Assembly: GCA_963666975.2 (NCBI GenBank)
Contig: CAXVYR010000003.1
Span: forward strand, 768,001 to 832,000
Length of the DNA stretch: 64,000 nucleotides
Origin: Terriglobia bacterium
GTDB lineage: Bacteria; Acidobacteriota; Terriglobia; 2-12-FULL-54-10
Reading direction: 5' to 3'
The translations under genes were made by a program, and so were the position numbers. The notes beneath the pieces were generated by a model. The model saw only the letters and a list, made by a program, of their open reading frames with translations, did not search any database and was not told the DNA's origin. Below are positions 1 through 64,000 of the stretch, piece after piece (positions within the stretch are counted from its first letter, which is position 1; the number at the start of each line of letters is the position of its first letter).

Positions 1-146
1 CTGCCCTGAGCATAGCCGAAGGGAGTGAAGCCGAGGGATCAGCAAGCGGTCGCCGAACGCCCGGTGCGCAAACAAAGCTGGGTTGACCGCTCCATTACTG
101 TCCCATTCGGCAAGCTCAGGGCAGGCGCGGCTCGGATGGATTCACC
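1..146. repeat. REP/MITE-like intergenic repeat composite
   Basis: 41-146 resembles 54507-54590 (agcaagcgg..ccgaacgcc..caaagct..gttgaccgctcc..gcggctcggat..attcaccaaca). ctgccctgagc / gctcagggcag inverted motifs are present, with a similar motif near 57600. Confidence 0.6.
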
Positions 147-179
147 AACAATACACTTTACACCAATCCAGAAACCGCC

Positions 180-2447
180 CTAAAAGATCTCCGGGAAATA
201 ATAAGTCAATATGGTATTCAGCCGCATATCGGCCACAATGAGTTCCTTGTTCTTGGGATTCAAGGCCACTCCGCGCGGCTTCTTCAGCAGGCTCTTCGGC
301 CCCCCGATCTTCCAGCGGGGCGGCACGTCGCCGCTGTCGTTGATACTCCAAACGCCAACAAAAATTTCCTCCTCCGGCTCCATACCGCTGCCGCCGGGCT
401 GAGCCGCGACAATCCAGCCTTTCGGAGAATATATTTGGAGCTGATTAATGCGAGTAATGGCGGTCTGGGGACCATCGATCACGGTACGCGGCTTCACATT
501 CCCTTCGTCTGTGCGGTTAAACGTAAACAGAGCCCGGCCTACGCTGGTCACAATCACATTATGGACCGGATCAACGGCCAGCGTGGAAGTCCGCAATCGG
601 GTATCCGGCCCTTGGATCACACGGATCGGAGCCACATCGCCATTGCCTTCCCGGGGGAAAACCAGAATCCGGTCCACCGAGGGCACGAAGATTTCATTGT
701 GCACCGGATCAACATCCACCCGGTCCGGCCGCTTCAACTGTGTACTGGGGCCTTGGATGACCCGGATCGGAGGCTCCTCGCCATCGGCTCCTCCGCGGAA
801 AACCAGGATCGCCTGTGCAAAGGGGTTGGTTACGATGAATTCATCATGAACCGCGTCATAGCGAATGTCGTGCATGGTACGGCTTAAAAGAGTCTTTTGT
901 CCGGCAATCAGTCTGGTGGGCACCGCATTCTCCTCCGCCATCCTGGCGAAGGCCGCAATCTGCGGGTGGGCCACTCAGTTGGGCACCAGGATTTCCTCCC
1001 GCTTGCTGTCGTAGCCCGCAGCTCCTGGGTTCCCGATAGCCAGCGCCTGTTTGCCGAGCGGCGCGCTGCGGATGGTCCGCAGCGGCGCGACATCCCCGTT
1101 AGCCGCACGCGGAAAAACGGTGGCCGAATGGTTCCCCATGTTGGATACCCACATCTCATCGTTCTTCAAGTCCACAAAAATGCCGGTGGGGTTCTTGATA
1201 CCGGTCTTGGGCCCCTTGATGACCCGGGTGGGCGCCACGTCACCGCTGTCGGTCATACGAAAGACCAGGACCGAGTCGTCGGCGTCATTGGCGACGTAGA
1301 GTTCTCCGCGCTCGGAATCGACAAACATCGCCGCCGGCCAGTTCAGCTGGGTTTCAGGACCTTCAATCACCCGTAGCGGCGGCGTATCTCCCTCCGCTTT
1401 GATCGAATAGATGGAAATCGAAGGAGGATCAGACTGGCCGGAACCGCGTAGCGCACGGTCCCGGTCGAGCGGCCAATTTTCTTTGCGCTCCCTCCTTTGG
1501 GTAGGAAGTCCCGTTACAGCAATGTCTCCCTGGTCCGGACCCACATCGGGACGAACCTGATGGACTGAACCATGATTGCTGACAAACATCCAGTTATTCT
1601 TCGAGTCCACCGCAATGCCGTGCGGGTCTTCGAGTTCCGTCCGGTCGCCTTGCAGCAACCGCAGAGGCGCTTCGTCGTCCGCGGCCATCTTGTTGTACAC
1701 CACGACTGCGTTGTCGTGCTGGATCGTGAGGAACAACTCCTGATTTTGTTCATCGACAGCGATCCCGAAGGTCCCATGCGGCGTGGCCAACTCCCTTTTG
1801 GGCGGCACGTTCCCCCGGGCTTCGCGCCCGAAGATAACCAGCGTATTGACCGTGTCGTTGTTGACCGAATAAACATCTCCCGTATTCTGGTCCAAATACA
1901 GCCCGCAGTTGAACTCAAGCTTGGTCCGCAGTCCGCCCACCATGCGCTTCGGCTCGGTCATGGTGGCGTTGGGAGGAGTATTGTCCAGCCGGTTGAACAC
2001 CTTAAAACCGAACAGGTTTTCATCCTGCAGATAGACCTCGTTCGTATTGACGTCCACTGCCACGGCGCTGTAGGTGGGATAGGTGTCCCGGATCATCCGT
2101 ATCGGTTCCCGGTCGGCATCGACGGCAGGCCTGTCCTCATCGAGCGCCGGCGCGCTCCTGTTTGCCGCCATTTGCTCCTGCTGCAGCGCGGCCACCAGCG
2201 TGGTGTTCGTGCTGGCCGGCACCCACTGGCACATCTCCCCGCCCATCATGCCGTCTGCCATGGGCATGGGGTCGGAGGAAACCAGTTGGGGATACCCTGT
2301 GGGTCTGCGCAAGGCGGCCTCGGATGCCGCGCTCCATTCCCGCTGTTTCGCCTCCCCGGTAAACAGCACCCATGCGGCAACGGCAATTACCAGAGAGATC
2401 ACCGCAGTCACGCTGATTTTTTGTACCACGCACGATGCTCGGGCCAT
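180..2447 (-). CDS. Exported NHL-like beta-propeller repeat protein, copy 1; probable selenoprotein read through TGA at 975-977 (~755 aa, U491)
   Basis: ORFs 975..2477 and 180..974 are in the same frame, separated only by TGA. Repeats GIAVDxxxxELxVxN...IxVFxRxAxGDVAPxRxIxGPxTxL continue across the stop. GGAGG RBS precedes ATG 2447. N-terminal hydrophobic segment present. Confidence 0.8.
932..952 (-). promoter_or_regulatory. Putative bacterial SECIS hairpin (copy 1)
   Basis: mRNA CCUUCGCCA-GGA-UGGCGGAGG, a 9-bp stem with a GG-starting loop 31 nt after the UGA. Confidence 0.7.
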
Positions 2448-2505
2448 ACGAATTTCGCCTCCTTCCAAATCTGCCACTAAACGGAAACAGTTCGGCTGCT
2501 ATAAC

Positions 2506-2633
2506 AGGTTGTTGAAAAACGCCATTTGCCCGCTCCCTCACGGTCGCGGCTCGGAATGGGCGTGCTGATCTGGCTGCATTTGCCGAGCCGCGCGCGTTAG
2601 CAAGCGGACCCTGCACCAGTTTTTCAACAACCT
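2506..2633. mobile_element. MITE with 15-bp terminal inverted repeats
   Basis: AGGTTGTTGAAAAAC (2506-2520) and GTTTTTCAACAACCT (2619-2633). Internal REP-like motif cgctccctcacggtcgcggctcgg also occurs near 47860 and 54556. Confidence 0.75.
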
Positions 2634-2723
2634 CCTCAACGAAAGGCAAACAGCCGGGCTGTGGAAGCCTTGTGCCAGGCCTCCTGCCGGACTGCTTGCC
2701 AGAACAATCAAAGGACAATCAAA

Positions 2724-4949
2724 CTAAAATATTTCCGGAAAGTAATACGTTAACACGCTGTTCAACCGCATGTCGGCCACAATGACTTCTTTGTTCTTGG
2801 GGTCCAGCGCAATCCCCCGCGGCTTCTTCAGCATGCTCTTCGGCCCGCCGATCGTCCAGCGGGGCGGCACGTCGCCGCTGTCGTTAATGCTCCAAATACC
2901 GACAAAGACGTCTTCGGGCTCCTGTTCCGAGCTGAGGCCGGGCTGGGCCGCAATAATCCACCCTTTCGGCGGATAGACCCGAAGCTGGTTGATACGGATG
3001 ATGCGGGTCTTGGGGCCCGAAATTACGGCTTTCGGCTTGACGTTGCCATTGGCGGTGCGGTCGTAAATCAGCAGCGCCCCCGGAGGGCTGGTCCCGCCCC
3101 GGTGCTGGATTCCAACGATCAGCAAATCGTGGACCGGATCAATGGTCACTCCGCCGGTGTTCTTCAGCATCGTGTCAGGGCCGCGCAGCACCCGGATGGG
3201 AACCGTGTCGCCGTTCGCTTCCCGGGGATAGACCATCACCCGGTCGCTTTCGGGAATGTAGATTTCGTTGTTCACAGGATCAATCCCCAGGCGGTCCGGC
3301 CCATCCATCATGGTGCTGGGGCCCTGGATCACGCGCAGCGGAGGCTCCTCGCCGTCGGCTCCTCCCCGGAAGGTCAGCACGGCTTGCGCAAAGGGATTGG
3401 TGACGACGAACTCATCATGGATGGCGTCATAGGCGATGTCGTGCATGGTGCGCGCCAGCAGCGTCCGCTGCCCGGCCAGCAGTCGCGTAGGCTGCGTATT
3501 CTCCTTCCCCAGCCTGGGGAAGCTCGCAATCTGCGGATGGGCCACTCAGTTGGGCACCAGCACTTCTTCCCGCTTGCTGTCATAGCCCACCGCTCCCGGA
3601 TTCCCGATAGCCAGCGCCACCTTCCCTAGCGGGGCGCTGCGGATGGTGCGCAGCGGCGTCACGTCGCCGTTCGCTGTGCGGGGGTAAACCGTGGCGGAGT
3701 GGTTGCCCATGTTGGAGACCCACAGCTCATTGTTCTTGAAATCGACAAAAATCCCCGTGGGATACTTGATTCCAGTCTTCGGTCCCTTGACAATCCGCGT
3801 GGGCGCCACATTGCCGCTGTCGGTGGTGCGGAAGACCAGGATTGAATCATCGGCGTCGTTGGCGACGTACAGATCGCCGTTTTCCTCGTCCAGGTACATC
3901 GCCGCCGGCCAGTTCAACTGCGTTTGGGGACCCTCAATGATCCGAATGGGGGCCGTATCACCTTCCGCCTTCAGCGGATGAACCGTGATCGAGGGCGGCT
4001 GAAACTCGCCGGAGCCGGAAACCCTGCTGGCGTCCCAAAACCCGGTGGAGTTGTCAAAACCGGGGCTGTAGCTGACGCTGCCGTGGTTGGCCACAAACAT
4101 CCAGTTGTTCTTGGTGTCGATAGCAATGCCGTGAGCGTCTTCGAGCTGTGTACTCTTCCCTTCAAGCGTCCGAATCGGCTCTTCCCTGCCCTCGGCCATC
4201 TTGCGGTACACCACCACCTTGGGCGGGTGCTGCACGGTGAGGTACATCTCTTCGGCGCCCTCATCCACGGCGATGCCCCAGGTCCGGTGCGGAGTTCGCA
4301 ACTCGCGCTTGGGAGGCACGTTTCCGCTGGCCTCGCGCCCGAAAATCACCAAGGTGTCCACCGTGTCGTTGCTCACCGAGTAAACGTCGCCGCTTTTCGG
4401 GTCCACATAGAGTCCGCAATTAAACTCGAGCTTGGTGTTGATGCCTCCCACCATGCGCTTCGGCTCCGTCATGGTGGCGCTGGGCGGAGTGTTGTCCAGG
4501 CGGTTGAATACCTTGAAGCCGAACAGGTTCTCGTCCTGCAGATAAACCTCATCGGTGTTGGTATCGACGGCGACGGCGGCGTAGGTGGGGTAGGTGTCCC
4601 GAATAATTCGCGCCGGAGCGCGGTCCGCGTCGATGGTGGCGCCGGGGTCGACCGAGGTGCGGGCCTCGCCCTGCGGATGCCGCAGCGCGGCCAGCATAGT
4701 AATGTCGCCAGAGGTGGTATCGGCGCTGGCCGGCACCCACTGGCACATCTCCCCATTCATCCCCGGCATTTGCTCATAAGCAACCAATTGGGGATACCCT
4801 TTGGGCCTGCGCAGAGCAGCCTCGGATGCTGCGTACAACTGGGGCCGCTTTGCCTCACCGGCAAACAGCACCCAGGCAGCAGCGGCGGCCACCAAGCACA
4901 GCAAAGCCAGCAGGCTACTGCTCGGTCGCAAATGGAATCCTCGGTGCAT
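2724..4949 (-). CDS. Exported NHL-like beta-propeller repeat protein, copy 2; probable selenoprotein read through TGA at 3546-3548 (~741 aa, U468)
   Basis: ORFs 3546..4964 and 2724..3545 are in frame and joined by a single TGA at the same site as copy 1 (EVLVPN*VAHPQI). GGAGG precedes ATG 4949. Signal/TM segment present. Confidence 0.8.
3504..3522 (-). promoter_or_regulatory. Putative bacterial SECIS hairpin (copy 2)
   Basis: mRNA CUUCCCCA-GGC-UGGGGAAG, an 8-bp perfect stem with the loop 31 nt after the UGA. Compensatory pair change versus copy 1. Confidence 0.7.
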
Positions 4950-5012
4950 TGATACCTCCGTCAATGACGAGCATGAATACCCACAGCAGCTTCTACGGCG
5001 CGGTTTTGATCC

Positions 5013-5193
5013 TAGGAATAAACTTTTTGGCCTCCAGGCAGTTGAAAGTGTACATCCATTTGCATCCTACCGAGCACAACTTTTCCTCCGAGAGGGCCAT
5101 CGGCTCCCAGCCTCCCTTTCCGGATCCCCCAAAACCGTCCAATCAGCATCCAGAACCAGCTTTTTCAGACAACTCTCCATACCTGGGGGATAG
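5013..5193. repeat. Diverged repeat, likely IS-end remnant; second copy at ~15744-15923
   Basis: cagaaccagctttttcagaca..ccat.cctgggggatag is shared at 5151-5193 and 15881-15923, with weaker similarity upstream. Confidence 0.55.
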
Positions 5194-5339
5194 CGGCATC
5201 GTTTTCTTGTGTGCCGTAGCCCCGGCTATCCCGACGGGAGCGACAGCCCATCTATTCGCCCCAGCATGCTAGCAAATAAACGTCTCGTCAGATGGCTCTC
5301 TGCCAGCAATAGCCAATAGTAGCGGGCATGCTTAATCAG

Positions 5340-5450
5340 GCGTCCTCCTCACCAGCCGCTGCTGGAGGCTCGTCAAGGACCAGTTCCCGATTCTCTGTGG
5401 CACCACCAGCCGCCGCCAGCAGACGGCAATGATGGTCAGCCACATAGTTG
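5340..5450 (-). pseudogene. IS1380-family transposase C-terminal remnant
   Basis: Translation WRRLVVPQRIGNWSLTSLQQRLV resembles the recalled IS1380 transposase C-terminal motif WRRLVLPxxIxxWSLTSLQQRLVK. Confidence 0.6.
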
Positions 5451-5505
5451 GAGCGGAACCGATGGTCGCCAGACTGCTCTGCCGTCCCGGCTTATTATGG
5501 CTCGA

Positions 5506-5849
5506 TCGGCGCTGGCCGGCACCCACTGGCACACCCGTCGGGCCGTCTTCTCCCCATTCATCCCCGGCATTTGCTCATAAGCAACCAATTGGTAAACCTC
5601 CGCTTGGCAAAGGCCGCGTCAGCCCGAAACGCGATACCCTTTGGGCCTGCGCAGAGCAGCCTCGGATGCTGCGTACAACTGGGGCCGCTTTGCCTCACCG
5701 GCAAACAGCACCCAGGCAGCAGCGGCGGCCACCAAGCACAGCAAAGCCAGCAGGCTACTGCTCGGTCGCAAATGGAATCCTCGGTGCATTGATACCTCCG
5801 TCAATGAGAGCATGAATACCCACAGCAGCTTCTACGGCGCGGTTTTGAT
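5506..5849 (-). pseudogene. Degenerate duplicate of the 5' end and upstream region of propeller copy 2
   Basis: Near-identical to ~4720-5010, but with ~15-bp and ~40-bp insertions and a 1-bp deletion upstream of the RBS. Confidence 0.85.
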
Positions 5850-5918
5850 AGCTTTGATGCCAATTTTATCACAGGAGTTGACCCGCCCTGCGGGCTTTAT
5901 TCACTGGCCCTGCTAGCG

Positions 5919-5956
5919 AAAAAAACGGCCCCGAGGCTTGCATGCCAGGGGGCCGT
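5919..5956 (-). terminator. Rho-independent terminator
   Basis: Minus strand ACGGCCCC...GGGGCCGT followed by a T-run, just downstream of the TonB receptor fragment. Confidence 0.6.
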
Positions 5957-5983
5957 GTATGGAAGTTTGAAATTCAATGCAAG

Positions 5984-6415
5984 CTAGAAGATAAACTTCA
6001 AGCCAAACTGAATCTGCCGGGCCGAGGTGCGGGTGTCAAAAATCCGGGCCGCGTCGGCGTCCACTAAGCCCTCCTTCACGAGGTCCTTCCCTGCTGCGCG
6101 CGCCGCTGCAACATCTTCGGCGCCGGCGCCGAAATCAAAAGGATCCATAAATTTTCCACTTTCCGTCCCACCGAAATTGGGCCGGTTGAACAGGTTGAAG
6201 AACTCCGCCCGGAATTGGATCCGGGTGTTTCCCGTCACCTCGAAGTCCTTGAGGAACGACAGATCGAATGTAGCTATGCCCGGGCCGGTCACAGTGTTTC
6301 TGCCCGCAGTGCCGAAAAATCCCAGCTTGGAGGGGGCGAACTGGCTGATGTCATAGTACCGGTCCGGGCCGCCCAGCACCGGGTTGTTATCACCGCCCTT
6401 GACAAAAGCAAGGCT
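5984..6415 (-). pseudogene. C-terminal fragment of an Oar-like TonB-dependent receptor
   Basis: GRNTVTGPG..FDLSFLKDF..IQFRAEFFNLFNRPNF..ARQIQFGLKFIF. The 5' part is replaced by IS1-like sequence. Confidence 0.85.
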
Positions 6416-6828
6416 TGGCATTGGAATGAGGTGTGGCGCGCCTCGGAGAATTCGCGGAAGCTAAATACTTCCTACATCGAACGTTTGAACCGGACCATCC
6501 GGCAGGGCCCTGCCTACCTCGGGCGTCGGACCCTCAGCCACGCTCGGCGTTCTCGGCGGCTGGAAGATCATCTCGAGCTGCTGCGACGCCATGACAACTT
6601 TCGCAGGCCTCATCGTGCTCTGAAGTTTGGACACGAAGTCAAAACCCCGGCGATGCAGGCAGGCCTGACCCAAAAGCGGCTGACGTTCCGCGATGTCTTC
6701 ACGTCCATCCCAAACTTTTTGTGCTTGGTCAGGACCGTCTGTGTGTTCATCTTCCACGCGAATTCGCCCGGCCGGGAAGACTCGCCGATTTCAGGGGCTG
6801 CTTAACAACATTTGATTGCGGAAGCATC
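6416..6828 (+). mobile_element. IS1-family transposase 3' remnant with terminal IR
   Basis: NTSYIERLNRTIRQ..LGRRTLSHAR..NFRRPH. Nearly identical (inverted) to 23452-23860. Ends in gattgcggaagca. Confidence 0.75.
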
Positions 6829-6902
6829 GTTTTGAGGGAGAGGCGTCTGCGCGACCAAGCGCTTTCCAACGCCGACTTGCAGGGATGACTAGCAAATTAC
6901 AT

Positions 6903-7631
6903 TTAGTGCTGCCGGTGGACTTCCGTATGGTCGATTGTCCCGTCGCGGAACTGAAGGACGATGTCGCCTCGGGCACCGACGGCCGGATCGTGCGTCGCGA
7001 TAAGGACGGTCTTTTTGAAGCCATGTGCCAGGGAGACGAGCAAGTCGGTCAGGATCATCGCGTTCTTGCTATCCAGGTTGCCCGTCGGCTCGTCGGCGAG
7101 AATCAGCATGGGGTCGTTCACGAGGGCGAGCGCCGCCGCTACCCGTTGCTGCTCGCCGCCGCTTAATTCGTCAGGGCGCTTCAGAGCTTTCTTGTCCAAA
7201 TCGACAAGCTTCAGCAGGGCGTGGGCGCGCTCGACTCGGTCGCGATGCTTCATTCCTGATACCGTCATAGGGAGCTGTAGATTGTCCAACGCGTTGAGCC
7301 CTGGGATCAGGTTGAACGCCTGGAAAATGAAACCAACCTCCTCCAGGCGGTAGCGCGCCAAATCGCGCTCCGTGATGTTGCCGTTGAGCTGCCAGTTGCC
7401 CACCTGGATCTTTCCGGAATCAGACCGGTCGATGCCCCCCAAGAGATTCAAGAAGGTCGTCTTTCCACAACCGCTCGGCCCCTGGATAATCATCACGGCG
7501 CCTCTGTTGACGTCGCAAGTGACGCCCTGTAGGGCCTGATGTGTCTCCTCCCCAGTCCGGTACGTCTTCACAACGTTTTCTACACTGATGTCCAGGCCTT
7601 CCTGTTTGAATAAATTGGTGTGTAATGTCAT
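6903..7631 (-). CDS. ABC transporter ATP-binding protein (LolD/MacB type)
   Basis: Walker A GPSGCGKT, signature LSGGEQQRV, Walker B ILADEPTGNLD, H-loop ATHD. Confidence 0.95.
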   Translation of the reverse strand: MTLHTNLFKQEGLDISVENVVKTYRTGEETHQALQGVTCDVNRGAVMIIQGPSGCGKTTFLNLLGGIDRSDSGKIQVGNWQLNGNITERDLARYRLEEVGFIFQAFNLIPGLNALDNLQLPMTVSGMKHRDRVERAHALLKLVDLDKKALKRPDELSGGEQQRVAAALALVNDPMLILADEPTGNLDSKNAMILTDLLVSLAHGFKKTVLIATHDPAVGARGDIVLQFRDGTIDHTEVHRQH

Positions 7632-7638
7632 GATGCCT

Positions 7639-10600
7639 CTATCGCTCTTTAATTGCTTCCCGCGCCGTCTTGCGGACCGGCCATAAGCCGAATCCGACCG
7701 AAATCGCAGCCAGAACTACGGTGAACACGAGGACACTGGCCGCCGCCGCCAGAGTCAAAACGAGACGGTTTGAGAGTAACCCCGCCACTCCGAGGACACG
7801 GGGGAGATCCCAGATTGCCTGCGACAGCCCGTAGCCGGAGATGATGCCCAGGAGAACTCCCATCGCCAGCCCTGCCAGGACCGGTGTGAGAAACATGGCA
7901 ATGGAAATTCGCAACAACATCGAGATCGGCACGCCGCGCAAGCGCAGCAGGCCGAACGTCAGCCGATCGGCTAAAAAGTTGGCGAAGCCAATCGCGCTCA
8001 CACTCGCTAGCGCGAGGATGAGCCCGCCGAACATGAACACCTTCATATTTTCCAAAGCGAGCGAAATGAACATGTCCTTGCCGACCCGCTGGCGCTCCGC
8101 GGCTTCCCATCGGACCCCTTGCGGACGCATCGGAAGCTTTTCAGTAATGTCCGCAACGAACTGATCATCTACCTCGCCGGACCGCGTGCGGACCACGAAC
8201 ACCGATCGTGAGGGCAGCACGGCAAGTCTCGCCAGCCCGGTCCGCGCGAATTCTGCGCTGGTAATCATACGGGCATCCGACCGCAGCATGTAATTGAGAT
8301 AATCCACTTCAGCGGAGACGAATCCCTCGCGATCAGACACGCCTGTGGACGGCTGGCCGGGCAGAAACGCCACGACATCGCGGAATTGTACGGGCATCGG
8401 CGTCTCGCTGCCATAGCCCAGAATCACATCGCGGTCGAGTGGGATTTTCCGCAGTCGCAGCAATCCTTGGGAGGCCGTAACCGTGGTGTCCGTTAGGCCA
8501 TCGATAATCTGGCGGAACGGACGTGTCAGGCCGAGAGTTTCTTCGTAGTACACCGTGTTAATGTAGTCCTGGGGCATGTCCACAATGTTCAGAATGAGGC
8601 CACTCTGTCCCGGAATGTAAACGCCGGGAACGACGAACTGCTGAATGGTAGTGACGGAGGACACTCGCGGGTCGCTTTGCAGCACCTCCTTGATGGAAGC
8701 TATCGCCGTCGCCACCGTGCGTTCGTATTCGGCGATGGTCCGTACTGTCGCTTCGCCATCGCTGAGCTCGGTCATGTTGTATTCAATATGCAGGTCACCG
8801 CCAACAGACACCCGAATACCGCGAAGGACGCGACCGTAGAACGTGTCAGCGGCAACCTGTGGCAATAGCGTGATCGCCATCGCGAGCGCCGCGACGAACA
8901 GCACTGCGACGACGCGACCCCTGCGGAGCGCCATGTGCTGTCCCACGAACCAGCGCAAGCTGCCGACCAACGGCACCGTGATCGCACTCAGCCCCTCTTG
9001 GATCCACCTCACACGCCAACTGAACAGACCGGTAAGGCCGAAGAGAAATAGCGGCACAGCGATGAAGTTTAAGACGATTTCGCTGATGAACAAAACCGGC
9101 ACCAGCGATTCACGGGTTGGTCCTATCCAGCGTGCGGCCAGAGAGTAGCCCGCAATCCACGATGCCACCTTGTAACCGCCGAGAATCAGAGCGAGGAAGC
9201 TCGTTACGATGTACGCCCTCGACATTCGGGTGGCGCGCTCCTCGACGTCCGTGCCGAGCACGCGGGTCAGGGCCTCGCGTGGAGTCATCCGCCGCACATA
9301 CCGCAGAATCGTGTAGCCCGACAGCAGAGCGAAGAAGACGCCCAGGATCACAAACCCTGCGAAGAACACCAAGCCCCGCACGAAAACCGGCATCGTTGGC
9401 ATTAAGTGTCCTGCGAGACTGTATCCGATGATGGGAACGAGCGTCCCGAGAAAGAGTCCGACTAAGCTGCCGGCTAACCCTCCGGCGAGCAGGGCGAGCA
9501 GAAGTGTGCTCGACACGGCGTTCATCGGTATTCCTCGGACCAATGCGAGACCCACCATGCGACGCTCGTTCAAGATCAGCAGACCGCTCAAGTTTCGTGC
9601 CAGCACCCAGCCGAGCCACAAAAGCGGGACGGCAACGAGTACCGTCACTAGTTGAACGAGCCGGGCATTGGCGCTCATGCGCTCTAAGGCGTTTTTCAGG
9701 TCGCTATTGACATAAGCGAACGGCGTGAGCTGGTGGGCGGTCTCCTGCACCGTACTGACCAACGGCTCCACTCTGGCAAGGCTTGCATCGAGCTCCCAAG
9801 GGGAGACCCAGCGAGACCGATCGACGGCGAGTAAGTGCGATACTTCGGGAACATAAGGAGGCGGTGCTTCGCCGCCGTGGATACCTTCGGAGGAGAGAAA
9901 CATCTCGCCCATCTGATTTGCTAGATTTGCGAATACATCCAGGGGCAGGGAAATCACAATCGCTTCTTCGGGCAGGTAGGTCAGGGACCCGACTTCCCGC
10001 AGCATCCACTTGTTAAATTCCTGTCGCTCAAGCTGAACCGGCGGCGTCATTACAGAGGCCTGAAAAAGCGTCTGGCCGCCCCCGATAGGCACAAGGTGAT
10101 CCCCTGGGCCGTGATCGTGATCATGCTCTTCTTCAACTTCTCCAATCACGGCAAGGCGCACCGAACTGCCTGCCCGCACACGTTTACTGGCCTCAAATAC
10201 TTCGGTACCCCGGCCTGCGCCGCGTTGGGCTGCAACAAGAGCAAGCTGGTAAGGGACGGGCGCCGTGCCAGGGCTGGTGCGCCGCAATTCTGGTGGAAGT
10301 AATTCCGTCTGGGATGCCGCGATAAAAGCCACCCAGCGAACAGGAAACTCTGCCTGATCAATCTCGATCCGGAGCGGGCTCGTGTTGCGCACCCGCAGGA
10401 ATCCGATATTTTCAAGCCGCTGGATGCCCTCCAGCCGCTCCAGACTTTCGCGCATTTCTATAAACCGATGCGCCTCGCCTCGCTGCACAACCGAGATGTC
10501 CCACGGCATTCGCTGGAGTTGATCTGTAACGTAGCCTTCGATGGCATATCCTGATGTCAGGTACAGCGACGCCAGAATGGCAACCGACAGCATCGAGACG

Positions 10601-10656
10601 CTTCCGTAAACGAAGAAAACCCTCTTGCCTAGAACACGGAACAAAAACCAGCGCAT
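7639..10656 (-). CDS. FtsX/MacB-like ABC transporter permease (duplicated permease domains)
   Basis: 1005 aa with two sets of TM helices and large periplasmic loops, LALVRG and LLRLRG motifs, directly upstream of the ABC ATPase. Confidence 0.85.
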   Translation of the reverse strand: MRWFLFRVLGKRVFFVYGSVSMLSVAILASLYLTSGYAIEGYVTDQLQRMPWDISVVQRGEAHRFIEMRESLERLEGIQRLENIGFLRVRNTSPLRIEIDQAEFPVRWVAFIAASQTELLPPELRRTSPGTAPVPYQLALVAAQRGAGRGTEVFEASKRVRAGSSVRLAVIGEVEEEHDHDHGPGDHLVPIGGGQTLFQASVMTPPVQLERQEFNKWMLREVGSLTYLPEEAIVISLPLDVFANLANQMGEMFLSSEGIHGGEAPPPYVPEVSHLLAVDRSRWVSPWELDASLARVEPLVSTVQETAHQLTPFAYVNSDLKNALERMSANARLVQLVTVLVAVPLLWLGWVLARNLSGLLILNERRMVGLALVRGIPMNAVSSTLLLALLAGGLAGSLVGLFLGTLVPIIGYSLAGHLMPTMPVFVRGLVFFAGFVILGVFFALLSGYTILRYVRRMTPREALTRVLGTDVEERATRMSRAYIVTSFLALILGGYKVASWIAGYSLAARWIGPTRESLVPVLFISEIVLNFIAVPLFLFGLTGLFSWRVRWIQEGLSAITVPLVGSLRWFVGQHMALRRGRVVAVLFVAALAMAITLLPQVAADTFYGRVLRGIRVSVGGDLHIEYNMTELSDGEATVRTIAEYERTVATAIASIKEVLQSDPRVSSVTTIQQFVVPGVYIPGQSGLILNIVDMPQDYINTVYYEETLGLTRPFRQIIDGLTDTTVTASQGLLRLRKIPLDRDVILGYGSETPMPVQFRDVVAFLPGQPSTGVSDREGFVSAEVDYLNYMLRSDARMITSAEFARTGLARLAVLPSRSVFVVRTRSGEVDDQFVADITEKLPMRPQGVRWEAAERQRVGKDMFISLALENMKVFMFGGLILALASVSAIGFANFLADRLTFGLLRLRGVPISMLLRISIAMFLTPVLAGLAMGVLLGIISGYGLSQAIWDLPRVLGVAGLLSNRLVLTLAAAASVLVFTVVLAAISVGFGLWPVRKTAREAIKER

Positions 10657-10699
10657 GCGAAACCCCGCAAAGTGTCTTCTATTGAGGTTTACATAATAT

Positions 10700-12029
10700 C
10701 ACTGCTGTCCGGCTAAAATTTCAGAACAGCCAACAAGTCTCATGAGAGCAAAAGGTTACGGGCATTGGAGCATTTTTCGATTTGAAATCCGCGAGGGCGA
10801 AAAATGGCTTTGAACGTAAAGACTGGGGTAGGCGACAGAATAGTGCATGAACATCGGTCGCACCGTTTTCGCTCAGCTTATGGATCACGTGCCCTCGTAC
10901 GAGTTTCACAAATGCGTCACGCGCTACCGTGGCGACGATCACCTGCGAAGCTTTTCTTGCTGGGACCAGTTTCTGGCGATGGCGTTCGCTCAGTTGACTT
11001 ACCGCGAGAGTCTCCGCGACATCGAGGCGTGTCTGCGTTCCATGACCAGCAAACTCTACCACATCGGATTGCGCGGCAACGTGGCGCGCTCGACACTGGC
11101 CGATGCCAACGAGTCGCACGACTGGCGCATCTACGCGGACTTCGCCCAGGTGTTGATCGGCATCGCACGGCCTTTGTATGCGCGCGATCCGATCGGCGTC
11201 GATCTGGATCAGAGCCTGTACGCGCTGGACTCCACCACCATCGACCTCTGCCTCTCGCTGTTTCCGTGGGCACGATTCCGCCAACACAAGGCTGCCGTCA
11301 AACTGCATACGCTGCTGGACCTGCAGGGCAACATCCCCACGTTTCTCCGCGTCACGGCCGGTGCCGTGCACGATGTCAACATCCTCGACGAGATCGTTCC
11401 GGAAGCGGGCGCGTTCTACGTGATGGATCGCGGCTACATCGACTTCGAGCGACTCTTTGTCTTCACACTCTGCTCCGCATTTTTCGTCGTGCGGACGAAA
11501 GAGAACGTCTTGCTCCAACGCCGCTATTCTCATCCAGCAGACAGAACCAGCGGCTTGCGATCCGATCATACCGTGATCCTGACCGGGAACGCCTCGGCCA
11601 GGGCATACCCCGATCCGCTACGGCGCGTTACGTACTTCGATGCAGAAACAAACAAGCGCCTGAAGTTTCTTACCAACAATTTCGTGCTACCCGCACTCAC
11701 TATCGCTCAAATCTACAAGTGCCGCTGGCAGGTGGAACTGTTCTTCAAATGGATCAAGCAGCACCTGCGAATCAAGGCATTCTATGGCACCAGCCAAAAC
11801 GCAGTGAAGACTCAAATCTGGATCGCCGTTTCGATCTATGTACTCGTGGCCATTGTCCGGAAGCGTCTCGCTTTGGAAGCCAGCCTTTACCAAATTTTAC
11901 AGATTCTCAGTGTTACTCTTTTCGAGAAAGTGCCCATTTTACAGGCCCTGGAAGCATCGGGCTCCCAAGACGATTTAGTCAGAAATCCCAACCAGTTGAT
12001 TCTGTTCGAGTTTTAACCGGACAGCAATG
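10700..12029 (+). mobile_element. Complete IS4-family element (1330 bp) with 9-bp target site duplication
   Basis: IRs CACTGCTGTCCGGCTAAAA / TTTTAACCGGACAGCAATG. ACATAATAT is duplicated at 10691-10699 and 12030-12038. Confidence 0.95.
10847..12016 (+). CDS. IS4-family DDE transposase
   Basis: ALDSTTI, VMDRGY, YKCRWQVELFFKWIKQ (YREK) motifs. Confidence 0.95.
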   Translation: MNIGRTVFAQLMDHVPSYEFHKCVTRYRGDDHLRSFSCWDQFLAMAFAQLTYRESLRDIEACLRSMTSKLYHIGLRGNVARSTLADANESHDWRIYADFAQVLIGIARPLYARDPIGVDLDQSLYALDSTTIDLCLSLFPWARFRQHKAAVKLHTLLDLQGNIPTFLRVTAGAVHDVNILDEIVPEAGAFYVMDRGYIDFERLFVFTLCSAFFVVRTKENVLLQRRYSHPADRTSGLRSDHTVILTGNASARAYPDPLRRVTYFDAETNKRLKFLTNNFVLPALTIAQIYKCRWQVELFFKWIKQHLRIKAFYGTSQNAVKTQIWIAVSIYVLVAIVRKRLALEASLYQILQILSVTLFEKVPILQALEASGSQDDLVRNPNQLILFEF

Positions 12030-12225
12030 ACATAATATAGTGACACTTAGATTCGCTGGGCGGCCTTCTATAGGGCTTTTGTAGCCTGTGGAAATGTCAC
12101 TATATTAAGAAATATTCAATAATTCTGATGCTGCCTGCCGGTCGCCGAGAAGAGCGCAGACGGCCACGGCGATTCACCTCAACACCAGGATCCAGGGGTG
12201 AGCAACTTTCCCCCGACGGAAGCCA

Positions 12226-13794
12226 TCAATCCACGTAGTATTCGTACGTGCCCGCCTGAATTTTCGCCCACTCTTTCATGATGTAGCCCCACGGGTCGGA
12301 CGCGTACTCCTTCTCATAGTCGCCCGGCACGTTGATGCCCGGAATTCCCGGAATCCAGTCGTAGCGAAGGAGTTGGTCCGGGTCGCCGTATCTTGCCGCC
12401 AGCGCTCGAACTTCGGGGTCGCTGACTGGAGCGATGATGCCTTTGTCGGTTACCGTGATCCATTCTCCTGTGTCGGCCAGTTTGTACCGCACCGTTGGGA
12501 AGTAAACATGCATGTGCATCGTGTGCTTCAGCGGCAGTCCGTTCGCCTCCGCATAGGCGACGTCCTGAGGGTCCATGCGGCGCGAGGCTGGATGGGAGTA
12601 CGCGAAGTGCTGCACACCGGCGCGGTTCCGTTCCGCCATGTTCGCCCACGTCTGCGTTCCGTTTTTCAGATACTCGACATCTCGGACCGCCTTCGGGTTG
12701 GTTCCAAATCCATCCTGCATTAGGTACCAATATCCCGGTTCAGGAGCCGTAGGGAAGTTAGCGTTCTTGAACTTGGGGTGCTCCAGGAGCATTCGGAAGA
12801 TGTCGCTGGTTTTTCCGCCACCGTCTACGCGCTCCACGCGGCCATTTTCACTCAAATAGACGGTCATGGCTGGCTGGAACCCCGTGTGGTTGGCCGCAGC
12901 GCGAATGACTCCTTTCTTCCACGTTGCCCCTGTCGCCGGCGGATAGATGTTCAGGTGTCCTTCAATGCCGGTCCGCTGACTCCAGAAACGGGTCTGCTCC
13001 GGTGTCAATGTCCAATGCAGATCAGTACCTTCCGGGTCCGTAAACGTGCCTTCCATTACATGCGGGATTGGCGCCACCATGCGGTCGTCGAGTAAGTTCC
13101 AAACGTCACCCGGGAAGCCAGCGAACTTGCTTAGCAGCTCCTGTGGCGACTCGTAAATCCAGTTGCCCAACTGAATCTTGTCCTCATGGCGTTCACCCGC
13201 ATGACGAGCGGCGGCGCCCCTTCCCCCGATTCCGGCAAAATAGAATTTAATCTCCGGATGCTCATCAAGATACTCGCCAATGTTCGGCCAGATGAAGTAG
13301 TCAGAGAGCTGCAGCCCAAACTCCTCCCGAAGGTCCGCTGGCAGAAACGGCATGTATGCGGGTTCGAAGACTCCAATCTCTTTCCACCCTTCGTTGCCAT
13401 AAATCAGGCTCGTCTTTCCCCACTCCTTGTACTCTTCTTCCGTGAGCCCTGTCAGCGTCCAGGAAGGAATCGCCACCGCAGTGACGCCTCGCTCCGCCCA
13501 CGCCTGCTTGACCGCATCCCAAACTTGAGGATCTTGTGCCCATCGGAGAAAGACGTGCACGGTCTGCCCCCTCTGGAGCTTGCCGAGCGGCGCGCGGCCA
13601 TAAACCTGCCGTACGGCAATGCGGGCCGCTTCAAGCAGTTGTTCTTGACTCAGATTTACCAAGTGGCTCGGGTAGGCCGGCTTGGGATACTGCTCGCGGG
13701 ACGGTGCTTGCGCCGTTAACGGCCTTGAGAACCCGACTCCGAGCAGGACAGCCATCCCAATCCACAAACCGATAACGTAATATCGTTTTTTCAT
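12226..13794 (-). CDS. Secreted protein, distant M29 aminopeptidase/NicX-like metalloenzyme fold
   Basis: Signal peptide (..PLTA-Q). DGFGTNPK, ERNRAGVQH and HTMHMH resemble the M29 ExGIGTNP / EKxxGxxH / HxD motifs. Paralog of the next gene. Confidence 0.6.
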   Translation of the reverse strand: MKKRYYVIGLWIGMAVLLGVGFSRPLTAQAPSREQYPKPAYPSHLVNLSQEQLLEAARIAVRQVYGRAPLGKLQRGQTVHVFLRWAQDPQVWDAVKQAWAERGVTAVAIPSWTLTGLTEEEYKEWGKTSLIYGNEGWKEIGVFEPAYMPFLPADLREEFGLQLSDYFIWPNIGEYLDEHPEIKFYFAGIGGRGAAARHAGERHEDKIQLGNWIYESPQELLSKFAGFPGDVWNLLDDRMVAPIPHVMEGTFTDPEGTDLHWTLTPEQTRFWSQRTGIEGHLNIYPPATGATWKKGVIRAAANHTGFQPAMTVYLSENGRVERVDGGGKTSDIFRMLLEHPKFKNANFPTAPEPGYWYLMQDGFGTNPKAVRDVEYLKNGTQTWANMAERNRAGVQHFAYSHPASRRMDPQDVAYAEANGLPLKHTMHMHVYFPTVRYKLADTGEWITVTDKGIIAPVSDPEVRALAARYGDPDQLLRYDWIPGIPGINVPGDYEKEYASDPWGYIMKEWAKIQAGTYEYYVD

Positions 13795-13873
13795 AGTACC
13801 TCCTTAGGAATCGACTGAGTTAAATCAGCCCGCACGCCGCAGCGTTTCCGCATTAGCGCGTTCTCGTATGTGT

Positions 13874-15457
13874 CTAATAGTCGTCCAGGTAAAATTCGTA
13901 GGTGCCAGCTTGAATCTTGGCCCACTCCTTCATCAGGTACCCCCAAGGATCGCGGCCATACTCGCGCTCGTGGTCACCCGGAATATTGATGCCCGGGATG
14001 GCTGGAATCCATTCGTAACGCAGGATGTTATCCGGGTCGCCGTACCTTGACGTAAGCGCCCGGATCTCAGGGTCTTCGAACGCTTTCAGGATGCCCTTAT
14101 CCGCTATGGTGATCCATTCCCCCGTGTCCGCCAGCATCCACCGGACCGTCGAAAAGAACACGTGCATGTGCATCGTGTGTTGCAAGGGGATCCCCTGGGC
14201 TCTCGCGTAGGATTCGTCCTCGGGAGTCTTCGCCGGGTGGCTGAATGAGAAGTGCTGTACGCCTGCCCGATTCCGCTCCGCCATATTTGCCCAGCTCTGA
14301 CTTCCCTTAATCAAAAGGGGCACGTCCCGAACGGCCTTCGGATTCGTCCCAAATCCGTCAGAGTTCAAGTACCAGTAGCCCGGCACGGAGGTGGACGGGA
14401 ACTGCGCGTTCATGAACTTCGGATGCTCTATGAGCATGCGGAATAACTCGCCCGTGCGGCCGCCACCTTCAACGCGCAACACCCTTCCATGCTCGTCGAT
14501 GTGCACCCGCTGCAACTCTTGATACCCGATATGGTTCGATGCGGCTGCAACAACCCCGCCCGGCTTCCAGGTGGCGCGAGGGGGATCGGGGTATACCGAA
14601 AGATGACCCGGACTCACATCTCTGCTGGCCCACCTCCGTGTTCCCTCCGGCGTCAGGGTCCAGTGCAAATTCGTTCCCTGCGGATCGGTGAAGGTCCCTT
14701 CCGAGACGTGCGCCTTCGGCGCTACGACCCGGTCATCGACCAGACTCCACACGTCACCGGGGAAGGCCGCGAACTTACTGAGCAACTCGTGTTGGGTTTC
14801 ATAGGTCCAGTTTCCCATAAACTTACGCCCGTGCTTGCCCGCCGCCGACCGGTTACGGCCTCGTCCCCCGACGCCCATGAAGTAGCGCTCGATCTCGGGG
14901 TGCTTGTCGAGATAGGGCTCGACGTTCTTGTGTAGGAAGTACAGCGAGAGCGGCTGCCCGAAACTTTTCTGTATGTCCGGAGGGAAGAACTGGAGGTATG
15001 CCGGCTCGAAAAAAGCAAGCTCTTTCCAGCCTTCATGTCCATGGATCAGATTCGTGGGATTTTCCGTCTCCGCCCACTGCTTCATTTGGGCCTGGGTCAT
15101 CCCGGGCAGCTCCCAGGGCTGTATCCTCACTGCCGTCACGCCACGGTCCGCCCACGCCTGCTTGATCGCCTCCCAGACGGCCATGTCCTGCTGGTGTTCT
15201 TGGAATACATGCACTGTCTGCCCGCTTTGCACCTTGCCGAGCGGCGCGCGGCCATAAACCTGCCGTACGGCGATTTGCGCTGCCTGAAGGAGCTGGTTCG
15301 GGTCTGGCTTCACTAGATAGCGCGGGAAGGCGGGTCGGGGATAAGTCGCTCTTGGCGGTGCCTGCGCCACAAGGGTAACACCAACCAGGACGTAGACCAT
15401 CGCCAATACCGCACACACTTTCCACAAGCGCCCGGACCGTCTCAAGCTGGCTGTCAT
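13874..15457 (-). CDS. Secreted protein, distant M29 aminopeptidase/NicX-like fold (paralog)
   Basis: Signal peptide (..TLVA-Q), the same motifs as 12226..13794, GGAGG RBS. Confidence 0.6.
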   Translation of the reverse strand: MTASLRRSGRLWKVCAVLAMVYVLVGVTLVAQAPPRATYPRPAFPRYLVKPDPNQLLQAAQIAVRQVYGRAPLGKVQSGQTVHVFQEHQQDMAVWEAIKQAWADRGVTAVRIQPWELPGMTQAQMKQWAETENPTNLIHGHEGWKELAFFEPAYLQFFPPDIQKSFGQPLSLYFLHKNVEPYLDKHPEIERYFMGVGGRGRNRSAAGKHGRKFMGNWTYETQHELLSKFAAFPGDVWSLVDDRVVAPKAHVSEGTFTDPQGTNLHWTLTPEGTRRWASRDVSPGHLSVYPDPPRATWKPGGVVAAASNHIGYQELQRVHIDEHGRVLRVEGGGRTGELFRMLIEHPKFMNAQFPSTSVPGYWYLNSDGFGTNPKAVRDVPLLIKGSQSWANMAERNRAGVQHFSFSHPAKTPEDESYARAQGIPLQHTMHMHVFFSTVRWMLADTGEWITIADKGILKAFEDPEIRALTSRYGDPDNILRYEWIPAIPGINIPGDHEREYGRDPWGYLMKEWAKIQAGTYEFYLDDY

Positions 15458-15921
15458 AGGCGTCCTCCTCCCTTGATGCCTCCTCGGTCGTCAGAACGAG
15501 GCGACGTATGGTAATTGGATTGGATGACATCTCACCACAGTGTCACCCCTCATTCAAAACAGGCTTTCCGACTGTCCGATCGTTGGAATTTCCCTGCGAG
15601 GCAATCTGAAGCCCAAAAGCTTTTTTTTACATCCTGTTCGGTTGTACCAGAATCCTTTGTCTGAGGTTTTTGGCAACGAGAGTTCGTTGTGTTGATCCTT
15701 TGCTAGCTTGCGAACGAGACCCCTTTTTTTCGCTCGATACAGCCGGAATTAGTTTTGGGGCCCTTCCGCACTCGTGAGTATACGCCATTTATCTCCAACT
15801 GAACCCTTCCAGTGCAGTTTTGTTCTCCGGGGGCTCCGAGCGGTTTTCTTCGGCTCCTAAAAACCCGTCGGCCCGGCAACCAGAACCAGCTTTTTCAGAC
15901 ACCTCCCCATTCCTGGGGGAT

Positions 15922-16195
15922 AGGTGCCCGTCTTGGCTCGTACGAGGTCCTCAGCCCGCTAGGTGTGGGCGGTATGGGAGAGGTGTATAAAGCCAGGGAC
16001 ACCCGCCTGGACCGCACAGTAGCCGTCAAGGTTTTGCCCTCTCCCCTTGCAGACAAGCCCCAACTGCGCGAGCGATTCGGGCGGGAAGCCAGAACCGTCT
16101 CTAGTTTGAACCATCCGCACATCTGCACTCTGTACGACATCGGCCAGCAGGACGGGATTCACTACTTGGTCATGGAGTGCCTGTCGCGCGACTAA
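15922..16195 (+). pseudogene. Ser/Thr protein kinase N-lobe fragment
   Basis: LGSYEVLSPLGVGGMGEVYKARDTRLDRTVAVKVL..EARTVSSLNHPHIC..YLVME then stop. No start codon and no catalytic loop. Confidence 0.85.
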
Positions 16196-16327
16196 GACGG
16201 AGAATTCGAACCGTAGCGTTCCCCGATAACCTGCCCGTTAGCCTCGTTGAAGCAGACCTGCCATGTTGGTAGAATTCAAAAGAAAAAGATCCGGCTCGCG
16301 AATGATTCAGTATAGAAGGGACGGACG

Positions 16328-18115
16328 ATGATGATTTCTTGGCAAAGACATTTCTACATTCTTGCATTCTTGCTCGCCTTAACGGTGGGCCAGCAAGTTG
16401 GCTGGTCTCAGGGAAGCGCCGGAAACAAACCGCTGGTTTTGAAGGGCGCCACGTTGATTGACGGTACCGGGAAGCCGGCTGTACCAGATGCGGTGATCCT
16501 GATCGAGGGAGATAGAATCGCCGCAGTCGGCGGACGGCAGACTAATTACCCGCCAGACGCCACCGTCGTGGACCTTACCGGGAACTTTGTGATACCGGGA
16601 CTCGTAGATAGTCACGTCCATTACCGGCCCTGGCTCGGGGAGTTGTTTCTCAATCACGGGGTAACGACGGTATTCGCAATGCAACCCAGGGATACGTACG
16701 GAGAAGCTTATTACCAGCTCTCTCAAAGACCGGATGTCCGGACGCCCCGGCTCTACGATAATGGGGCCAACCTCGCGCTGTCTCCGTCCATGACCCGGGA
16801 GCAGGTTCGCGAACAGATCCAGAACTGGCTGAAGAGAGAACCGGAGTTTGCCAAGATGCCCCCCTATAATGAACGGATCAAACAGCCATACCAATGGATG
16901 GCGGAGGAAATCCACGCCGCAGGACTGCTGACCTATGGTCACGCGGAAGACTGCCGGGCGGCCGTCGAGGCGGGACTGAACGTGGTGGAGCATGTCTGGG
17001 GATGCGCCAAGTTCTTAATGTCGCGGGAGGAGTTGGAAAGCTTCGAACGGGGCGAGTCCTTGCACTGGGGTCTATTCTTGAAAGATAAGGCGCGCAGGGA
17101 CCAGTTGATCCAACAGGTGATTCAGCGCGGAGGAAACTTCCTCAATCCGACGTTCGTGTATGAATTCGGTTCGCAATCCACTATGGCTTCCCAATTCGAG
17201 GCCGACATCGACGCCATCTTTAGAAACTCAACGGTGATGGCTTACTACCCGGCCAATCTTGCGGACGGATTGCGAATTAAATTCCAACTCGCCCGAAATT
17301 ATTCGAAGAAGTTCGGCACGATGGTGCATCTCTCTCACCTGAATGACAGGGAATTGCAGCAATCGAAAGAGGCCTACCGGCTGACCGGCGAGTTTACAAA
17401 GCGGTGGATCGAATTAGGCGGCAAAGTGATCGGCGGTTCGGATTCCCCCTCAATCGGCACCGCGGGGCTCTCTCTGCATATGGAGATGGCGATGCTGGTG
17501 GAAAGCGGGCTGACGCCGATGCAGGCGCTGCAAGCGGCCGGTGTGTGGGGCGCCGAACTGCTAACGGCGAAGCGCAAGAAGACTCCGAGGCATATGGTTG
17601 GATCGGTAACGGAGGGGGCCTTTGCAGACCTCGTTGTTCTTTCCGCCAATCCCTTGGATGCGATCGGAAACACACGGAAGATCGAGCGGGTAATGAAGGG
17701 CGGGAAGTTTGTGAAGTTAGGCTATTCGCCTGATTACGCCTCTGCCCCAGCGGGCATCATCACAGCGACCCCATACATCCTGGCGCCGGAGATCAGCGCG
17801 ATTACACCCAGCCGGGTTGTCGCGGGGAATCCGGAATTCGAGTTGGTGGTGGACGGCGAGGGCTTTCTTCCGAATTCGGTTGTTCAAGCGGATGGCGCTG
17901 CCGTACCGACGGCTTTTGTGGACATACGCACCTTGAAAGCCAGGATGCCGGCCAGCATTGTCGCACAGCCCATTCCGAATCGGTTCGTGCTGTACACAAA
18001 CCCGGAACAGCGCGTAGATGTCTATGGAGATCGTACCGTGAAAATCACGGTCTTTACCGGCCCCCCGGATGGCGGGCTTTCTAACAGTGTCTCGCTGAAA
18101 GTGATTGCCAAGTGA
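16328..18115 (+). CDS. Secreted amidohydrolase with C-terminal IPT/TIG (Ig-like) domain
   Basis: Signal peptide; PGLVDSHVH, GHAE, EHVWG, GSDSP, ADLVVLSANP; tail PEISAITPS..LVVDGEGFLPNSVV. Confidence 0.85.
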   Translation: MMISWQRHFYILAFLLALTVGQQVGWSQGSAGNKPLVLKGATLIDGTGKPAVPDAVILIEGDRIAAVGGRQTNYPPDATVVDLTGNFVIPGLVDSHVHYRPWLGELFLNHGVTTVFAMQPRDTYGEAYYQLSQRPDVRTPRLYDNGANLALSPSMTREQVREQIQNWLKREPEFAKMPPYNERIKQPYQWMAEEIHAAGLLTYGHAEDCRAAVEAGLNVVEHVWGCAKFLMSREELESFERGESLHWGLFLKDKARRDQLIQQVIQRGGNFLNPTFVYEFGSQSTMASQFEADIDAIFRNSTVMAYYPANLADGLRIKFQLARNYSKKFGTMVHLSHLNDRELQQSKEAYRLTGEFTKRWIELGGKVIGGSDSPSIGTAGLSLHMEMAMLVESGLTPMQALQAAGVWGAELLTAKRKKTPRHMVGSVTEGAFADLVVLSANPLDAIGNTRKIERVMKGGKFVKLGYSPDYASAPAGIITATPYILAPEISAITPSRVVAGNPEFELVVDGEGFLPNSVVQADGAAVPTAFVDIRTLKARMPASIVAQPIPNRFVLYTNPEQRVDVYGDRTVKITVFTGPPDGGLSNSVSLKVIAK

Positions 18116-18267
18116 CTGGCTGAAAAAAGTCAGTGAGGAAAACGCGGAATACTATTGCGGATTTCAACGCAGTGACGCAGCAGGTGCGAAACGGAGCGGG
18201 CAAAGCGGTCACACCGCCAGACCACCACAGCATCCAATCCGCGGCGCCCGATTTTGCAGCGGACTGC

Positions 18268-18675
18268 TGACTCAGGACACTAGTGAGAGAGCTTATATTA
18301 CAGCCTGGGGCGGGTGAGCCTGGTTTTCTTGGCAAAGGAAGGCTAAAGATCCCCAAGTACCGGGGATCTATAGCCCAGTGCCGAGTGTGGCCGCACCGTG
18401 CTGAATTCCTTCCTCCATCCCTCGATCACTATTTGCGCCTCCTTCAACGAATAAAAAATCTCTCCGTTCAGACATTCATCCCGCAGCTCTGAGAGTGGAT
18501 TCCGGCTTCTTGGCATGCTTGGGGGACCGTCTTCCCGCTCGCGATCTGTACTTCGATCTGCCGTAGGCCTGTTACGATCTGTTCCGGTTAGTTCTTCTGG
18601 ATTGACATGACCTTCTTTCCTCCTTGATGAGATTCTCTCTCACTGCAGGTGCTGCAAAAAGAGCCGGTCAGGTCA
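18268..18675 (-). mobile_element. Internally deleted IS3-family element
   Basis: The minus strand joins the orfA start (PEQIVTGLRQIEVQIASGKTVPQACQEAGI) directly to the orfB end (LRDECLNGEIFYSLKEAQIVIEGWRKEFSTVRPHSALGY). TG...CA ends. Confidence 0.75.
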
Positions 18676-18834
18676 CTAATCAGCGGGCACAAAACTTTGT
18701 CCGTTTATCAGCGATGCCGGATCACGCCAGAGAAAGACATCCGGGAAGCCCTGGCACGGACACAGGCCGGGAATGCGGAAAACAGAGACCGGCGCGTTGC
18801 ATCGATTGCAAAGGCCGGAGATTCCGAAAAATGA
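18676..18834 (+). pseudogene. Tyrosine recombinase C-terminal remnant
   Basis: LISGHKTLSVYQRCRITPEKDIREA resembles the integrase box II GH..Y tail. Adjacent to the tRNA 3' end. Confidence 0.6.
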
Positions 18835-18927
18835 ACCCCACCTGCACAAATTCCGCACAATCTGCACCCCAATCGGGCAGTGCCTTTTCTGCCGAACTGC
18901 CAACTTGTTGATTTATAGGGAAAGAGT

Positions 18928-19003
<76 letters not shown>

Positions 19004-19018
19004 TTAATAAGTTACGGC

Positions 19019-19330
19019 TTATCTAGCCGTTGATGTAGCGGATATTGTAGCGGGTAGCTGTAATTTATTTTCCTTTTGAAGTCCAGTAATCGTTGTTTCA
19101 TTGAGGTCTTCCAGGCGCTCAAAGGCCCGCTCTATTGCCTCCGGGCTCGGATGAACATACCGCTGAGAAACGGTCACGGTGGAATGTCCCATGAAGTTGC
19201 TCAATCTCAAAAGCATCTGCACGCGCCTCGCCCATGCGAGTGCCGAAGATATGCCTCAGGGAGTGTACCACAAAGTCCTTTGGCAGGCGAAGCAGTGCCC
19301 TCACGCCGAGTTCGTGGCCGTTGCCCTAGC
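19019..19330 (-). pseudogene. Frameshifted tyrosine recombinase C-terminal remnant
   Basis: FVVHSLRHIFGTRMGEA (HxLR) in one frame and MGHSTVTVSQRYVHP in another. Confidence 0.8.
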
Positions 19331-19678
19331 TTCGAGCCTGGCTTTTACCCTGGACGTTAGGCAAAGGTTACGTTTGGCAAACTTCGATTTACCTGCTCCA
19401 GTTTCCTCTGATTTACTATCTCATCTTGTGTAATCTTCCCCCATTCATTTCAATCAGACGGGATAACAAGGTGGCGGTTTCCCTGGGTATAAATCTTCCT
19501 TTTGAACCGCCATACCAAACCAAAGTAGTCCGGGCAATTTGCGCTTGACACGACAGGGTGGGAGGCATAGGTTTTCAGGTGAAGAAGCCGGTCTGTTGTA
19601 TGCTTGCAGTTGAACGGCAACCTGGAATGGAAATCCCGGTTCACACGGTTTTTTGAGTCCGAGGAGGGAATCGTTCCG

Positions 19679-20551
19679 ATGCACAGACTCGTAGTTTTTC
19701 TGTTGATTGCACCGTTGATCGTGTTGAGTTGCTCCTCACCCGGTCCGGAAGTAACCTCGCCGGAAGCAGCACCGCCGGAAGTTGCTGCGCCGAGTCCCGG
19801 GAGGGAGGTCATAAATCGAATGATCGAAGCTCACGGAGGGCTGGAGAGATGGCGATCTGCACCGACGGTGAGCTTTGATATCACTTCCGAGCCCGATGGA
19901 AAGGATTTTCGAGTGATGGTGGAGCAGGGAGCGCGCCGTGCTTACCATGATTATCGAAGGTCGGCCGCTCATCCGGCAAAGGAAGCCTGGATTTCCTGGG
20001 ACGGAAAGCAGGCTTGGAGCGAGAATTATTTAGATCCTACGTCGACACGGATAGCTCGTGGGTCGCCACGGATAGTTGCGCTGCTCAATTACTACTTCTT
20101 TAATCTTCCTTGGGTGGCGGCAGACCCGGGTGTGATCCTGAGTGCGCCGGGAACCGGCAGATTCTGGGAGGACCCGACTGAATACATCACGGTGAAAATG
20201 ACTTTTGAACCCGACGTGGGCGACTCGCCCAACGACATTTTCGTTCTGTATATTGATCCAACCAGCTACCGCCTGAGGGCGACCGAATACAACTTTACCT
20301 ACTCTGGCGTCCGTGGACCCCCGAGAATTGCGATTTACGAAGAGTTCACGACAGTAGACGGGCTTACCGTTCCGACGGTTATTTCAATTTATGGCACGGG
20401 AGAGGTCCATCATAGCGAAGACCGCGAGCTTCATTCACGCCGAGAGGCAAGAAACTGGTCATTCCATGAACTATTTGATGAATCGCGGATGGTCATGCCG
20501 CCCAATGCGGAGGTCGATACAAATCTTCCCGTGAAGGAAATTTCACAATAG
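19679..20551 (+). CDS. Lipoprotein of unknown function (DUF6503-like)
   Basis: Lipobox IVLS-C; MIEAHGGLERW and YYFFNLPW motifs; GGAGG RBS. Family name recalled, not searched. Confidence 0.65.
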   Translation: MHRLVVFLLIAPLIVLSCSSPGPEVTSPEAAPPEVAAPSPGREVINRMIEAHGGLERWRSAPTVSFDITSEPDGKDFRVMVEQGARRAYHDYRRSAAHPAKEAWISWDGKQAWSENYLDPTSTRIARGSPRIVALLNYYFFNLPWVAADPGVILSAPGTGRFWEDPTEYITVKMTFEPDVGDSPNDIFVLYIDPTSYRLRATEYNFTYSGVRGPPRIAIYEEFTTVDGLTVPTVISIYGTGEVHHSEDRELHSRREARNWSFHELFDESRMVMPPNAEVDTNLPVKEISQ

Positions 20552-20789
20552 GCCTATCAGTAGTTGAAACCTCACACGGCGGCATGATCTCGGGAGGTTT
20601 GAAGGCATCAGCCGGTCAAGTTCGCTGATTACCGGAGCACAGAGTCCCTGTACGCTCCTTTGGACCCAATGGGAAACATCTCACCGTACTGGCGACAATT
20701 GCTTTCCCCTCCCCCCCCGTGAAATCTTCCTCCCATTATCTTCAATCCAGTGGGGGGGGTAATCCGTGCCCATATCCCCAGGTGCCCGT

Positions 20790-20927
20790 CTAGCAGCTTG
20801 TTGAAAAAAGAATTTTGAATGGCTCCACGAGTACGCAAATCCTTGTAACCCATTGATCCTGAGTTCGGCGAAATTCCCAAAATTCGGTTTTCAGACCGGC
20901 GAAAATGATTTTTCAACAAGCTGCTAG
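20790..20927. mobile_element. MITE with CTAG-flanked inverted repeats
   Basis: CTAG-CAGCTTGTTGAAAAA ... TTTTTCAACAAGCTG-CTAG. Confidence 0.75.
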
Positions 20928-21233
20928 GTCTTGCCCGCTGGTGGAATCTGGAAATACAAACCGGCCTGTAACCGATAGAATGGAGGTAGTCTCTTGTATA
21001 CTCTCATGTGATCGGAACCTAAATAAATGAAATTCGGATTAAGATTTTGTTGATCTTCGTGGGTGGAAAAACCGTGTTCCAGGTCCCAACTTACTAAATC
21101 TGCTGAACCCCAACAGTGTTTGCGCAGATGGGGACCTCATGAGAAGACTTTTGGCCGCTCACGATCTGTACACGGCGGACAAGCCCCTCGAGTTTGTTCT
21201 CCAATCTTTTTTATCACCAACAGGAGGGACACC

Positions 21234-23063
21234 ATGGGGAGACTCACGTTTTACAGGTTCGCTTTTATCCTCTTTCTTCTTTTCGGGATCATTTCCATTC
21301 CTGCTGCTGTCCAAGCACAGCAGCCGGCCATCCTGGTGATCGAAGGGGGCACGCTGATAGATGGCAATGGAGGAGAACCCCTACGGGATGCTTTGGTCAT
21401 CCTACGGGGAAACAGGATCGAGACTGTGTCTCAAAAAGGGCAAGCGAGCTACCCGGCCGGTGCCCGGGTCCTTCGGGCCGATGGCAAGTTCATCCTTCCC
21501 GGCTTGATGGACGCGCACGTTCACTCCGCTGACTGGTTAGCGGAACTGTTCCTTGCCCACGGTGTGACGTCGATCTTCGACATCGGCGCTGGAAGCCAGT
21601 TGCAATTGGTCCGGCGCGAGGCGGTTGCGCGAGGGAAGATCCCTGGTCCTAGAATCTTTGCGGCGCTGGAGAGTTTGCTGGCTCCTGTGGGGCAAGGACA
21701 CGCAGTGTTTGGTCGCGAAGGGCGCCAGGAGCTGATGACGGTTGAGAAAGCGGTAGAAGTCGTCAAGCGCGCTATTGCCGCCGGCGCCGATCTGTTTAAT
21801 ATACACCGTGGACTCACGCTAGATGTCTGGAAGGCAACCATCGAGGAGGCCCATAAAGCAGGCTTGCCCGTGGTGGCCCAGCCGCTAGGACCCACCCTGT
21901 ATGCGAGGGAAGCGATCTTGGCTGGGGCCGACATCTTGGAGCATGCTGCGGGAATAGGGTACTCGATTGTCAAAGATCCTTCCCAGTGGGAGAGGCACGG
22001 CGAGATCGAAATCCAGGTGATCGACCCGACTCCTTTTGTCGATATGGATCAGGAGAAGGCCGCGGATTTGATCCAACTGATGGTGGAGCGAAATGTCTAT
22101 GTGGAACCGGACCTGATCGCCATAGGGCGAGGAATCTTCGACAAGCGCGAGGAGTGGAAAGCGGAGGATCAGCGGCTCATGGCAGACCCCAATCTCGCCT
22201 ATATTCCGGCGATGGCTCGTGGTAAGTGGATGGCGAACTACGGGGAGTTTGACTATCTGGAGCCTGCCGAATGGGATCGGAGAAAGAGAGGGTTCCAAAA
22301 CATGCAGCGATTTATCGGACAGTTCGTGCGGGCGGGGGGAAAGGTGATGACCGGGACGGATACCTCTGGCAACGGGGGCTGGAACGTGACTGGCATCGGG
22401 TTGCATCGCGAGATGGAACTGTTTATCGAATCGGGCCTGACCCCGATGCAGGCCATCATGGCGGCGACACGCAATGTAGCCGAGGGATACCGGGTGCTGG
22501 ACCGACTGGGAACCATCGAGGTGGGGAAGCTGGCGGATTTGATGGTCGTCAATGCCGACCCTTTACAAGACATCCGAAACACGCAAAAGATCGAGTGGGT
22601 GATCAAGGACGGTAAGGTGATCGATCGAACTTATCATCCGTCGTTTAAGGGTACTTTCACGGCCGCCGGGGTGGAAGCGCTAGAGTGGGTCGAAGCCCTT
22701 AAGCAAGTAACCCTGCAAGGGGTTCCGAGGTCCGGATTAGCGGATCCCACATGGGCCTTTGGGCAGCCCTGTCCGGGGATCGAATACATCTCTCCAAGCA
22801 TGGTGACGGAAGGGGATCCGACCCTGACCCTCACGATTCAGGGAGTGAACTTCACGCCCCAATCGCAGGTCTATTTTGACGGCGAGCCTGTGCCCACCCA
22901 ACTGGTGAGCGCAACGGAGCTGCGAGCCACTATAGACGCGGGTCTCATCCGACGGGCTAGGACATTTCCCATCACGGTGCAAAATCCGGGTCCGCCTTTT
23001 TTCCAACCGCAATGGGGGTCAACCTCTAACCGTGCTCACCTCCTGGTCAATTTTAGATACTAG
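21234..23063 (+). CDS. Secreted amidohydrolase with C-terminal IPT/TIG domain
   Basis: Start at MGRLTFY after GGAGG; signal peptide AVQA-Q; PGLMDAHVH, EHAAG, GTD, GKLADLMVV; tail IEYISPS..LTIQGVNFTPQSQV. Confidence 0.85.
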   Translation: MGRLTFYRFAFILFLLFGIISIPAAVQAQQPAILVIEGGTLIDGNGGEPLRDALVILRGNRIETVSQKGQASYPAGARVLRADGKFILPGLMDAHVHSADWLAELFLAHGVTSIFDIGAGSQLQLVRREAVARGKIPGPRIFAALESLLAPVGQGHAVFGREGRQELMTVEKAVEVVKRAIAAGADLFNIHRGLTLDVWKATIEEAHKAGLPVVAQPLGPTLYAREAILAGADILEHAAGIGYSIVKDPSQWERHGEIEIQVIDPTPFVDMDQEKAADLIQLMVERNVYVEPDLIAIGRGIFDKREEWKAEDQRLMADPNLAYIPAMARGKWMANYGEFDYLEPAEWDRRKRGFQNMQRFIGQFVRAGGKVMTGTDTSGNGGWNVTGIGLHREMELFIESGLTPMQAIMAATRNVAEGYRVLDRLGTIEVGKLADLMVVNADPLQDIRNTQKIEWVIKDGKVIDRTYHPSFKGTFTAAGVEALEWVEALKQVTLQGVPRSGLADPTWAFGQPCPGIEYISPSMVTEGDPTLTLTIQGVNFTPQSQVYFDGEPVPTQLVSATELRATIDAGLIRRARTFPITVQNPGPPFFQPQWGSTSNRAHLLVNFRY

Positions 23064-23287
23064 AGCATTTTTCAAATTGGTGTATAGAGGGGGACTGGGA
23101 TCTGCGTCAGGGCACGGTTTTAACCGTGCCGAAAAAAGCAGGGGGGTAGAGCGGCTTTAGCCGCTGAGGTTCATATGTTTCTATCGGGTCCCGTCAGGGG
23201 TTAAAACCCCTGACGGCTGGCCTCGTTGCGGCACGACTGAAGTCGTGCCCTGACGAACCCCTATACATCAATCCGTAAAATGCTGTA
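23062..23287. repeat. MITE-like element with multiple REP-type hairpins
   Basis: Ends agcatttt..tgtatag / ctataca..aaaatgct. Hairpins ggcacggttttaaccgtgcc, gcggctttagccgc, gtcaggggttaaaacccctgac and ggcacgactgaagtcgtgcc. Confidence 0.65.
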
Positions 23288-23451
23288 AGCAAGCGTTGTA
23301 CTCGGTGGAGGAGTCAGGGTTTCAAGAAGGGGATGCACCCTGAGAACCCAGCCTCAAAAAGGGGAGTCCCCGCAGGAGATGGAACAATGACTAGAAAAAG
23401 ATCAAGGTTGGTGCTTCGGGTAGTGGTTGCCAACCTCTTTTTTATTTTTTG

Positions 23452-24215
23452 GGTGCTTCCGCAATCAAAGGTTGTTAAGCAGCCCCTGAAATCGGCGAGT
23501 CTTCCCGGCCGGGCGAATTCTCGTGGAAGATGAACACACAGACGGTCCTGACCAAGCACAAAAAGTTTGGGACGGACGTGAAGACATCGCGGAACGTCAG
23601 CCGCTTTTGGGTCAGGCCTGCCTGCATCGCCGGGGTTTTGACTTCGTGTCCAAACTGCAGAGCACGATGAGGCCTGAGAAAGTTGTCATGGCGTCGCAGC
23701 AGCTCGAGATGATCTTCCAGCCGCCGAGAACGCCGAGCGTGACTGAGGGTCCGACGCCCGAGGTAGGCAGGGCCCTGCCGGATGGTCAGGTTCAAACGTT
23801 CGATGTAGGAAGTATTTAGCTTCCGCGAATTCTCCGAGGCGCGCCACACCTCATTCCAACGCCAAGCCGCACCAAACCTTGCTTTCTGCTGCACTCTGAC
23901 CACGGGATTATTCTTTCGTTTCTTGATGACTTGGCGGTGATAGATTGTGCCACTGTTCCTGCAGAAGGTCCTGCGGCACATCTTGCATCGAAACCGGCGG
24001 CGTTTGCCCCAGCGGGTTGGGTAAAAATCAAAACAAACGATCATTTCCCAAGAAGGGTTTGTTCGCAGTAGACACTTTTCGTTTGGACAGCGGAGATTCT
24101 TCACGGCACTTGAACCCGTTCGTCAGCAGATCTGGCGACTTCAAAAATAGGTCTTAAACCATACCACACGAACGGGTTACAAACGCCCCCAACAACAATT
24201 GTCTGCGGACGCACC
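23452..24215 (-). mobile_element. IS1-family element, internally deleted (ORF 23475..24104)
   Basis: Zn ribbon CPNEKC..CKMC is fused directly to the C-terminal NTSYIERLN region. Imperfect IRs GGTGCTTCCGCAATC (23452) and GTCTGCGGACGCACC (24201-24215). Confidence 0.7.
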
Positions 24216-24320
24216 TCCTGGCTTTGGAACTCGACGCAGCGGGGGAGTCGCAGAAAGACCGGCGCCATCCCGATTTCTCTCACCAGTCTCAGAGATTGCC
24301 TGGCTCGCAGTTACAGATGG

Positions 24321-26234
24321 TTATTGGCACGGATGGCCGCAAGTCACCGGAGGTGGAGGACCCCACCCTTCAGGAACTCTGCCCTCATCCCAGGTGGAGG
24401 CTCCCACCGGGCTCATGCCGACCTCCCTGGCCATCTGAGAAGTCAAGTGGACCGTCTTGCCGCCAACCACCGTCATCAACACCTGGGTCGTTGGAATCTG
24501 GTCCTCTGGAATGGTCAGTAAATCCTTGTTCAGGACGATGAAATCAGCAAACTTGCCAGGCTCCAACGAGCCCAGTAAATTCTCCCGCAACATGTAGTGG
24601 CCGCCCCATTGGGTCAGCGCTTTGAGCTGGACAATCCGATCCGTTCGCTCACCAGGTCCATAAACCATCTGATCTCGGTCGTTATACCGGTTCATCCCTT
24701 TCAGGATGAAGAAAAACGACTTGAAAGGTATCGGCCGGTCAATCTCAGAAGTGTTCATGACTTCAGCGTCCCACAAACGCTTCCGCGGAACTACCCAATT
24801 GGTGTACTCCAGCCCAAATCGCTTCGCGATTCGCGAGGCACCCCGGTGAGTCTCATATAAAATCGTGTTCAACTGGCTGACCATCATGCCCAGGTTCTTG
24901 ATGCGAGGTATCTGTTCCGGCCGGGGAGCTCCCGCGCTATGATCAAAGGCATGCCGCTTCGCGCGGATCTCTTCCAGCGTCAGCCCAGCCCGTTGGCTTC
25001 CTTCTTCAATCGCATCCATCACGTAGTCAATTCCTTTGTCGCCCGATGTATGCATTGTGGCAAATCGGAGGCCGGATTCAGCGATCGCTACATTCTGGTC
25101 CCATCCAGGTGTGCCGGGCGCATTACGGCATCCCACGCCACCCTGCTGCGGGGTCTCCCCCTGTTGCTCCGCCCACTCAGCTCTCTCTGGAACCGAGAAG
25201 CATCCGCCACTAGAACCAAAAGCCCCGACAAACCATAAGTGGTCTGTCCCGTGTCCTTGCATGCCAGCCAACAATCGCAACGTGTTCACGTCCCAAACAT
25301 GCCCCCGATAAGAATACCCAAACCGCGACGGCATCTCCCCTCTGGCATCTAGCAGATGTAATGCGTGCAGGTTACCAAAAGCATAGGGAGCCGAACCGAA
25401 GGTTGTGGTTCCATAGCTGGCCCAAATTTCCATCTCTGCTTTGAGCACCTGGGCCAGCAAGTCCGTCCTACCACGAAAGAATGCATCCGGCTCCATGGGC
25501 CGATTAAAGCCAGGCCCCCCCCTTATTTCGCTTGCGTTTATGACATCTTCCAGTCTGGGATGGACCTTCTGCAACTCGTCGAGGGCCATTTGGTTTACGT
25601 AAGCGGTAATGAATCCATTTTTCACCTTCACAGGGTTGTTTGGGGCCAACTGGTCAAGCCATTCTTTCGAGAAGGAGTTTCTAAACAGAGGTTGCATCTC
25701 CTCGGCCCATTCCTCATCCGGCCCCCAATTAAAGCTCAACAGGATAGGCTGGCCCGGCCTGGCTTTCCCAACCGCTTCCTGAAGCATAGGCTCGAACCTA
25801 GCCAACTGTTCCTTGGGCGGGAGGTCAGGCATCCACCGGTGGACCAAGAAGTCATCATTCGGGAGCACATGAGTCAGAGCCCGAGGTTCCTGGAAGGCCC
25901 AGTCCGTTGGGTGCTCGTGCGTCAGGATAAAGCTCGGGAATATCGTTCGTCCTTTCACATCAATCTGCTTGGTCTGCGGGCCTGCCAGCGCCCGCATGTC
26001 CGCACTCGTTCCCATCGCAAGAATCTTGTCGTCCCGGATCGCCATCGCCTGCACAATCGTCCCCACGTTGGACGTGAAGGAATCATCATCCATGGTCACA
26101 ATCTTTCCGTTGTAAACAACTGTCTGCGGATACGCGCCTAGGCGCGCCGCTATGTCTGCGTTCTGGGCCCATCCCCAAACACTGCACAACATAATTGCTG
26201 ACAATATTTTCACATTCACGCCTGCTGTTCTCAT
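24321..26234 (-). CDS. Secreted amidohydrolase (Amidohydro_3/YtcJ-like)
   Basis: Signal peptide WGWA-Q; YNGKIVTMD, THEH, MHTSGD, AFDH, GSLEPGKFADFIVL. Confidence 0.9.
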   Translation of the reverse strand: MRTAGVNVKILSAIMLCSVWGWAQNADIAARLGAYPQTVVYNGKIVTMDDDSFTSNVGTIVQAMAIRDDKILAMGTSADMRALAGPQTKQIDVKGRTIFPSFILTHEHPTDWAFQEPRALTHVLPNDDFLVHRWMPDLPPKEQLARFEPMLQEAVGKARPGQPILLSFNWGPDEEWAEEMQPLFRNSFSKEWLDQLAPNNPVKVKNGFITAYVNQMALDELQKVHPRLEDVINASEIRGGPGFNRPMEPDAFFRGRTDLLAQVLKAEMEIWASYGTTTFGSAPYAFGNLHALHLLDARGEMPSRFGYSYRGHVWDVNTLRLLAGMQGHGTDHLWFVGAFGSSGGCFSVPERAEWAEQQGETPQQGGVGCRNAPGTPGWDQNVAIAESGLRFATMHTSGDKGIDYVMDAIEEGSQRAGLTLEEIRAKRHAFDHSAGAPRPEQIPRIKNLGMMVSQLNTILYETHRGASRIAKRFGLEYTNWVVPRKRLWDAEVMNTSEIDRPIPFKSFFFILKGMNRYNDRDQMVYGPGERTDRIVQLKALTQWGGHYMLRENLLGSLEPGKFADFIVLNKDLLTIPEDQIPTTQVLMTVVGGKTVHLTSQMAREVGMSPVGASTWDEGRVPEGWGPPPPVTCGHPCQ

Positions 26235-26309
26235 GATTCCCCCTTTTTTTGGAAGCCGAAATGTACAACAATATCTTGGCGGCATCACTCTCCTTCGCCA
26301 GGCCGGTTC

Positions 26310-26560
26310 CCCAATCTGCTGCCTTTCCACCCACCACTGTCATGGGCACCAGGGTATGTGGCATTTCTGTCTCTGGGATCTTCAGGAATCCCGATCCAGG
26401 ACGATGAAATCAACATACGCGCCAAACCCCGGCATCCCCAGATGTTCTCCCCCCATCACGTAATGGCTGCGTTAACGCCTTCAACTGAACGATTCGGTCG
26501 GTTGCTCCTCCCGTCATTATACCGATATATCCGCTTAGGTGATCAAGAAAACATCTCCTG
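26310..26560 (-). pseudogene. Decayed 3' end of another Amidohydro_3 paralog
   Basis: Fragments TDRIVQLKALTQ, DFIVLDRD and PMTVVGGK lie in shifting frames. Confidence 0.7.
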
Positions 26561-26772
26561 TGGGATCTCTGCAAGTGCCCAATTTTCAAATAGAAACACA
26601 AACTTTTCTTATGCCCCAACTCGCTGCTTGATAGAGAAAGCCCTTGTGCTCCACCAACGGCTTCACACTGGGTCTTCCCACCGGACGCGGTAACAGTTCG
26701 GCAATATCCCGTTCCAGGCTATCGTTCGCGGGTATAAGCTTGCCGGCGAAAATTCATAAAGGAAATCCGGGA

Positions 26773-27777
26773 TTAAACGTTCATATAGTGTTTCATCCAG
26801 TGTTCGGCCATGTCAACGTACCGTGCAACCCAGACATCCTGGAATTTCCTGACGTGGTCGAAAAACCGTTCATGCACACCGATCCGGTCGGGAATGCAGG
26901 AGCGCATGGGATGAATCCCATAGGTCAAAGCTCCAGGATATTCTTCTTGTCCGAGTTTATAATAGGAATCAAAAAAATCTTTGACAAATGCAAAAGATTC
27001 CTGTCCGCTCCTGAAACCTTTCAGGCTGCCCGTTTCTGGGAAAACAGCGAAATCGTTGCTGGTCATGGTGCGGTGAGGAATCACCACGATTTTCTTGCCA
27101 TTGCGGGTTTTAATGCCATAGGGCAAATCATCCCCCTTCAAATCCCCATGCCAGATGTATCCTTCCTCTGCCAGGATTGCCGGAGTCTTGTCGGTGCACT
27201 TTGCGCCGGGATTGATCCAACCCGCCGGACGCTGCCCGACTACCTTCTGAATGACCGCTGTCGCCCTTTGAATCTCCCGTCGCTCCTCTGCCTCCGATAG
27301 ATGGGTGGTCGGCACGCCCTGATCGTAACTGCGAGCAACGATTTCGTGCCCTTTGCTGTGAAGCTCGCGAAACAGGTCTGGGTACCGTTCTATCATTCCC
27401 GCATTGGGGAAAATAGAAGCCTTGATGCCGAATTTGTCCAGCAGTTTGATCGCCCGCCAGATGCCCACGGTAAAGACGTATTGGTCCTGCTCCGACTCCA
27501 GCGAAAGATCCCTCTTGTAAGTTGCTCGTGAATCTTGCAACGGCCGATTCGTGTTCCATTCCGATGTTACGTATACATGCAGGCATAGAGGGCCATTATT
27601 CGGCCATCGGATTCTTCCGGCCCTCTCTCGATAGGGAATTCTAATTTCTTCAAAGGGCCAGTCCGGCCATGGTCCTGAAGTGCCACCCTGTAGCTGGGTC
27701 TGTCCGCCGACCCTCCGGATTGAGGCCATCACGGCTCCCGCCGCTGCAAACGCTCTGAAAAAGTTTCTCCGTTCCAT
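26773..27777 (-). CDS. Tat-exported polysaccharide deacetylase / PuuE-like protein (CE4 fold)
   Basis: Twin-arginine ERRNFF; RWPNNG, VGIWRAIKLLDKFGIKAS, GHEIVAR, GWINPG, DDLPY, GIHP. Confidence 0.85.
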   Translation of the reverse strand: MERRNFFRAFAAAGAVMASIRRVGGQTQLQGGTSGPWPDWPFEEIRIPYRERAGRIRWPNNGPLCLHVYVTSEWNTNRPLQDSRATYKRDLSLESEQDQYVFTVGIWRAIKLLDKFGIKASIFPNAGMIERYPDLFRELHSKGHEIVARSYDQGVPTTHLSEAEERREIQRATAVIQKVVGQRPAGWINPGAKCTDKTPAILAEEGYIWHGDLKGDDLPYGIKTRNGKKIVVIPHRTMTSNDFAVFPETGSLKGFRSGQESFAFVKDFFDSYYKLGQEEYPGALTYGIHPMRSCIPDRIGVHERFFDHVRKFQDVWVARYVDMAEHWMKHYMNV

Positions 27778-28148
27778 AATTTCCTCCCCAGTTCACCTAA
27801 ATCGGAATTTCCGTTTTGAAGGCTACTTTTCCCGCATCCTACACCAACCACTCTCTTGTAACCAGTTCAGATCACCTTGGCCGTAGCGTTGCGGTTCATT
27901 CTGCCCATTCCGCCGGCCTTCTTTGGTCTCTTTGCCGCCTCCAATCAGCCTCGCAGAAATTGGAATACAGGGAGCATCACACCCTGGCTTGTCTCTTGCT
28001 GACAGGGAGGGTTTTCAGACCATCGCTGGAGCACCGGACTTGAAACCACGCGCACAGGCGAAACCCACAAGACCTCTGCTGCTTCTGCGGTCCTATTCGA
28101 CAAGGACAAGAAGGTCCTCGGGAAGGCTCCTTAAACGTGAATCAAAAC

Positions 28149-28456
28149 TTATTTCGCTTCTTGTAGGTGTTCCAAGAATGAGCGGCCTACGATATCGGGG
28201 TCGGATTCGATTTCCTGGGTCTGAATGTCGGTGAGATAGTGATCGTAAACTGTGGCCCGCTCGTGGGCCAAGGGTGTGGCGCAATAGCAAGTTTCGCACA
28301 TTCGATCATTCCCGGTGCGACGATCCTGGCCCTCCGCATCGACGCCAAGATTTCTTTCCCGTCTGGCTTTTGCCCGGCAATGGTGCCGTCACTCAGTTTC
28401 TTGAAGAAGTCTCCTTTTTTCTCCTCGATGAAATTGGCTCTAATCAAGTAACGCAT
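28149..28456 (-). pseudogene. Small conserved-looking protein broken by a 1-bp frameshift near 28298
   Basis: MRYLIRA..KLSDGTIAGQKPDGKEILASMRRARIVAPGMIE continues in another frame as CETCYCATPLAHERATVYDHYLTDI..QEAK-TAA(28149). Confidence 0.6.
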
Positions 28457-28742
28457 GAAAAACTTCCTCGTCCTTGTCCTTCACAATCCCGGTCGGTGTC
28501 ATCTTTGCCAATCGTAGGAGGCAAGGCCGCCTCCCAGCAGTCCTCGGTTCGCCCTTGTTCACCCGCATGATTGGAACTGTTGCGAAGAGATTACACGAGG
28601 GGAGAGGGGAAAGCAATTGGGTCAGCCCCGGAGCCTTTGCACCCAAAGACGAAAAGAGATTGAACCGATAACGGGGGAGCGTATACTTTGTACTCGAAGC
28701 TTCTGGATTAACCTGCTAACAATCGTCGAGGGGAGGGGGATC

Positions 28743-30620
28743 ATGAAAAAGCAATGGGTTTTGGGATTGGCGGTAATGATGTGGGTAAGCTGGGCTGGAC
28801 AGGACCTCCTGCGGGCTCAACAAGCACCGGACACCATTCTCTACAATGGAAAGATCGTGACCGTGGACAACCATGAGGTCAACTCGGACTTGGGAACCAT
28901 CGCTGAGGCGATTGCGATCCGGGATGGAGAGATCGTCGCCGTGGGAAGCAACTCCCAGGTTCGTCGTCTGGCAGGTAGTAACACCCAATCCATTGACCTG
29001 ATGGGGAGAATGGTTGCTCCGGGCTTCGGTGCCACGCACGATCATCCGCCGGACTGGGACCCGCTGAATACGTATATCGTAAAGAAAGTGGTCACCGATG
29101 ATATCCATATAGAGCGGTTTTTGGAGGACCCCCCCGATCAGCAATTGGAACAGTTTCCCCGGGTTCTAGAGGAGGCGGTCCTCAAGGCCCAGCCGGGCCA
29201 ATGGATTCGGATTAGCATGTTGTTTGGGAAAGAATATCGGTGGCGTGACCAGATTATACCGATGTTGGGGCAGCAAATTAACAAGCAGATGCTGGATCTG
29301 GCCGCTCCTAATAATCCGGTTGTGGTTCGCGCTGGTTTTGTCGGAATGTTGGTAAATCAGAGAGCGATTGCCGAAGTAAAAAAGTACTACGGGGACCAAT
29401 GGAACGAGTTCCTCTACCCACTATTAGGAGACCAGGGTGGTGCTCCGACGAATTTTGATGAAAGAGGCTTCTGCGCCGTCTGCTATCGTTACGTGGAACA
29501 AGACGTGCTCTACTCACCGGAAGTGTTGCGGGAAATCTACCGCCTGGGGTTGTCCTGGATGGGAGGGTATGGGGTCACCCTCAACGGAACGTCGCTGTAC
29601 ACAGGTGGTGCGATTCGCGCCTACAACACCCTGGATCGCCGGGGGCAGATGGCTATTCGCTTTGCTTGGGGCTACTACTGGCCGTTTCGCAACGACTTCT
29701 TTGCGGACCCCTATTTTGTGCAGGCAGCCGTCAGCCGGGAAAGAACGGGCTCGAATTATTTCTGGAATACAGGCATGACTTCGATGATGGGAACGGGCTG
29801 CAGCGAGCTGCCCGGCACTTCACCGGAGGTCAAGCAACGGGAACCCAAGTGCAGATTTGACAATCCGCAGAATAGGGCTATTGAGGCTCTCTATGAATAC
29901 GTCAAGGCGGGAGGGCGGCTGACCGGGGATCACATGACGGGAGATAAGGACGTTGATATCCTCCTGGACACCATCGAGAGGGCGAGCAAAGATGCCGGCA
30001 TGACGCTGGAGGAGATTCGTTCCAAGCGCCATGTGACCGAACACATGGCCATGTATCCTCGGCCGGATCAAATCCCGCGGTTCAAAAAACTGGGCATGAT
30101 GACCAGTGGATGGGACTTCTATATTTGGGAAGGAAGCGGGCAGCAGATCCTGCGGGATTACGGCGAGCGGGGCGCGATGCAGGTGGTTCCTCGCAAGAGT
30201 CTCTATGAAGCGGGCATCATGAACAGCGTCGAGATTGACCGGCCCATTGGATACACCGACCTGACCTACTTCCAGGTTCTTTATTCTGGAATTACCCGAA
30301 AGGATCAGAACGGGATGGTGACTGCACCGCAGCAGGGAGTGGATCGGCGAGCGATGTTGAAGTCGGCGACGCTCTGGGGGGCCTATGGGACGTTGCGGGA
30401 AGATGTGCTGGGGTCGCTGGAGCCGGGCAAATGGGCGGACCTGATTGTGCTCGATAAGGACTACCTGACAGTTCCGGTGGAGGAGATTCCCAAGCTGCGG
30501 GTTTTGATGACCATGGTGGGCGGCAAGGTGGTACACCTGGTTCCGTCTCTGGCCCGCGAAATCGGGATGCAACCGACCGGGGCCCAGGTAGAACTGGGCG
30601 GACCGGCGGCGCAGTGGTAA
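28743..30620 (+). CDS. Secreted amidohydrolase (Amidohydro_3/YtcJ-like)
   Basis: Start MKKQWVLG after GGAGG; THDH, DHMTGD, TEH, EIDRP, GSLEPGKWADLIVL. Confidence 0.9.
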   Translation: MKKQWVLGLAVMMWVSWAGQDLLRAQQAPDTILYNGKIVTVDNHEVNSDLGTIAEAIAIRDGEIVAVGSNSQVRRLAGSNTQSIDLMGRMVAPGFGATHDHPPDWDPLNTYIVKKVVTDDIHIERFLEDPPDQQLEQFPRVLEEAVLKAQPGQWIRISMLFGKEYRWRDQIIPMLGQQINKQMLDLAAPNNPVVVRAGFVGMLVNQRAIAEVKKYYGDQWNEFLYPLLGDQGGAPTNFDERGFCAVCYRYVEQDVLYSPEVLREIYRLGLSWMGGYGVTLNGTSLYTGGAIRAYNTLDRRGQMAIRFAWGYYWPFRNDFFADPYFVQAAVSRERTGSNYFWNTGMTSMMGTGCSELPGTSPEVKQREPKCRFDNPQNRAIEALYEYVKAGGRLTGDHMTGDKDVDILLDTIERASKDAGMTLEEIRSKRHVTEHMAMYPRPDQIPRFKKLGMMTSGWDFYIWEGSGQQILRDYGERGAMQVVPRKSLYEAGIMNSVEIDRPIGYTDLTYFQVLYSGITRKDQNGMVTAPQQGVDRRAMLKSATLWGAYGTLREDVLGSLEPGKWADLIVLDKDYLTVPVEEIPKLRVLMTMVGGKVVHLVPSLAREIGMQPTGAQVELGGPAAQW

Positions 30621-30678
30621 TTATTTCACGGATCCGTCCAGGATTCCTGATCCATTTCTTGCTGATGAGGTAAACGAG

Positions 30679-32589
30679 ATGAGAAAAGCATCGACGATAG
30701 GTTTGATAGCGATTCTGTGCGCTGCTTGGGGATGGGCTCAGCAGGTAGATGTGGCTGCCAGGTTGGGCTATCCCCAGATGATTGTTTATAACGGCAAGAT
30801 CGTCACGATGGATGACGCCTCGTTTGAGTCCCGTGTGGGGACGATTGCGCAGGCCATGGCGATCCGGGACGGGAAGATACTGGAGATGGGGACCAATGCG
30901 GAGGTGCAGGCATTGGCAGGGCCGCAAACGAAGCAGATTGATCTGAAGGGCAGGACGGTGCTGCCGAGCTTCATCATGACCCACGAGCATCCCACGGATT
31001 GGGCCTTTCAGGAACCAAGGGCCATTACTCACGTCCTACCCAACGACGATGTGATTATCCATCGCTGGCTGCCGAATCTGCCGCCCAAGGAACAGTTGGC
31101 GCTATTTGAGCCGGCGTTTCAGGAAGCCCTCTCCAAGGCGAAGCCAGGACAATGGATTCTGCTCAGCTTCAACTGGGGACCGGAGTATGAATGGGCGATG
31201 GAGATGGGGGCGCTGTTTAAAAAGAGCATCACCAAGGAATGGCTCGATCAGTTGGCTCCTAACAACCCGGTAAAGGTGAAAAATGGGTTTATTACCTCTG
31301 TGGTAAATCAGAAGGCCATTGACGAGCTGCGCTCGGTCCATCCCACGCTTTCCGTGATGACGGGCAACGCAGGGGAACAGAGTGCCGAGCAATTTTTGCA
31401 AACGGGCGGTGGCTTCAGCCGGCCGATAGAACCGGATGCAATGTTCAAGGGTAAGACGCCGCTGCTGGCTGAACTTCTCAAGGCCGAAATGGAGTTGTGG
31501 GTGAGCTACGGGATCACGACCTACGGTTCCTCTCCCTATGCCTATCACAACTACCAGGCGCTGGATTACCTGGACAAGAAGGGGGAAATGCCAGCCCGCT
31601 TCGCATGGGGCTACACGGGGCCCGACTGGAGCACCGATATCTTGCGGTACCTGTCCGGCATGGTGGGACACGGCACCGACCATCTCTGGCTGGTGGGAGC
31701 GTGGGCGGCGGTCGGCAGTTCTTGCATGAGCGTGCCTGTGAGACCGGAGTGGGAACAACTGAGTGAGCAATTCACCGGGTCCACATGGGTAGGGGACATC
31801 GAGAGGTGCAGCTTCACTCCCGGCGCATGGGGAAGGGAGATTCTGGAACGGATACTCGAGAGCGGCATGCGGGTAGCGACGATGCATACGGGAGGGGACA
31901 AGGATATTGACTATTACATGGACGCGATCGAGGAGGTGGGCAAGAAAGCCGGATTTACTCTGGAGCAAATCCGCGCCAAGCGGCATGCCTTTGACCACGG
32001 TGATGGTGCTCCACGACCAGATCAGCTTCCGCGCATTAAGAACCTGGGGATGATGGTAAGCCAACGGAACACGAATCTGTGGGAGACGTACCGCGGCGCG
32101 TCGGTGATTGCCAAGCAGTATGGAATCGAGTACACCAATTGGACGGTGCCGCGCAGGAGTCTGACGGAGGCAGGCATCATGAGCACGTTTGAGATCGACC
32201 GGCCTCTTCCGCACAAGGTGTTCTTCTTTATTACAAAGGGGATGAATCGGTACAACGACCGGGACCAGATGGTCTATGGGCCTGGGGAGAGGACGGATCG
32301 GATTATCCAGTTGAAGGCCCTGACCGTATGGGGCGGATACTACGTGCTGCGGGAGGACCTGCTGGGGACGCTGGGGCCGGGGAAGTTTGCGGATTTCATT
32401 TTGCTAGATCGGGATTTCCTGACGATCCCGGAAGCAGATATTCCGAAGATAGAGGTGCTGATGACGGTGGTCGGCGGAAAGACGGTGCATTTGAATGCGG
32501 CGCTGGCAAGCGAGATCGGGATGCAGCCAGTGGGCGCAAGCACCTGGACAGAGCCGATCCCGGAAGGATGGGAACCAAAGGCTTATTGA
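30679..32589 (+). CDS. Secreted amidohydrolase (Amidohydro_3/YtcJ-like)
   Basis: Signal peptide WGWA-Q; THEH, MHTGGD, AFDH, EIDRP, GKFADFILL. Confidence 0.9.
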   Translation: MRKASTIGLIAILCAAWGWAQQVDVAARLGYPQMIVYNGKIVTMDDASFESRVGTIAQAMAIRDGKILEMGTNAEVQALAGPQTKQIDLKGRTVLPSFIMTHEHPTDWAFQEPRAITHVLPNDDVIIHRWLPNLPPKEQLALFEPAFQEALSKAKPGQWILLSFNWGPEYEWAMEMGALFKKSITKEWLDQLAPNNPVKVKNGFITSVVNQKAIDELRSVHPTLSVMTGNAGEQSAEQFLQTGGGFSRPIEPDAMFKGKTPLLAELLKAEMELWVSYGITTYGSSPYAYHNYQALDYLDKKGEMPARFAWGYTGPDWSTDILRYLSGMVGHGTDHLWLVGAWAAVGSSCMSVPVRPEWEQLSEQFTGSTWVGDIERCSFTPGAWGREILERILESGMRVATMHTGGDKDIDYYMDAIEEVGKKAGFTLEQIRAKRHAFDHGDGAPRPDQLPRIKNLGMMVSQRNTNLWETYRGASVIAKQYGIEYTNWTVPRRSLTEAGIMSTFEIDRPLPHKVFFFITKGMNRYNDRDQMVYGPGERTDRIIQLKALTVWGGYYVLREDLLGTLGPGKFADFILLDRDFLTIPEADIPKIEVLMTVVGGKTVHLNAALASEIGMQPVGASTWTEPIPEGWEPKAY

Positions 32590-32621
32590 ACCGAATGTTT
32601 GGTTTGAGGAAGGAGGCAGAG

Positions 32622-34553
32622 GTGAGAAAAGGAATGGATGTAGTACTGGCTGTGGTGTTAGCTTCTGGCTTGGCCTGGGCTCAACAAGCGAACGTAGCGG
32701 CGAAGTTGGGTTATCCCCAGATGATTGTCTACAATGGCAAGATCGTGACGATGGATGACGCCTCGTTTGAGTCCCGTGTGGGGACGATTGCGCAGGCGAT
32801 GGCCCTCCGGGACGGGAAAATCCTGGAGATGGGGACAAATGCGGAGGTGCGGGCATTGGCAGGGCCGCAGACGAGGCAGATTGATCTGAAGGGCCGAACG
32901 GTGTTACCGAGCTTCATCATGACGCACGAGCACCCGGTGGACTGGGCCTTTACGGAACCCCGCGGTTTCCGGCATGTGTTCCCCAATGATGATGTGATCA
33001 TCTCTCGATGGCTGCCGAACCTGCCGGCGAGGGAACAGTTGGCGCTGTTTGAGCCAACGATGCGGGAGGCCGTGGCGAAAGCGAAGCCAGGGCAGTGGAT
33101 CCGGGTGATTCCCAACTGGGGCCCAGACTACGAATGGGCTGAACAATTTAGCGGGCCCCGTGGTGGATTCTGGAACGACTCCATCACGAAAGAATACCTC
33201 GATGTATTGGCGCCCAACAACCCGGTCTGCATCAGTAACGGCTTTACCAGCGCTTGCATGGGCAATACGCAGACTGTGGAAGAATATCGCAGTGTGCACC
33301 CGGCATTGGACCATTATGCAACTCTCCGCGTAGGCCTACCGCCGAATGAGGAAGTCGCCCGCCGGATCGAGCAATCGGGCAGGTTGCCACGTCCGGCGAA
33401 TGGCGATGTTCTGTTCAAGGGGAAACTGCCGGAGTTGGCTGATGTGCTCAAGGCACAACTCGATCTGTGGGCCAGCTATGGGATCACAACGTTTGGTGGC
33501 TGGTGGTATGCCTATTCTAATCTGCACGCATTCCACCTGCTGGATTCGAAAGGGGAAATGCCGGCGCGGCTTGCATTGGGGCATCGGGGGCCAGCGTGGG
33601 ACTTGGGCACGCTGCGAATGTTGGCTGGCATGTTGGGACACGGAACAGACCACTTATGGTTTATCGGAGCTTTCGGTAGTGGCGGCGGTTGCTTCTCGGT
33701 TCCGGAGAGGGCGGAGTGGACGGAGCAGCGGGGTGATAATCGGGAGAGTAATGACCCGAGGGGTGAGGGATGCAGTAATGCTCCCGGCACGCATGGCTAT
33801 GAAATGAATGTAAGGATCGCGGAATCCGGCCTCCGGTTTGCCACAATGCATACAGGGGGGGACAAAGGGATTGATTATCTCATGGATGCGATTGAAGAAG
33901 GGAGCAAGCGGGCCGGGATGACGCTGGAGCAGATTCGCGCCAAGCGGCATGCTTTTGATCATGGCGCGGGAGCTCCTCGACCGCAGCAGCTCCCTCGGAT
34001 TAAGAACCTAGGGATGATGATCAGCCAGTTGAACACGATTTTGTGGGAGACCCACCGGGGTGCGTCCGTGATCGCCAAGCAGTATGGGGTGGAGTACACC
34101 AACTGGGTGGTGCCCCGCAAGAGCGTAACGGAAGCGGGGATCATGAACACGTTTGAGATAGACCGGCCGCTGCCGCACAAAGTGTTCTTCTTCATCACGA
34201 AGGGCATGAACCGCTACAACGACCGGGACCAGATGGTCTATGGGCCTGGGGAGAGGACGGACCGGATTATCCAGTTGAAGGCCCTGACCGTATGGGGCGG
34301 ATACTACGTGCTGCGGGAGGACCTGCTGGGGACGCTGGGGCCTGGTAAGTACGCTGATTTCATCGTCCTGGACCGGGATTTCCTGACGATCCCGGAAGCA
34401 GATATTCCGAAGATAGAGGTGCTGATGACGGTGGTCGGCGGAAAGACGGTGCATTTGAATGCGACGCTGGCAAGCGAGATTGGGATGCAGCCAGTGGGCG
34501 CAAGCACCTGGACAGAGCCGATCCCGGAGGGATGGGAACCAAAGGCTTATTGA
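32622..34553 (+). CDS. Secreted amidohydrolase (Amidohydro_3/YtcJ-like), tandem paralog
   Basis: GTG start after AAGGAGG; signal peptide LAWA-Q; same motifs; 3' end nearly identical to the previous gene. Confidence 0.9.
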   Translation: MRKGMDVVLAVVLASGLAWAQQANVAAKLGYPQMIVYNGKIVTMDDASFESRVGTIAQAMALRDGKILEMGTNAEVRALAGPQTRQIDLKGRTVLPSFIMTHEHPVDWAFTEPRGFRHVFPNDDVIISRWLPNLPAREQLALFEPTMREAVAKAKPGQWIRVIPNWGPDYEWAEQFSGPRGGFWNDSITKEYLDVLAPNNPVCISNGFTSACMGNTQTVEEYRSVHPALDHYATLRVGLPPNEEVARRIEQSGRLPRPANGDVLFKGKLPELADVLKAQLDLWASYGITTFGGWWYAYSNLHAFHLLDSKGEMPARLALGHRGPAWDLGTLRMLAGMLGHGTDHLWFIGAFGSGGGCFSVPERAEWTEQRGDNRESNDPRGEGCSNAPGTHGYEMNVRIAESGLRFATMHTGGDKGIDYLMDAIEEGSKRAGMTLEQIRAKRHAFDHGAGAPRPQQLPRIKNLGMMISQLNTILWETHRGASVIAKQYGVEYTNWVVPRKSVTEAGIMNTFEIDRPLPHKVFFFITKGMNRYNDRDQMVYGPGERTDRIIQLKALTVWGGYYVLREDLLGTLGPGKYADFIVLDRDFLTIPEADIPKIEVLMTVVGGKTVHLNATLASEIGMQPVGASTWTEPIPEGWEPKAY

Positions 34554-34637
34554 ACCGAATGTTTGCTTTGAAGAAGGAGGCCCAGATTGTGATTGAACAG
34601 GGGCGGTAGGAGTACAACACCCGGAAGCCGCGCTCGG

Positions 34638-34902
34638 CTATAGAGTCTGTGTGAAAACTTGGTTTTTACGTCAGGGCATGACTTCAGTCATGCCGTAACG
34701 CGTTTGAAATGAAAGCCCCTTCCTTGCGGCTTTACAGGCTGCTGAAAAAAGGCTCGAAAGGGTCAAATCGGAATTTTGCCGAATGACGATTCAATAACTT
34801 ACGAGCCAACGTTTCGGCGAAGAGCGCCAAAAGTTACCACTTTGGTTCTTTTTTCAGCAGCCTGTTCAGCCGCTGAGGGTAGTTATCACACAGACTCTAT
34901 AG
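34638..34902. mobile_element. Nested MITEs
   Basis: Outer 17-bp IR CTATAGAGTCTGTGTGA / TCACACAGACTCTATAG. Inner element 34734-34865 has IR ACAGGCTGCTGAAAAA / TTTTTCAGCAGCCTGT. Confidence 0.8.
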
Positions 34903-34919
34903 GCCCCCGGAGCCATTTC

Positions 34920-35050
34920 TATCTTCTACAAACAAAGTGGCTGATTCTATATTTGCCACGCTTCGGAACTGCTAAGACCATTTCTGCCACCAACATATTG
35001 AACATTATAGGGTTATCCTGATCCCACCAACAGGCGATTGCGGAAGCACC
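34920..35050 (+). repeat. Partial copy of the 38536-38701 MITE
   Basis: tatctt..acaaacaaagtggctgattctatatttgccac..gctaagaccatt..caacatattgaa..atagggttat.ctgat.ccaccaacag.cgattgcggaagcacc is shared with 38571-38701. Confidence 0.85.
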
Positions 35051-35152
35051 TTGCAGACCTCCGAGAATCCCACCATAGGCAATAGACCATAGGTTCGAAA
35101 TGCACTAGATAGTGGTAGAATTCGACGATGTTAGCGATTCGAGACCGGACCC

Positions 35153-38100
35153 ATGAAAGACGCAACGGCACCTTATAGTGCTGTCTATCATTTCCGCGAC
35201 GACCACCTGCTTGAGACGTTTATCGCGAAGATTCCCCGTTCTCAACTGGTCGAATACTTGCGTAGCAATGACTCGCTGCGAAACCGATATTTTCGGGGGT
35301 TTCGCATCTCCAACACTGTCCCCACCCGCCAACAGGTTCTGACCGCATACAAGAAGGAGATCATCGATCGCAACAACGGCAAACTCGCATCTTCGCTGTG
35401 TGCCCATTGGATTCGCCAACAGCCGGTGCTCGCAAGCGTTGCATTGAAATCTCTCGGTATTCAGTCTGAGGATCCTGCTGATGCAAAATTGTGGATCAAC
35501 GACGTTCACGCGAAGCTCGACCTAGAGCAACACGAAGATAGCCTCCGAGCACTAGTCCGCGCGCTGGCTATGCAGTTCTCCAACGAGGATGTTCACATCT
35601 TCGTCTCGATCATTTCCTATGGCACCAATCAGCAGACCCTGCGGAACCTCGTCGAGGGAGAACTGCTGAATGTGGCGAACGACCCTCAGATAGTGAAAGA
35701 CCGGATCGAGGGCTACCTGGAAGCAGCGAAAACGAAGATCAAGGATCTTGAACAGTTTCGCAGCGAACTCGAGTGTCAGCTAGAAGGCGAGTTGACTAAA
35801 GCGCGAGGAGCGCTGGACGGCATGCTACGGGAGCATGAAGAAGTTGCAACACGTCTCGCCCAAGAAGAAACATCGACCCAAGGGCTGACGAATCAACTCG
35901 AAGAGATCAAAGCAAAACTCCTCGAACGACAGCAGGCACGAAATGCCACAAAGAACCAAAAGGTGAAACTGTCCAAGACCATCAAGCGCCAACGCGAGGG
36001 ATTGTCGACAACACAGGCCACCTTCGAGAAGCGGCTCAAGGACGTTAGCCAAAGTCTTGATGAACAATCGAGTCATATGGCCGAACTCGCCACAGAATTG
36101 CAACAGATCAAAGAACGGATTCTCGCGGAAAAAAGTAAGCAAGTTCCAATGACACCAGTACCGGCAATTGCTCAGCCCGAACCATCCGCCGTGGTTCCTA
36201 TTCCTGGACCAACACCCTTGCCATTAACATCAGCACCGGAACCACACAAGCGAGCCCTTAACATTCTAGGAAATAACGCGATCTGCTATCAAGGAATCCA
36301 GAGGACGTTCCGAAATGCTGTCGTGACGTTCCTGCGTGATCGCTTGGCCCGCCTCTTCCCCGAGGATCACATCCAGCGAATGAAAAAGACGTTCGGGGAA
36401 GATTGGGAGAAAGCTGCACAGGACGCAAGCCGGTCGAGAGAAAATTTAGGTACAACGACCATCGTGCGCGACGAATACGATCTCCTCGGAACAAACCACT
36501 TTTATGGTATCTTCGAGCGTTTTTATGACAAGATTTTCACCCCTGAAGCTGGCCAATCCCCCAAAATCCCAAAGCCAGTGAAAGCCAGGTTCCTTGGCAA
36601 CCTGAAAGCTATTAAGGACTGCCGAGACCCACTGTCGCATTCGGTGGAAGAAGAGATCTCCTTTGAGGAAGCACACCATTTCCTTTACCTTGCCCAGGAG
36701 ATCCTTAAATGGTTGGGGTGCGACGCACAGGCGGCAGAACTCTCCACGTTAGCAGCACAGCTCGGCGGTGGCGAACCAGAAACGGCGTCGCTCCTCCGCC
36801 GGCTTCCTAGCGAAGACAGCATCTGCCTTGAGTTTGTCGGCCGCGACACGCTGCTCAAAGATCTCACCGGCTGCTTTGCCAATCCTGACAACAAACGGTG
36901 CCTCCTCGCTGGCGACGGCGGGAAGGGAAAGTCTGCGGCTGCCTACCGGTTCGCGCAGAGAATGCCGTCCTCAACCGAGCGCTTTCAGCTCATCGTCTGG
37001 CTGAGTGCGAAGCAACGCAGGTTCCGTGAAGGAGCACCCACCACCATCGAATCGCCGGACTTCACCACCGCTGGAGAAGCCGTCGATCGGCTCCTGACCG
37101 AATACGGCGCAATAACGCAGGACATGGACAAACCCCTCGCCGACAAGAAACGCCTCCTTTTCGAATACCTCAATGAGTTTCCAGCCTTTATCATCGCGGA
37201 CGATATTGACACAGTGCTCGAAGACGATGAAGTCGTGAGCCTCTTCACGCACGAAATTCCGAACACTCAATCTGCCGTCCTACTTACGTCTCGACGGGCT
37301 ATTCCCGGAATTCGCAAATTCATTGTCGAAGGGTTCGACCCAGTCGAGGCTGAAGAGTTCATCAAGTCCCGCATTCAACTCTACGGTCTTAAAACCGTAG
37401 CTTTCACGCCGGCAATCATTAAGGAAATAACAAAAGTTTCAGACAGTTCGCCACTCTACATGGATGATCTCATGCGCCTCACGCGGATCGTGGAGGTTCA
37501 GAAAGCCATCAGGATGTGGGCGGAGAGAACAGGCGATGAAGCTCGCAAGTACGCCCTACAGAGAGAAATCGAACAGCTCTCTGGTGACGCAAAAAGAGTC
37601 CTCATTGCGGGTGCGGTAACAGATGACTCCATTTCCTTTGTAGAGTTGGAGAGTATTCTGGAATTTTCTGAAGATCAGCTCTTGTCTGCGCTGACTGAAC
37701 TCCAAACGTTGTTCCTTTTTCCGAAGGAACCTGCTGTCGAAGGCGAACAGCGCTACCAGATCAATCTCAACACAAAGAAACTCGTTCGGCTCGTCGAAGG
37801 CGCCAGCGATCTCTACGCGCGTATCGACACTCGCAGCAAAGCGCTAGCGGGCAAACTCCCGGATGTCGGGTACGGTATTGTGAGCTCCCTGATCAGACAG
37901 GCGCACCTCCGCCTCAATGCGGGGCAAAACACAGAGGCCGAAGCAATTCTCCTCGGAGCCATCGAAAAGTACCCGAATGTGCCGGATTTGCAGGGCTTTC
38001 TCGGTTACGCCTACAAACGCATGCATCGCATCGTGGACGCACGCATCCAGTTCGAGGCAGCCTTCAAGCTCACGGCCAAGAACCCCGAAATGTATCTGCA

Positions 38101-38533
38101 CTGGATCAAGCTCGAGATCGCGGAGAAAGAATGGTCCAAGGCCATCACGGTTGCCGACCGGGCGCTAAAGATCCTCCCGGATGCCTACGCAATTGTCGAG
38201 CGAAATGCCTACGCAATTGTCGAGCGAAAGGTGTATGCGCTACGACAGGCAGGCTTTGACTTTCATAAAAGACTATTTCGCGAAAAGGCAGAAAGAATGT
38301 GGACCGACGCTGTCGAGGAGGTCAAAAGACGATTCAAGCCCCCGGAGGCTCTCCCGGCGGGCGCGCGTGAGTTGAACGCGTCCATGTATCTCAATATCGT
38401 GATTTGCCTCGAAATGCTCGGAAAAAGTCGGGATCGAAACTACTGGCTTGAACACTGGGAGAAAGAGCACCCCGACGATCCCCAAGTGGCTAGGCAGAAA
38501 GAATATATCAAACACAAGCGAGGGGGCCTGTAA
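35153..38533 (+). CDS. Coiled-coil + Swt1-like HEPN + STAND (NB-ARC-like) NTPase + TPR protein; candidate anti-phage effector
   Basis: HEPN RxxxxH motif RDPLSH (36623-36640), FVGRD, Walker A GDGGKGKS (36911-36934), Walker B IIADDID, LLTSRR, C-terminal TPR-like helices. Confidence 0.8.
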   Translation: MKDATAPYSAVYHFRDDHLLETFIAKIPRSQLVEYLRSNDSLRNRYFRGFRISNTVPTRQQVLTAYKKEIIDRNNGKLASSLCAHWIRQQPVLASVALKSLGIQSEDPADAKLWINDVHAKLDLEQHEDSLRALVRALAMQFSNEDVHIFVSIISYGTNQQTLRNLVEGELLNVANDPQIVKDRIEGYLEAAKTKIKDLEQFRSELECQLEGELTKARGALDGMLREHEEVATRLAQEETSTQGLTNQLEEIKAKLLERQQARNATKNQKVKLSKTIKRQREGLSTTQATFEKRLKDVSQSLDEQSSHMAELATELQQIKERILAEKSKQVPMTPVPAIAQPEPSAVVPIPGPTPLPLTSAPEPHKRALNILGNNAICYQGIQRTFRNAVVTFLRDRLARLFPEDHIQRMKKTFGEDWEKAAQDASRSRENLGTTTIVRDEYDLLGTNHFYGIFERFYDKIFTPEAGQSPKIPKPVKARFLGNLKAIKDCRDPLSHSVEEEISFEEAHHFLYLAQEILKWLGCDAQAAELSTLAAQLGGGEPETASLLRRLPSEDSICLEFVGRDTLLKDLTGCFANPDNKRCLLAGDGGKGKSAAAYRFAQRMPSSTERFQLIVWLSAKQRRFREGAPTTIESPDFTTAGEAVDRLLTEYGAITQDMDKPLADKKRLLFEYLNEFPAFIIADDIDTVLEDDEVVSLFTHEIPNTQSAVLLTSRRAIPGIRKFIVEGFDPVEAEEFIKSRIQLYGLKTVAFTPAIIKEITKVSDSSPLYMDDLMRLTRIVEVQKAIRMWAERTGDEARKYALQREIEQLSGDAKRVLIAGAVTDDSISFVELESILEFSEDQLLSALTELQTLFLFPKEPAVEGEQRYQINLNTKKLVRLVEGASDLYARIDTRSKALAGKLPDVGYGIVSSLIRQAHLRLNAGQNTEAEAILLGAIEKYPNVPDLQGFLGYAYKRMHRIVDARIQFEAAFKLTAKNPEMYLHWIKLEIAEKEWSKAITVADRALKILPDAYAIVERNAYAIVERKVYALRQAGFDFHKRLFREKAERMWTDAVEEVKRRFKPPEALPAGARELNASMYLNIVICLEMLGKSRDRNYWLEHWEKEHPDDPQVARQKEYIKHKRGGL

Positions 38534-38535
38534 GT

Positions 38536-38701
38536 GGTGCTTCCGCAATCTAGTGTTGTTAGCGCATCCTTATCTTCAACAAACAAAGTGGCTGATTCTA
38601 TATTTGCCACACTGCAGAACCGCTAAGACCATTGCTGACAGCAACATATTGAAAATAATAGGGTTATGCTGATTCCACCAACAGTCGATTGCGGAAGCAC
38701 C
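38536..38701. mobile_element. MITE (166 bp) with IS1-like 15-bp terminal IRs
   Basis: GGTGCTTCCGCAATC ... GATTGCGGAAGCACC, identical to the IS end at 23452-23466. Confidence 0.85.
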
Positions 38702-38733
38702 CACTGAAGATCCGTCCGTTATGCGAGAATGGG

Positions 38734-39117
38734 ATGATGGCCCGCGTGAGAATGGACAAGTGGCTCTGGGCCGCCCGATTCTTCAAGACGCGCTCGCTCG
38801 CTGCACGGGCATGTGAACTCGGCAGGATTACGTCCAACGGACAACAAACCAAGTCCTCGCGCGAGGTCCGCGTCGGCGACCTGTTGCAAGTGAAGAGCGA
38901 CGCAGGCGACTTTCAGGTGGAGGTTGTGCTCCTCAGCGAGATGCGCGGCCCGGCGGCGGTTGCGCAGACGCTCTACCGTGAGACAGAGACGAGCCGGGAG
39001 TTGCGGCTAAAGTTGGCAGAGGAGCGTAAAGCGATGCCGCATTTCGAGGGGTCGAGGGAAGGCAAACCATCGAAACGCGATCGCCGTGAACTCGATCGGT
39101 TTCGGGGTAGAGTGTGA
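38734..39117 (+). CDS. hslR: Ribosome-associated heat shock protein Hsp15 (S4 domain)
   Basis: RMDKWLWAARFFKTRSLA..RGPAAVAQTLY.ET..GKPSKRDRR. Confidence 0.9.
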   Translation: MMARVRMDKWLWAARFFKTRSLAARACELGRITSNGQQTKSSREVRVGDLLQVKSDAGDFQVEVVLLSEMRGPAAVAQTLYRETETSRELRLKLAEERKAMPHFEGSREGKPSKRDRRELDRFRGRV

Positions 39118-39239
39118 CCACAGAACACTAAAATTGATTTTACTACCTATTTTTCGTCTGAGAGACCTGGGGCAATGGGGACAGATGGGTTAGAGATATT
39201 TCTCAAACGGACGGGGCTACTTTGGATGCTCCAGACATC

Positions 39240-42200
39240 TCAGAACGACAGCCGGAGAGCGAACTGAATTTGACGGGGGGTGGTGGCTGTTGACCTTATT
39301 TTTCCGGCGCTCGGATTGATTGTCCCTCCATCACGGAAAATCGCTGTCGGAGGTCCGCCCGGCGCCTGAAAATTCGGATGGTTGGCAAGATTGAAAAACT
39401 CCGCCCGGAACTGCAGGTTGCGTTCAGAATCGATTCTAAACTCTTTCTGGAGGGAGAAGTCCAGGTTGACGATACCAGGACCGGTGAGGGTAGTACGGCC
39501 CGCATCTCCGATGTACCCAGGTTCTGGTGGTTGGAAAGCACAAGGATCAAAATACAAGTCTGGCCCTCCCAGCTTTAGGTCCGGCTCAATCAGCATCTGT
39601 CCGGTGAGCGGATGCCTGCAACCAGCGGTTACTCCGTTGGTTGGGTCACGGTTGTAGAAAGGTGTCAGATTCGGACGTTGGGAAACAAATAGGAATCCTG
39701 TGGAGGGAATTCCGTAAGAAACACCAAAGGCCGATCCGGAACGCAACGATAGAATTCCTCCGAACCTCCACCCCCCGATCAACGATGATAGCCATCCAGA
39801 GTTGAACCACCGCTGGCCGGAACCAATCGGGGGACTGTAGAAATACCGCAGCGAGAAATTATGGCGCCTGTCGAATGTGGAAAGGCCTCGATTCAACTTC
39901 CGATCCAGTCCGTAATGTTCCTGCAGGCCACGAACGGACGAGGCGTCGTCCACACTCTTGGAGTAGGTATAATTGGCTCCCAAAGTGAAATTCCTCCCGA
40001 AATCGCCGTTGATAGAGACATAGCCGGAATTGTAAAAGGATTGTGCATCCGTTAATGTCCTCTGAATACTGCCAAAGGCTGGGTTCATGACATTGTCCGG
40101 CGGCGTCTGAGGCCGGTTCGGATCTGAGGAGGAATATAGGTTCCCATCTGGCTTAACCCATTCCGGATCGGGAGGTAGAAACAGTTTTCCGTCCGGCTGG
40201 CGTACCGCGAAAGGATACAAATTGGCTTCAAACGTCCGGAGGAGATGGTTGCCTCGCGCGCCGACGTAGCTGATCTCTGCCGTCCATCTCGGCGTCAGTT
40301 GCCTTTGAAGCGATAGGTTATACCGATAAATCACAGGGTTCTTGGGGTTGTGGTAATCGAAAATTCGGAGTTGGCCGGCATCTCCCCTCGCAGCAGCCAC
40401 GGCATCAGGGAATGTTTCCAAGGCCTCGAAGTTGGGCCGAAGGCTGGGTTCATGACTGTCCGGCGGCGTCTGAGGCCGGTTCGGATCTGAGGAGCAATAT
40501 AGGTTCCCATCTGGCTTAACCCATTCCGGATCGGGAGGTAGAAACAGTTTTCCGTCCGGCTGGCGTACCGCGAAAGGATACAAATTGGCTTCAAACGTCC
40601 GGAGGAGATGGTTGCCTCGCGCGCCGACGTAGCTGATCTCTGCCGTCCATCTCGGCGTCAGTTGCCTTTGAAGCGATAGGTTATACCGATAAATCACAGG
40701 GTTCTTGGGGTTGTGGTAATCGAAAATTCGGAGTTGGCCGGCATCTCCCCTCGCAGCAGCCACGGCATCAGGGAATGTTTCCAAGGCCTCGAAGTTGGGC
40801 CGAAGTGCATACTTATAAAATGGCAAGGTCCTTCGGAGGTTCTCCACAGTGTATTCAAGAAGAGGCTCATGGTAAATTCCAACTCCCGCACGAACCTGAG
40901 TCCGCCGGTCATTGCCGGGTGACCAACTCAAACCGAAGCGGGGAGCCAGATTTCGCAGGCTGGGATTGGAACTCATTAGCTGACCCAGGCGCGGTTCAGA
41001 ATCAAGAAGTACGTCGAGCAAATAGACGTCCCGCCCCCGCGTGTCGTGAATTTTCGTGGTGAACTCATAACGGAGGCCTAGACTGAGCGCAATATTCGGA
41101 CGGAGTTGGTAATCGTCTTGGAAGTAGAATCCGAGGAGGGTCTGTCGAAAGTCGCGTTCCGAACTAGAACCGGGCAACGCTAGTTTGAGCTTGGTACCCT
41201 CTCCTAGCCGGAAGAGGTTCTCCAGGCTGCTGAAAGTCCATATGCCGCCCAGCGCATGGTTATCAAACACATTCCATTGAAAGCGCTCGATCAACGTCCC
41301 CAGCTTCCAAGTATGGGATCCGCTGCGGTAGATGAGATCGTCTGCAAATTGGAATGAATTCATTGTCTTACCGGCCGGTGCATCAAAATGTGCTGCGAAA
41401 CGGGTTAATCCTGCTACATGAAGTTGGCCATACCGCGGGGCACTGGGCACAAAGAACAGCGAGCGAGGAATCTCCCGCGCGTGCGCACTATTAAATGTCG
41501 ATGTCGGCCGTGTGTAGCTGGCGCGAAACGTGTTTAACAAAGTGGGGGAAAAGAAATGGGTTTCGGCTAAAGTCAGATACTGCTGTCTACTCTTAATGCG
41601 CCACGGAAGCTCTGCCGTACTGCCAACGGCCATTTGGTCGGCATCGTCAAAGGTATAGCGGCCGAATAAGGCGTCGTGATTGCTCAGTCGCTGGTCAATC
41701 CTGGCCGCGAAGAAATATTCGCTGGTAGGTAATCGAGCAGATGTGCGATTTTCAGCAACTCCCGTGGGATCGCCGTTACGATCCAGCAATGGCACCTGGG
41801 GAAGGGGGTAGAGCGCTAGATAGGGTAACACCTTCGTATTAGCAATAATGGGTTCTCTTCCCGGCAGAGAAAGTATTCCGCGGCGCGCTTCATTGTCGGG
41901 GACGAAACTCACGACGTTTTGGGTCAGCCGATTAAGAAGCACCTCGAAGCTAGTCATAAAAAAGGTTTTTTCTCGGATCATCGGGCCTGTTACTGTCGCT
42001 CCGAACTGGTTGCGCTTGAAAGGCGGCTTCTCGGGCGGGTCAAAGAAGTCGTGGGCATCCATCTTGCTGTTCCGGAGAAACTCGAACAAGCCCCCATGCC
42101 ATTCGTTGCTCCCCGAGCGGGTAATTGCATTCATCACCCCACCGGCAGCACGCCCGTACTGTGCCCCGTAGTTGGCGGAGAATATCTGCACCTGCAGCAC

Positions 42201-42911
42201 GGCGTCGGCTCCCAACTGCCCTCCAGCGGCACTGCGCGGCACTCGATTGTCCGTGCCGTTGATGTCCGTCCCGTCCAACATAAAGGCGTTCCACTCGCCG
42301 CGCCCGCCTGAGACTGTAATGCTGGAACTCTGACCTCCCTGCCGTCCGCCACCTGAAGGGTCGCTCACTCCAGCCTGCAAGGTGAGCAACTGTGTATAGC
42401 TTCGCCCGTTCATCGGCAACCCGACCAATTCAGACTCATCAATTATGGTGGTAGCCACAGCGGATTGCGACTGCCCAGTCGTGGTGTCCTCTCTCTGCTG
42501 AGAACCCACGGGGCTGGGTTCCACTCGAAACTCCTCCCGCGTCGTCTCTCCTGCCTCTAACGCCACCCATTTTCGTTGCTGGGTGAGAAAGCCAACTGCT
42601 GACACTATCAAACGATACCTTCCCGGTGCCAGTCCTCTCAGTTCGTATTCACCACGAGCGTCCGTTTCAGTTTTCAATGCCTTCGTGGAAGAGACGTCCT
42701 CTACTGTCAGCACTGCCTGTGCCACTGGCGACCCGGAGATCGAGAGCACGCTGCCTCTCAAGGTCGCCGTTTCCTCTCCCCGAGCCCCCGAATCAAGAAC
42801 AAAGAGAAATCCCACTCCCAGCAGAACTCTACAAATCTTTTGCCATCGTGTGATTTCGTACTTTGCGAGAGCTGCAACTTGGCTGGGAAGGAATATCAGA
42901 GTGTGCAACAT
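39240..42911 (-). CDS. Oar-like TonB-dependent receptor with carboxypeptidase-regulatory-like N-domain and an internal 121-aa duplication
   Basis: LPMNGRSYTQLLTL, YGAQYGRAAGG, TRSGSNEWHG, RNQFG, NLAPRFG, PRQIQFALRLSF. Start uncertain; the longer ORF overlaps the upstream gene. Confidence 0.9.
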   Translation of the reverse strand: MLHTLIFLPSQVAALAKYEITRWQKICRVLLGVGFLFVLDSGARGEETATLRGSVLSISGSPVAQAVLTVEDVSSTKALKTETDARGEYELRGLAPGRYRLIVSAVGFLTQQRKWVALEAGETTREEFRVEPSPVGSQQREDTTTGQSQSAVATTIIDESELVGLPMNGRSYTQLLTLQAGVSDPSGGGRQGGQSSSITVSGGRGEWNAFMLDGTDINGTDNRVPRSAAGGQLGADAVLQVQIFSANYGAQYGRAAGGVMNAITRSGSNEWHGGLFEFLRNSKMDAHDFFDPPEKPPFKRNQFGATVTGPMIREKTFFMTSFEVLLNRLTQNVVSFVPDNEARRGILSLPGREPIIANTKVLPYLALYPLPQVPLLDRNGDPTGVAENRTSARLPTSEYFFAARIDQRLSNHDALFGRYTFDDADQMAVGSTAELPWRIKSRQQYLTLAETHFFSPTLLNTFRASYTRPTSTFNSAHAREIPRSLFFVPSAPRYGQLHVAGLTRFAAHFDAPAGKTMNSFQFADDLIYRSGSHTWKLGTLIERFQWNVFDNHALGGIWTFSSLENLFRLGEGTKLKLALPGSSSERDFRQTLLGFYFQDDYQLRPNIALSLGLRYEFTTKIHDTRGRDVYLLDVLLDSEPRLGQLMSSNPSLRNLAPRFGLSWSPGNDRRTQVRAGVGIYHEPLLEYTVENLRRTLPFYKYALRPNFEALETFPDAVAAARGDAGQLRIFDYHNPKNPVIYRYNLSLQRQLTPRWTAEISYVGARGNHLLRTFEANLYPFAVRQPDGKLFLPPDPEWVKPDGNLYCSSDPNRPQTPPDSHEPSLRPNFEALETFPDAVAAARGDAGQLRIFDYHNPKNPVIYRYNLSLQRQLTPRWTAEISYVGARGNHLLRTFEANLYPFAVRQPDGKLFLPPDPEWVKPDGNLYSSSDPNRPQTPPDNVMNPAFGSIQRTLTDAQSFYNSGYVSINGDFGRNFTLGANYTYSKSVDDASSVRGLQEHYGLDRKLNRGLSTFDRRHNFSLRYFYSPPIGSGQRWFNSGWLSSLIGGWRFGGILSLRSGSAFGVSYGIPSTGFLFVSQRPNLTPFYNRDPTNGVTAGCRHPLTGQMLIEPDLKLGGPDLYFDPCAFQPPEPGYIGDAGRTTLTGPGIVNLDFSLQKEFRIDSERNLQFRAEFFNLANHPNFQAPGGPPTAIFRDGGTINPSAGKIRSTATTPRQIQFALRLSF
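40075..40802. repeat. Tandem duplication, 365-bp + 363-bp units
   Basis: 40075-40439 matches 40440-40802 apart from a 2-bp indel and one substitution seen (YSSSD vs YCSSD). Confidence 0.95.
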
Positions 42912-43008
42912 TAGCCTTTCTTCTGGAATTTCCTTTATAAAGTCCTGGTCGTGTAAATTATACACCCAACACCTTTTGTGGGGGATTTTTGCGGGAGCAG
43001 AGCGTCCG

Positions 43009-44319
43009 CTATGGCACGCCCGGTGAACTCTTCCAATAGGCGGGTAGATTCGGTTTGGTATCGAGGAGGATCCCCAGCACGGCCCGGCGGTCCTCCGCCG
43101 ACAGGCGCGCGAACTTCGGGCTGGCATCCTTGCCGGTCAGGGCACCGGTCGGGACACCAGTCAGGACATCGTAGAGCGCGCGCAAAACCTCTTCCCGAGC
43201 TGCGTCCGGAATGCTGTCGAACGCCTCGCTGTACACCATATAACTCAGCGGATAGCGAAACAGCCGCTCCTGCAGGTCGAAATCACGCAGGGAGCGCCCC
43301 TGCGCATCGCGCGGGCCGCGCTGCTCGAAAGTTTCCGTAAACGTGGAGTCCCCTTCGATGCGTTTCTGAATCGGCGCTTCGTCCGCAAAAAGCATATAGG
43401 TCACCAGTTCATCGACGAGGAAATCCAGCCGCTGGCGAAACTCCTCCAGCTTCCCTTCTTCCGCAGCAACCCGCACCTCCCAGCCAATCCGCAGGATCAA
43501 GTTCGTCATACGGGTCTGATGCTCAAGCGTCATCAACGCAACAATATCGCTGGAGGGACTCAGGTAGGCGGATTTGTTAAACGGCTCCTCCCAGCCTGCC
43601 AGGTTCCGGCCTTCGCTGCGGCCAGCCCCAGCGTTGTCCGCGATGGCCACTCCCCTGTGTGTGATCCCGCCAAGCGTTCCGCTGACGTACCATCCGCCCC
43701 AACGGTCTTCCAATGGAATGCGGTGATCGGTGGCGAACGCGCGCGTGAAGGGCGACCCATCGGGCCGGGGGACCGTGGAACTGACCACGATGCCCGGAAC
43801 ATTCAGCGTCGCAGGACCCATGTGGCACTGCAAGCAGGACATCACTTGGCGGCTGAAGCTGGGCGCACCGGACGAACGATTCGCCAGCGTGTAGAAGACC
43901 ATGCCTTGGGTGGGATCGAGAGCCGCCACTTCCAGCACCTGGCTGTTTCGCACAAACGCAATGGATACGCTGTCATTGAAGTAAATCGCCCGCGGCCTTG
44001 CCGGAGAAATGCGGGAAACCTGCGAGCTGGTTTTGGAAAAGACCAGCACCTGCGAATCGACGCTGATTCCAAGGTTCTGCAGTAAGCTGGGCAGATATCC
44101 CCGCTCCGTGTCAAACTCCAGCTTCGCTTCCCCCTTCTCCATCTGACTTTGCAGACGGGCTACGGGGTCATCTGCCGGACGTTCCAGATATTGGATTGCG
44201 CTGTGATCGAAAGGGATAGGAGAGTAATCAAAATTTGCGTCATGCCCTTGCAGCGCCCACCCGGTCCCCATAAACACCATGCTCACGGTTCCCAGCAGCA
44301 ACAAGCATCGAGCGATCAC
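43009..44319 (-). CDS. Exported protein with a single CxxCH motif (putative c-type cytochrome domain)
   Basis: Signal peptide after a GTG start with GGAGG; SQVLVFSKTS, CLQCH, RWGGWYVSG, SDIVALMTLEHQ, GRSLRDFDL. Confidence 0.7.
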   Translation of the reverse strand: MIARCLLLLGTVSMVFMGTGWALQGHDANFDYSPIPFDHSAIQYLERPADDPVARLQSQMEKGEAKLEFDTERGYLPSLLQNLGISVDSQVLVFSKTSSQVSRISPARPRAIYFNDSVSIAFVRNSQVLEVAALDPTQGMVFYTLANRSSGAPSFSRQVMSCLQCHMGPATLNVPGIVVSSTVPRPDGSPFTRAFATDHRIPLEDRWGGWYVSGTLGGITHRGVAIADNAGAGRSEGRNLAGWEEPFNKSAYLSPSSDIVALMTLEHQTRMTNLILRIGWEVRVAAEEGKLEEFRQRLDFLVDELVTYMLFADEAPIQKRIEGDSTFTETFEQRGPRDAQGRSLRDFDLQERLFRYPLSYMVYSEAFDSIPDAAREEVLRALYDVLTGVPTGALTGKDASPKFARLSAEDRRAVLGILLDTKPNLPAYWKSSPGVP

Positions 44320-44437
44320 GGGCTTCCTCCAGCAATTCCGGCAACACCTCCTAAGCATACGGCAATGGGCGGCCCTTGCGAAAATTTATGGCGCAGGCGG
44401 CATAGCCAGGCAGTATGGCGCAGGCAATAGTGACAGA

Positions 44438-46030
44438 TCACTGAGCCTTCTCCATCACCGCCGCGAACTCTCGGAATGAAAGCGGGGGGCCGTGAACTCG
44501 CACAATGCGGTCCACGTTGAGACCTTCCTGCTTGACAAAAGCATAGTAAGCGCGCGCCCGGTCTTCGATATTGGAGGGGTCAAAACTGCCGGTCACCAAA
44601 TCGGCCGTAAGAGTAATCCGCTCCCGTGGCATATAAAGCGCCAGCATGTCCCGGACATGCGGGTTCGGGAGGGGATAAATCTGCACCACGCGGCTTCCGT
44701 CGGTGTACTCCTTCATGCTGTCCACGCCCTCCACGGCATATTGCGGCGGGCTGCCGGAACTTGCCCCCGCGCCTGCCAGGGAATCGGGATTGATGGTTTT
44801 CGGCGCTTTGAGCACGCCCTCCACGAAGGGCACGATATTGGCATGGGCGATGATGGTGGCGCCTTCCGCGGCATAGGTCCGGACGCCTCCGGAGTGATCC
44901 TGATGATAGTGCGTCATCATGGTGTACCGGATGGGCTTGTCAGGAAATTTTTCTTTTATCGCTGCGATGACCTCAAGGGACCGCTCCTCAAACAGCGGCG
45001 CTTCGAAGGTCATGACGTGATCCGCCATCTCAACGACCAGCGACTGATGCCCCGCCCCCTTCGCCAGCCATACGCCGGGGACCACTTCCTCCAGCGTGGC
45101 GTCCTGCGGGCCTGCGTAATACATATAGGTGACACCCATCGACACACGGCGCAACGGCCATTGGGAGATTATTCGCTCGCCGGGCTCCGGCGCCTGCCGC
45201 ACTGGTTCCGGAATGGCGAAGGCCGCGGAATCGACGGAGGGATTGTTTTGTATCTCCTGGATGGTTTCCTTCCGGATGAGCTGGCCATTCAAGGTTTTTT
45301 CCTGGCTGAAGGGAAGCATCACTCCGCTGACGTCCCTCCAATCGGTCCATACAAAGGCATTTCGGGTGTCGCTAAAGGTGACGTCGTCTTCAAGGTATGC
45401 CGCGCTCGCCGGCAGATGCGTGGCCGCGTCGATGCGCAGCTCCACCGTCTGGCCCGCATCCTGGTAGCGCAACACCTGAACGGAGTGTCCGCCGCCGGAT
45501 CCCTCTTCCTCTTTATCCGGAACACGGTCCAGCCCCTGGGCCTCGCTTGCCGTCAGCAGCACCCGAACCGGCATGCGGCGCAGGTTACGCAGCCGCGTTA
45601 CATAAACGCTCCCGTGCATGCGGCTTTGCGTGACCTCGCCGCCCGAGCCCGTCTCCTCCCGCATGCCGGCATCCCCTTCTATGACCTCCGTATAAGAAAG
45701 CGACCGTTCTCTTGGATAATATAAATCCCCGCTGTACTCCATTCGGGCCGCTTCTTTTTCATAGTCGGCTGTCCGCGTGATCGAAAAATCGCTCACGTGG
45801 CGCGAGTCGCCTGGATACATCGCCTGTATGGGGTCCCAATCGGACCCTTCACTGACGACGCGCTGCGTTCCGACATTTCGCAACGCCTCCCAGCCGCCCA
45901 TCGCCGCTGCGGCTTCGTCGAGCGCCCGGCGCGCGGCGACTTCCCCGGTTTGCGGCCCGGAACATCCGGCTGCCGCCACTAGCACGAGCAGAACAAAAAT
46001 GGCTAGTCGCAATTTCATTATTCTGATCAT
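44438..46030 (-). CDS. MBL-fold metallo-hydrolase lipoprotein
   Basis: Lipobox AAG-C; THYHQDHSGG (HxHxDH), PHVRDM, ADL, RVHG. Confidence 0.9.
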   Translation of the reverse strand: MIRIMKLRLAIFVLLVLVAAAGCSGPQTGEVAARRALDEAAAAMGGWEALRNVGTQRVVSEGSDWDPIQAMYPGDSRHVSDFSITRTADYEKEAARMEYSGDLYYPRERSLSYTEVIEGDAGMREETGSGGEVTQSRMHGSVYVTRLRNLRRMPVRVLLTASEAQGLDRVPDKEEEGSGGGHSVQVLRYQDAGQTVELRIDAATHLPASAAYLEDDVTFSDTRNAFVWTDWRDVSGVMLPFSQEKTLNGQLIRKETIQEIQNNPSVDSAAFAIPEPVRQAPEPGERIISQWPLRRVSMGVTYMYYAGPQDATLEEVVPGVWLAKGAGHQSLVVEMADHVMTFEAPLFEERSLEVIAAIKEKFPDKPIRYTMMTHYHQDHSGGVRTYAAEGATIIAHANIVPFVEGVLKAPKTINPDSLAGAGASSGSPPQYAVEGVDSMKEYTDGSRVVQIYPLPNPHVRDMLALYMPRERITLTADLVTGSFDPSNIEDRARAYYAFVKQEGLNVDRIVRVHGPPLSFREFAAVMEKAQ

Positions 46031-46228
46031 TAGTTTTGATCCTCATCGCGTGCAGGTTTGTATGCGCCAAATCATACTCCAGTTGTCTTGTCCGCTCGAC
46101 AAGAAATTGAACCAAAATATATTGAAAACCTTCCGGCTCATGACCTCGTCGCGGCGACGCTGCTTTTGACAATCGCAAGTGGTAGAATCTGAATGCCTGT
46201 TAGATTCCAAGTGAAAGCCAGAATCAGG

Positions 46229-47836
46229 ATGACGAAGAAAAACTCGCCGGTGCAGCCGGTTTCCTTCACCACGGTAAGCGGGGTTCCCATCAAGGAACTC
46301 TACACCTCGGCTGACCTTCCCGGCTTTGACTACGCGCGGGAGTTGGGCGACCCCGGCCAGCAGCCCTATGTGCGGGGCATCCATTCGGATATGTACCGGG
46401 GCCGTCTCTGGACGATGCGGCAGTTCAGCGGCTTTGCCAGCCCGGAAGAGACCAACCAGCGCTATCGTTATCTGCTTTCCCAGGGACAAGCCGGCCTCTC
46501 GGTGGCCTTCGATCTGCCCACCCTGATGGGTTACGACGCCGACGACCCACTGGCCGAAGGCGAGGTGGGCAAATGCGGCGTCTCAATCTCGTCGCTCGAA
46601 GACATGGAAATCCTCTTCCGCGACATCCCGCTGGAGCGGATCACCACCTCAATGACCATCAACTCCCCCGCCGCCGTGCTGTGGGCGATGTATCTGGCCG
46701 TTGCCGAGAAGCAAGGCGCGGACTGGAAGAAGATTTCCGGCACCATTCAGAACGACATCTTGAAGGAGTACATTGCCCAGAAGGAGTTCATCTACCCGCC
46801 TGCTCCTTCCCTGCGGCTGGTCATCGACACCATTGAGTTCAGCGCGCAACAGACGCCCCGTTTTCATCCCATCTCGATCAGCGGGTATCACATCCGCGAG
46901 GCGGGCTCGACCGCCGTGCAGGAGCTGGCCTTCACCCTGCGGGACGGGATCGAATACGTCGAGGCCGCCATCGCGCGCGGTCTCGCAGTGGACGATTTCG
47001 CCCCCCGGCTCTCGTTTTTCTTCAATGCCCACAATGACTTTTTCGAGGAGATCGCCAAGTACCGCGCGGCGCGGAAAATCTGGGCGGCCGTCATGCGGGA
47101 GCGGTTCGGGGCCAAAAACCCGCGCTCCTGGATGTGCCGGTTCCATACCCAGACCGCCGGATGCTCCTTGACGGCCCAGCAGCCCTACAACAATGTTGTG
47201 AGGACCACGATCCAGGCGCTGGCCGCCATTCTGGGCGGAACGCAGTCGCTGCATACGAACTCTCTCGATGAGGCGCTGTCGCTGCCCACCGAGGAGGCCG
47301 CCACGCTGGCGCTCCGCACGCAGCAGGTGCTGGCGCATGAGAGCGGCGTGACGGATACGGTGGACCCCCTGGGCGGCTCATATTTCTTGGAGCGCCTCAC
47401 AATGGACATGGAGCAGGCCTGCTATAAGTATTTTGAGGAGATCGACGGCATGGGCGGCATGGTTCGCGCCATCGAGCGGGGTTTCCCGCAACGGGAGATC
47501 GCACAGGCCTCTTACCGCTATCAGCGCGCGGTTGAGTCCGGCGAGAAGCTGATTGTCGGCGTCAATGCTTTTTGCGGAGATCAAGACCAGCCGGAGATTC
47601 TCTCCATCGACCACTCAGCAGGAGAGCGCCAGGTTGAAAAGCTCCGCCGCTTGCGCTCCAGGCGCGACGCGGGCCGCGCACAGGCGGCGCTCGATGCGCT
47701 GGAAGTCGCCGCCCGTGGCAGTGACAACTTGATGCCCCCGATCCTCGAATGCGTCCGTGCCTACTGCACCGTAGGCGAGGTCTCCAACCGCCTCCGGGCA
47801 GTTTTCGGAGTCTATCAAGAAGTAAGCGTGATTTGA
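46229..47836 (+). CDS. B12-dependent acyl-CoA mutase large subunit, isobutyryl-CoA mutase-like
   Basis: [36 protein letters not shown]. No B12-binding domain. RQFSGF and YIAQKE carry Phe/Gln rather than the Tyr/Arg of MCM. Confidence 0.9.
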
Positions 47837-47901
47837 GTCAATCCGGGCCGGGACTCAATCCGAGCCACGACCGTGAGGGAGTGGACCACTCAGACGCTTC
47901 G

Positions 47902-47940
47902 TTGTCATCCCGAGTGAGCGCAGCGACGAGGGATATGCAC
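47902..47940. repeat. REP-like repeat (GTCATCCCGAG family)
   Basis: ttgtcatcccgagtgagcgcagcgacgagggatatgcac, a direct copy of 48798-48836. Confidence 0.8.
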
Positions 47941-48094
47941 TTAATCCGGTATAATTGCCCCCGCCGCCTTCAGAATCAGGCGCTCCGAAGCATCTCCAAT
48001 CCGGTATAATTGCCCCGACCCAGCCGTCTTATGCAGACACGAACTGGCTTGATGCCAGTCAGCATAATCAAATAGTAAGGCCGACAAAATAAAG

Positions 48095-48781
48095 ATGCTG
48101 AAACGCTACAAAAACGAGTTTTTCAAAACTATACAAAGTGCGGGATTAGACATATCAGACTTTTCCGGAGAAGAGATATTTTACAAAGAATATCCCGCGT
48201 TCAAAATAACTTACACGCCCGGTAACATTTTTTTTGTTGCCCGCCACTTCAAAGATGATCCCAAACTGTTCGATTGCATGTATGCGCAGTTTACCGGCAC
48301 GAACCCTCCGCCGGAAATAGGGCTAATTCCCGAAGAGGGCTGGTATATTTTTGAGGCAGTCATATCTACATTTCAACGGTGGTTAGACAACGAGGTTAGG
48401 GTGACGATGGAAGAGGCACTCATCCCCGACCTCTGGTCACAAGCTACCTCCAGCTTCATCGAAGCGCACCCAATCGATAGCCAAGAGGCATCCAACTTCA
48501 CAGAGGAAGAGCGGGAGCAGATAAAGTTGGCGGCATCTACCTTTCGGCTTCTTGTTCAGGAGACCTTCGCTCCAACGGAAGATCAGCGAACAGTGGTCGC
48601 CGAGCAGTTAGCATATTTGGCGTCCTCTGTTGATCGATTAAACCGCTTTGACTGGAAAGCGGTAGCTATATCCACACTCATGGCTATTTCAGTGGCTTTG
48701 AGTTTAGACACCGAGCGAGGACGACAGCTATACGGTCTCTTTCAGCAGGCCTTTAGCGCACTCACTCATCTACTTAGATAG
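48095..48781 (+). CDS. Hypothetical protein (lower GC, likely acquired)
   Basis: 228-aa ORF, visibly AT-richer than neighbours, between REP copies; no motif recognised. Confidence 0.7.
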   Translation: MLKRYKNEFFKTIQSAGLDISDFSGEEIFYKEYPAFKITYTPGNIFFVARHFKDDPKLFDCMYAQFTGTNPPPEIGLIPEEGWYIFEAVISTFQRWLDNEVRVTMEEALIPDLWSQATSSFIEAHPIDSQEASNFTEEEREQIKLAASTFRLLVQETFAPTEDQRTVVAEQLAYLASSVDRLNRFDWKAVAISTLMAISVALSLDTERGRQLYGLFQQAFSALTHLLR

Positions 48782-48852
48782 GGGGCTAACCCCCAAGTTG
48801 TCATCCCGAGCGAGCGAAGCGACGAGGGATCTGCACGTAAAACCACTCTCCG

Positions 48853-49179
48853 ATGCCATACTACGTTTATATTCTGGCGAGTCGGTCTAGGAATCTTTAC
48901 ACAGGTGTTACCAACAACATTTACCGAAGGCTTTGGGAGCACCGCGAAGGGCAATCGACCGGCTTTACAAAACGGTATCGGATTCATCGCTTGGTTTACT
49001 TGGAACCCCATGAAGACGTGCGAACTGCTATTGCTCGTGAAAAACAGATCAAGGCGTGGCGGCGGGCGAAAAGGGTGGCACTGATCGAGGCTGGCAACCC
49101 CGCATGGGATGACTTAACAGCGGGTTGGTTTGTAGCTACGGGAAAGAGAAGTGCAGATCCCTCGCTGCGCTCGGGATGA
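48853..49179 (+). CDS. GIY-YIG nuclease family protein flanked by inverted REPs (48798-48836 and 49151-49182)
   Basis: YYVYILAS..LYTGVTNN..RRLWEH..FTKRY..AIAREKQIKAWRR. Confidence 0.92.
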   Translation: MPYYVYILASRSRNLYTGVTNNIYRRLWEHREGQSTGFTKRYRIHRLVYLEPHEDVRTAIAREKQIKAWRRAKRVALIEAGNPAWDDLTAGWFVATGKRSADPSLRSG

Positions 49180-49283
49180 CAAGCGAAGGGCTCGGGATGG
49201 CATCGGAAAGATATAAAGCTAGGGAATACACCTATGGTAAAAATGGTTTAGAAATTTAGGTGCGTCCTTATAGGAGAACCGCA

Positions 49284-50456
49284 TTGACCCAAACCGTCGA
49301 AACCAATCGCCCGCCGTTAACCCTCCTCACCCCGGAAGAGGAACTCTTCCAATCCTCCGTCCGGCAGTTTGCTCGGGACAAAATTGCTCCGCTGGTCCGG
49401 GAGATGGACGAGAAGGGCGAGTTCCGCCGGGAGTTGATTGACGACTTTTTCCGGATGGAGTGGATGGGTATCGAAATTCCGGAAGCCCTGGGAGGCTCAG
49501 GCGGGAGCTTCTTTAACTGCATCCTGGCCATTGAGGAACTCTCCGCCGTGGACCCCTCCGCCGCAGTCATCGTGGACGTCCACAACACCCTGGTGAACAA
49601 CGCTGTGCTGCGCTGGGCGACCGAAGATCAGAAAAAGCGCTACCTGCCCCGCCTGGCCGCAGACACGATGGGCGCTTACGCGCTTTCGGAAGCCGGAGCC
49701 GGAAGCGACGCCTTTGCTCTGGCCACGGTTGCCGATGACCGGGGCGACCACTTCCTGCTCCGTGGCCGGAAGCTGTGGATCAGCAATGCCCGCGAGGCCG
49801 GGCTGTTTCTTCTGTTTGCCAACGCCAACCCGGAGGCGGGCCACCGGGGGATCACCGCCTTCCTGGTGGAGAGAGGCTTCCCCGGCTTCGAGGTCGGACG
49901 AAAAGAAGACAAGCTCGGCATCCGCGCCAGTAGCACATGCGAGTTGCTGCTCGATGACTGCCGCGTGCCGCGCGAAAACGTGCTGGGCAAGATCGGGGAA
50001 GGCTACAAGATCGCCATCGAGACGCTGAACGAGGGGCGCATCGGCATCGGCGCGCAGATGATCGGGCTGGCCCGAGGGGCGCTCGATCATGCCATACGCT
50101 ATTCCAAGGAGCGCAAGCAGTTCGGCAAGGCCATCGCGGATTTCCAGGCTGTGCAGTTCCAACTGGCGGAGATGGCAACGGAGATTGAGGCCGCGCGGCT
50201 GATGGTCTATAACGCCGCGCGCCTGCGCGATGCGGGCCAGCCCTTCCTGAAAGAGGCCGCCATGACCAAGTACTTCACCTCCCAAGTCGCCGAGCGCGCC
50301 GCCTCGCTGGCCGTTGAAATCTTCGGCGGCTACGGCTTTACCCGCGACTACCCGGTCGAAAAGCTTTACCGCGACGCCAAGATCGGAAAAATCTACGAGG
50401 GCACCTCCAACATGCAGCTCCAGACCATCGCCCGCGCCATACTCGGTGCGCGGTGA
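49284..50456 (+). CDS. Acyl-CoA dehydrogenase (short/branched chain)
   Basis: AYALSEAGAGSD, GRKLWISN, KLGIRASST, GRIGIGAQ, RKQFGK, IYEGTSNMQ. Confidence 0.95.
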   Translation: MTQTVETNRPPLTLLTPEEELFQSSVRQFARDKIAPLVREMDEKGEFRRELIDDFFRMEWMGIEIPEALGGSGGSFFNCILAIEELSAVDPSAAVIVDVHNTLVNNAVLRWATEDQKKRYLPRLAADTMGAYALSEAGAGSDAFALATVADDRGDHFLLRGRKLWISNAREAGLFLLFANANPEAGHRGITAFLVERGFPGFEVGRKEDKLGIRASSTCELLLDDCRVPRENVLGKIGEGYKIAIETLNEGRIGIGAQMIGLARGALDHAIRYSKERKQFGKAIADFQAVQFQLAEMATEIEAARLMVYNAARLRDAGQPFLKEAAMTKYFTSQVAERAASLAVEIFGGYGFTRDYPVEKLYRDAKIGKIYEGTSNMQLQTIARAILGAR

Positions 50457-50662
50457 GGACGAATGCCGTCATGGAGCATCAGCAGTCTGCTCCAGAAACC
50501 GTCTAGCGACCTTCGTGTCCATTCCTTCCACTGCTCCTTCCACTGCCCTGCCCATTCGGACGTCTCCCGGCAAAGGATTTCGGGCAAAGTGGAGAGGTTT
50601 CCATTCGGGCAGACAATTTGTCCGGCACTAGCCAAACACAACGAGCAGGAGTATGATCGGCT

Positions 50663-50701
50663 AAAGTAAGGGCGCAAAAGTAAGGGCGCAAAAGTAAGGG
50701 C
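50663..50701. repeat. 14-bp tandem repeat, ~2.8 copies
   Basis: Unit AAAAGTAAGGGCGC. Confidence 0.8.
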
Positions 50702-50766
50702 AATGAGACAGCGCCTGAGATGGCAGATGCGACAGAGAAAAGTAAAAAGTAAAGTGGTGTGACTGT

Positions 50767-51810
50767 ATGTATTCCTTTCGCACGGCCCTCTTGCTTCTTT
50801 TCTTCTGGGCAGCCATCCCCGCGCAGGCCCAGTTGCCGGATTCCTTCAGTGGCTGGGGAACAAAAAGCTTCCAGCCGATTCCCCCAACCCATCTCACACA
50901 GTTCGTGGGAGACGACGCCTCCCTGCTGGAAGAATACGGCTTTGCCGCAGGGGAGCGGCGGGAATATGAAAAGGGAGGCGCGACTCTCTCCGCCACCTTG
51001 TGGAAGATGCAGGACGCCAGCGGCAGCTTTGGACTCTTCACCTTTCTCCGGGAGCCGGGAACCACCCCGGTCGAGATGCCGGACCGGGCCGCAGCAGGAC
51101 CGGACCGTTTACTGCTCCAGCGCGGGATCTACCTGCTGGAGGTCCAGGGAGCGCAACTGACGCCGGACGAGGTGGAACTGCTGCTTGAAAACCTCCCGCC
51201 GATGCGCGAGTCGAGAACCCAGTTGCCCTTGCTCCCCTCTTACCTGCCGGAAGAGGACTTGGTTGCCCAATCGCAAAAGTACCTGATGGGGCCCGTTGCC
51301 TTTGAGCGGATCGAACAGGATTTACCCTCTGCCGTCATTGGTTTTGACATGGGGGCCGAGGCCACGATAGCGCAGTACCGCATCGGGGGCAACGCGGTTC
51401 GCCTGCTGCTCGTCAGCTATCCCACGCCTCAAATGGCCGCAAAAAAACTGCGGAACTTCGAGCAAACCCCTCCTCTCGGCCAGGACCGCCCCCTCTACAT
51501 TGAGCGAAAGAGTTCCCTGCTCTGCTTTGTCCTGGACGCGGCGAACCCGACCCTGGCGGATGTTTTGTTCAGCCAGGTCAACTATAGGATTTCGGTCACT
51601 TGGAACCAGTACGTCCCTACGCCAAAGGACAACTTCGCTCAAATGATGCTGAACATATTTATGTTGGCTGGGTTCGTTCTGATGTTTGCCTTCGTGACCG
51701 GCCTTTCTTATGGGGGAGTTCGCCTCCTGGCAAAGAAGTTCTTCCCGATACCTATTTTCGACCGCCCGTCGCAGGTTGAGATCATTCAGTTGCGCATAGA
51801 CGACCGGTAA
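50767..51810 (+). CDS. Exported protein with C-terminal membrane anchor (DUF6599-like)
   Basis: Signal peptide AQA-Q; MQDASGSFGLFTF, LLLVSYPTPQMA; TM segment near the C-terminus. Family name recalled, not searched. Confidence 0.65.
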   Translation: MYSFRTALLLLFFWAAIPAQAQLPDSFSGWGTKSFQPIPPTHLTQFVGDDASLLEEYGFAAGERREYEKGGATLSATLWKMQDASGSFGLFTFLREPGTTPVEMPDRAAAGPDRLLLQRGIYLLEVQGAQLTPDEVELLLENLPPMRESRTQLPLLPSYLPEEDLVAQSQKYLMGPVAFERIEQDLPSAVIGFDMGAEATIAQYRIGGNAVRLLLVSYPTPQMAAKKLRNFEQTPPLGQDRPLYIERKSSLLCFVLDAANPTLADVLFSQVNYRISVTWNQYVPTPKDNFAQMMLNIFMLAGFVLMFAFVTGLSYGGVRLLAKKFFPIPIFDRPSQVEIIQLRIDDR

Positions 51811-52151
51811 CATATTGTGGCTGTTGCCAGATACCGTCATATTTGGTGAAAAAGGAGGAATCTGGAAATACTATTTACCATATATTGACAATTATTGTAA
51901 TGTTTGTAACTGCATGATAAATAACATGTTATTTAATTTATATTTGTCTTAAATTTCCCTTGACAAGAGTTTGAGGGCAGGAATAAACTCAGTTCACGGT
52001 TTTGACGGTTGCGCATTTGTCGAAACTGTTTACCCTTTCGTCAATGCCCACCCTTTGGGTGGGCATTTTTTTGTATAGTTTTTTTGGGACCGCCCAGGCT
52101 CACCGATATTTTTTTATCCAACCCCGCAATACTGGAAAGGAGAAAGAATTC

Positions 52152-53162
52152 ATGAAAATTAAAGTAGGCATCAACGGTTTTGGAAGAATTGGGCGCAATA
52201 TTTTCCGTGCTTCTTTGGGTAATTCCGAGATCGAATTCGTCGCCGCCAACGACATCACCGACCCGTACACGCTCGCTCATTTATTGAAATATGATTCAAT
52301 TCTGGGCAACTTGAAAAACTCCGTGACCTCCGGGAAGGATTCCTTGTCGGTGGATGGCAAGAGCATGAAGGTTTTTGCCGAGCGGGACCCCGGCAAGATT
52401 GATTGGGATTCGGTGGGAGCTCAGGTGGTAGTCGAATCGACCGGCTTGTTTACCAACGCGCCGGACGCCGCCAAACACCTGCGGGGAGGGGTGAAGAAGG
52501 TCATCATCTCGGCTCCCGCCAAGGGCGAGGACGTCACCCTTGTTTTGGGCGTCAACGACAATGCCTATGACCCGGCGAAGCACCGCGTCATATCGAACGC
52601 CTCCTGCACCACCAATTGTCTGGCCCCGGTGGCCAAGATCCTCAACGACCAGTTCACAATCCGAAGCGGCTCCATGACCACGATCCATTCCTACACGAAT
52701 GATCAGAAGCTGCTCGATCTGCCTCACAAGGACCTGCGCCGCGCACGCTCCGCCGCGCTTTCCATGATCCCCACCTCGACCGGCGCCGCCAAGGCGGTTT
52801 ATCTGGCCATTCCGGAGCTCAAGGGCAAGCTCGACGGTTTTGCCATGCGCGTGCCCACCCCCAACGTGTCGGTGGTGGATTTGGTCGTGTTCGTCGAGAA
52901 GGCCACTTCCGTAGAGCAAGTCAATGCAGCGCTGAAGGCAGCCTCCACAACAGGCCCCATGAAGGGTATCCTCGGCTATTCAGAAGAGGAACTGGTCTCG
53001 GCAGACTTTAAGGGCGACGAGCGCTCCTCGATAGTGGACGCCCCCCTGACGCGTGTCATCGCTGGGAACTGCGTGAAGGTGATCTCCTGGTACGACAACG
53101 AATGGGGTTACTCCTGCCGGGTTCGGGATCTGATTCAGTTCATGGTCGCGAAGGGATTGTAA
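52152..53162 (+). CDS. gap: Glyceraldehyde-3-phosphate dehydrogenase type I
   Basis: GINGFGRIGR, SNASCTTNCL, WYDNEWGYS. Confidence 0.98.
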   Translation: MKIKVGINGFGRIGRNIFRASLGNSEIEFVAANDITDPYTLAHLLKYDSILGNLKNSVTSGKDSLSVDGKSMKVFAERDPGKIDWDSVGAQVVVESTGLFTNAPDAAKHLRGGVKKVIISAPAKGEDVTLVLGVNDNAYDPAKHRVISNASCTTNCLAPVAKILNDQFTIRSGSMTTIHSYTNDQKLLDLPHKDLRRARSAALSMIPTSTGAAKAVYLAIPELKGKLDGFAMRVPTPNVSVVDLVVFVEKATSVEQVNAALKAASTTGPMKGILGYSEEELVSADFKGDERSSIVDAPLTRVIAGNCVKVISWYDNEWGYSCRVRDLIQFMVAKGL

Positions 53163-53243
53163 ATAGCGCCTTCGAGCTTTGAACTTCGAAGTTTGCCAGT
53201 GCCGCGCCGTCCACGGCCTTAACGCCGAGGGCAAACGATCCCT

Positions 53244-54437
53244 ATGCCAAAACTCTCCATTCGCGACCTGACCCTGGAAGGCAAGCGCGCCTTTGTTCGT
53301 GTAGACTTCAATGTCCCCTTATCGGAATCAGGCGCGATCACCGACGACACCCGTATTCGCCAGACACTTCCTACGCTGGAGTACGCCCTGGAACGTGGGG
53401 CGCGCTTGATTCTGGCCTCGCATTTAGGGCGACCCAAGGGCAAACCCAATCCCAAGATGAGCATGGCTCCCGTGGCGGAGCATCTGAGTTCCCTGCTCCG
53501 CCGCCCGGTCGCCTTCGCCGCCGACTGCGTGGGTCCGGAGGCCGAACGTTGCGCGGCCAGCCTCGGCAACGGCGAGCTGCTGTTGCTTGAAAACCTTCGC
53601 TTCCATCCCGACGAGGAAGCCAACGATCCGGAATTTTCCCGGCAGTTGGGGCAGATGGCCGCCTGCTATGTGAACGACGCCTTTGGCTCGGCTCACCGCG
53701 CGCACGCTTCCACCGCCGGCATCACCGAGTTCGTTCCCGCCTCCGCCGCTGGTTTGTTGATGGAAAAGGAGCTGGAGTATCTCACCAAGGCCACCTCCAG
53801 CCCGGAGCGGCCCTACGTGGCCCTGCTCGGCGGGGCTAAAGTATCGGACAAGATCGCCGTCATTCGGAATCTGCTTCCTCTGGTGGACGCCCTGCTGATC
53901 GGCGGCGCTATGGCCTACACGTTTCTGCGCGCACGGGGGGATCAGACGGGAAAGTCATTGGTGGAGGAGGACAAGCTCGACCTTGCGAAGAGTCTGCTGG
54001 CCGAGGTGGAGCAGAAAAAATACCGCTTGCAGTTGCCTGTGGATCACATAATCGCACAGAAACTGGACGCGGCAGCCGAGACGCGCACGGTCGATGGCAG
54101 CGCCACGCCCATCCCGTCCGACTGCATGGGGCTCGACATTGGGCCGGAGACGGTGAAGCTCTACGCCGCCCAGATCGCCCAGGCCAAAACTGTCGTCTGG
54201 AACGGGCCGATGGGGGTGTTTGAACTGGAGCCCTTTGCACAGGGGACATTGAGTATGGCGAAAGCTCTGGCGGCTCTGAATGGAACCAGCATCGTCGGCG
54301 GCGGGGACTCGATAGCCGCCGTCGCCCAAGCAGGGGTCGCCGAGCGCATCACGCATATCTCAACCGGCGGCGGGGCGTCGCTGGAATTCCTGGCGGGCAA
54401 AAAACTTCCCGGTGTCGAGGCGCTGACGGACAAGTAA
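53244..54437 (+). CDS. pgk: Phosphoglycerate kinase
   Basis: [44 protein letters not shown]. Confidence 0.98.
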
Positions 54438-54859
54438 ATAGAAACCTTGTCGTGTGCCGGATTAGAGAGCACCTCCACATTTCATGTATAGTCAGAGCCG
54501 CGCGCGCAAGCAAGCGGACACCGAACGCCAAGTGAGCAACCAAAGCTTGGTTGACCGCTCCCTCACGATCGCGGCTCGGATAGATTCACCAACAACCCAC
54601 TCTGCACCAACCCTGAAACTGTTTAGGCGGCGGGATTCAGCAGGCTGCAAAGAATTCCCCAAATTAGTTACAAAGCAGAAAAACTTTCTCCTTTTCGCTC
54701 AGCCTGTCAAGCTCTGCTCAATAAACCAACTTTGTTTGCAGCAAGTTGCGAATGCTAAATTCTATTTGTTCTGGAAATGCAATTGCTTATGAAATACCAG
54801 TTCCTATAAAGTAGCTGTCCATAAATGAGCAAGAATACTTAAAAGGTCAAGGAGGCGAA

Positions 54860-57488
54860 ATGCACCCCCAGAGTATTTCCCATAAAAAGTCCGGCCTACT
54901 AGCTTCTCTGATTTTACTGGGTCTGGCAGCTTTGGTCTTGGTAGGCTTCGGCCCTGTCCTTCCCCAGGACGAGGCGGTGGGAGCGACTGGCAAACAGCAG
55001 GTCTTGGAGTCCTACGGGAAACTGCCGCTCTATTTCATTGAGAACCAGGGGCAGCTCGACTCCCGCGTCGGCTACTATATCCAGGGTGGCGACAAGAGCA
55101 TCTACTTTACCGGCAGCGGTGTGACGTTTGCGCTGACGGCTCCCGCAGAGGAAGAGGATGAGGGAACCCCGGAAATCAGGCCCGCATCGTTCGATCGCGG
55201 AGGGCTTGGCAATGAGTCTCCGGTGGCCCGGCAACGATGGGTGGTCAAGCTGGACTTCGTCGATGCCAACCCGAATACGCAGCCTGTGGGGCAGGAGCCG
55301 ACCGACGCCGTCATCAGCTATTTTAAGGGGCCGCGGGAGGAGTGGACTACCGGACTGCCGACCTACGCGAGCCTGGTTTATCGCGATCTGTGGCCTGGCA
55401 TTGACCTGGTATACACCGGCACCGGCAGCCGCCTGAAATACACCTTCGTAGTCCAGCCCGGGACTGACCCCAACCAGATCAAGCTGGCCTACCGTGGCGC
55501 GTCGGCGGTTCGGATCAATGAAGCAGGGCAACTTGAGGTTTCCACGCCGGGCGAAAGTTTCCAGGAGGACAAGCCATACGCCTATCAGGAGGTGGAAGGC
55601 CAGGACTTGGACTTGAAGGTGGAGGTGGCGGCGGCCTACAGCCTGGAGGGCGAGGCTTCCGAGAGAGTGCAATTCGGCTTCAGCGTGGGCGACTACGACC
55701 CGCAGAAGGTGCTGGTGATCGACCCCATCATCCTGCTCTACGCTGGCTACATAGGTGGCTCAGGCTTCGATAATGGTCGGGGCATTGCTGTGGACTCCAC
55801 GGGCAACGCCTACGTTGTCGGCGACACCACCTCCACCGAGGCCACCTTTCCGGTGACGCTGGGACCCGACCTGACCTGGAATAGCGATTGGGACGTTTTC
55901 GTGGCCAAGGTGAACTCCTCGGGCACTGCCCTCCTCTACGCCGGCTTCATCGGCGGCTCAAGCATCGATGTCGGTCTTGGCATTGCCGTGGACTCCACGG
56001 GCAACGCCTACGTTACCGGCAATACCACCTCCACCGAGGCCACCTTTCCGGTGGCCTTTCCGGTAACGGGGGGACCCGACCTGACACACAATGGTGGCTT
56101 CGACGCTTTCTTGGCCAAGGTGAACCCCATGGGCACAGCCCTCGTCTACGCCGGCTACATCGGCGGCTCGGGCAGCGATTTTGGTAGGGGCATTGCCGTG
56201 GACTCCACGGGCGCCGCCTACGTTGCTGGCTGGACCGACTCCACCGAGGCCACCTTTCCAGTGGCGGCGGGGCCCTACCTGACCTTCAATGGCGTCGAGG
56301 ACGCCTTCGTGGCCAAGGTGAACCCCTCAGGCACTGCTCTCGACTACGCCGGCTACATCGGCGGCTCGGGCGGCGATAACGGTTGGGGCATTGCTGTGGA
56401 CTCCACTGGCTACGCCTACGTTACCGGCCAGACCAATTCCGACGAGGCCACCTTTCCGGTGACAGTAGGACCCGACCTGACTTTCAATGGCAGCACCGAC
56501 GCCTTCGTAGCCAAGGTAAATCCTTCGGGGACTGCCCTTGACTACGCCGGCTTCATCGGTGGCTCAGGCAGCGGTGCCGGTCATGGCATTGCCGTGAACT
56601 CCACGGGCTACGCCTACGTTACCGGCTGGACCAATTCCGACGAGGCCACCTTTCCGGTGAAGTTGGGACCCGACCTGTCCTACAACGGTGGCTTCCCCGT
56701 CGGTGATGCCTTCGTGGCTAAGGTGAACCCCGCTGGCACTGCGCTGGACTACGCTGGCTACATCGGCGGCTCAGACGACGATCAAGGTTGGGGCATTGCC
56801 GTTGACTCCACGGGCAACGCCTACGTTGTCGGCGACACCCGCTCCACCGAGGCCACCTTTCCGGTGACGCTGGGACCCGACCTGACCTTCAATGGCGGCA
56901 ACTTCTCGGGACGCCTTCGTGGCCAAGGTGAACCCCTCGGGCACTGCCCTGGACTACGCCGGCTACATCGGCGGCTCAAACCAGGATAGCGGTTCGGGCA
57001 TTGCTGTGGACTCCACGGGCAACGCCTACGTTGCTGGCTGGACCTCCTCCACCGAGGCCACCTTTCCGGTGACGCTGGGACCCGACCTGACCTTCAATGG
57101 CGGCAGGGACGCCTTCGTGGCCAAGATCACTGACGTCCCACTGCTCGTGGAGATCGACATCGACATCAAGCCGGGTAGCGATCCCAACAGCATCAACAGC
57201 CGTAGCCGGGGAAAAATTCCGGTGACTATTCTCTCCAGCGCCACATTCGACGCCATGAGCCTCGATACGACCTCGCTCACTTTCGGCAGGACGGGAGACG
57301 AAGACAGCCTGGCCTTTTGCAATGGCGGGCCGGGGAACGTAAACTCGGACAAACTGCGCGATCTGATGTGCTTTTTCAATACGGAAGACACAGGGTTTCA
57401 GTCGGGCGATACGGAGGGCGTGCTGAAGGGCATGACGCTTACCGGCACACTGATTATCGGGACCGATTCGGTTCGCATCGTGCCTTAG
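54860..57488 (+). CDS. Exported SBBP-repeat beta-propeller surface protein, frameshifted near 56908
   Basis: LPLYFIENQGQ N-domain; seven YAGYIGGS..GIAVDSTGNAYV.G.T.S.EATFP..DAFVAKV repeats. The last repeat and the IDIKPG C-domain are in the +1 frame. Confidence 0.85.
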
Positions 57489-57666
57489 AGCCTTTCACCA
57501 ATTGGTGTAGTCTGGCTAATCTTTGGTATCCACGGCGAATTGTTTTTTCGCCGTGGGCTTTTCATTCCCCGCAACGACCCACGACGAGGAAAGCGCTCCC
57601 TTCGGCAAGCTTAGGGCAGGCTGTCGTGGCTACCACTGCCCGATATACACCAAGGAGAGAAATGCG

Positions 57667-58290
57667 CTAGGATTCCTGCTCCCAGCCTGCCAGAATCTTT
57701 TCGGCCAGGTTCTCTCCCGACTCGGACCATAGCAGCTTCTTCGCAACCGGCAGCTTCCGTTCCAGCCTGTGCACAAAGCCCACAAGCTGCTGGATGTTTT
57801 CTTGCGTCCGGCGTTGTATCATCTCCAACTCCGGAGTGGTCCGTGCCTGCGCCAACTCGTTCGGGTCCGGGATGAAGGCATAGTCCAGTCCGAAGTTGAC
57901 CTGAAGGTCGCAGCGTCCCTCCTCGCCTTCATCCTCGAACTCCCGCCCAAAGCAAGTCAGCGAAACAGGAGCAGGAACCTGACGCCTTTTGCCCGGCTCC
58001 TCCGGCGAGGCTTGCAGCCAGAGGTCCCAATTCATCTCCACCTCGTAGGCACAGTCAGCGTGGAGCCACTCCGCGGCCAGGCCGGCCACATGGCCCACGT
58101 CGGCCCCCTCCAAGAAGCTTTGCTGCAAAACCGGCGTCTCGCTCCAGCGGATGGGATAAATAGCAAGCGACCGGACGCCGGGCAAAGTAGCCGAGACCGG
58201 AAACTCCGCGAGCGCGCTCCCCCAATGCTGGAGCATGTTGCTCTCGCTGAAGTTATTTAACCAGAGATTCAAATATACAAGGTCAGCCAT
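57667..58290 (-). CDS. Hypothetical protein
   Basis: 207-aa ORF (MADLVYLNLW..LLWSESGENLAEK), downstream of gpmI on the same strand. Confidence 0.75.
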   Translation of the reverse strand: MADLVYLNLWLNNFSESNMLQHWGSALAEFPVSATLPGVRSLAIYPIRWSETPVLQQSFLEGADVGHVAGLAAEWLHADCAYEVEMNWDLWLQASPEEPGKRRQVPAPVSLTCFGREFEDEGEEGRCDLQVNFGLDYAFIPDPNELAQARTTPELEMIQRRTQENIQQLVGFVHRLERKLPVAKKLLWSESGENLAEKILAGWEQES

Positions 58291-58437
58291 GGAGGACCAT
58301 TATGGAAGGGCGGGGAAAGGAAGGCAATGCTTAGTCCCGAAACAGCGGTGTCTTTCCTGCGAATCCAACTTTAAGAATCAGATTAACAATCTACTTTACT
58401 TTATTGATTCTTTGAATGTTGCGTACCATGTGAAATC

Positions 58438-59994
58438 TTATTCAAAACTCCGCAGATCGCTCCCGGTCATCTCCGGCGGCTGGGGAATGCCGTAGATGCC
58501 GAGCAGGGTAGGCGAGATGTCGCGCAGCGAGCCTCCCGCACGCAAGCGGACACCTGGGCTGTCGGGAACGACCAGAAGGAAAGGCACAGGGTTGGTGGTG
58601 TGGTAGGTATGAGGACCACCGCTGACGGGGTCCGTCATCAGCTCCGCGTTGCCGTGGTCGGCTGTAACGATCATGCCGCCGCCGACGCGCCGCAGCGCCG
58701 CGTAGATGCGCCCTAATCCGGCGTCCACCGCTTCCACGGCGCGGACTGCCGGCTCCAGCTTCCCGGAGTGGCCCACCATATCGGCGTTGGCGAAATTGAT
58801 CACTAGAAAGTCGAACGCCTTGTCCTCAATCGCCTTGACGACAGCGTCGGCGATCCCGCTGGCGCTCATCTCCGGTTTCAGGTCATAGGTGGCGACTTTG
58901 GGAGAGGGCACTAGGACGCGGTCCTCTCCAGGGAAGACCTTTTCGATACCGCCGTTGAAAAAGTAGGTGACGTGGGCATACTTTTCCGTCTCGGCCACCC
59001 GCAGGTTGCGCAGTTTGCGCTCGGCCAGGATGTTGGCCAGGATGTGCTCGGGCATCTCCGGACCCAGCACATGGGGAAAGGTGAAGCTCTTTTCGTACTG
59101 GGACATGGCCACAAAGTGGAGGCGCTGGGGCATCCGCGCGCGCGAAGGCTCCGTAAGGGTGGGATCGGTCAGCGCGCGGGAAATTTGCCGCGCACGGTCG
59201 GCCCGGAAGTTGAAAAAGATCACGGCATCTTCGTCGCGTATCACCCCAACCGGCTCTCCCTGCTTGCCGGTAATGACAACCGGCGCCACAAATTCATCGG
59301 TCACGCCCTGCTCGTATGAGCTCTTGACAGCCGCAATGGGGTCCTGCGCCTTCACCCCTTCGCCATTCACCCCTTTGCCTAGAACCATGGCCGCGTATGC
59401 CTTTGCCGTGCGCTCCCATCGCTTGTCGCGGTCCATGGCATAGTACCGGCCGCTGACGCTGGCGACCGCCCCCACGCCAATGGAACGCATCTGTTGCTGC
59501 AACTGCTCCAGGTACTCCCGGCCGCTGGTGGGGGGCGTATCCCGTCCGTCGAGAAACGCATGCACAAACACATGCTCCACATGGCTCTGCCTCGCCATCC
59601 GCAGCAGCGCATAGAGGTGCTCCTGGTGGGAGTGGACTCCGCCATCGCTGACCAAGCCAAGCAGATGGAGCCGGCGGCTTCGCGCATGCTCCATGGCGCG
59701 GGTCAAAACGGGGTTGCGGAAGAACTCGCCCGACTGAATCATGCGGTCGATGCGGGTGATGTCCATTTGAATGATCCGGCCGCTGCCGATGTTGAGGTGA
59801 CCCACCTCGCTGTTGCCCATCTGACCGTCCGGCAGACCTACGGCAGGGCCGGAGGTGTGGATCAAGGTATTGGGGAAGCTGCGGGTCAGTTCATCCCAGG
59901 CAGGCTTTCGGGCCAGCGCGATGGCGTTGTTCTCAGGCGAGGGGTTGTGGCCCCATCCATCGAGGATAATTAAGAGGAGTGGTTTGGGAGGCAT
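58438..59994 (-). CDS. gpmI: 2,3-bisphosphoglycerate-independent phosphoglycerate mutase
   Basis: [57 protein letters not shown]. Confidence 0.98.
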
Positions 59995-60013
59995 GGATAC
60001 AGATTCAACTACG

Positions 60014-61017
60014 CTAATGGTTGCTGTTAGAGATCAGGTTGACTAATTCCTTGACAGATTTCTCCAAGAAGTTTTGGATCGGCAAGATGCGGCTTGCAAC
60101 GTTTACGCCCCAATAATCTTTAATGCAATTGCATATCTTTTGTGCGTTGCGATCAACAACTATGATCCTTTTATCGGATTGCTTGCGAAGGACATTCGTA
60201 TGGAGCATTGTCAGGAATGCGTCCTCGGGACGGAGCGAGCTGCCAATGAGTATGAGATTCTTGGCCTCAGCCGACGCTGCTACCGCGTCAAGCATCAGAT
60301 GGGATATTGCGACTGTTGGAAGCTTCACGTAACTTGGGGCAATCAGATAGATCTTCCCATTCGCCAAACCATAATGTTTGTTCTTCGCTGATCTTGGGAA
60401 GAATTGTTCAATTGTTCGTCAAAATAGAGTCCGACGTGTCGCGCGTTAGGTTTGTCACAATAGGCGGCGATTTGGAAGCTTGACGAGCCGTGGATTTTCA
60501 GCACCTTCACGGGGCTCTTCCGAAAACTACAGCTGCCAGACGGGAGGTCAATCGGGGACCCGTATCCCCCGTTTGGAGACCATTTTTCACGGAGGTCCAG
60601 CACACCCTCCAGGACGCAATCGTAGTTCAGGCTGATGGCCACGTCTCCCGGAGTGAAAGCCTCGTCGATGAGTTGAGTCAACCACGGCTTACTAGTCAAA
60701 AGGTTGTTCGAGACCCGAAACTGGCAGGGGGACGCAACCCCGAGTTTCCCGGAAATGCCGAAGAACCTACCGAGTTCGGCTTCGATACATTTTCTCAGTT
60801 CGGTTAGGTTCCCACTCTCCCCGGACCCAGCCTGTGCGATATCAACATCCAGCTTCGTCAACGCAATTTCGATATCCCCTGTCTTGTACTGTTTCTTCAG
60901 TTTTGGAGCAACGGAATTAGATGTCTCGCCCGCAAGTGCATCGAGAAGCTCACTGTTCAGCGGGGCTTCTGGAAATACCGCCTTTGTGAACCCGGCTCCT
61001 ATGATGAAGACATTCAC
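60014..61017 (-). pseudogene. SIR2-like (SIR2_2) protein split by an 8-bp duplication
   Basis: IIGAGF, SLNYD, LKIHGS and LIGSSL..D motifs. AATTGTTC is duplicated at 60402-60417; removing one copy joins the two ORFs. Confidence 0.8.
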
Positions 61018-61199
61018 GTCAGTCTGTCCTTATGCCTAACATCTGCTGTTATAACCGTCACCGCTTCGCAAAAGCTAAAAAGATCACTTCTGAATCTTCA
61101 AAGGATTCAAATCGTTCTCCTGCCAACCAGTACCCGTGAAGCGTGAGACACGAAGCGCGTCGGCTGCGATGCAGGGCTATCCGACCCTGATAAATATGA

Positions 61200-61490
61200 C
61201 TATACCCGCCAGATACGCCGTGCTCCGTGAATTAGGGCCAGCACAATAATCCTCTCCGGCGAGACTTTGTAAACCAGGCGGTAGGGCATGACCAGCAGCT
61301 CTCGAATTGTCTGATCTCCAAACTCCGACACGACTTGGCCCCTTTCAGCGAAGTCAGCAAGCGAAGCGGCGGCGTCTTTGACTTCTTGAACGAATGAAGC
61401 TGCATAGTGTTCCGAGTCCCGAGCAATGTAATCGGCAGCGGCCAATAAATCGTCCCAAGCGGGTTCGGTCCACACTACCTCTCGAGCCAT
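61200..61490 (-). CDS. RelE/ParE family toxin
   Basis: VVWTEPAWDDL..YIARDS..L..F.ERG..RELLVMPYRLVY..LIHGAR. Confidence 0.9.
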   Translation of the reverse strand: MAREVVWTEPAWDDLLAAADYIARDSEHYAASFVQEVKDAAASLADFAERGQVVSEFGDQTIRELLVMPYRLVYKVSPERIIVLALIHGARRIWRV

Positions 61491-61678
61491 CGCCCCATCC
61501 GCCTTTCAACTTCCTCCTGGGACAATAATCTGCCTTCGCGGGCCGCTTCCAGGCCCTTCCGAATCTTCTGGCGAACATAAATGTGGTACTGGATGTCTTC
61601 CAGAGAGGCCTCTTCGGGAAGTTGCGCAAGAAGCTCCCGAACCTCTTCCTTGGCTGTTTTCATTGGGGTTTCCTCCAT
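61475..61678 (-). CDS. Putative antitoxin
   Basis: Small ORF overlapping the toxin start; LPEEASLEDIQYHIYV..GRLLSQEEV. Confidence 0.8.
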   Translation of the reverse strand: MEETPMKTAKEEVRELLAQLPEEASLEDIQYHIYVRQKIRKGLEAAREGRLLSQEEVERRMGRWLER

Positions 61679-61767
61679 GACCCTATTCTACTGCCAGCCG
61701 GCGACTGGGCCAACCAAAAGAAAACATACAACATACCGCAAAAAAATCCTTCCGCCGCTGCTGCCAG

Positions 61768-61851
61768 CTAATAACCAAACACGGTCGCACCTTCGCGGCA
61801 AGACCCAGATCAACCAACCATCCACACCTCGCCTCGGCGTGGATCACTCAT
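61768..61851 (-). pseudogene. PemK/MazF toxin N-terminal remnant
   Basis: Removing a 4-bp duplication (AACC x2, 61812-61819) gives MSDPRRGEVWMVDLGLAAKVRPCLVIS, which then truncates. Confidence 0.7.
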
Positions 61852-62035
61852 GGAGAGATTCTTCTTTGTCTAGTTGGAGAAACGCCTGCTCGGCGGCAAG
61901 GAGCAATGAATCGTCGGATAATTCCGGCAGATCAAGGCTGAGGGATCGCCGGATGATTTCGAGAGCCGCTTGTTGCTTCTCCTCATCAGGAAGAAGTTCA
62001 AATGATTTTACGAGTTGTTCGACAGACTTTGTCAT
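61844..62035 (-). CDS. Small acidic protein, probable antitoxin of the decayed PemK/MazF toxin
   Basis: 63 aa; its stop overlaps the ATG of the toxin remnant (ATGAGTGA). Confidence 0.6.
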   Translation of the reverse strand: MTKSVEQLVKSFELLPDEEKQQAALEIIRRSLSLDLPELSDDSLLLAAEQAFLQLDKEESLHE

Positions 62036-62130
62036 ACAATTGCTTTCTCTCTCCCATTATAGTGTGACTATGCGGGAAATTAAGTAAAAACCAGAAAGCA
62101 GACGCTTGGGAACCCTGCTTCTCACGCAGC

Positions 62131-63480
<1,350 letters not shown>

Positions 63481-63909
63481 TCAACAAAGTGCAGGTTAAC
63501 GCGAAAGTGGTAACTGGATTATTTTTCATCGAACTACGGCCCGAACGGGCAGCATACCAGGACTGGCTTCGGCAGCTTTCTCGGTCGCAGATAGGTGAGC
63601 AGATGGGGAAGAAGGTCATTCCGGTCGTTGGTCACCACCCAGAACTCTTCCCGGAGACCGATGAGCAAAAGCGGGAAAAGAAAAGCCTGCTCCGTCACGA
63701 ACCACCGGCGACTTTGACTTACACAGCTTGGGCTCACCCAACTTAGGTGTACTAAAAAATACGCGGCAGCTTTGACTCCCGGCAGAAGCCCTATAATTCG
63801 TCGCTTCGTCCTTCGTGGGGGGCCGGAATAAATAACTTGACTTTCATAGGCCCCTCTCTATTATAGCCGTAGCTGTTCTGAAACTACAAACAGTTGGGAG
63901 GTGTAGTGT

Positions 63910-64000
63910 GTGGCGGAAGTAAGGCTTCAAGATGGCGAGTCGCTTGAGAATGCCCTTCGCCGCTTCAAGCGGAAGGTCCAACAATCCGACATCATCAAGG
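63910..64000 (+). CDS. rpsU: 30S ribosomal protein S21 (partial, runs off window)
   Basis: GTG after GGAGG; MAEVRLQDGESLENALRRFKRKVQQSDIIK. Confidence 0.9.
   Translation, partial: MAEVRLQDGESLENALRRFKRKVQQSDIIK

What the first reader, a model, noticed from the sequence alone, without database searches (positions are those of the whole stretch)
180..4949. Candidate new selenoprotein family: two exported beta-propeller paralogs with a conserved in-frame UGA
Seen: each of two diverged tandem paralogs is split into two ORFs by one in-frame TGA at the same position (975-977 and 3546-3548), reading CTG GTG CCC AAC TGA GTG GCC CAY CCG CAG ATT = LVPN*VAHPQI. The stop falls inside a propeller blade, in the loop after the 'VxN' strand where other blades read VAN-DADD-SVLVF. 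The downstream ORF therefore starts mid-repeat, with no signal peptide and no well-spaced RBS. Two independent nonsense mutations at the same codon are unlikely, and both halves are otherwise intact. Established: bacterial Sec is encoded by UGA plus an immediately downstream SECIS. Inference: these are ~755- and ~741-aa Sec proteins (U491, U468) with no CxxU/UxxC context. Conserved Cys in EMCQW and LEFNCG could be redox partners. I do not recognise this as one of the classic bacterial selenoprotein families.
Basis: partly seen in the sequence, partly recalled or inferred. Interest (0 to 1): 0.93.

Follow-up and report, generated by a model that had tools for sequence, protein, structure and literature searches.

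The report
Uncatalogued selenocysteine double-propeller protein family
The two "split" genes are each one gene whose internal stop codon almost certainly encodes selenocysteine, and they belong to a large selenium-protein family of soil bacteria that gene annotation cuts in two and that the current catalogue of such proteins does not list.

Summary
On the minus strand, gene A (2447..180, 755 aa) and gene B (4949..2724, 741 aa) each hold one in-frame TGA (975-977, 3546-3548) in the identical context LVPN-U-VAHPQI. Four lines of evidence point to selenocysteine.
- 117 of 120 database homologues have Cys at that column.
- An 8-bp hairpin with an A-GGN-U loop lies 30 nt after the TGA. It fits the published bacterial SECIS model and covaries across 103 distinct sequences.
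- The genome has selA, selB, selD and tRNA-Sec, and uses TGA as an ordinary stop elsewhere.
- The codons after the TGA are under purifying selection.

The same TGA is present in 9 copies in this genome. It is at 97 of 97 family sites in other genomes, 81 of 93 sites on metagenome contigs, and 149 of 150 listed copies in 14 genomes, which carry up to 41 copies each.

The protein has an N-terminal membrane helix, a flexible arm with a conserved Cys, and two six-bladed NHL-type propellers. Sec sits in the first blade of the second propeller.

Pfam, NCBIfam, PDB sequences and the 119-family catalogue of 2026 give no specific family. Biochemical function is unknown; a periplasmic redox enzyme is my inference.

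This scan has already found the family in other genomes.

The parts
180..2447 (-). Gene A: one 755-aa selenoprotein gene (ATG 2447-2445, stop TAG 182-180), annotated by plain ORF calling as two ORFs
   Evidence: 100% match with 1 TGA
975..977 (-). Sec codon of gene A (UGA, U491)
   Evidence: Cys in 117 of 120 database homologues at this column
932..952 (-). SECIS hairpin of gene A: CCUUCGCC-AGGAU-GGCGGAGG; stem starts 22 nt and the loop 30 nt after the UGA
   Evidence: -13.5 kcal/mol
2458..2462 (-). GGAGG ribosome-binding site of gene A
   Evidence: 30 nt upstream of the ATG printed
2310..2417 (-). N-terminal hydrophobic helix of gene A (signal anchor or signal peptide)
   Evidence: AlphaFold helix 21-56 of P0001; role inferred
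2229..2231 (-). Conserved Cys of the flexible N-terminal arm (EMCQW; C83 of P0001 = C73 from the ATG)
   Evidence: Cys in 96% of 152 Sec forms and 87% of 115 Cys forms; arm has pLDDT below 50
2724..4949 (-). Gene B: 741-aa paralogue (ATG 4949-4947, stop 2726-2724), 70% identical to gene A
3546..3548 (-). Sec codon of gene B (UGA, U468)
3503..3523 (-). SECIS hairpin of gene B: (G)CUUCCCC-AGGCU-GGGGAAG(G); G-C to C-G swap relative to gene A, paid for by Ala->Pro and Ala->Gly
   Evidence: pair 31-41: GC 98, CG 3; -12.9 kcal/mol
4955..4959 (-). GGAGG ribosome-binding site of gene B

Best explanation
Each of the two tandem genes is a single gene for a selenoprotein. SelB with Sec-tRNA(Sec) reads the in-frame UGA as selenocysteine, directed by an ordinary bacterial SECIS hairpin inside the coding sequence (8-bp stem, loop A-GGN-U, 30 nt after the UGA).

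The product has four parts: an N-terminal membrane helix, a flexible arm of about 70 residues with one conserved Cys, and two six-bladed NHL-type beta-propellers. Sec lies in the loop between the second and third strand of the first blade of the second propeller, in the invariant motif N-U-V-x-H-P.

The genes belong to a large family, so far uncatalogued, found in MAGs whose records are labelled Acidobacteria/Terriglobia, with a few labelled Binatia or Verrucomicrobiia. In this family Sec, not Cys, is the commoner state, and single genomes hold up to about 40 copies.

Shown here: the recoding signals, the Cys/Sec alternation, the machinery, the fold and the distribution.

Inferred, roughly 40% likely: the protein is an extracytoplasmic redox enzyme in which the selenolate is the catalytic nucleophile, recycled through the arm Cys or a small c-type cytochrome. 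Substrate unknown.
For: 1. One TGA per gene, in an identical context.

2. Cys at the aligned column in 117 of 120 database homologues. The other three are one W, one protein that ends there (the window's own N-terminal ORF) and one gap.

3. SECIS:
- In 103 distinct sequences 95.4% of cells pair.
- The covariation score is 0.273 against 0.168 when shuffled (0 of 500 shuffles reach it). Slid controls pair at 35-65%.
- Pair 27-45 shows all four Watson-Crick types (CG 27, AU 20, GC 15, UA 13). Pair 30-42 is CG 97 / UA 5. Pair 31-41 is GC 98 / CG 3.
- Hairpin MFE is at or below -7.5 kcal/mol in 102 of 103.
- The loop starts A-G-G in 96 of 103.
- All four constraints of the consensus bSECIS model, as printed in PMC13188914 section 5, are met.

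4. Machinery in this 98.9%-complete genome: selB 371.8 bits, selA 563.5, selD 349.5 (itself with one TGA), and tRNA-Sec 72.8 bits with anticodon tca.

5. TGA is a normal stop here: it ends 522 of 1425 long frames.

6. Purifying selection on both sides of the TGA between genes A and B: dN/dS 0.15 before it and 0.23 after it.

7. Recurrence:
- 9 copies with the TGA in this genome.
- 97 of 97 sites in other genomes.
- 81 of 93 sites on metagenome contigs, fetched with a Cys-form query and with scan patterns that do not include the site.
- 149 of 150 listed copies in 14 genomes.

8. The fused protein folds with pLDDT 85.7 and pTM 0.81. The part from 39 residues before Sec to the end folds alone as a closed six-bladed propeller (pLDDT 93.4, pTM 0.91).

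9. In Sec forms, the 13 residues starting 5 before Sec are the most conserved stretch of the protein (0.956).

10. Redox hint: a small dihaem cytochrome c lies 15-88 bp from the family gene in 5 of 86 loci, mostly in genomes with few copies.
Against: - No experiment: selenium in the protein is not shown.
- The 81-nt stretches after the TGAs do not fold significantly better than shuffles (z -1.52 and -0.26). Only the short hairpin stands out.
- Part of the hairpin could come from the conserved peptide F-A-R-L-A. Seven of 12 Cys-form genes on metagenome contigs still have all 8 pairs (counted by eye).
- Pair 27-45 is unpaired in 28 of 103 sequences.
- Co-occurrence with Sec machinery discriminates poorly. 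selB is in 22 of 26 carrier genomes; the other 4 have selA, and 3 of those 4 have a tRNA-Sec over the cut-off. But selB is also in 160 of 201 sampled genomes of the phylum.
- RNA-library contigs cover only small pieces, and none crosses a TGA.
- For the function there is no structural or sequence analogue with a known active site. Foldseek finds only generic WD40 and NHL propellers. Gene neighbourhoods are weak, because the recurrent neighbours are themselves multi-copy in this genome.
Confidence: 0.9

Rival explanations
1. Sec is real, but it serves as a ligand of a metal or metal cofactor, as in formate dehydrogenase or [NiFeSe] hydrogenase. In this reading it works together with the invariant His and Tyr of the next blade rather than acting as a free redox nucleophile.
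For: - His follows three residues later (U-V-A-H: 151 of 152 Sec forms), and H536 and Y540 of the next blade are conserved at 95% or more in both forms.
- Among NHL propellers, the lyase PAL (3fvz) is a structural match at TM 0.64. That it binds zinc in its central cavity is recalled, not tested.
- In genes A and B the arm before the conserved Cys is rich in Met.
Against: - H504 is replaced by Gln in 17 of 115 Cys forms, which fits a hydrogen-bonding role better than a ligand.
- The Met-rich stretch is not in the family consensus.
- No metal-site family matched.
- I had no coordinates of the model, so I could not measure the geometry.
Confidence: 0.3
2. The UGA is a true stop. Each locus makes two polypeptides, with the second starting at the GTG directly after the stop by translational coupling, and they assemble into one propeller.
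For: - TGA is followed at once by GTG, a possible start, in most copies.
- Public protein sets hold the halves as separate proteins: P0098, and ESM Atlas clusters of 431-504 aa and 273-303 aa.
Against: - The codon after the TGA is GTA or GTC, not a start codon, in 5 of 103 distinct sequences, counted by eye.
- There is no Shine-Dalgarno sequence before it (CTGGTGCCCAAC).
- Homologues with Cys are single chains.
- The cut would fall inside a blade.
- This model does not explain a hairpin that covaries at positions that change amino acids.
- Cys and TGA changed into each other at least 24 times on the family tree. That is expected for Sec/Cys exchange, not for gene fission.
Confidence: 0.04
3. 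The UGA is read through as another amino acid (Trp, Cys or Gly, by near-cognate tRNAs or a lineage-wide code change), not as Sec.
For: One database homologue (P0003) is recorded with W at the site.
Against: - TGA ends 522 of 1425 long frames in this genome, so there is no code change.
- There is exactly one TGA per gene, always at the column that is Cys in relatives.
- The SECIS hairpin is at the canonical distance, and the full Sec machinery is present.
Confidence: 0.03
4. The genes are pseudogenes inactivated by a nonsense mutation.
For: One of the nine copies in this genome is clearly degraded (C4:2003515-2005033, in two frames).
Against: - The same codon carries the TGA in 327 counted copies (97, 81, 149; the sets overlap in part).
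- dN/dS after the TGA is 0.23.
- There are no further stops in the frames.
Confidence: 0.01

Closest known systems
Canonical bacterial selenoprotein genes decoded by SelB through a coding-region bSECIS (paradigm E. coli fdhF; consensus model as restated in PMC13188914, section 5 and Fig. 2A legend, read)
   Same: - In-frame UGA, with Cys in homologues.
- Stem-loop right after the UGA with a 3-9 nt loop, G in the first two loop positions (pattern N1-G-[G|U]-N-N2), spacing of 16-37 nt and MFE at or below -7.5.
- selA, selB, selC and selD present in the genome.
   Different: - The protein family and fold are new for Sec.
- There is no CxxU or UxxC motif and no thioredoxin fold.
- Sec is the majority state.
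- There are up to 41 paralogues per genome.
Six-bladed NHL-repeat propellers (TRIM71 9jur, TRIM2 7qrv, Brat 4zlr; the enzyme peptidyl-alpha-hydroxyglycine alpha-amidating lyase 3fvz)
   Same: - The C-terminal 304 residues superpose with TM 0.72-0.73 (query) and 0.78-0.80 (target) on NHL domains, and 0.64 on PAL.
- Pfam NHL scores over its cut-off (28.3 and 35.8 bits against 20).
   Different: - Sequence identity is 13-15%.
- This family has two propellers in tandem, a membrane anchor and a Sec/Cys residue.
- The listed NHL proteins are RNA- or protein-binding modules or a lyase with no Sec, as far as I recall. No shared active-site residues were shown.
Beta-propeller 'lactonase' / YncE / 6-phosphogluconolactonase families (PF10282, NF052280, NF008258), the names that public annotation gives the Cys forms
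   Same: The repeat type is similar. Pfam Lactonase scores 26.7 and 25.8 bits (cut-off 21.7) over about 90 of 344 profile positions.
   Different: NCBIfam YncE scores 22.3 bits against a cut-off of 400, and 6PGL 22.2 against 370. The genes are not members; the names are transferred from a repeat-level likeness.
Catalogued extracytoplasmic selenoproteins (for example the TonB-dependent receptor of FCYXU type NF049945 and the multihaem cytochrome ExtKL NF040886, in Table 1 of PMC13188914)
   Same: Sec sits in a protein that leaves the cytoplasm, which shows that such proteins are made in bacteria.
   Different: The folds are unrelated, and none of these models matched genes A or B at E up to 0.01.

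Membership tests
Bacterial SelB/bSECIS-dependent selenoprotein | Conserved in-frame UGA at a position where homologues carry Cys | tested here: met
   117 of 120 Cys; 97 of 97 TGA; 81 TGA, 12 Cys
Bacterial SelB/bSECIS-dependent selenoprotein | Stem-loop after the UGA that fits the consensus bSECIS: 3-9 nt loop, 4-16 bp stem, G in the first two loop positions, 16-37 nt spacing, MFE at or below -7.5 kcal/mol | tested here: met
   5-nt loop AGGNU (or 3-nt GGN with an A-U closing pair), 8-bp stem, 30 nt spacing. MFE at or below -7.5 in 102 of 103 sequences. Covariation exceeds all 500 shuffles.
Bacterial SelB/bSECIS-dependent selenoprotein | selA, selB, selD and tRNA-Sec in the same genome | tested here: met
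   all score over the curated cut-offs
Bacterial SelB/bSECIS-dependent selenoprotein | Selenium found in the polypeptide (75Se label or mass spectrometry) | not testable with these tools
   needs an experiment
Any of the 119 catalogued prokaryotic selenoprotein families | Match to a catalogued family's domain or NCBIfam model, or a listing in Table 1 of PMC13188914 | tested here: not met
   - Table 1 read in full.
- 'propeller', 'NHL', 'lactonase', 'YncE' and 'repeat' occur 0 times in PMC13188914 and PMC9312934.
- NCBIfam gives only 22-bit hits to YncE and 6PGL.
NHL-repeat six-bladed beta-propeller (fold class) | Pfam NHL over its cut-off and a six-bladed fold superposable on NHL domains | tested here: met
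   (TM 0.73 / 0.80 to 9jur)
YncE / 6-phosphogluconolactonase equivalogs | Score over the NCBIfam equivalog cut-off | tested here: not met
   22.3 against 400 bits, and 22.2 against 370 bits

The most novel reading that the evidence does not exclude
Soil Acidobacteria of this group carry the largest selenoproteomes known in any organism, built almost wholly from one unannotated family.
- One 4.2-Mb MAG holds 41 copies.
- One single-contig 3.8-Mb chromosome holds 27 copies, of which 23 are listed, all with the UGA.
- The published records are 39 and at least 46 selenoprotein genes in all families together (passages of PMC12013277).

If all copies are translated as Sec proteins, selenium would be a major, overlooked micronutrient demand of an abundant soil phylum. 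The family would be a selenium-dependent periplasmic enzyme arsenal of a new catalytic type, built on a propeller scaffold.
Probability: 0.55. Interest if true: 0.9.

Novelty: new member of a known kind. Interest (0 to 1): 0.8.

Why it matters
- Annotation: hundreds of genes in public genomes and metagenomes are cut into two 'hypothetical' or 'lactonase/YncE' ORFs. A family model flagged for Sec would repair this.
- Selenium biology: Sec here sits in a beta-propeller without the usual CxxU or UxxC thioredoxin-like context. It is the majority state, and it is multiplied up to about 40-fold per genome. That changes the picture of which bacteria depend most on selenium.
- Enzymology: an invariant Sec/Cys on the face of an NHL propeller, beside a conserved His/Tyr blade and a Cys-bearing arm, marks an active site of unknown chemistry. 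It is directly testable by expression, Sec-to-Cys/Ser exchange and structure determination.

Tried and rejected
- Rfam at gathering thresholds found only a tRNA in the window and no SECIS family.
- PDB sequence search found nothing.
- Foldseek with the whole model returned only generic tandem WD40/YWTD propellers at TM 0.32 or less. With the C-terminal propeller alone it returned NHL and WD40 domains and no informative enzyme.
I could not measure distances between Sec, the arm Cys and the conserved His/Tyr.

Gene context. Recurrent neighbours in the 86 loci examined:
- TonB-like outer-membrane barrels, 25 loci.
- Amidohydro_3, 17 loci.
- Na/sulfate-type symporter, 11 loci.
- A secreted protein of about 230 aa with no Pfam family, 11 loci.
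- Amidohydro_1, 8 loci.
- UbiD, 7 loci.

This genome holds about 53 Amidohydro_3-like and 34 barrel-like places, so adjacency is weak evidence. I draw no pathway from it.

- Sec-machinery co-occurrence was tried as a discriminator and rejected as weak, because 160 of 201 sampled genomes of the phylum have selB. That sample includes three genomes marked unpublished (G024, G049, G152, each with a selB match). The 160/201 figure, and perhaps the 2/401 figure, rest in part on them.
- RNA evidence: two metatranscriptome runs hold 7-9% of the words. Their contigs cover short pieces of both genes at 99-100% identity but none bridges a TGA, and DNA carry-over cannot be excluded.
- Complex prediction was not used. 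The Sec protein cannot be sent under code 11, and no binding claim is made.
- Direction of Sec/Cys changes: the midpoint-rooted Fitch count (13-14 Sec to Cys, 10-11 Cys to Sec) depends on an uninferred root. I do not rely on it.

Literature: six full-text searches found no paper on a bacterial propeller, NHL, lactonase or YncE selenoprotein. What I read of each paper:
- PMC13188914: outline, section 5, and parts 1-2 of 3 of section 7.
- PMC9312934 and PMC12013277: term searches only, with the passages shown for the latter.

They could hold this family under a 'hypothetical protein' name. Subscription papers are not in the library.

Full report
THE OBSERVATION

Both genes lie on the minus strand. 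Plain ORF calling gives 975..2477 (500 aa) followed by 180..974 (264 aa), and 3546..4964 (472 aa) followed by 2724..3545 (273 aa). Reading TGA as U joins each pair into one frame with exactly one TGA, at 975-977 and 3546-3548. Both give the same context...SKREE[IV]LVPN-U-VAHPQIA....

The likely starts are the ATGs at 2447 and 4949, each preceded by GGAGG. Residue numbers below are those of P0001, which begins 10 residues before the ATG, so U501 there is U491.

Two DNA sequencing runs from different studies cover the whole stretch without any difference at either TGA. The stops are therefore not assembly errors.

IS THE UGA SELENOCYSTEINE?

Cys at the aligned column. A search of the large protein collection with residues 300-765 found 2734 proteins at E up to 0.001 among the 8000 candidates scored. 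I aligned the best 120. Of these, 117 have Cys at the column of the UGA. One has W (P0003). One is this window's own N-terminal ORF, which ends there (P0098). One has a gap (P0117). The motif N-C-V-x-H/Q-P is nearly invariant.

Sec machinery. The genome (4.23 Mb, 4 contigs, 98.9% complete) has all the components:
- selB, 371.8 bits against a cut-off of 242.
- selA, 563.5 bits against 268.
- selD, 349.5 bits against 125, itself with one in-frame TGA.
- A tRNA-Sec, 72.8 bits in Rfam, which ARAGORN calls SeC with anticodon tca.

No code change. TGA is an ordinary stop in this genome. It ends 522 of the 1425 stop-to-stop frames of at least 400 codons.

Selection after the UGA. Between genes A and B, dN/dS is 0.15 over 365 codons before the UGA and 0.23 over 264 codons after it. 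The downstream part is translated.

THE SECIS

A hairpin follows each UGA at the same place:
- Gene A: CCUUCGCC-AGGAU-GGCGGAGG (932-952), -13.5 kcal/mol.
- Gene B: CUUCCCC-AGGCU-GGGGAAG (within 3503-3523), -12.9 kcal/mol.

I aligned the 66 nt from the TGA of every TGA-bearing copy I had. That is 104 rows, 103 of them distinct: 9 from this genome and the rest from 78 loci of other genomes. I counted the 8-bp helix of columns 26-33 with 39-46.
- 95.4% of 824 cells form a standard pair. With the 3' partner slid by 1 to 3 columns, the figure is 35-65%.
- The covariation score is 0.273 against 0.168 +/- 0.006 in shuffles (0 of 500 reach it).
- 59 cells have changes on both sides, against 21.7 +/- 3.5.

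The most telling pair is 27-45. It shows all four Watson-Crick types (CG 27, AU 20, GC 15, UA 13, unpaired 28). One partner is a synonymous third position of an Ala or Val codon. The other is the third base of a GAN codon, where the pairing decides between Asp and Glu. Pair 30-42 is CG 97 / UA 5, and pair 31-41 is GC 98 / CG 3. Gene B is one of those three, and pays with Ala to Pro and Ala to Gly.

The hairpin meets all four constraints of the consensus bacterial SECIS as printed in the 2026 review (section 5 and the Fig. 2A legend of PMC13188914):
- A loop of 3-9 nt. Here it is 5 nt, matching the pattern N1-G-[G|U]-N-N2 with N1 and N2 able to pair. AGGCU occurs 52 times, AGGUU 25 and AGGAU 14, and 96 of 103 loops start AGG.
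- A stem of 4-16 bp. Here it is 8 bp.
- 16-37 nt between the UGA and the loop. Here it is 30 nt.
- MFE at or below -7.5 kcal/mol. This holds for 102 of 103, with a median of -11.1.

Results against this reading:
- The 81-nt stretches as a whole do not fold better than shuffles (z -1.52 and -0.26).
- Seven of the 12 Cys-form genes on metagenome contigs still have all 8 pairs.

Part of the helix therefore rides on the conserved peptide F-A-R-L-A, or those Cys forms are recent converts. The peptide is tighter in Sec forms. Residues 502-514 have a mean major-residue frequency of 0.919 in 152 Sec forms against 0.750 in 115 Cys forms; the rest of the protein gives 0.691 against 0.637. A511 is Ala in 146 of 152 against 64 of 115. 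The window 496-508 is the most conserved 13-mer of the Sec forms (0.956). The Arg codon in the loop is AGG in 73 of 81 Sec forms against 6 of 12 Cys forms on the metagenome contigs (counted by eye).

HOW WIDESPREAD IS IT?

In this genome, nine places match with one TGA at the same motif. Eight are full length (747-794 codons from stop to stop). One is degraded (C4:2003515-2005033, in two frames).

In a scan of one genome per species (185,579 species), 258 stretches encode relatives. In the best 80 (77 loci) plus the locus of G112, all 97 family sites carry TGA. The other 12 hits of my pattern were unrelated sequence or other blades. The record titles name Acidobacteria, Terriglobia, Solibacteraceae, Bryobacteraceae and Candidatus Sulfopaludibacter MAGs, three Binatia and one Verrucomicrobiia.

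A scan of metagenome contigs used an alignment of Cys forms only, with a Cys form as reference. The scan patterns lie away from the site. In the best 80 loci it gave 93 sites: 81 TGA, 9 TGC and 3 TGT. One locus showed no site. Sec, not Cys, is thus the commoner state in the DNA sampled. The protein databases show mostly Cys forms because gene callers cut the Sec forms in two. The nearest ESM Atlas clusters to a Cys form have 431-504 aa and 273-303 aa, the sizes of the two halves.

Copy numbers in 14 carrier genomes are 41, 27, 23, 21, 19, 15, 8, 6, 3, 2 and four times 1. Of the 150 matches listed (169 in all), 149 have one TGA and one has none.

Within the phylum of the window's genome the family is patchy. 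A 241-residue piece matched at E up to 1e-30 in 2 of 401 sampled genomes, the window's genome included.

On a FastTree of 267 full-length sequences (152 Sec, 115 Cys), with the columns of residues 499-518 left out, the state changes at least 24 times. Exchange between Sec and Cys has been frequent, as is usual for selenoprotein families.

Sec machinery in other carriers. selB is over its cut-off in 22 of 26 genomes. The other four have selA (4 of 4) and a tRNA-Sec over the cut-off (3 of 4). But selB is also in 160 of 201 sampled genomes of the phylum. This agrees with the reading without adding much.

WHAT THE PROTEIN LOOKS LIKE

AlphaFold2 with a 34-row alignment gives pLDDT 85.7 and pTM 0.81. 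The model has:
- A long helix at 21-56, the hydrophobic N-terminus.
- A low-confidence arm at 56-116.
- Twelve four-stranded blades, with one disordered insert at 316-328.

Residues 462-765 fold on their own into a closed six-bladed propeller (pLDDT 93.4, pTM 0.91). Its best structural matches are six-bladed NHL domains: 9jur with TM 0.73/0.80, 7qrv with 0.73/0.79 and 4zlr with 0.72/0.78. The NHL enzyme PAL (3fvz) reaches 0.64. The whole model finds only generic tandem propellers.

Sec lies between strands 495-499 and 507-511, in the first blade of the second propeller. In the repeat pattern this is the loop after the '...V-x-N' strand. That this loop lies on the face where propeller enzymes usually hold their active sites is general knowledge; I could not check it on coordinates.

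Residues conserved at 95% or more in both forms include R493, N500 (Sec forms), V502, P505, R533, H536, Y540, D545 and E546, in this blade and the next. The arm Cys (C83, motif C-x-W) is present in 96% of Sec forms and 87% of Cys forms. C191 is present in 85% and 17%.

Pfam gives only NHL and a partial Lactonase match. NCBIfam gives only 22-bit hits to YncE and 6PGL, against cut-offs of 400 and 370. PDB sequences give none.

FUNCTION

Nothing decisive was found. The neighbours that recur are themselves multi-copy in this genome, so adjacency says little. They are TonB-like barrels, amidohydrolases, an anion symporter, UbiD and a secreted protein of about 230 aa with no family.

A small dihaem cytochrome c (two CxxCH motifs, 111-170 aa as called) lies 15-88 bp from the family gene in 5 of 86 loci: L035, L070, L110, L112 and L115. 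Four of these five genomes were counted for copies and hold only 1-3.

Together with an invariant Sec/Cys and a conserved Cys on a mobile arm, I take a periplasmic redox enzyme as the most likely kind of function (about 40%). A metal-ligand role for Sec is next (about 30%). Both are inferences.

IS IT KNOWN?

Table 1 of the 2026 review lists 119 prokaryotic selenoprotein families and subfamilies. I read it in full, and none is a propeller, NHL, lactonase or YncE protein. Those words do not occur in that review or in the 2022 review. The deep-Sep paper's nine new families, as named in the passages shown, do not include it. Six full-text searches found no such paper. Supplementary tables and subscription journals could not be checked.

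Earlier agents of this scan reached the same conclusion on other genomes. For this scan the finding is therefore a repeat, on new DNA and with independent tests.

VERDICT

This is a real, well-supported selenoprotein gene pair. It belongs to a large family that the sources available here do not list. The decoding mechanism is ordinary. The family, its fold context, its Sec-majority state and its copy numbers are not.

Noticed in passing
window 2502-2635 (between genes A and B): A dispersed repeat of about 130 bp. It has 55 matches in this genome at 75-100% identity, one of them just beyond the 3' end of gene A (C3:767848-767949) and one on contig C1. Word depth in public runs jumps from about 6-10 to 162-297 here. 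It looks like a MITE/REP-type element that flanks the tandem genes.
   Followed up: partly
window 5490-5798 (-): A relic of a third tandem paralogue. It matches residues 8-96 (membrane helix and arm) of gene A at 48% identity, E 7.8e-12, with one TGA inside (G000:C3:773490-773798).
   Followed up: no
window 5984-6421 (-): A 145-aa ORF that matches only the last 80 or so positions (745-826 of 838) of the outer-membrane barrel family PF25183. It is a truncated remnant of the TonB-like receptor that neighbours the family gene in 25 of 86 loci.
   Followed up: partly
G000:C1:7731-8135 and C1:7396-7497: The 8.7-kb contig C1 ends with a 99%-identical copy of the last 135 residues of gene A plus the dispersed repeat. 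It is probably an unplaced repeat or duplicate assembly fragment of this locus.
   Followed up: no
G000:C4:1360322-1361257: The genome's selD has one in-frame TGA of its own, so SelD is a selenoprotein here too.
   Followed up: no
G000:C4:2003515-2005033: The ninth copy of the family is degraded. Its N-terminal and C-terminal parts lie in different frames and the middle is missing, yet the TGA and the hairpin are still intact.
   Followed up: partly
L035:517-1011, L070:7108-7443, L110:8276-8683, L112:5398-5910, L115:8172-8537: A small dihaem cytochrome c (two CxxCH) lies 15-88 bp from the family gene in five genomes. Orientation varies: same direction, convergent and divergent.
   Followed up: partly
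L069:7154-7864, L084:8100-8969, L087:9394-10029, L092:10982-11686 and others; own genome C3:767019-767789: A secreted protein of about 230 aa with no Pfam family recurs next to the family gene in 11 of 86 loci. It often lies directly downstream on the same strand.
   Followed up: partly
residue 191 of P0001 (window 1905-1907, LEFNCG): This Cys tracks the Sec state. It is present in 85% of 152 Sec forms but 17% of 115 Cys forms, which mostly have Ser. This could be lineage or a functional link; I did not separate the two.
   Followed up: no
whole genome G000: There are about 53 Amidohydro_3-like, 18 Amidohydro_1-like and 34 TonB-like barrel places in a 4.2-Mb genome (tblastn at E below 1e-10). 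These are large expansions alongside the propeller family.
   Followed up: no

Follow-up and report, generated by a model that had tools for sequence, protein, structure and literature searches.

Hairpins downstream of in-frame UGA codons in tandem beta-propeller genes of a Terriglobia bacterium as candidate SECIS elements

Near the start of the window (the whole 64,000-nucleotide stretch of DNA analysed here), two genes each carry a single in-frame TGA followed by sequence that can fold into hairpins. The question raised by this locus is whether these hairpins are part of a signal that recodes UGA as selenocysteine (Sec), or whether they are incidental to the peptide that the same nucleotides encode. 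From sequence comparison we consider it very likely that the hairpins at 932-952 and 3504-3522, on the minus strand, each form the core of a bacterial SECIS that is embedded in the coding sequence, and the element is very probably an ordinary bacterial SECIS in kind. The features concerned are as follows.

180..2477, minus strand: gene 1, a 765-codon frame with one in-frame TGA read as U501, encoding a predicted exported tandem beta-propeller protein
2724..4964, minus strand: gene 2, which shares about 70% identity with its paralog gene 1 and likewise has a single in-frame TGA, read as U473
975..977, minus strand (read as 977-975): Sec-UGA codon of gene 1, candidate Sec site
3546..3548, minus strand (read as 3548-3546): Sec-UGA codon of gene 2, candidate Sec site
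953..965, minus strand: mini-hairpin 1 of gene 1, CCGCA-GAU-UGCGG, 5 bp, with its loop 14 nt after the UGA
3525..3535, minus strand: mini-hairpin 1 of gene 2, CGCA-GAU-UGCG, 4 bp
932..952, minus strand: hairpin 2 of gene 1, proposed as the SECIS core, a stem of 9 bp whose apical GGA loop is closed by an A-U pair
3504..3522, minus strand: hairpin 2 of gene 2, the proposed SECIS core, an 8-bp stem with loop GGC, a C-G for G-C swap and the peptide FPRLGK

The true start of gene 1 is likely the Met at about position 2447, and M11 of its product is nearly invariant in the alignment; for gene 2 it is uncertain whether the start is the TTG at 4964 or the ATG at about 4949. The gene 1 product has only weak Pfam matches (NHL and Lactonase), and the NCBIfam matches to the host protein (YncE and lactonase) are all sub-threshold. 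In its AF2 model strands predominate (mean pLDDT 79.8), and a Foldseek comparison of this model with the PDB returned generic tandem propellers only (WD40 and LRP-type, TM about 0.3), with no functional lead. The family does not have a thioredoxin fold and appears to be exported.

Hairpin geometry and predicted folding

In both genes the in-frame TGA is followed by a mini-hairpin of 4-5 bp and then by a hairpin of 8-9 bp with a GGN loop. The sequence-only reading had described the larger hairpins in detail, and its description holds on the minus strand. Copy 1 reads CUUCGCCA-GGA-UGGCGGAG at 951-933, with one extra C-G pair extending it to 952-932, and copy 2 reads CUUCCCCA-GGC-UGGGGAAG at 3522-3504. 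Between the copies, stem pair 5 switches from G-C to C-G and pair 3 from U-G to U-A, while the translated peptide changes from FARMAE to FPRLGK; in both, the loop GG comes from an AGG codon. The CGCA-GAU-UGCG mini-hairpin said to lie between the UGA and the main stem was found at 965-953 and 3535-3525.

These features may be compared with the bSECIS model of Zhang and Gladyshev in the form in which PMC13188914 restates it. There, a stem of 4-16 bp carries an apical loop of 3-9 nt whose first or second base, or both, is a G (the usual pattern being N1-G-[G|U]-N-N2, where N1 pairs with N2); the loop lies 16-37 nt from the UGA, and the minimum free energy does not exceed -7.5 kcal/mol. The earlier statement of the consensus, with its G among the first apical-loop positions and a spacing of about 16-37 nt from the UGA, agrees with the wording of the Fig. 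2A legend there. Set against that restatement, the propeller hairpins have a loop of 3 nt (GGN; opening of the A-U pair would widen it to 5 nt) in the form A-G-G-N-U, stems of 9 and 8 bp, and isolated energies of -14.8 kcal/mol (gene 1) and -12.9 kcal/mol (gene 2). The distance from the A of the UGA to the first loop G is 31 nt in both copies, as had been claimed, and it is unchanged across ungapped alignments.

RNAfold, which the sequence-only reading had put forward as a check, predicts both hairpins after each TGA in 60- and 81-nt contexts. Dinucleotide shuffles folded as well as the real hairpin 2 in 0 of 200 cases for gene 1 and in 13 of 200 for gene 2; the two window copies alone therefore only modestly exceed chance, and in our reading of the sequences the significance is carried by the comparative data. 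One compensatory pair between two paralogs is likewise a thin basis for selection on its own. A longer lower stem around both hairpins was seen in the single-sequence fold of copy 1 but is unsupported by the alignment fold. An Rfam 15 scan of window positions 1-6000, at E up to 10, gave three matches at chance level, none of them at the hairpins.

Constraint on the element across the propeller family

This 4.2-Mb genome contains nine paralogs of the family, and in each of them a single TGA, always at the same site, precedes both hairpins. A loose hairpin pattern matched the genome at 158 places, 11 of which have a TGA at the expected offset, namely the nine paralogs and two out-of-context chance sites. 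In a phylum-level sample the family occurs in just 2 of 401 genomes, counting this one, and that sample is therefore of little comparative use. Searches for related loci, with a 12-sequence alignment as query, located 256 confirmed stretches among species-representative genomes; metagenome contigs added at least 574. With the best 80 matches of each of these two scans we pooled 146 distinct TGA-type genes, namely the nine paralogs, one phylum-sample relative and loci from 28 public assemblies and metagenome contigs; since the pooled sequences are related and drawn from the best 80 matches per scan, the counts that follow are not independent samples. The element lies at the identical offset, with no indels, in all 146. 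The sequence-only reading had staked itself on the hairpin recurring in other TGA-containing homologs, and in 145 of the 146 it does fold at that offset, with an energy no higher than -7.5 kcal/mol.

The stem of hairpin 2 covaries. Over 93 sequences, 94.5% of cells pair, against just 32-51% with slid partners, and 0 of 500 shuffles equalled the observed pairing value or the covariation score. RNAalifold recovers eight consecutive pairs (columns 38-45 with 51-58), or nine counting the closing A-U, which flanks the loop in 86 of 92 sequences. The basal pair varies in identity (CG 34, AU 16, GC 9, UA 9), and it is unpaired in 20 of 92 sequences, which counts against our preferred explanation. Tree-based parsimony over 141 genes places 15, 5 and 2 double changes at three pairs of hairpin 2, so the compensatory changes anticipated from the two copies are real; pairing has been maintained across at least 22 double changes on the gene tree. 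The corresponding figure for hairpin 1 is a single double change, and two variant loci keep its pairing as CCGAG...CUCGG or CCGAG...UUCGG.

The G-C to C-G swap costs Ala>Pro and Ala>Gly, arose in two events by parsimony, and is shared by gene 2 with two other loci (L044 and L108); the covariation overall is mostly synonymous.

We considered whether the hairpin might simply be a by-product of the peptide F-A-R-L/M-A-D/E/K and GC-rich codon bias, with no selection on the RNA. The motif FAR[LM]A is conserved in many Cys-type proteins as well, and synonymous recodings of the same peptides still pair 6.3 of 9 positions on average. In 7300 recoding trials, however, only 4.2% match the real sequences in stability, and the recoded median is -5.8 kcal/mol against a real one of -12.5. 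Codon choice points the same way. Of the 173 columns with a conserved residue (261 codons covered), the only ones in which codon homozygosity is 0.85 or more are the Sec codon and +4, +7, +9, +10, +11 and +13, so that near-fixed codons are confined to the hairpin stretch. Codon +11 is AGG in 137 of 146 genes, whereas AGG accounts for 121 of 2299 Arg codons (5%) in the rest of their sequence; without exception among the 146, the second base of +11 is G and the third is G or T. The third position of +8 covaries with that of +14 through all four Watson-Crick pairs, and the constraints relax in Cys-type genes with the same peptide (below). We regard the by-product explanation as scarcely credible.

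Cys-type relatives and the selenocysteine machinery

The UGA site aligns with Cys in 81 database homologs, from a comparison of 120 proteins of which 38 with no match to the motif pattern were left out. Among the matches listed at the nucleotide level, 17 loci have TGC or TGT at this site, and these stem from about five Sec-to-Cys switches. An equally good hairpin in such homologs would have told against the sequence-only reading. Instead, their median energy is -7.5 kcal/mol, as compared with -12.5 for the TGA-type genes, AGG is found at +11 in 3 of 17, the codon constraints are relaxed, and the stem has decayed in four of the five independent lineages. The exceptional lineage (four loci) keeps all nine pairs, with AGG in two of its four members, so the stem may outlast the UGA for a time, or it may have a value of its own at the protein or RNA level. 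The proposal that RNA structure is under selection here, and that this supports recoding, is thus supported by recurrence in 146 genes, covariation, codon constraint and the contrast with Cys-type genes.

A structure that is real might still serve some purpose other than Sec insertion, such as near-cognate read-through with Trp or Cys, ribosome pausing that allows folding or export, or an effect on the stability of the mRNA. One public source gives W at the UGA codon (P0004), and the stem is retained in the one Cys lineage just described. On the other side, the genome encodes complete Sec machinery, with selA (563.5 bits), selB (371.8 bits, gene at C4:1014993-1016933), a selD that has its own TGA, and a tRNA-Sec with anticodon TCA (UCA); the UGA, immediately upstream of the element, aligns with Cys, the usual counterpart of Sec; the loop follows the G[G|U] rule throughout the pool and resembles those of selenoprotein genes of known type in the same genome; and the constraint is lost once UGA becomes UGC. 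A non-Sec role therefore seems to us improbable.

The known-type genes with an in-frame TGA are selD, a SelW-like (Rdx) gene and four AhpC/TSA-type peroxiredoxin (Prx) genes, and the propeller genes make up 9 of the 15 predicted selenoprotein genes found in this genome. No formate dehydrogenase of the Sec type, which would have served as a further SECIS comparator within the genome, was found; TIGR01553 gave five matches below its cut-off, all lacking a TGA. In selD, the SelW-like gene and three of the four Prx genes there are hairpins of 5-7 bp whose triloops, of the form G[G/U]N, lie 17-22 nt beyond the UGA. Like the propeller element, these are simple hairpins 3' of the UGA (triloops GGU, GUU, GUG and GGA), and presumably both kinds are read by the same SelB. 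The propeller stems differ in being longer (8-10 bp), in having the loop at 31 nt, and in being preceded by a mini-hairpin. That their UGA-to-loop distance exceeds that of the genome's other selenoprotein genes by about 10 nt counts against our preferred explanation, though it still falls within the 16-37 nt that PMC13188914 restates.

A further alternative is that SelB binds mini-hairpin 1 (CCGCA-GAU-UGCGG), hairpin 2 being accessory or unrelated. The mini-hairpin is equally conserved (of 146 genes, 145 have the codon CCG at +4 and 141 have GCG at +7), it has compensatory variants, and its loop is closer to the spacing seen in selD and its companions. That loop, however, is GAU rather than G[G|U] and lies 13-14 nt after the UGA, short of the consensus minimum as restated in PMC13188914; the folding energies of -5.6 kcal/mol (gene 1) and -3.5 kcal/mol (gene 2) are weaker than the -7.5 threshold; and, on general grounds, the mini-hairpin would sit at the mRNA entrance when the UGA is in the A site and would probably be unwound. 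We give this alternative little weight, and take hairpin 2 as the SelB-binding element in what follows.

Proposed mechanism and relation to known systems

While the UGA occupies the A site, the stem of 8-10 bp, 22-23 nt downstream, would remain folded outside the mRNA channel, and SelB in complex with GTP and Sec-tRNA(Sec) could bind its apical A-GG-N-U loop. Delivery of Sec by SelB would compete with release factor 2, and we propose that each gene in this way yields one full-length, exported tandem beta-propeller selenoprotein of about 750 residues. The small conserved hairpin and the fixed GUG after the UGA may be accessory parts of the signal. A stronger version, which we hold only tentatively and think rather doubtful, is that this is a bipartite SECIS variant in which an unusually distant SelB-binding hairpin (31 nt) depends on a module of mini-hairpin and GUG that sets the spacing or slows the ribosome, serving uncatalogued exported tandem-propeller selenoproteins. 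Compared with the bSECIS consensus as PMC13188914 gives it, the propeller element is distinct in that a small conserved second hairpin occupies the spacer between the UGA and the main stem, in that the first codon 3' of the UGA is fixed as GUG, and in its near-identical sequence in more than 140 genes, from which it follows that primary sequence is constrained as well as shape.

The host is a large soil-bacterial beta-propeller family that is unlisted in the 2026 catalogue of 119 prokaryotic selenoprotein families: Table 1 of PMC13188914 has no beta-propeller, NHL or lactonase-like entry, and the host protein matched neither a family listed there nor a curated NCBIfam selenoprotein model. The main texts of PMC13188914, PMC13326102 and PMC12013277 make no mention of propeller, NHL, lactonase or YncE.

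Gene callers break the propeller genes in two at the TGA, and the hairpin offers independent RNA-level evidence that such "split" ORFs are single selenoprotein genes. The near-invariant element can be used as a search pattern for correcting annotation, while the natural compensatory and Cys-type variants provide material on SelB recognition and on the decay of SECIS elements after Sec is lost.

The SECIS of E. coli fdhF is also a stem-loop within the ORF after the UGA, with its apical part bound by SelB; it forms one long stem-loop beginning right after the UGA, with a bulged U. The propeller genes differ in having two separate hairpins, and a conserved bulge was not seen in them. A few members of the propeller family (L137 and L142) do have a GGUCU loop like that of fdhF.

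The hairpin regions of the two window genes

Genes 1 and 2 encode tandem beta-propeller paralogs, predicted to be selenoproteins, and the RNA downstream of each in-frame UGA contains a mini-hairpin (hairpin 1) and a larger hairpin with a GGN loop, the candidate SECIS (hairpin 2).

180-2477, minus strand: gene 1 reading frame, paralogous to gene 2, one in-frame TGA
2724-4964, minus strand: gene 2 reading frame, in tandem with gene 1, one in-frame TGA
977-975, minus strand: TGA of gene 1
3548-3546, minus strand: TGA of gene 2
951-933, minus strand: hairpin 2, copy 1, CUUCGCCA-GGA-UGGCGGAG; an additional C-G pair extends it to 952-932
3522-3504, minus strand: hairpin 2, copy 2, CUUCCCCA-GGC-UGGGGAAG

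The sequence-only reading had described SECIS-like hairpins whose pairing is kept while the protein changes, and this observation is confirmed in both copies. Read on the minus strand, the loop begins 31 nt after the UGA in each, an AGG arginine codon supplies the loop GG, and between copy 1 and copy 2 one G-C pair becomes C-G and one U-G becomes U-A as the peptide goes from FARMAE to FPRLGK, all as originally noted. The conserved small hairpin reported between the UGA and the main stem is also present in both: GUG-GCC-CAY lies directly 3' of the TGA, followed by the mini-hairpin (CCGCA-GAU-UGCGG in copy 1, CGCA-GAU-UGCG in copy 2) and then hairpin 2, and RNAfold, one of the checks that had been proposed, predicts the hairpins in 60-nt and 81-nt contexts. 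In isolation, hairpin 2 folds at -14.8 kcal/mol in copy 1 and -12.9 kcal/mol in copy 2, and the mini-hairpin at -5.6 and -3.5 kcal/mol, respectively. Shuffled sequences folded as well as hairpin 2 in 0 of 200 cases for copy 1 and 13 of 200 for copy 2; the window's two copies alone are therefore suggestive, not decisive.

Constraint on the hairpins across the family

The window's genome has nine propeller paralogs (gene 1 is 54-72% identical to the others), all sharing the position of their single TGA and the sequence downstream of it. A loose hairpin pattern matched 158 times genome-wide, and a correctly spaced TGA accompanied it in the nine paralogs and at two chance sites out of context. Scanning species-representative genomes gave 256 confirmed stretches, of which the best 80 (79 loci, 28 assemblies) are labeled mostly Acidobacteria or Terriglobia, with three Candidatus Binatia, one Verrucomicrobiia and one Vicinamibacterales; together with the window's genome and one relative from a phylum sample, these loci supplied 93 distinct TGA-type (Sec-type) and 2 Cys-type sites. 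A metagenome scan seeded with Cys-type proteins returned at least 574 stretches, the best 80 adding 54 TGA-type and 15 TGC-type sites. The pooled, de-duplicated set comprises 146 Sec-type and 17 Cys-type sequences, none with an indel between the UGA and the hairpin. Among 401 genomes sampled evenly across the window's phylum, the family turned up in 2, one of them the window's own, and it is concentrated in few lineages, each with many copies. One JGI metagenome protein, P0004, has the family TGA translated as Trp (LVPNWVAHPQ), evidently its source's read-through of the stop with another genetic code.

Codon homozygosity was computed over 261 aligned codons, with a conserved degenerate residue in 173 columns. 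Counting codons from the UGA, it reaches 0.85 only at the Sec codon, +4 (CCG), +7 (GCG), +9 (TTC), +10 (GCC), +11 (AGG) and +13 (GCG), followed by +1 (GTG, 0.82) and +5 (CAG, 0.81), with all remaining columns at or below 0.77. AGG stands at +11 in 137 of the 146 genes, versus 121 of the 2299 Arg codons at other positions of these genes; the nine exceptions (CGT, CGG, AGT, GGT) all keep G as the second base and G or T as the third, and the loop motif G[G|U] is therefore found in 146 of 146. When the same peptides were given synonymous codons re-sampled from the family's own usage (7300 trials), the median energy was -5.8 kcal/mol, versus -12.5 kcal/mol for the real sequences, and the real energy was equaled in 4.2% of trials. 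Position +1 (window 972-974 and 3543-3545), a Val codon outside both hairpins, shows a Sec-specific constraint: 131 of 146 Sec-type genes use GTG there, as do 7 of 17 Cys-type genes, and GTG makes up 42% of Val codons in the family background.

In the 93-sequence alignment, 94.5% of cells are paired in the two-hairpin structure; none of 500 column shuffles reached this value or the covariation score, and sliding the partners by 1-3 columns lowers pairing to 32-51%. RNAalifold independently predicts both hairpins and one more basal pair. At the foot of hairpin 2, the basal pair links the third base of +8 (synonymous) with the third base of +14; it is CG in 34 sequences, AU in 16, GC in 9, UA in 9, GU in 2, UG in 2 and unpaired in 20. 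Because kinship among the sequences inflates raw covariation counts, changes were counted by parsimony for 141 Sec-type genes on a tree of 130 flanking codons per side, codons 0 to +16 being left out. This gave 15 double Watson-Crick-to-Watson-Crick changes at the basal pair, five at the TTC/GCG to TTT/GCA pair (both sides synonymous), two at the G-C to C-G pair spotted originally, and one in hairpin 1. The amino-acid-changing swap seen in copy 2 has thus arisen twice independently on the tree; the synonymous swaps give stronger support. Interpretation as a Sec-insertion signal under RNA-level selection is supported.

Cys-type homologs and assignment of the element

Cys occupies the site in 81 of the best 120 database proteins, and full-length Cys forms exist; one of the others has W and 38 fall outside the motif pattern used. 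The codon constraints are relaxed across the 17 Cys-type loci: nine have CGC at +11, three AGG and two AGA; eight have GCG at +7 and seven GCC; and nine have GTC at +1. Their hairpins fold at a median of -7.5 kcal/mol, with 9 of the 17 reaching the -7.5 threshold. A midpoint-rooted tree places Sec at the root and has Cys arising about five times, with only 4-7 of 9 stem pairs left in four of the Cys lineages. One Cys lineage of four loci, however, keeps all 9 pairs, with AGG changed to AGA in two. This is the main result against a strictly Sec-only reading of the hairpin; it has the look expected of a lineage that switched from Sec to Cys recently and may still carry its SECIS as a fossil.

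The consensus bacterial SECIS, as outlined in PMC13188914, consists of a stem of 4-16 bp capped by a loop of 3-9 nt, with at least one G among the first two loop bases, usually in the form N1-G-[G|U]-N-N2 where N1 pairs with N2; the loop lies 16-37 nt from the UGA, and the minimum free energy is -7.5 kcal/mol or below. Hairpin 2 agrees with this outline on all four points. Because hairpin 1 departs from it in spacing (13-14 nt), loop motif (GAU) and energy, we assign putative SelB binding to hairpin 2 and treat hairpin 1 and the fixed GUG as accessory parts of the signal. In selD, a SelW-like gene and three of four AhpC/TSA-type (Prx) genes of the same genome, 5-7 bp hairpins lie 17-22 nt after the UGA, with triloops GGU, GUU, GUU, GUG and GGA. 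The propeller element shares this loop type but lies about 10 nt farther from the UGA, the gap being filled by the mini-hairpin. Neither hairpin matched Rfam. The element is very probably a bacterial SECIS of ordinary type, which SelB would bind so that Sec is incorporated at the UGA, and its comparative support is unusually strong.

Decoding capacity, host protein and surroundings

The organism is able to decode Sec: its genome, 98.9% complete at 4.23 Mb in 4 contigs, carries selB (371.8 bits, above cut-off), selA (563.5 bits), selD (349.5 bits, with an in-frame TGA of its own) and tRNA-Sec (72.8 bits; called tRNA-SeC, anticodon TCA, by ARAGORN). A single in-frame TGA also occurs in each of four AhpC/TSA-type genes and in one SelW-like gene (C1 to C4 are the contigs).

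C4:1246630, C4:418868, C4:1108689, C4:863703: AhpC/TSA-type genes
C3:117756: SelW-like gene
C4:1360322: selD

The propeller family therefore makes up 9 of the 15 selenoprotein genes detected in this genome. No Sec-type formate dehydrogenase was found there, all five TIGR01553 matches being below cut-off and without TGA.

The gene 1 protein gave only weak NHL and lactonase-propeller signals in Pfam and no NCBIfam match above cut-off. In an AF2 model built on a 12-sequence alignment (mean pLDDT 79.8), an N-terminal helix, which may be a membrane anchor, is followed by a disordered linker and then mostly strands, with Sec between strands 495-500 and 506-511; Foldseek matched it to generic tandem propellers only (TM about 0.3). 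Cys C83 and the motif U-V-x-H-P-Q are invariant, and may have a redox role. Table 1 of PMC13188914 (119 selenoprotein families) has no such propeller family, none of the terms propeller, NHL, lactonase and YncE occurs in the main texts of PMC13188914, BSepDB and deep-Sep, and a full-text literature search found no title or abstract opening describing one; the family appears to be uncatalogued.

Sequence at 4748-5010 of the window, covering the 5' end of gene 2 and the flank upstream of it, recurs about 840 nt away at 5549-5849. Three stretches (44, 175 and 42 nt) match at 100% identity, and this second copy is a gene-start fragment with a TGA in it. Duplication, a scar left by an insertion or an artefact of assembly could explain the repeat. 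Contig C1 (8699 nt) repeats the final 135 codons of gene 1 at 99% identity (7731-8135), and the sequence neighboring this copy (near C1:6772) is the same as at C3:767224; the cause is probably either an overlap in the assembly or a duplication of recent date at the left edge of the window. The genome also has at least seven copies, all outside the window, of a short palindromic repeat that is rich in GC and resembles REP-type elements; it reads GGGGCGAAAG...CTTTCGCCCC and then a sequence like CTGGGGCTTGGGGTAATA.

C2:178046, C3:158317, C3:600907, C4:376365, C4:1113563, C4:1362104, C4:2159778: GC-rich palindromic repeat

Beside gene 2 are an ORF (window 5984-6421, minus strand) matching only the C-terminal end of PF25183, an outer-membrane beta-barrel domain (profile positions 745-826 of 838), and an ABC-transporter ATPase (6903-7631, minus strand). 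Five larger neighboring ORFs (282-1005 aa) have no Pfam match at 1e-5; those of 282 and 408 aa overlap on opposite strands.
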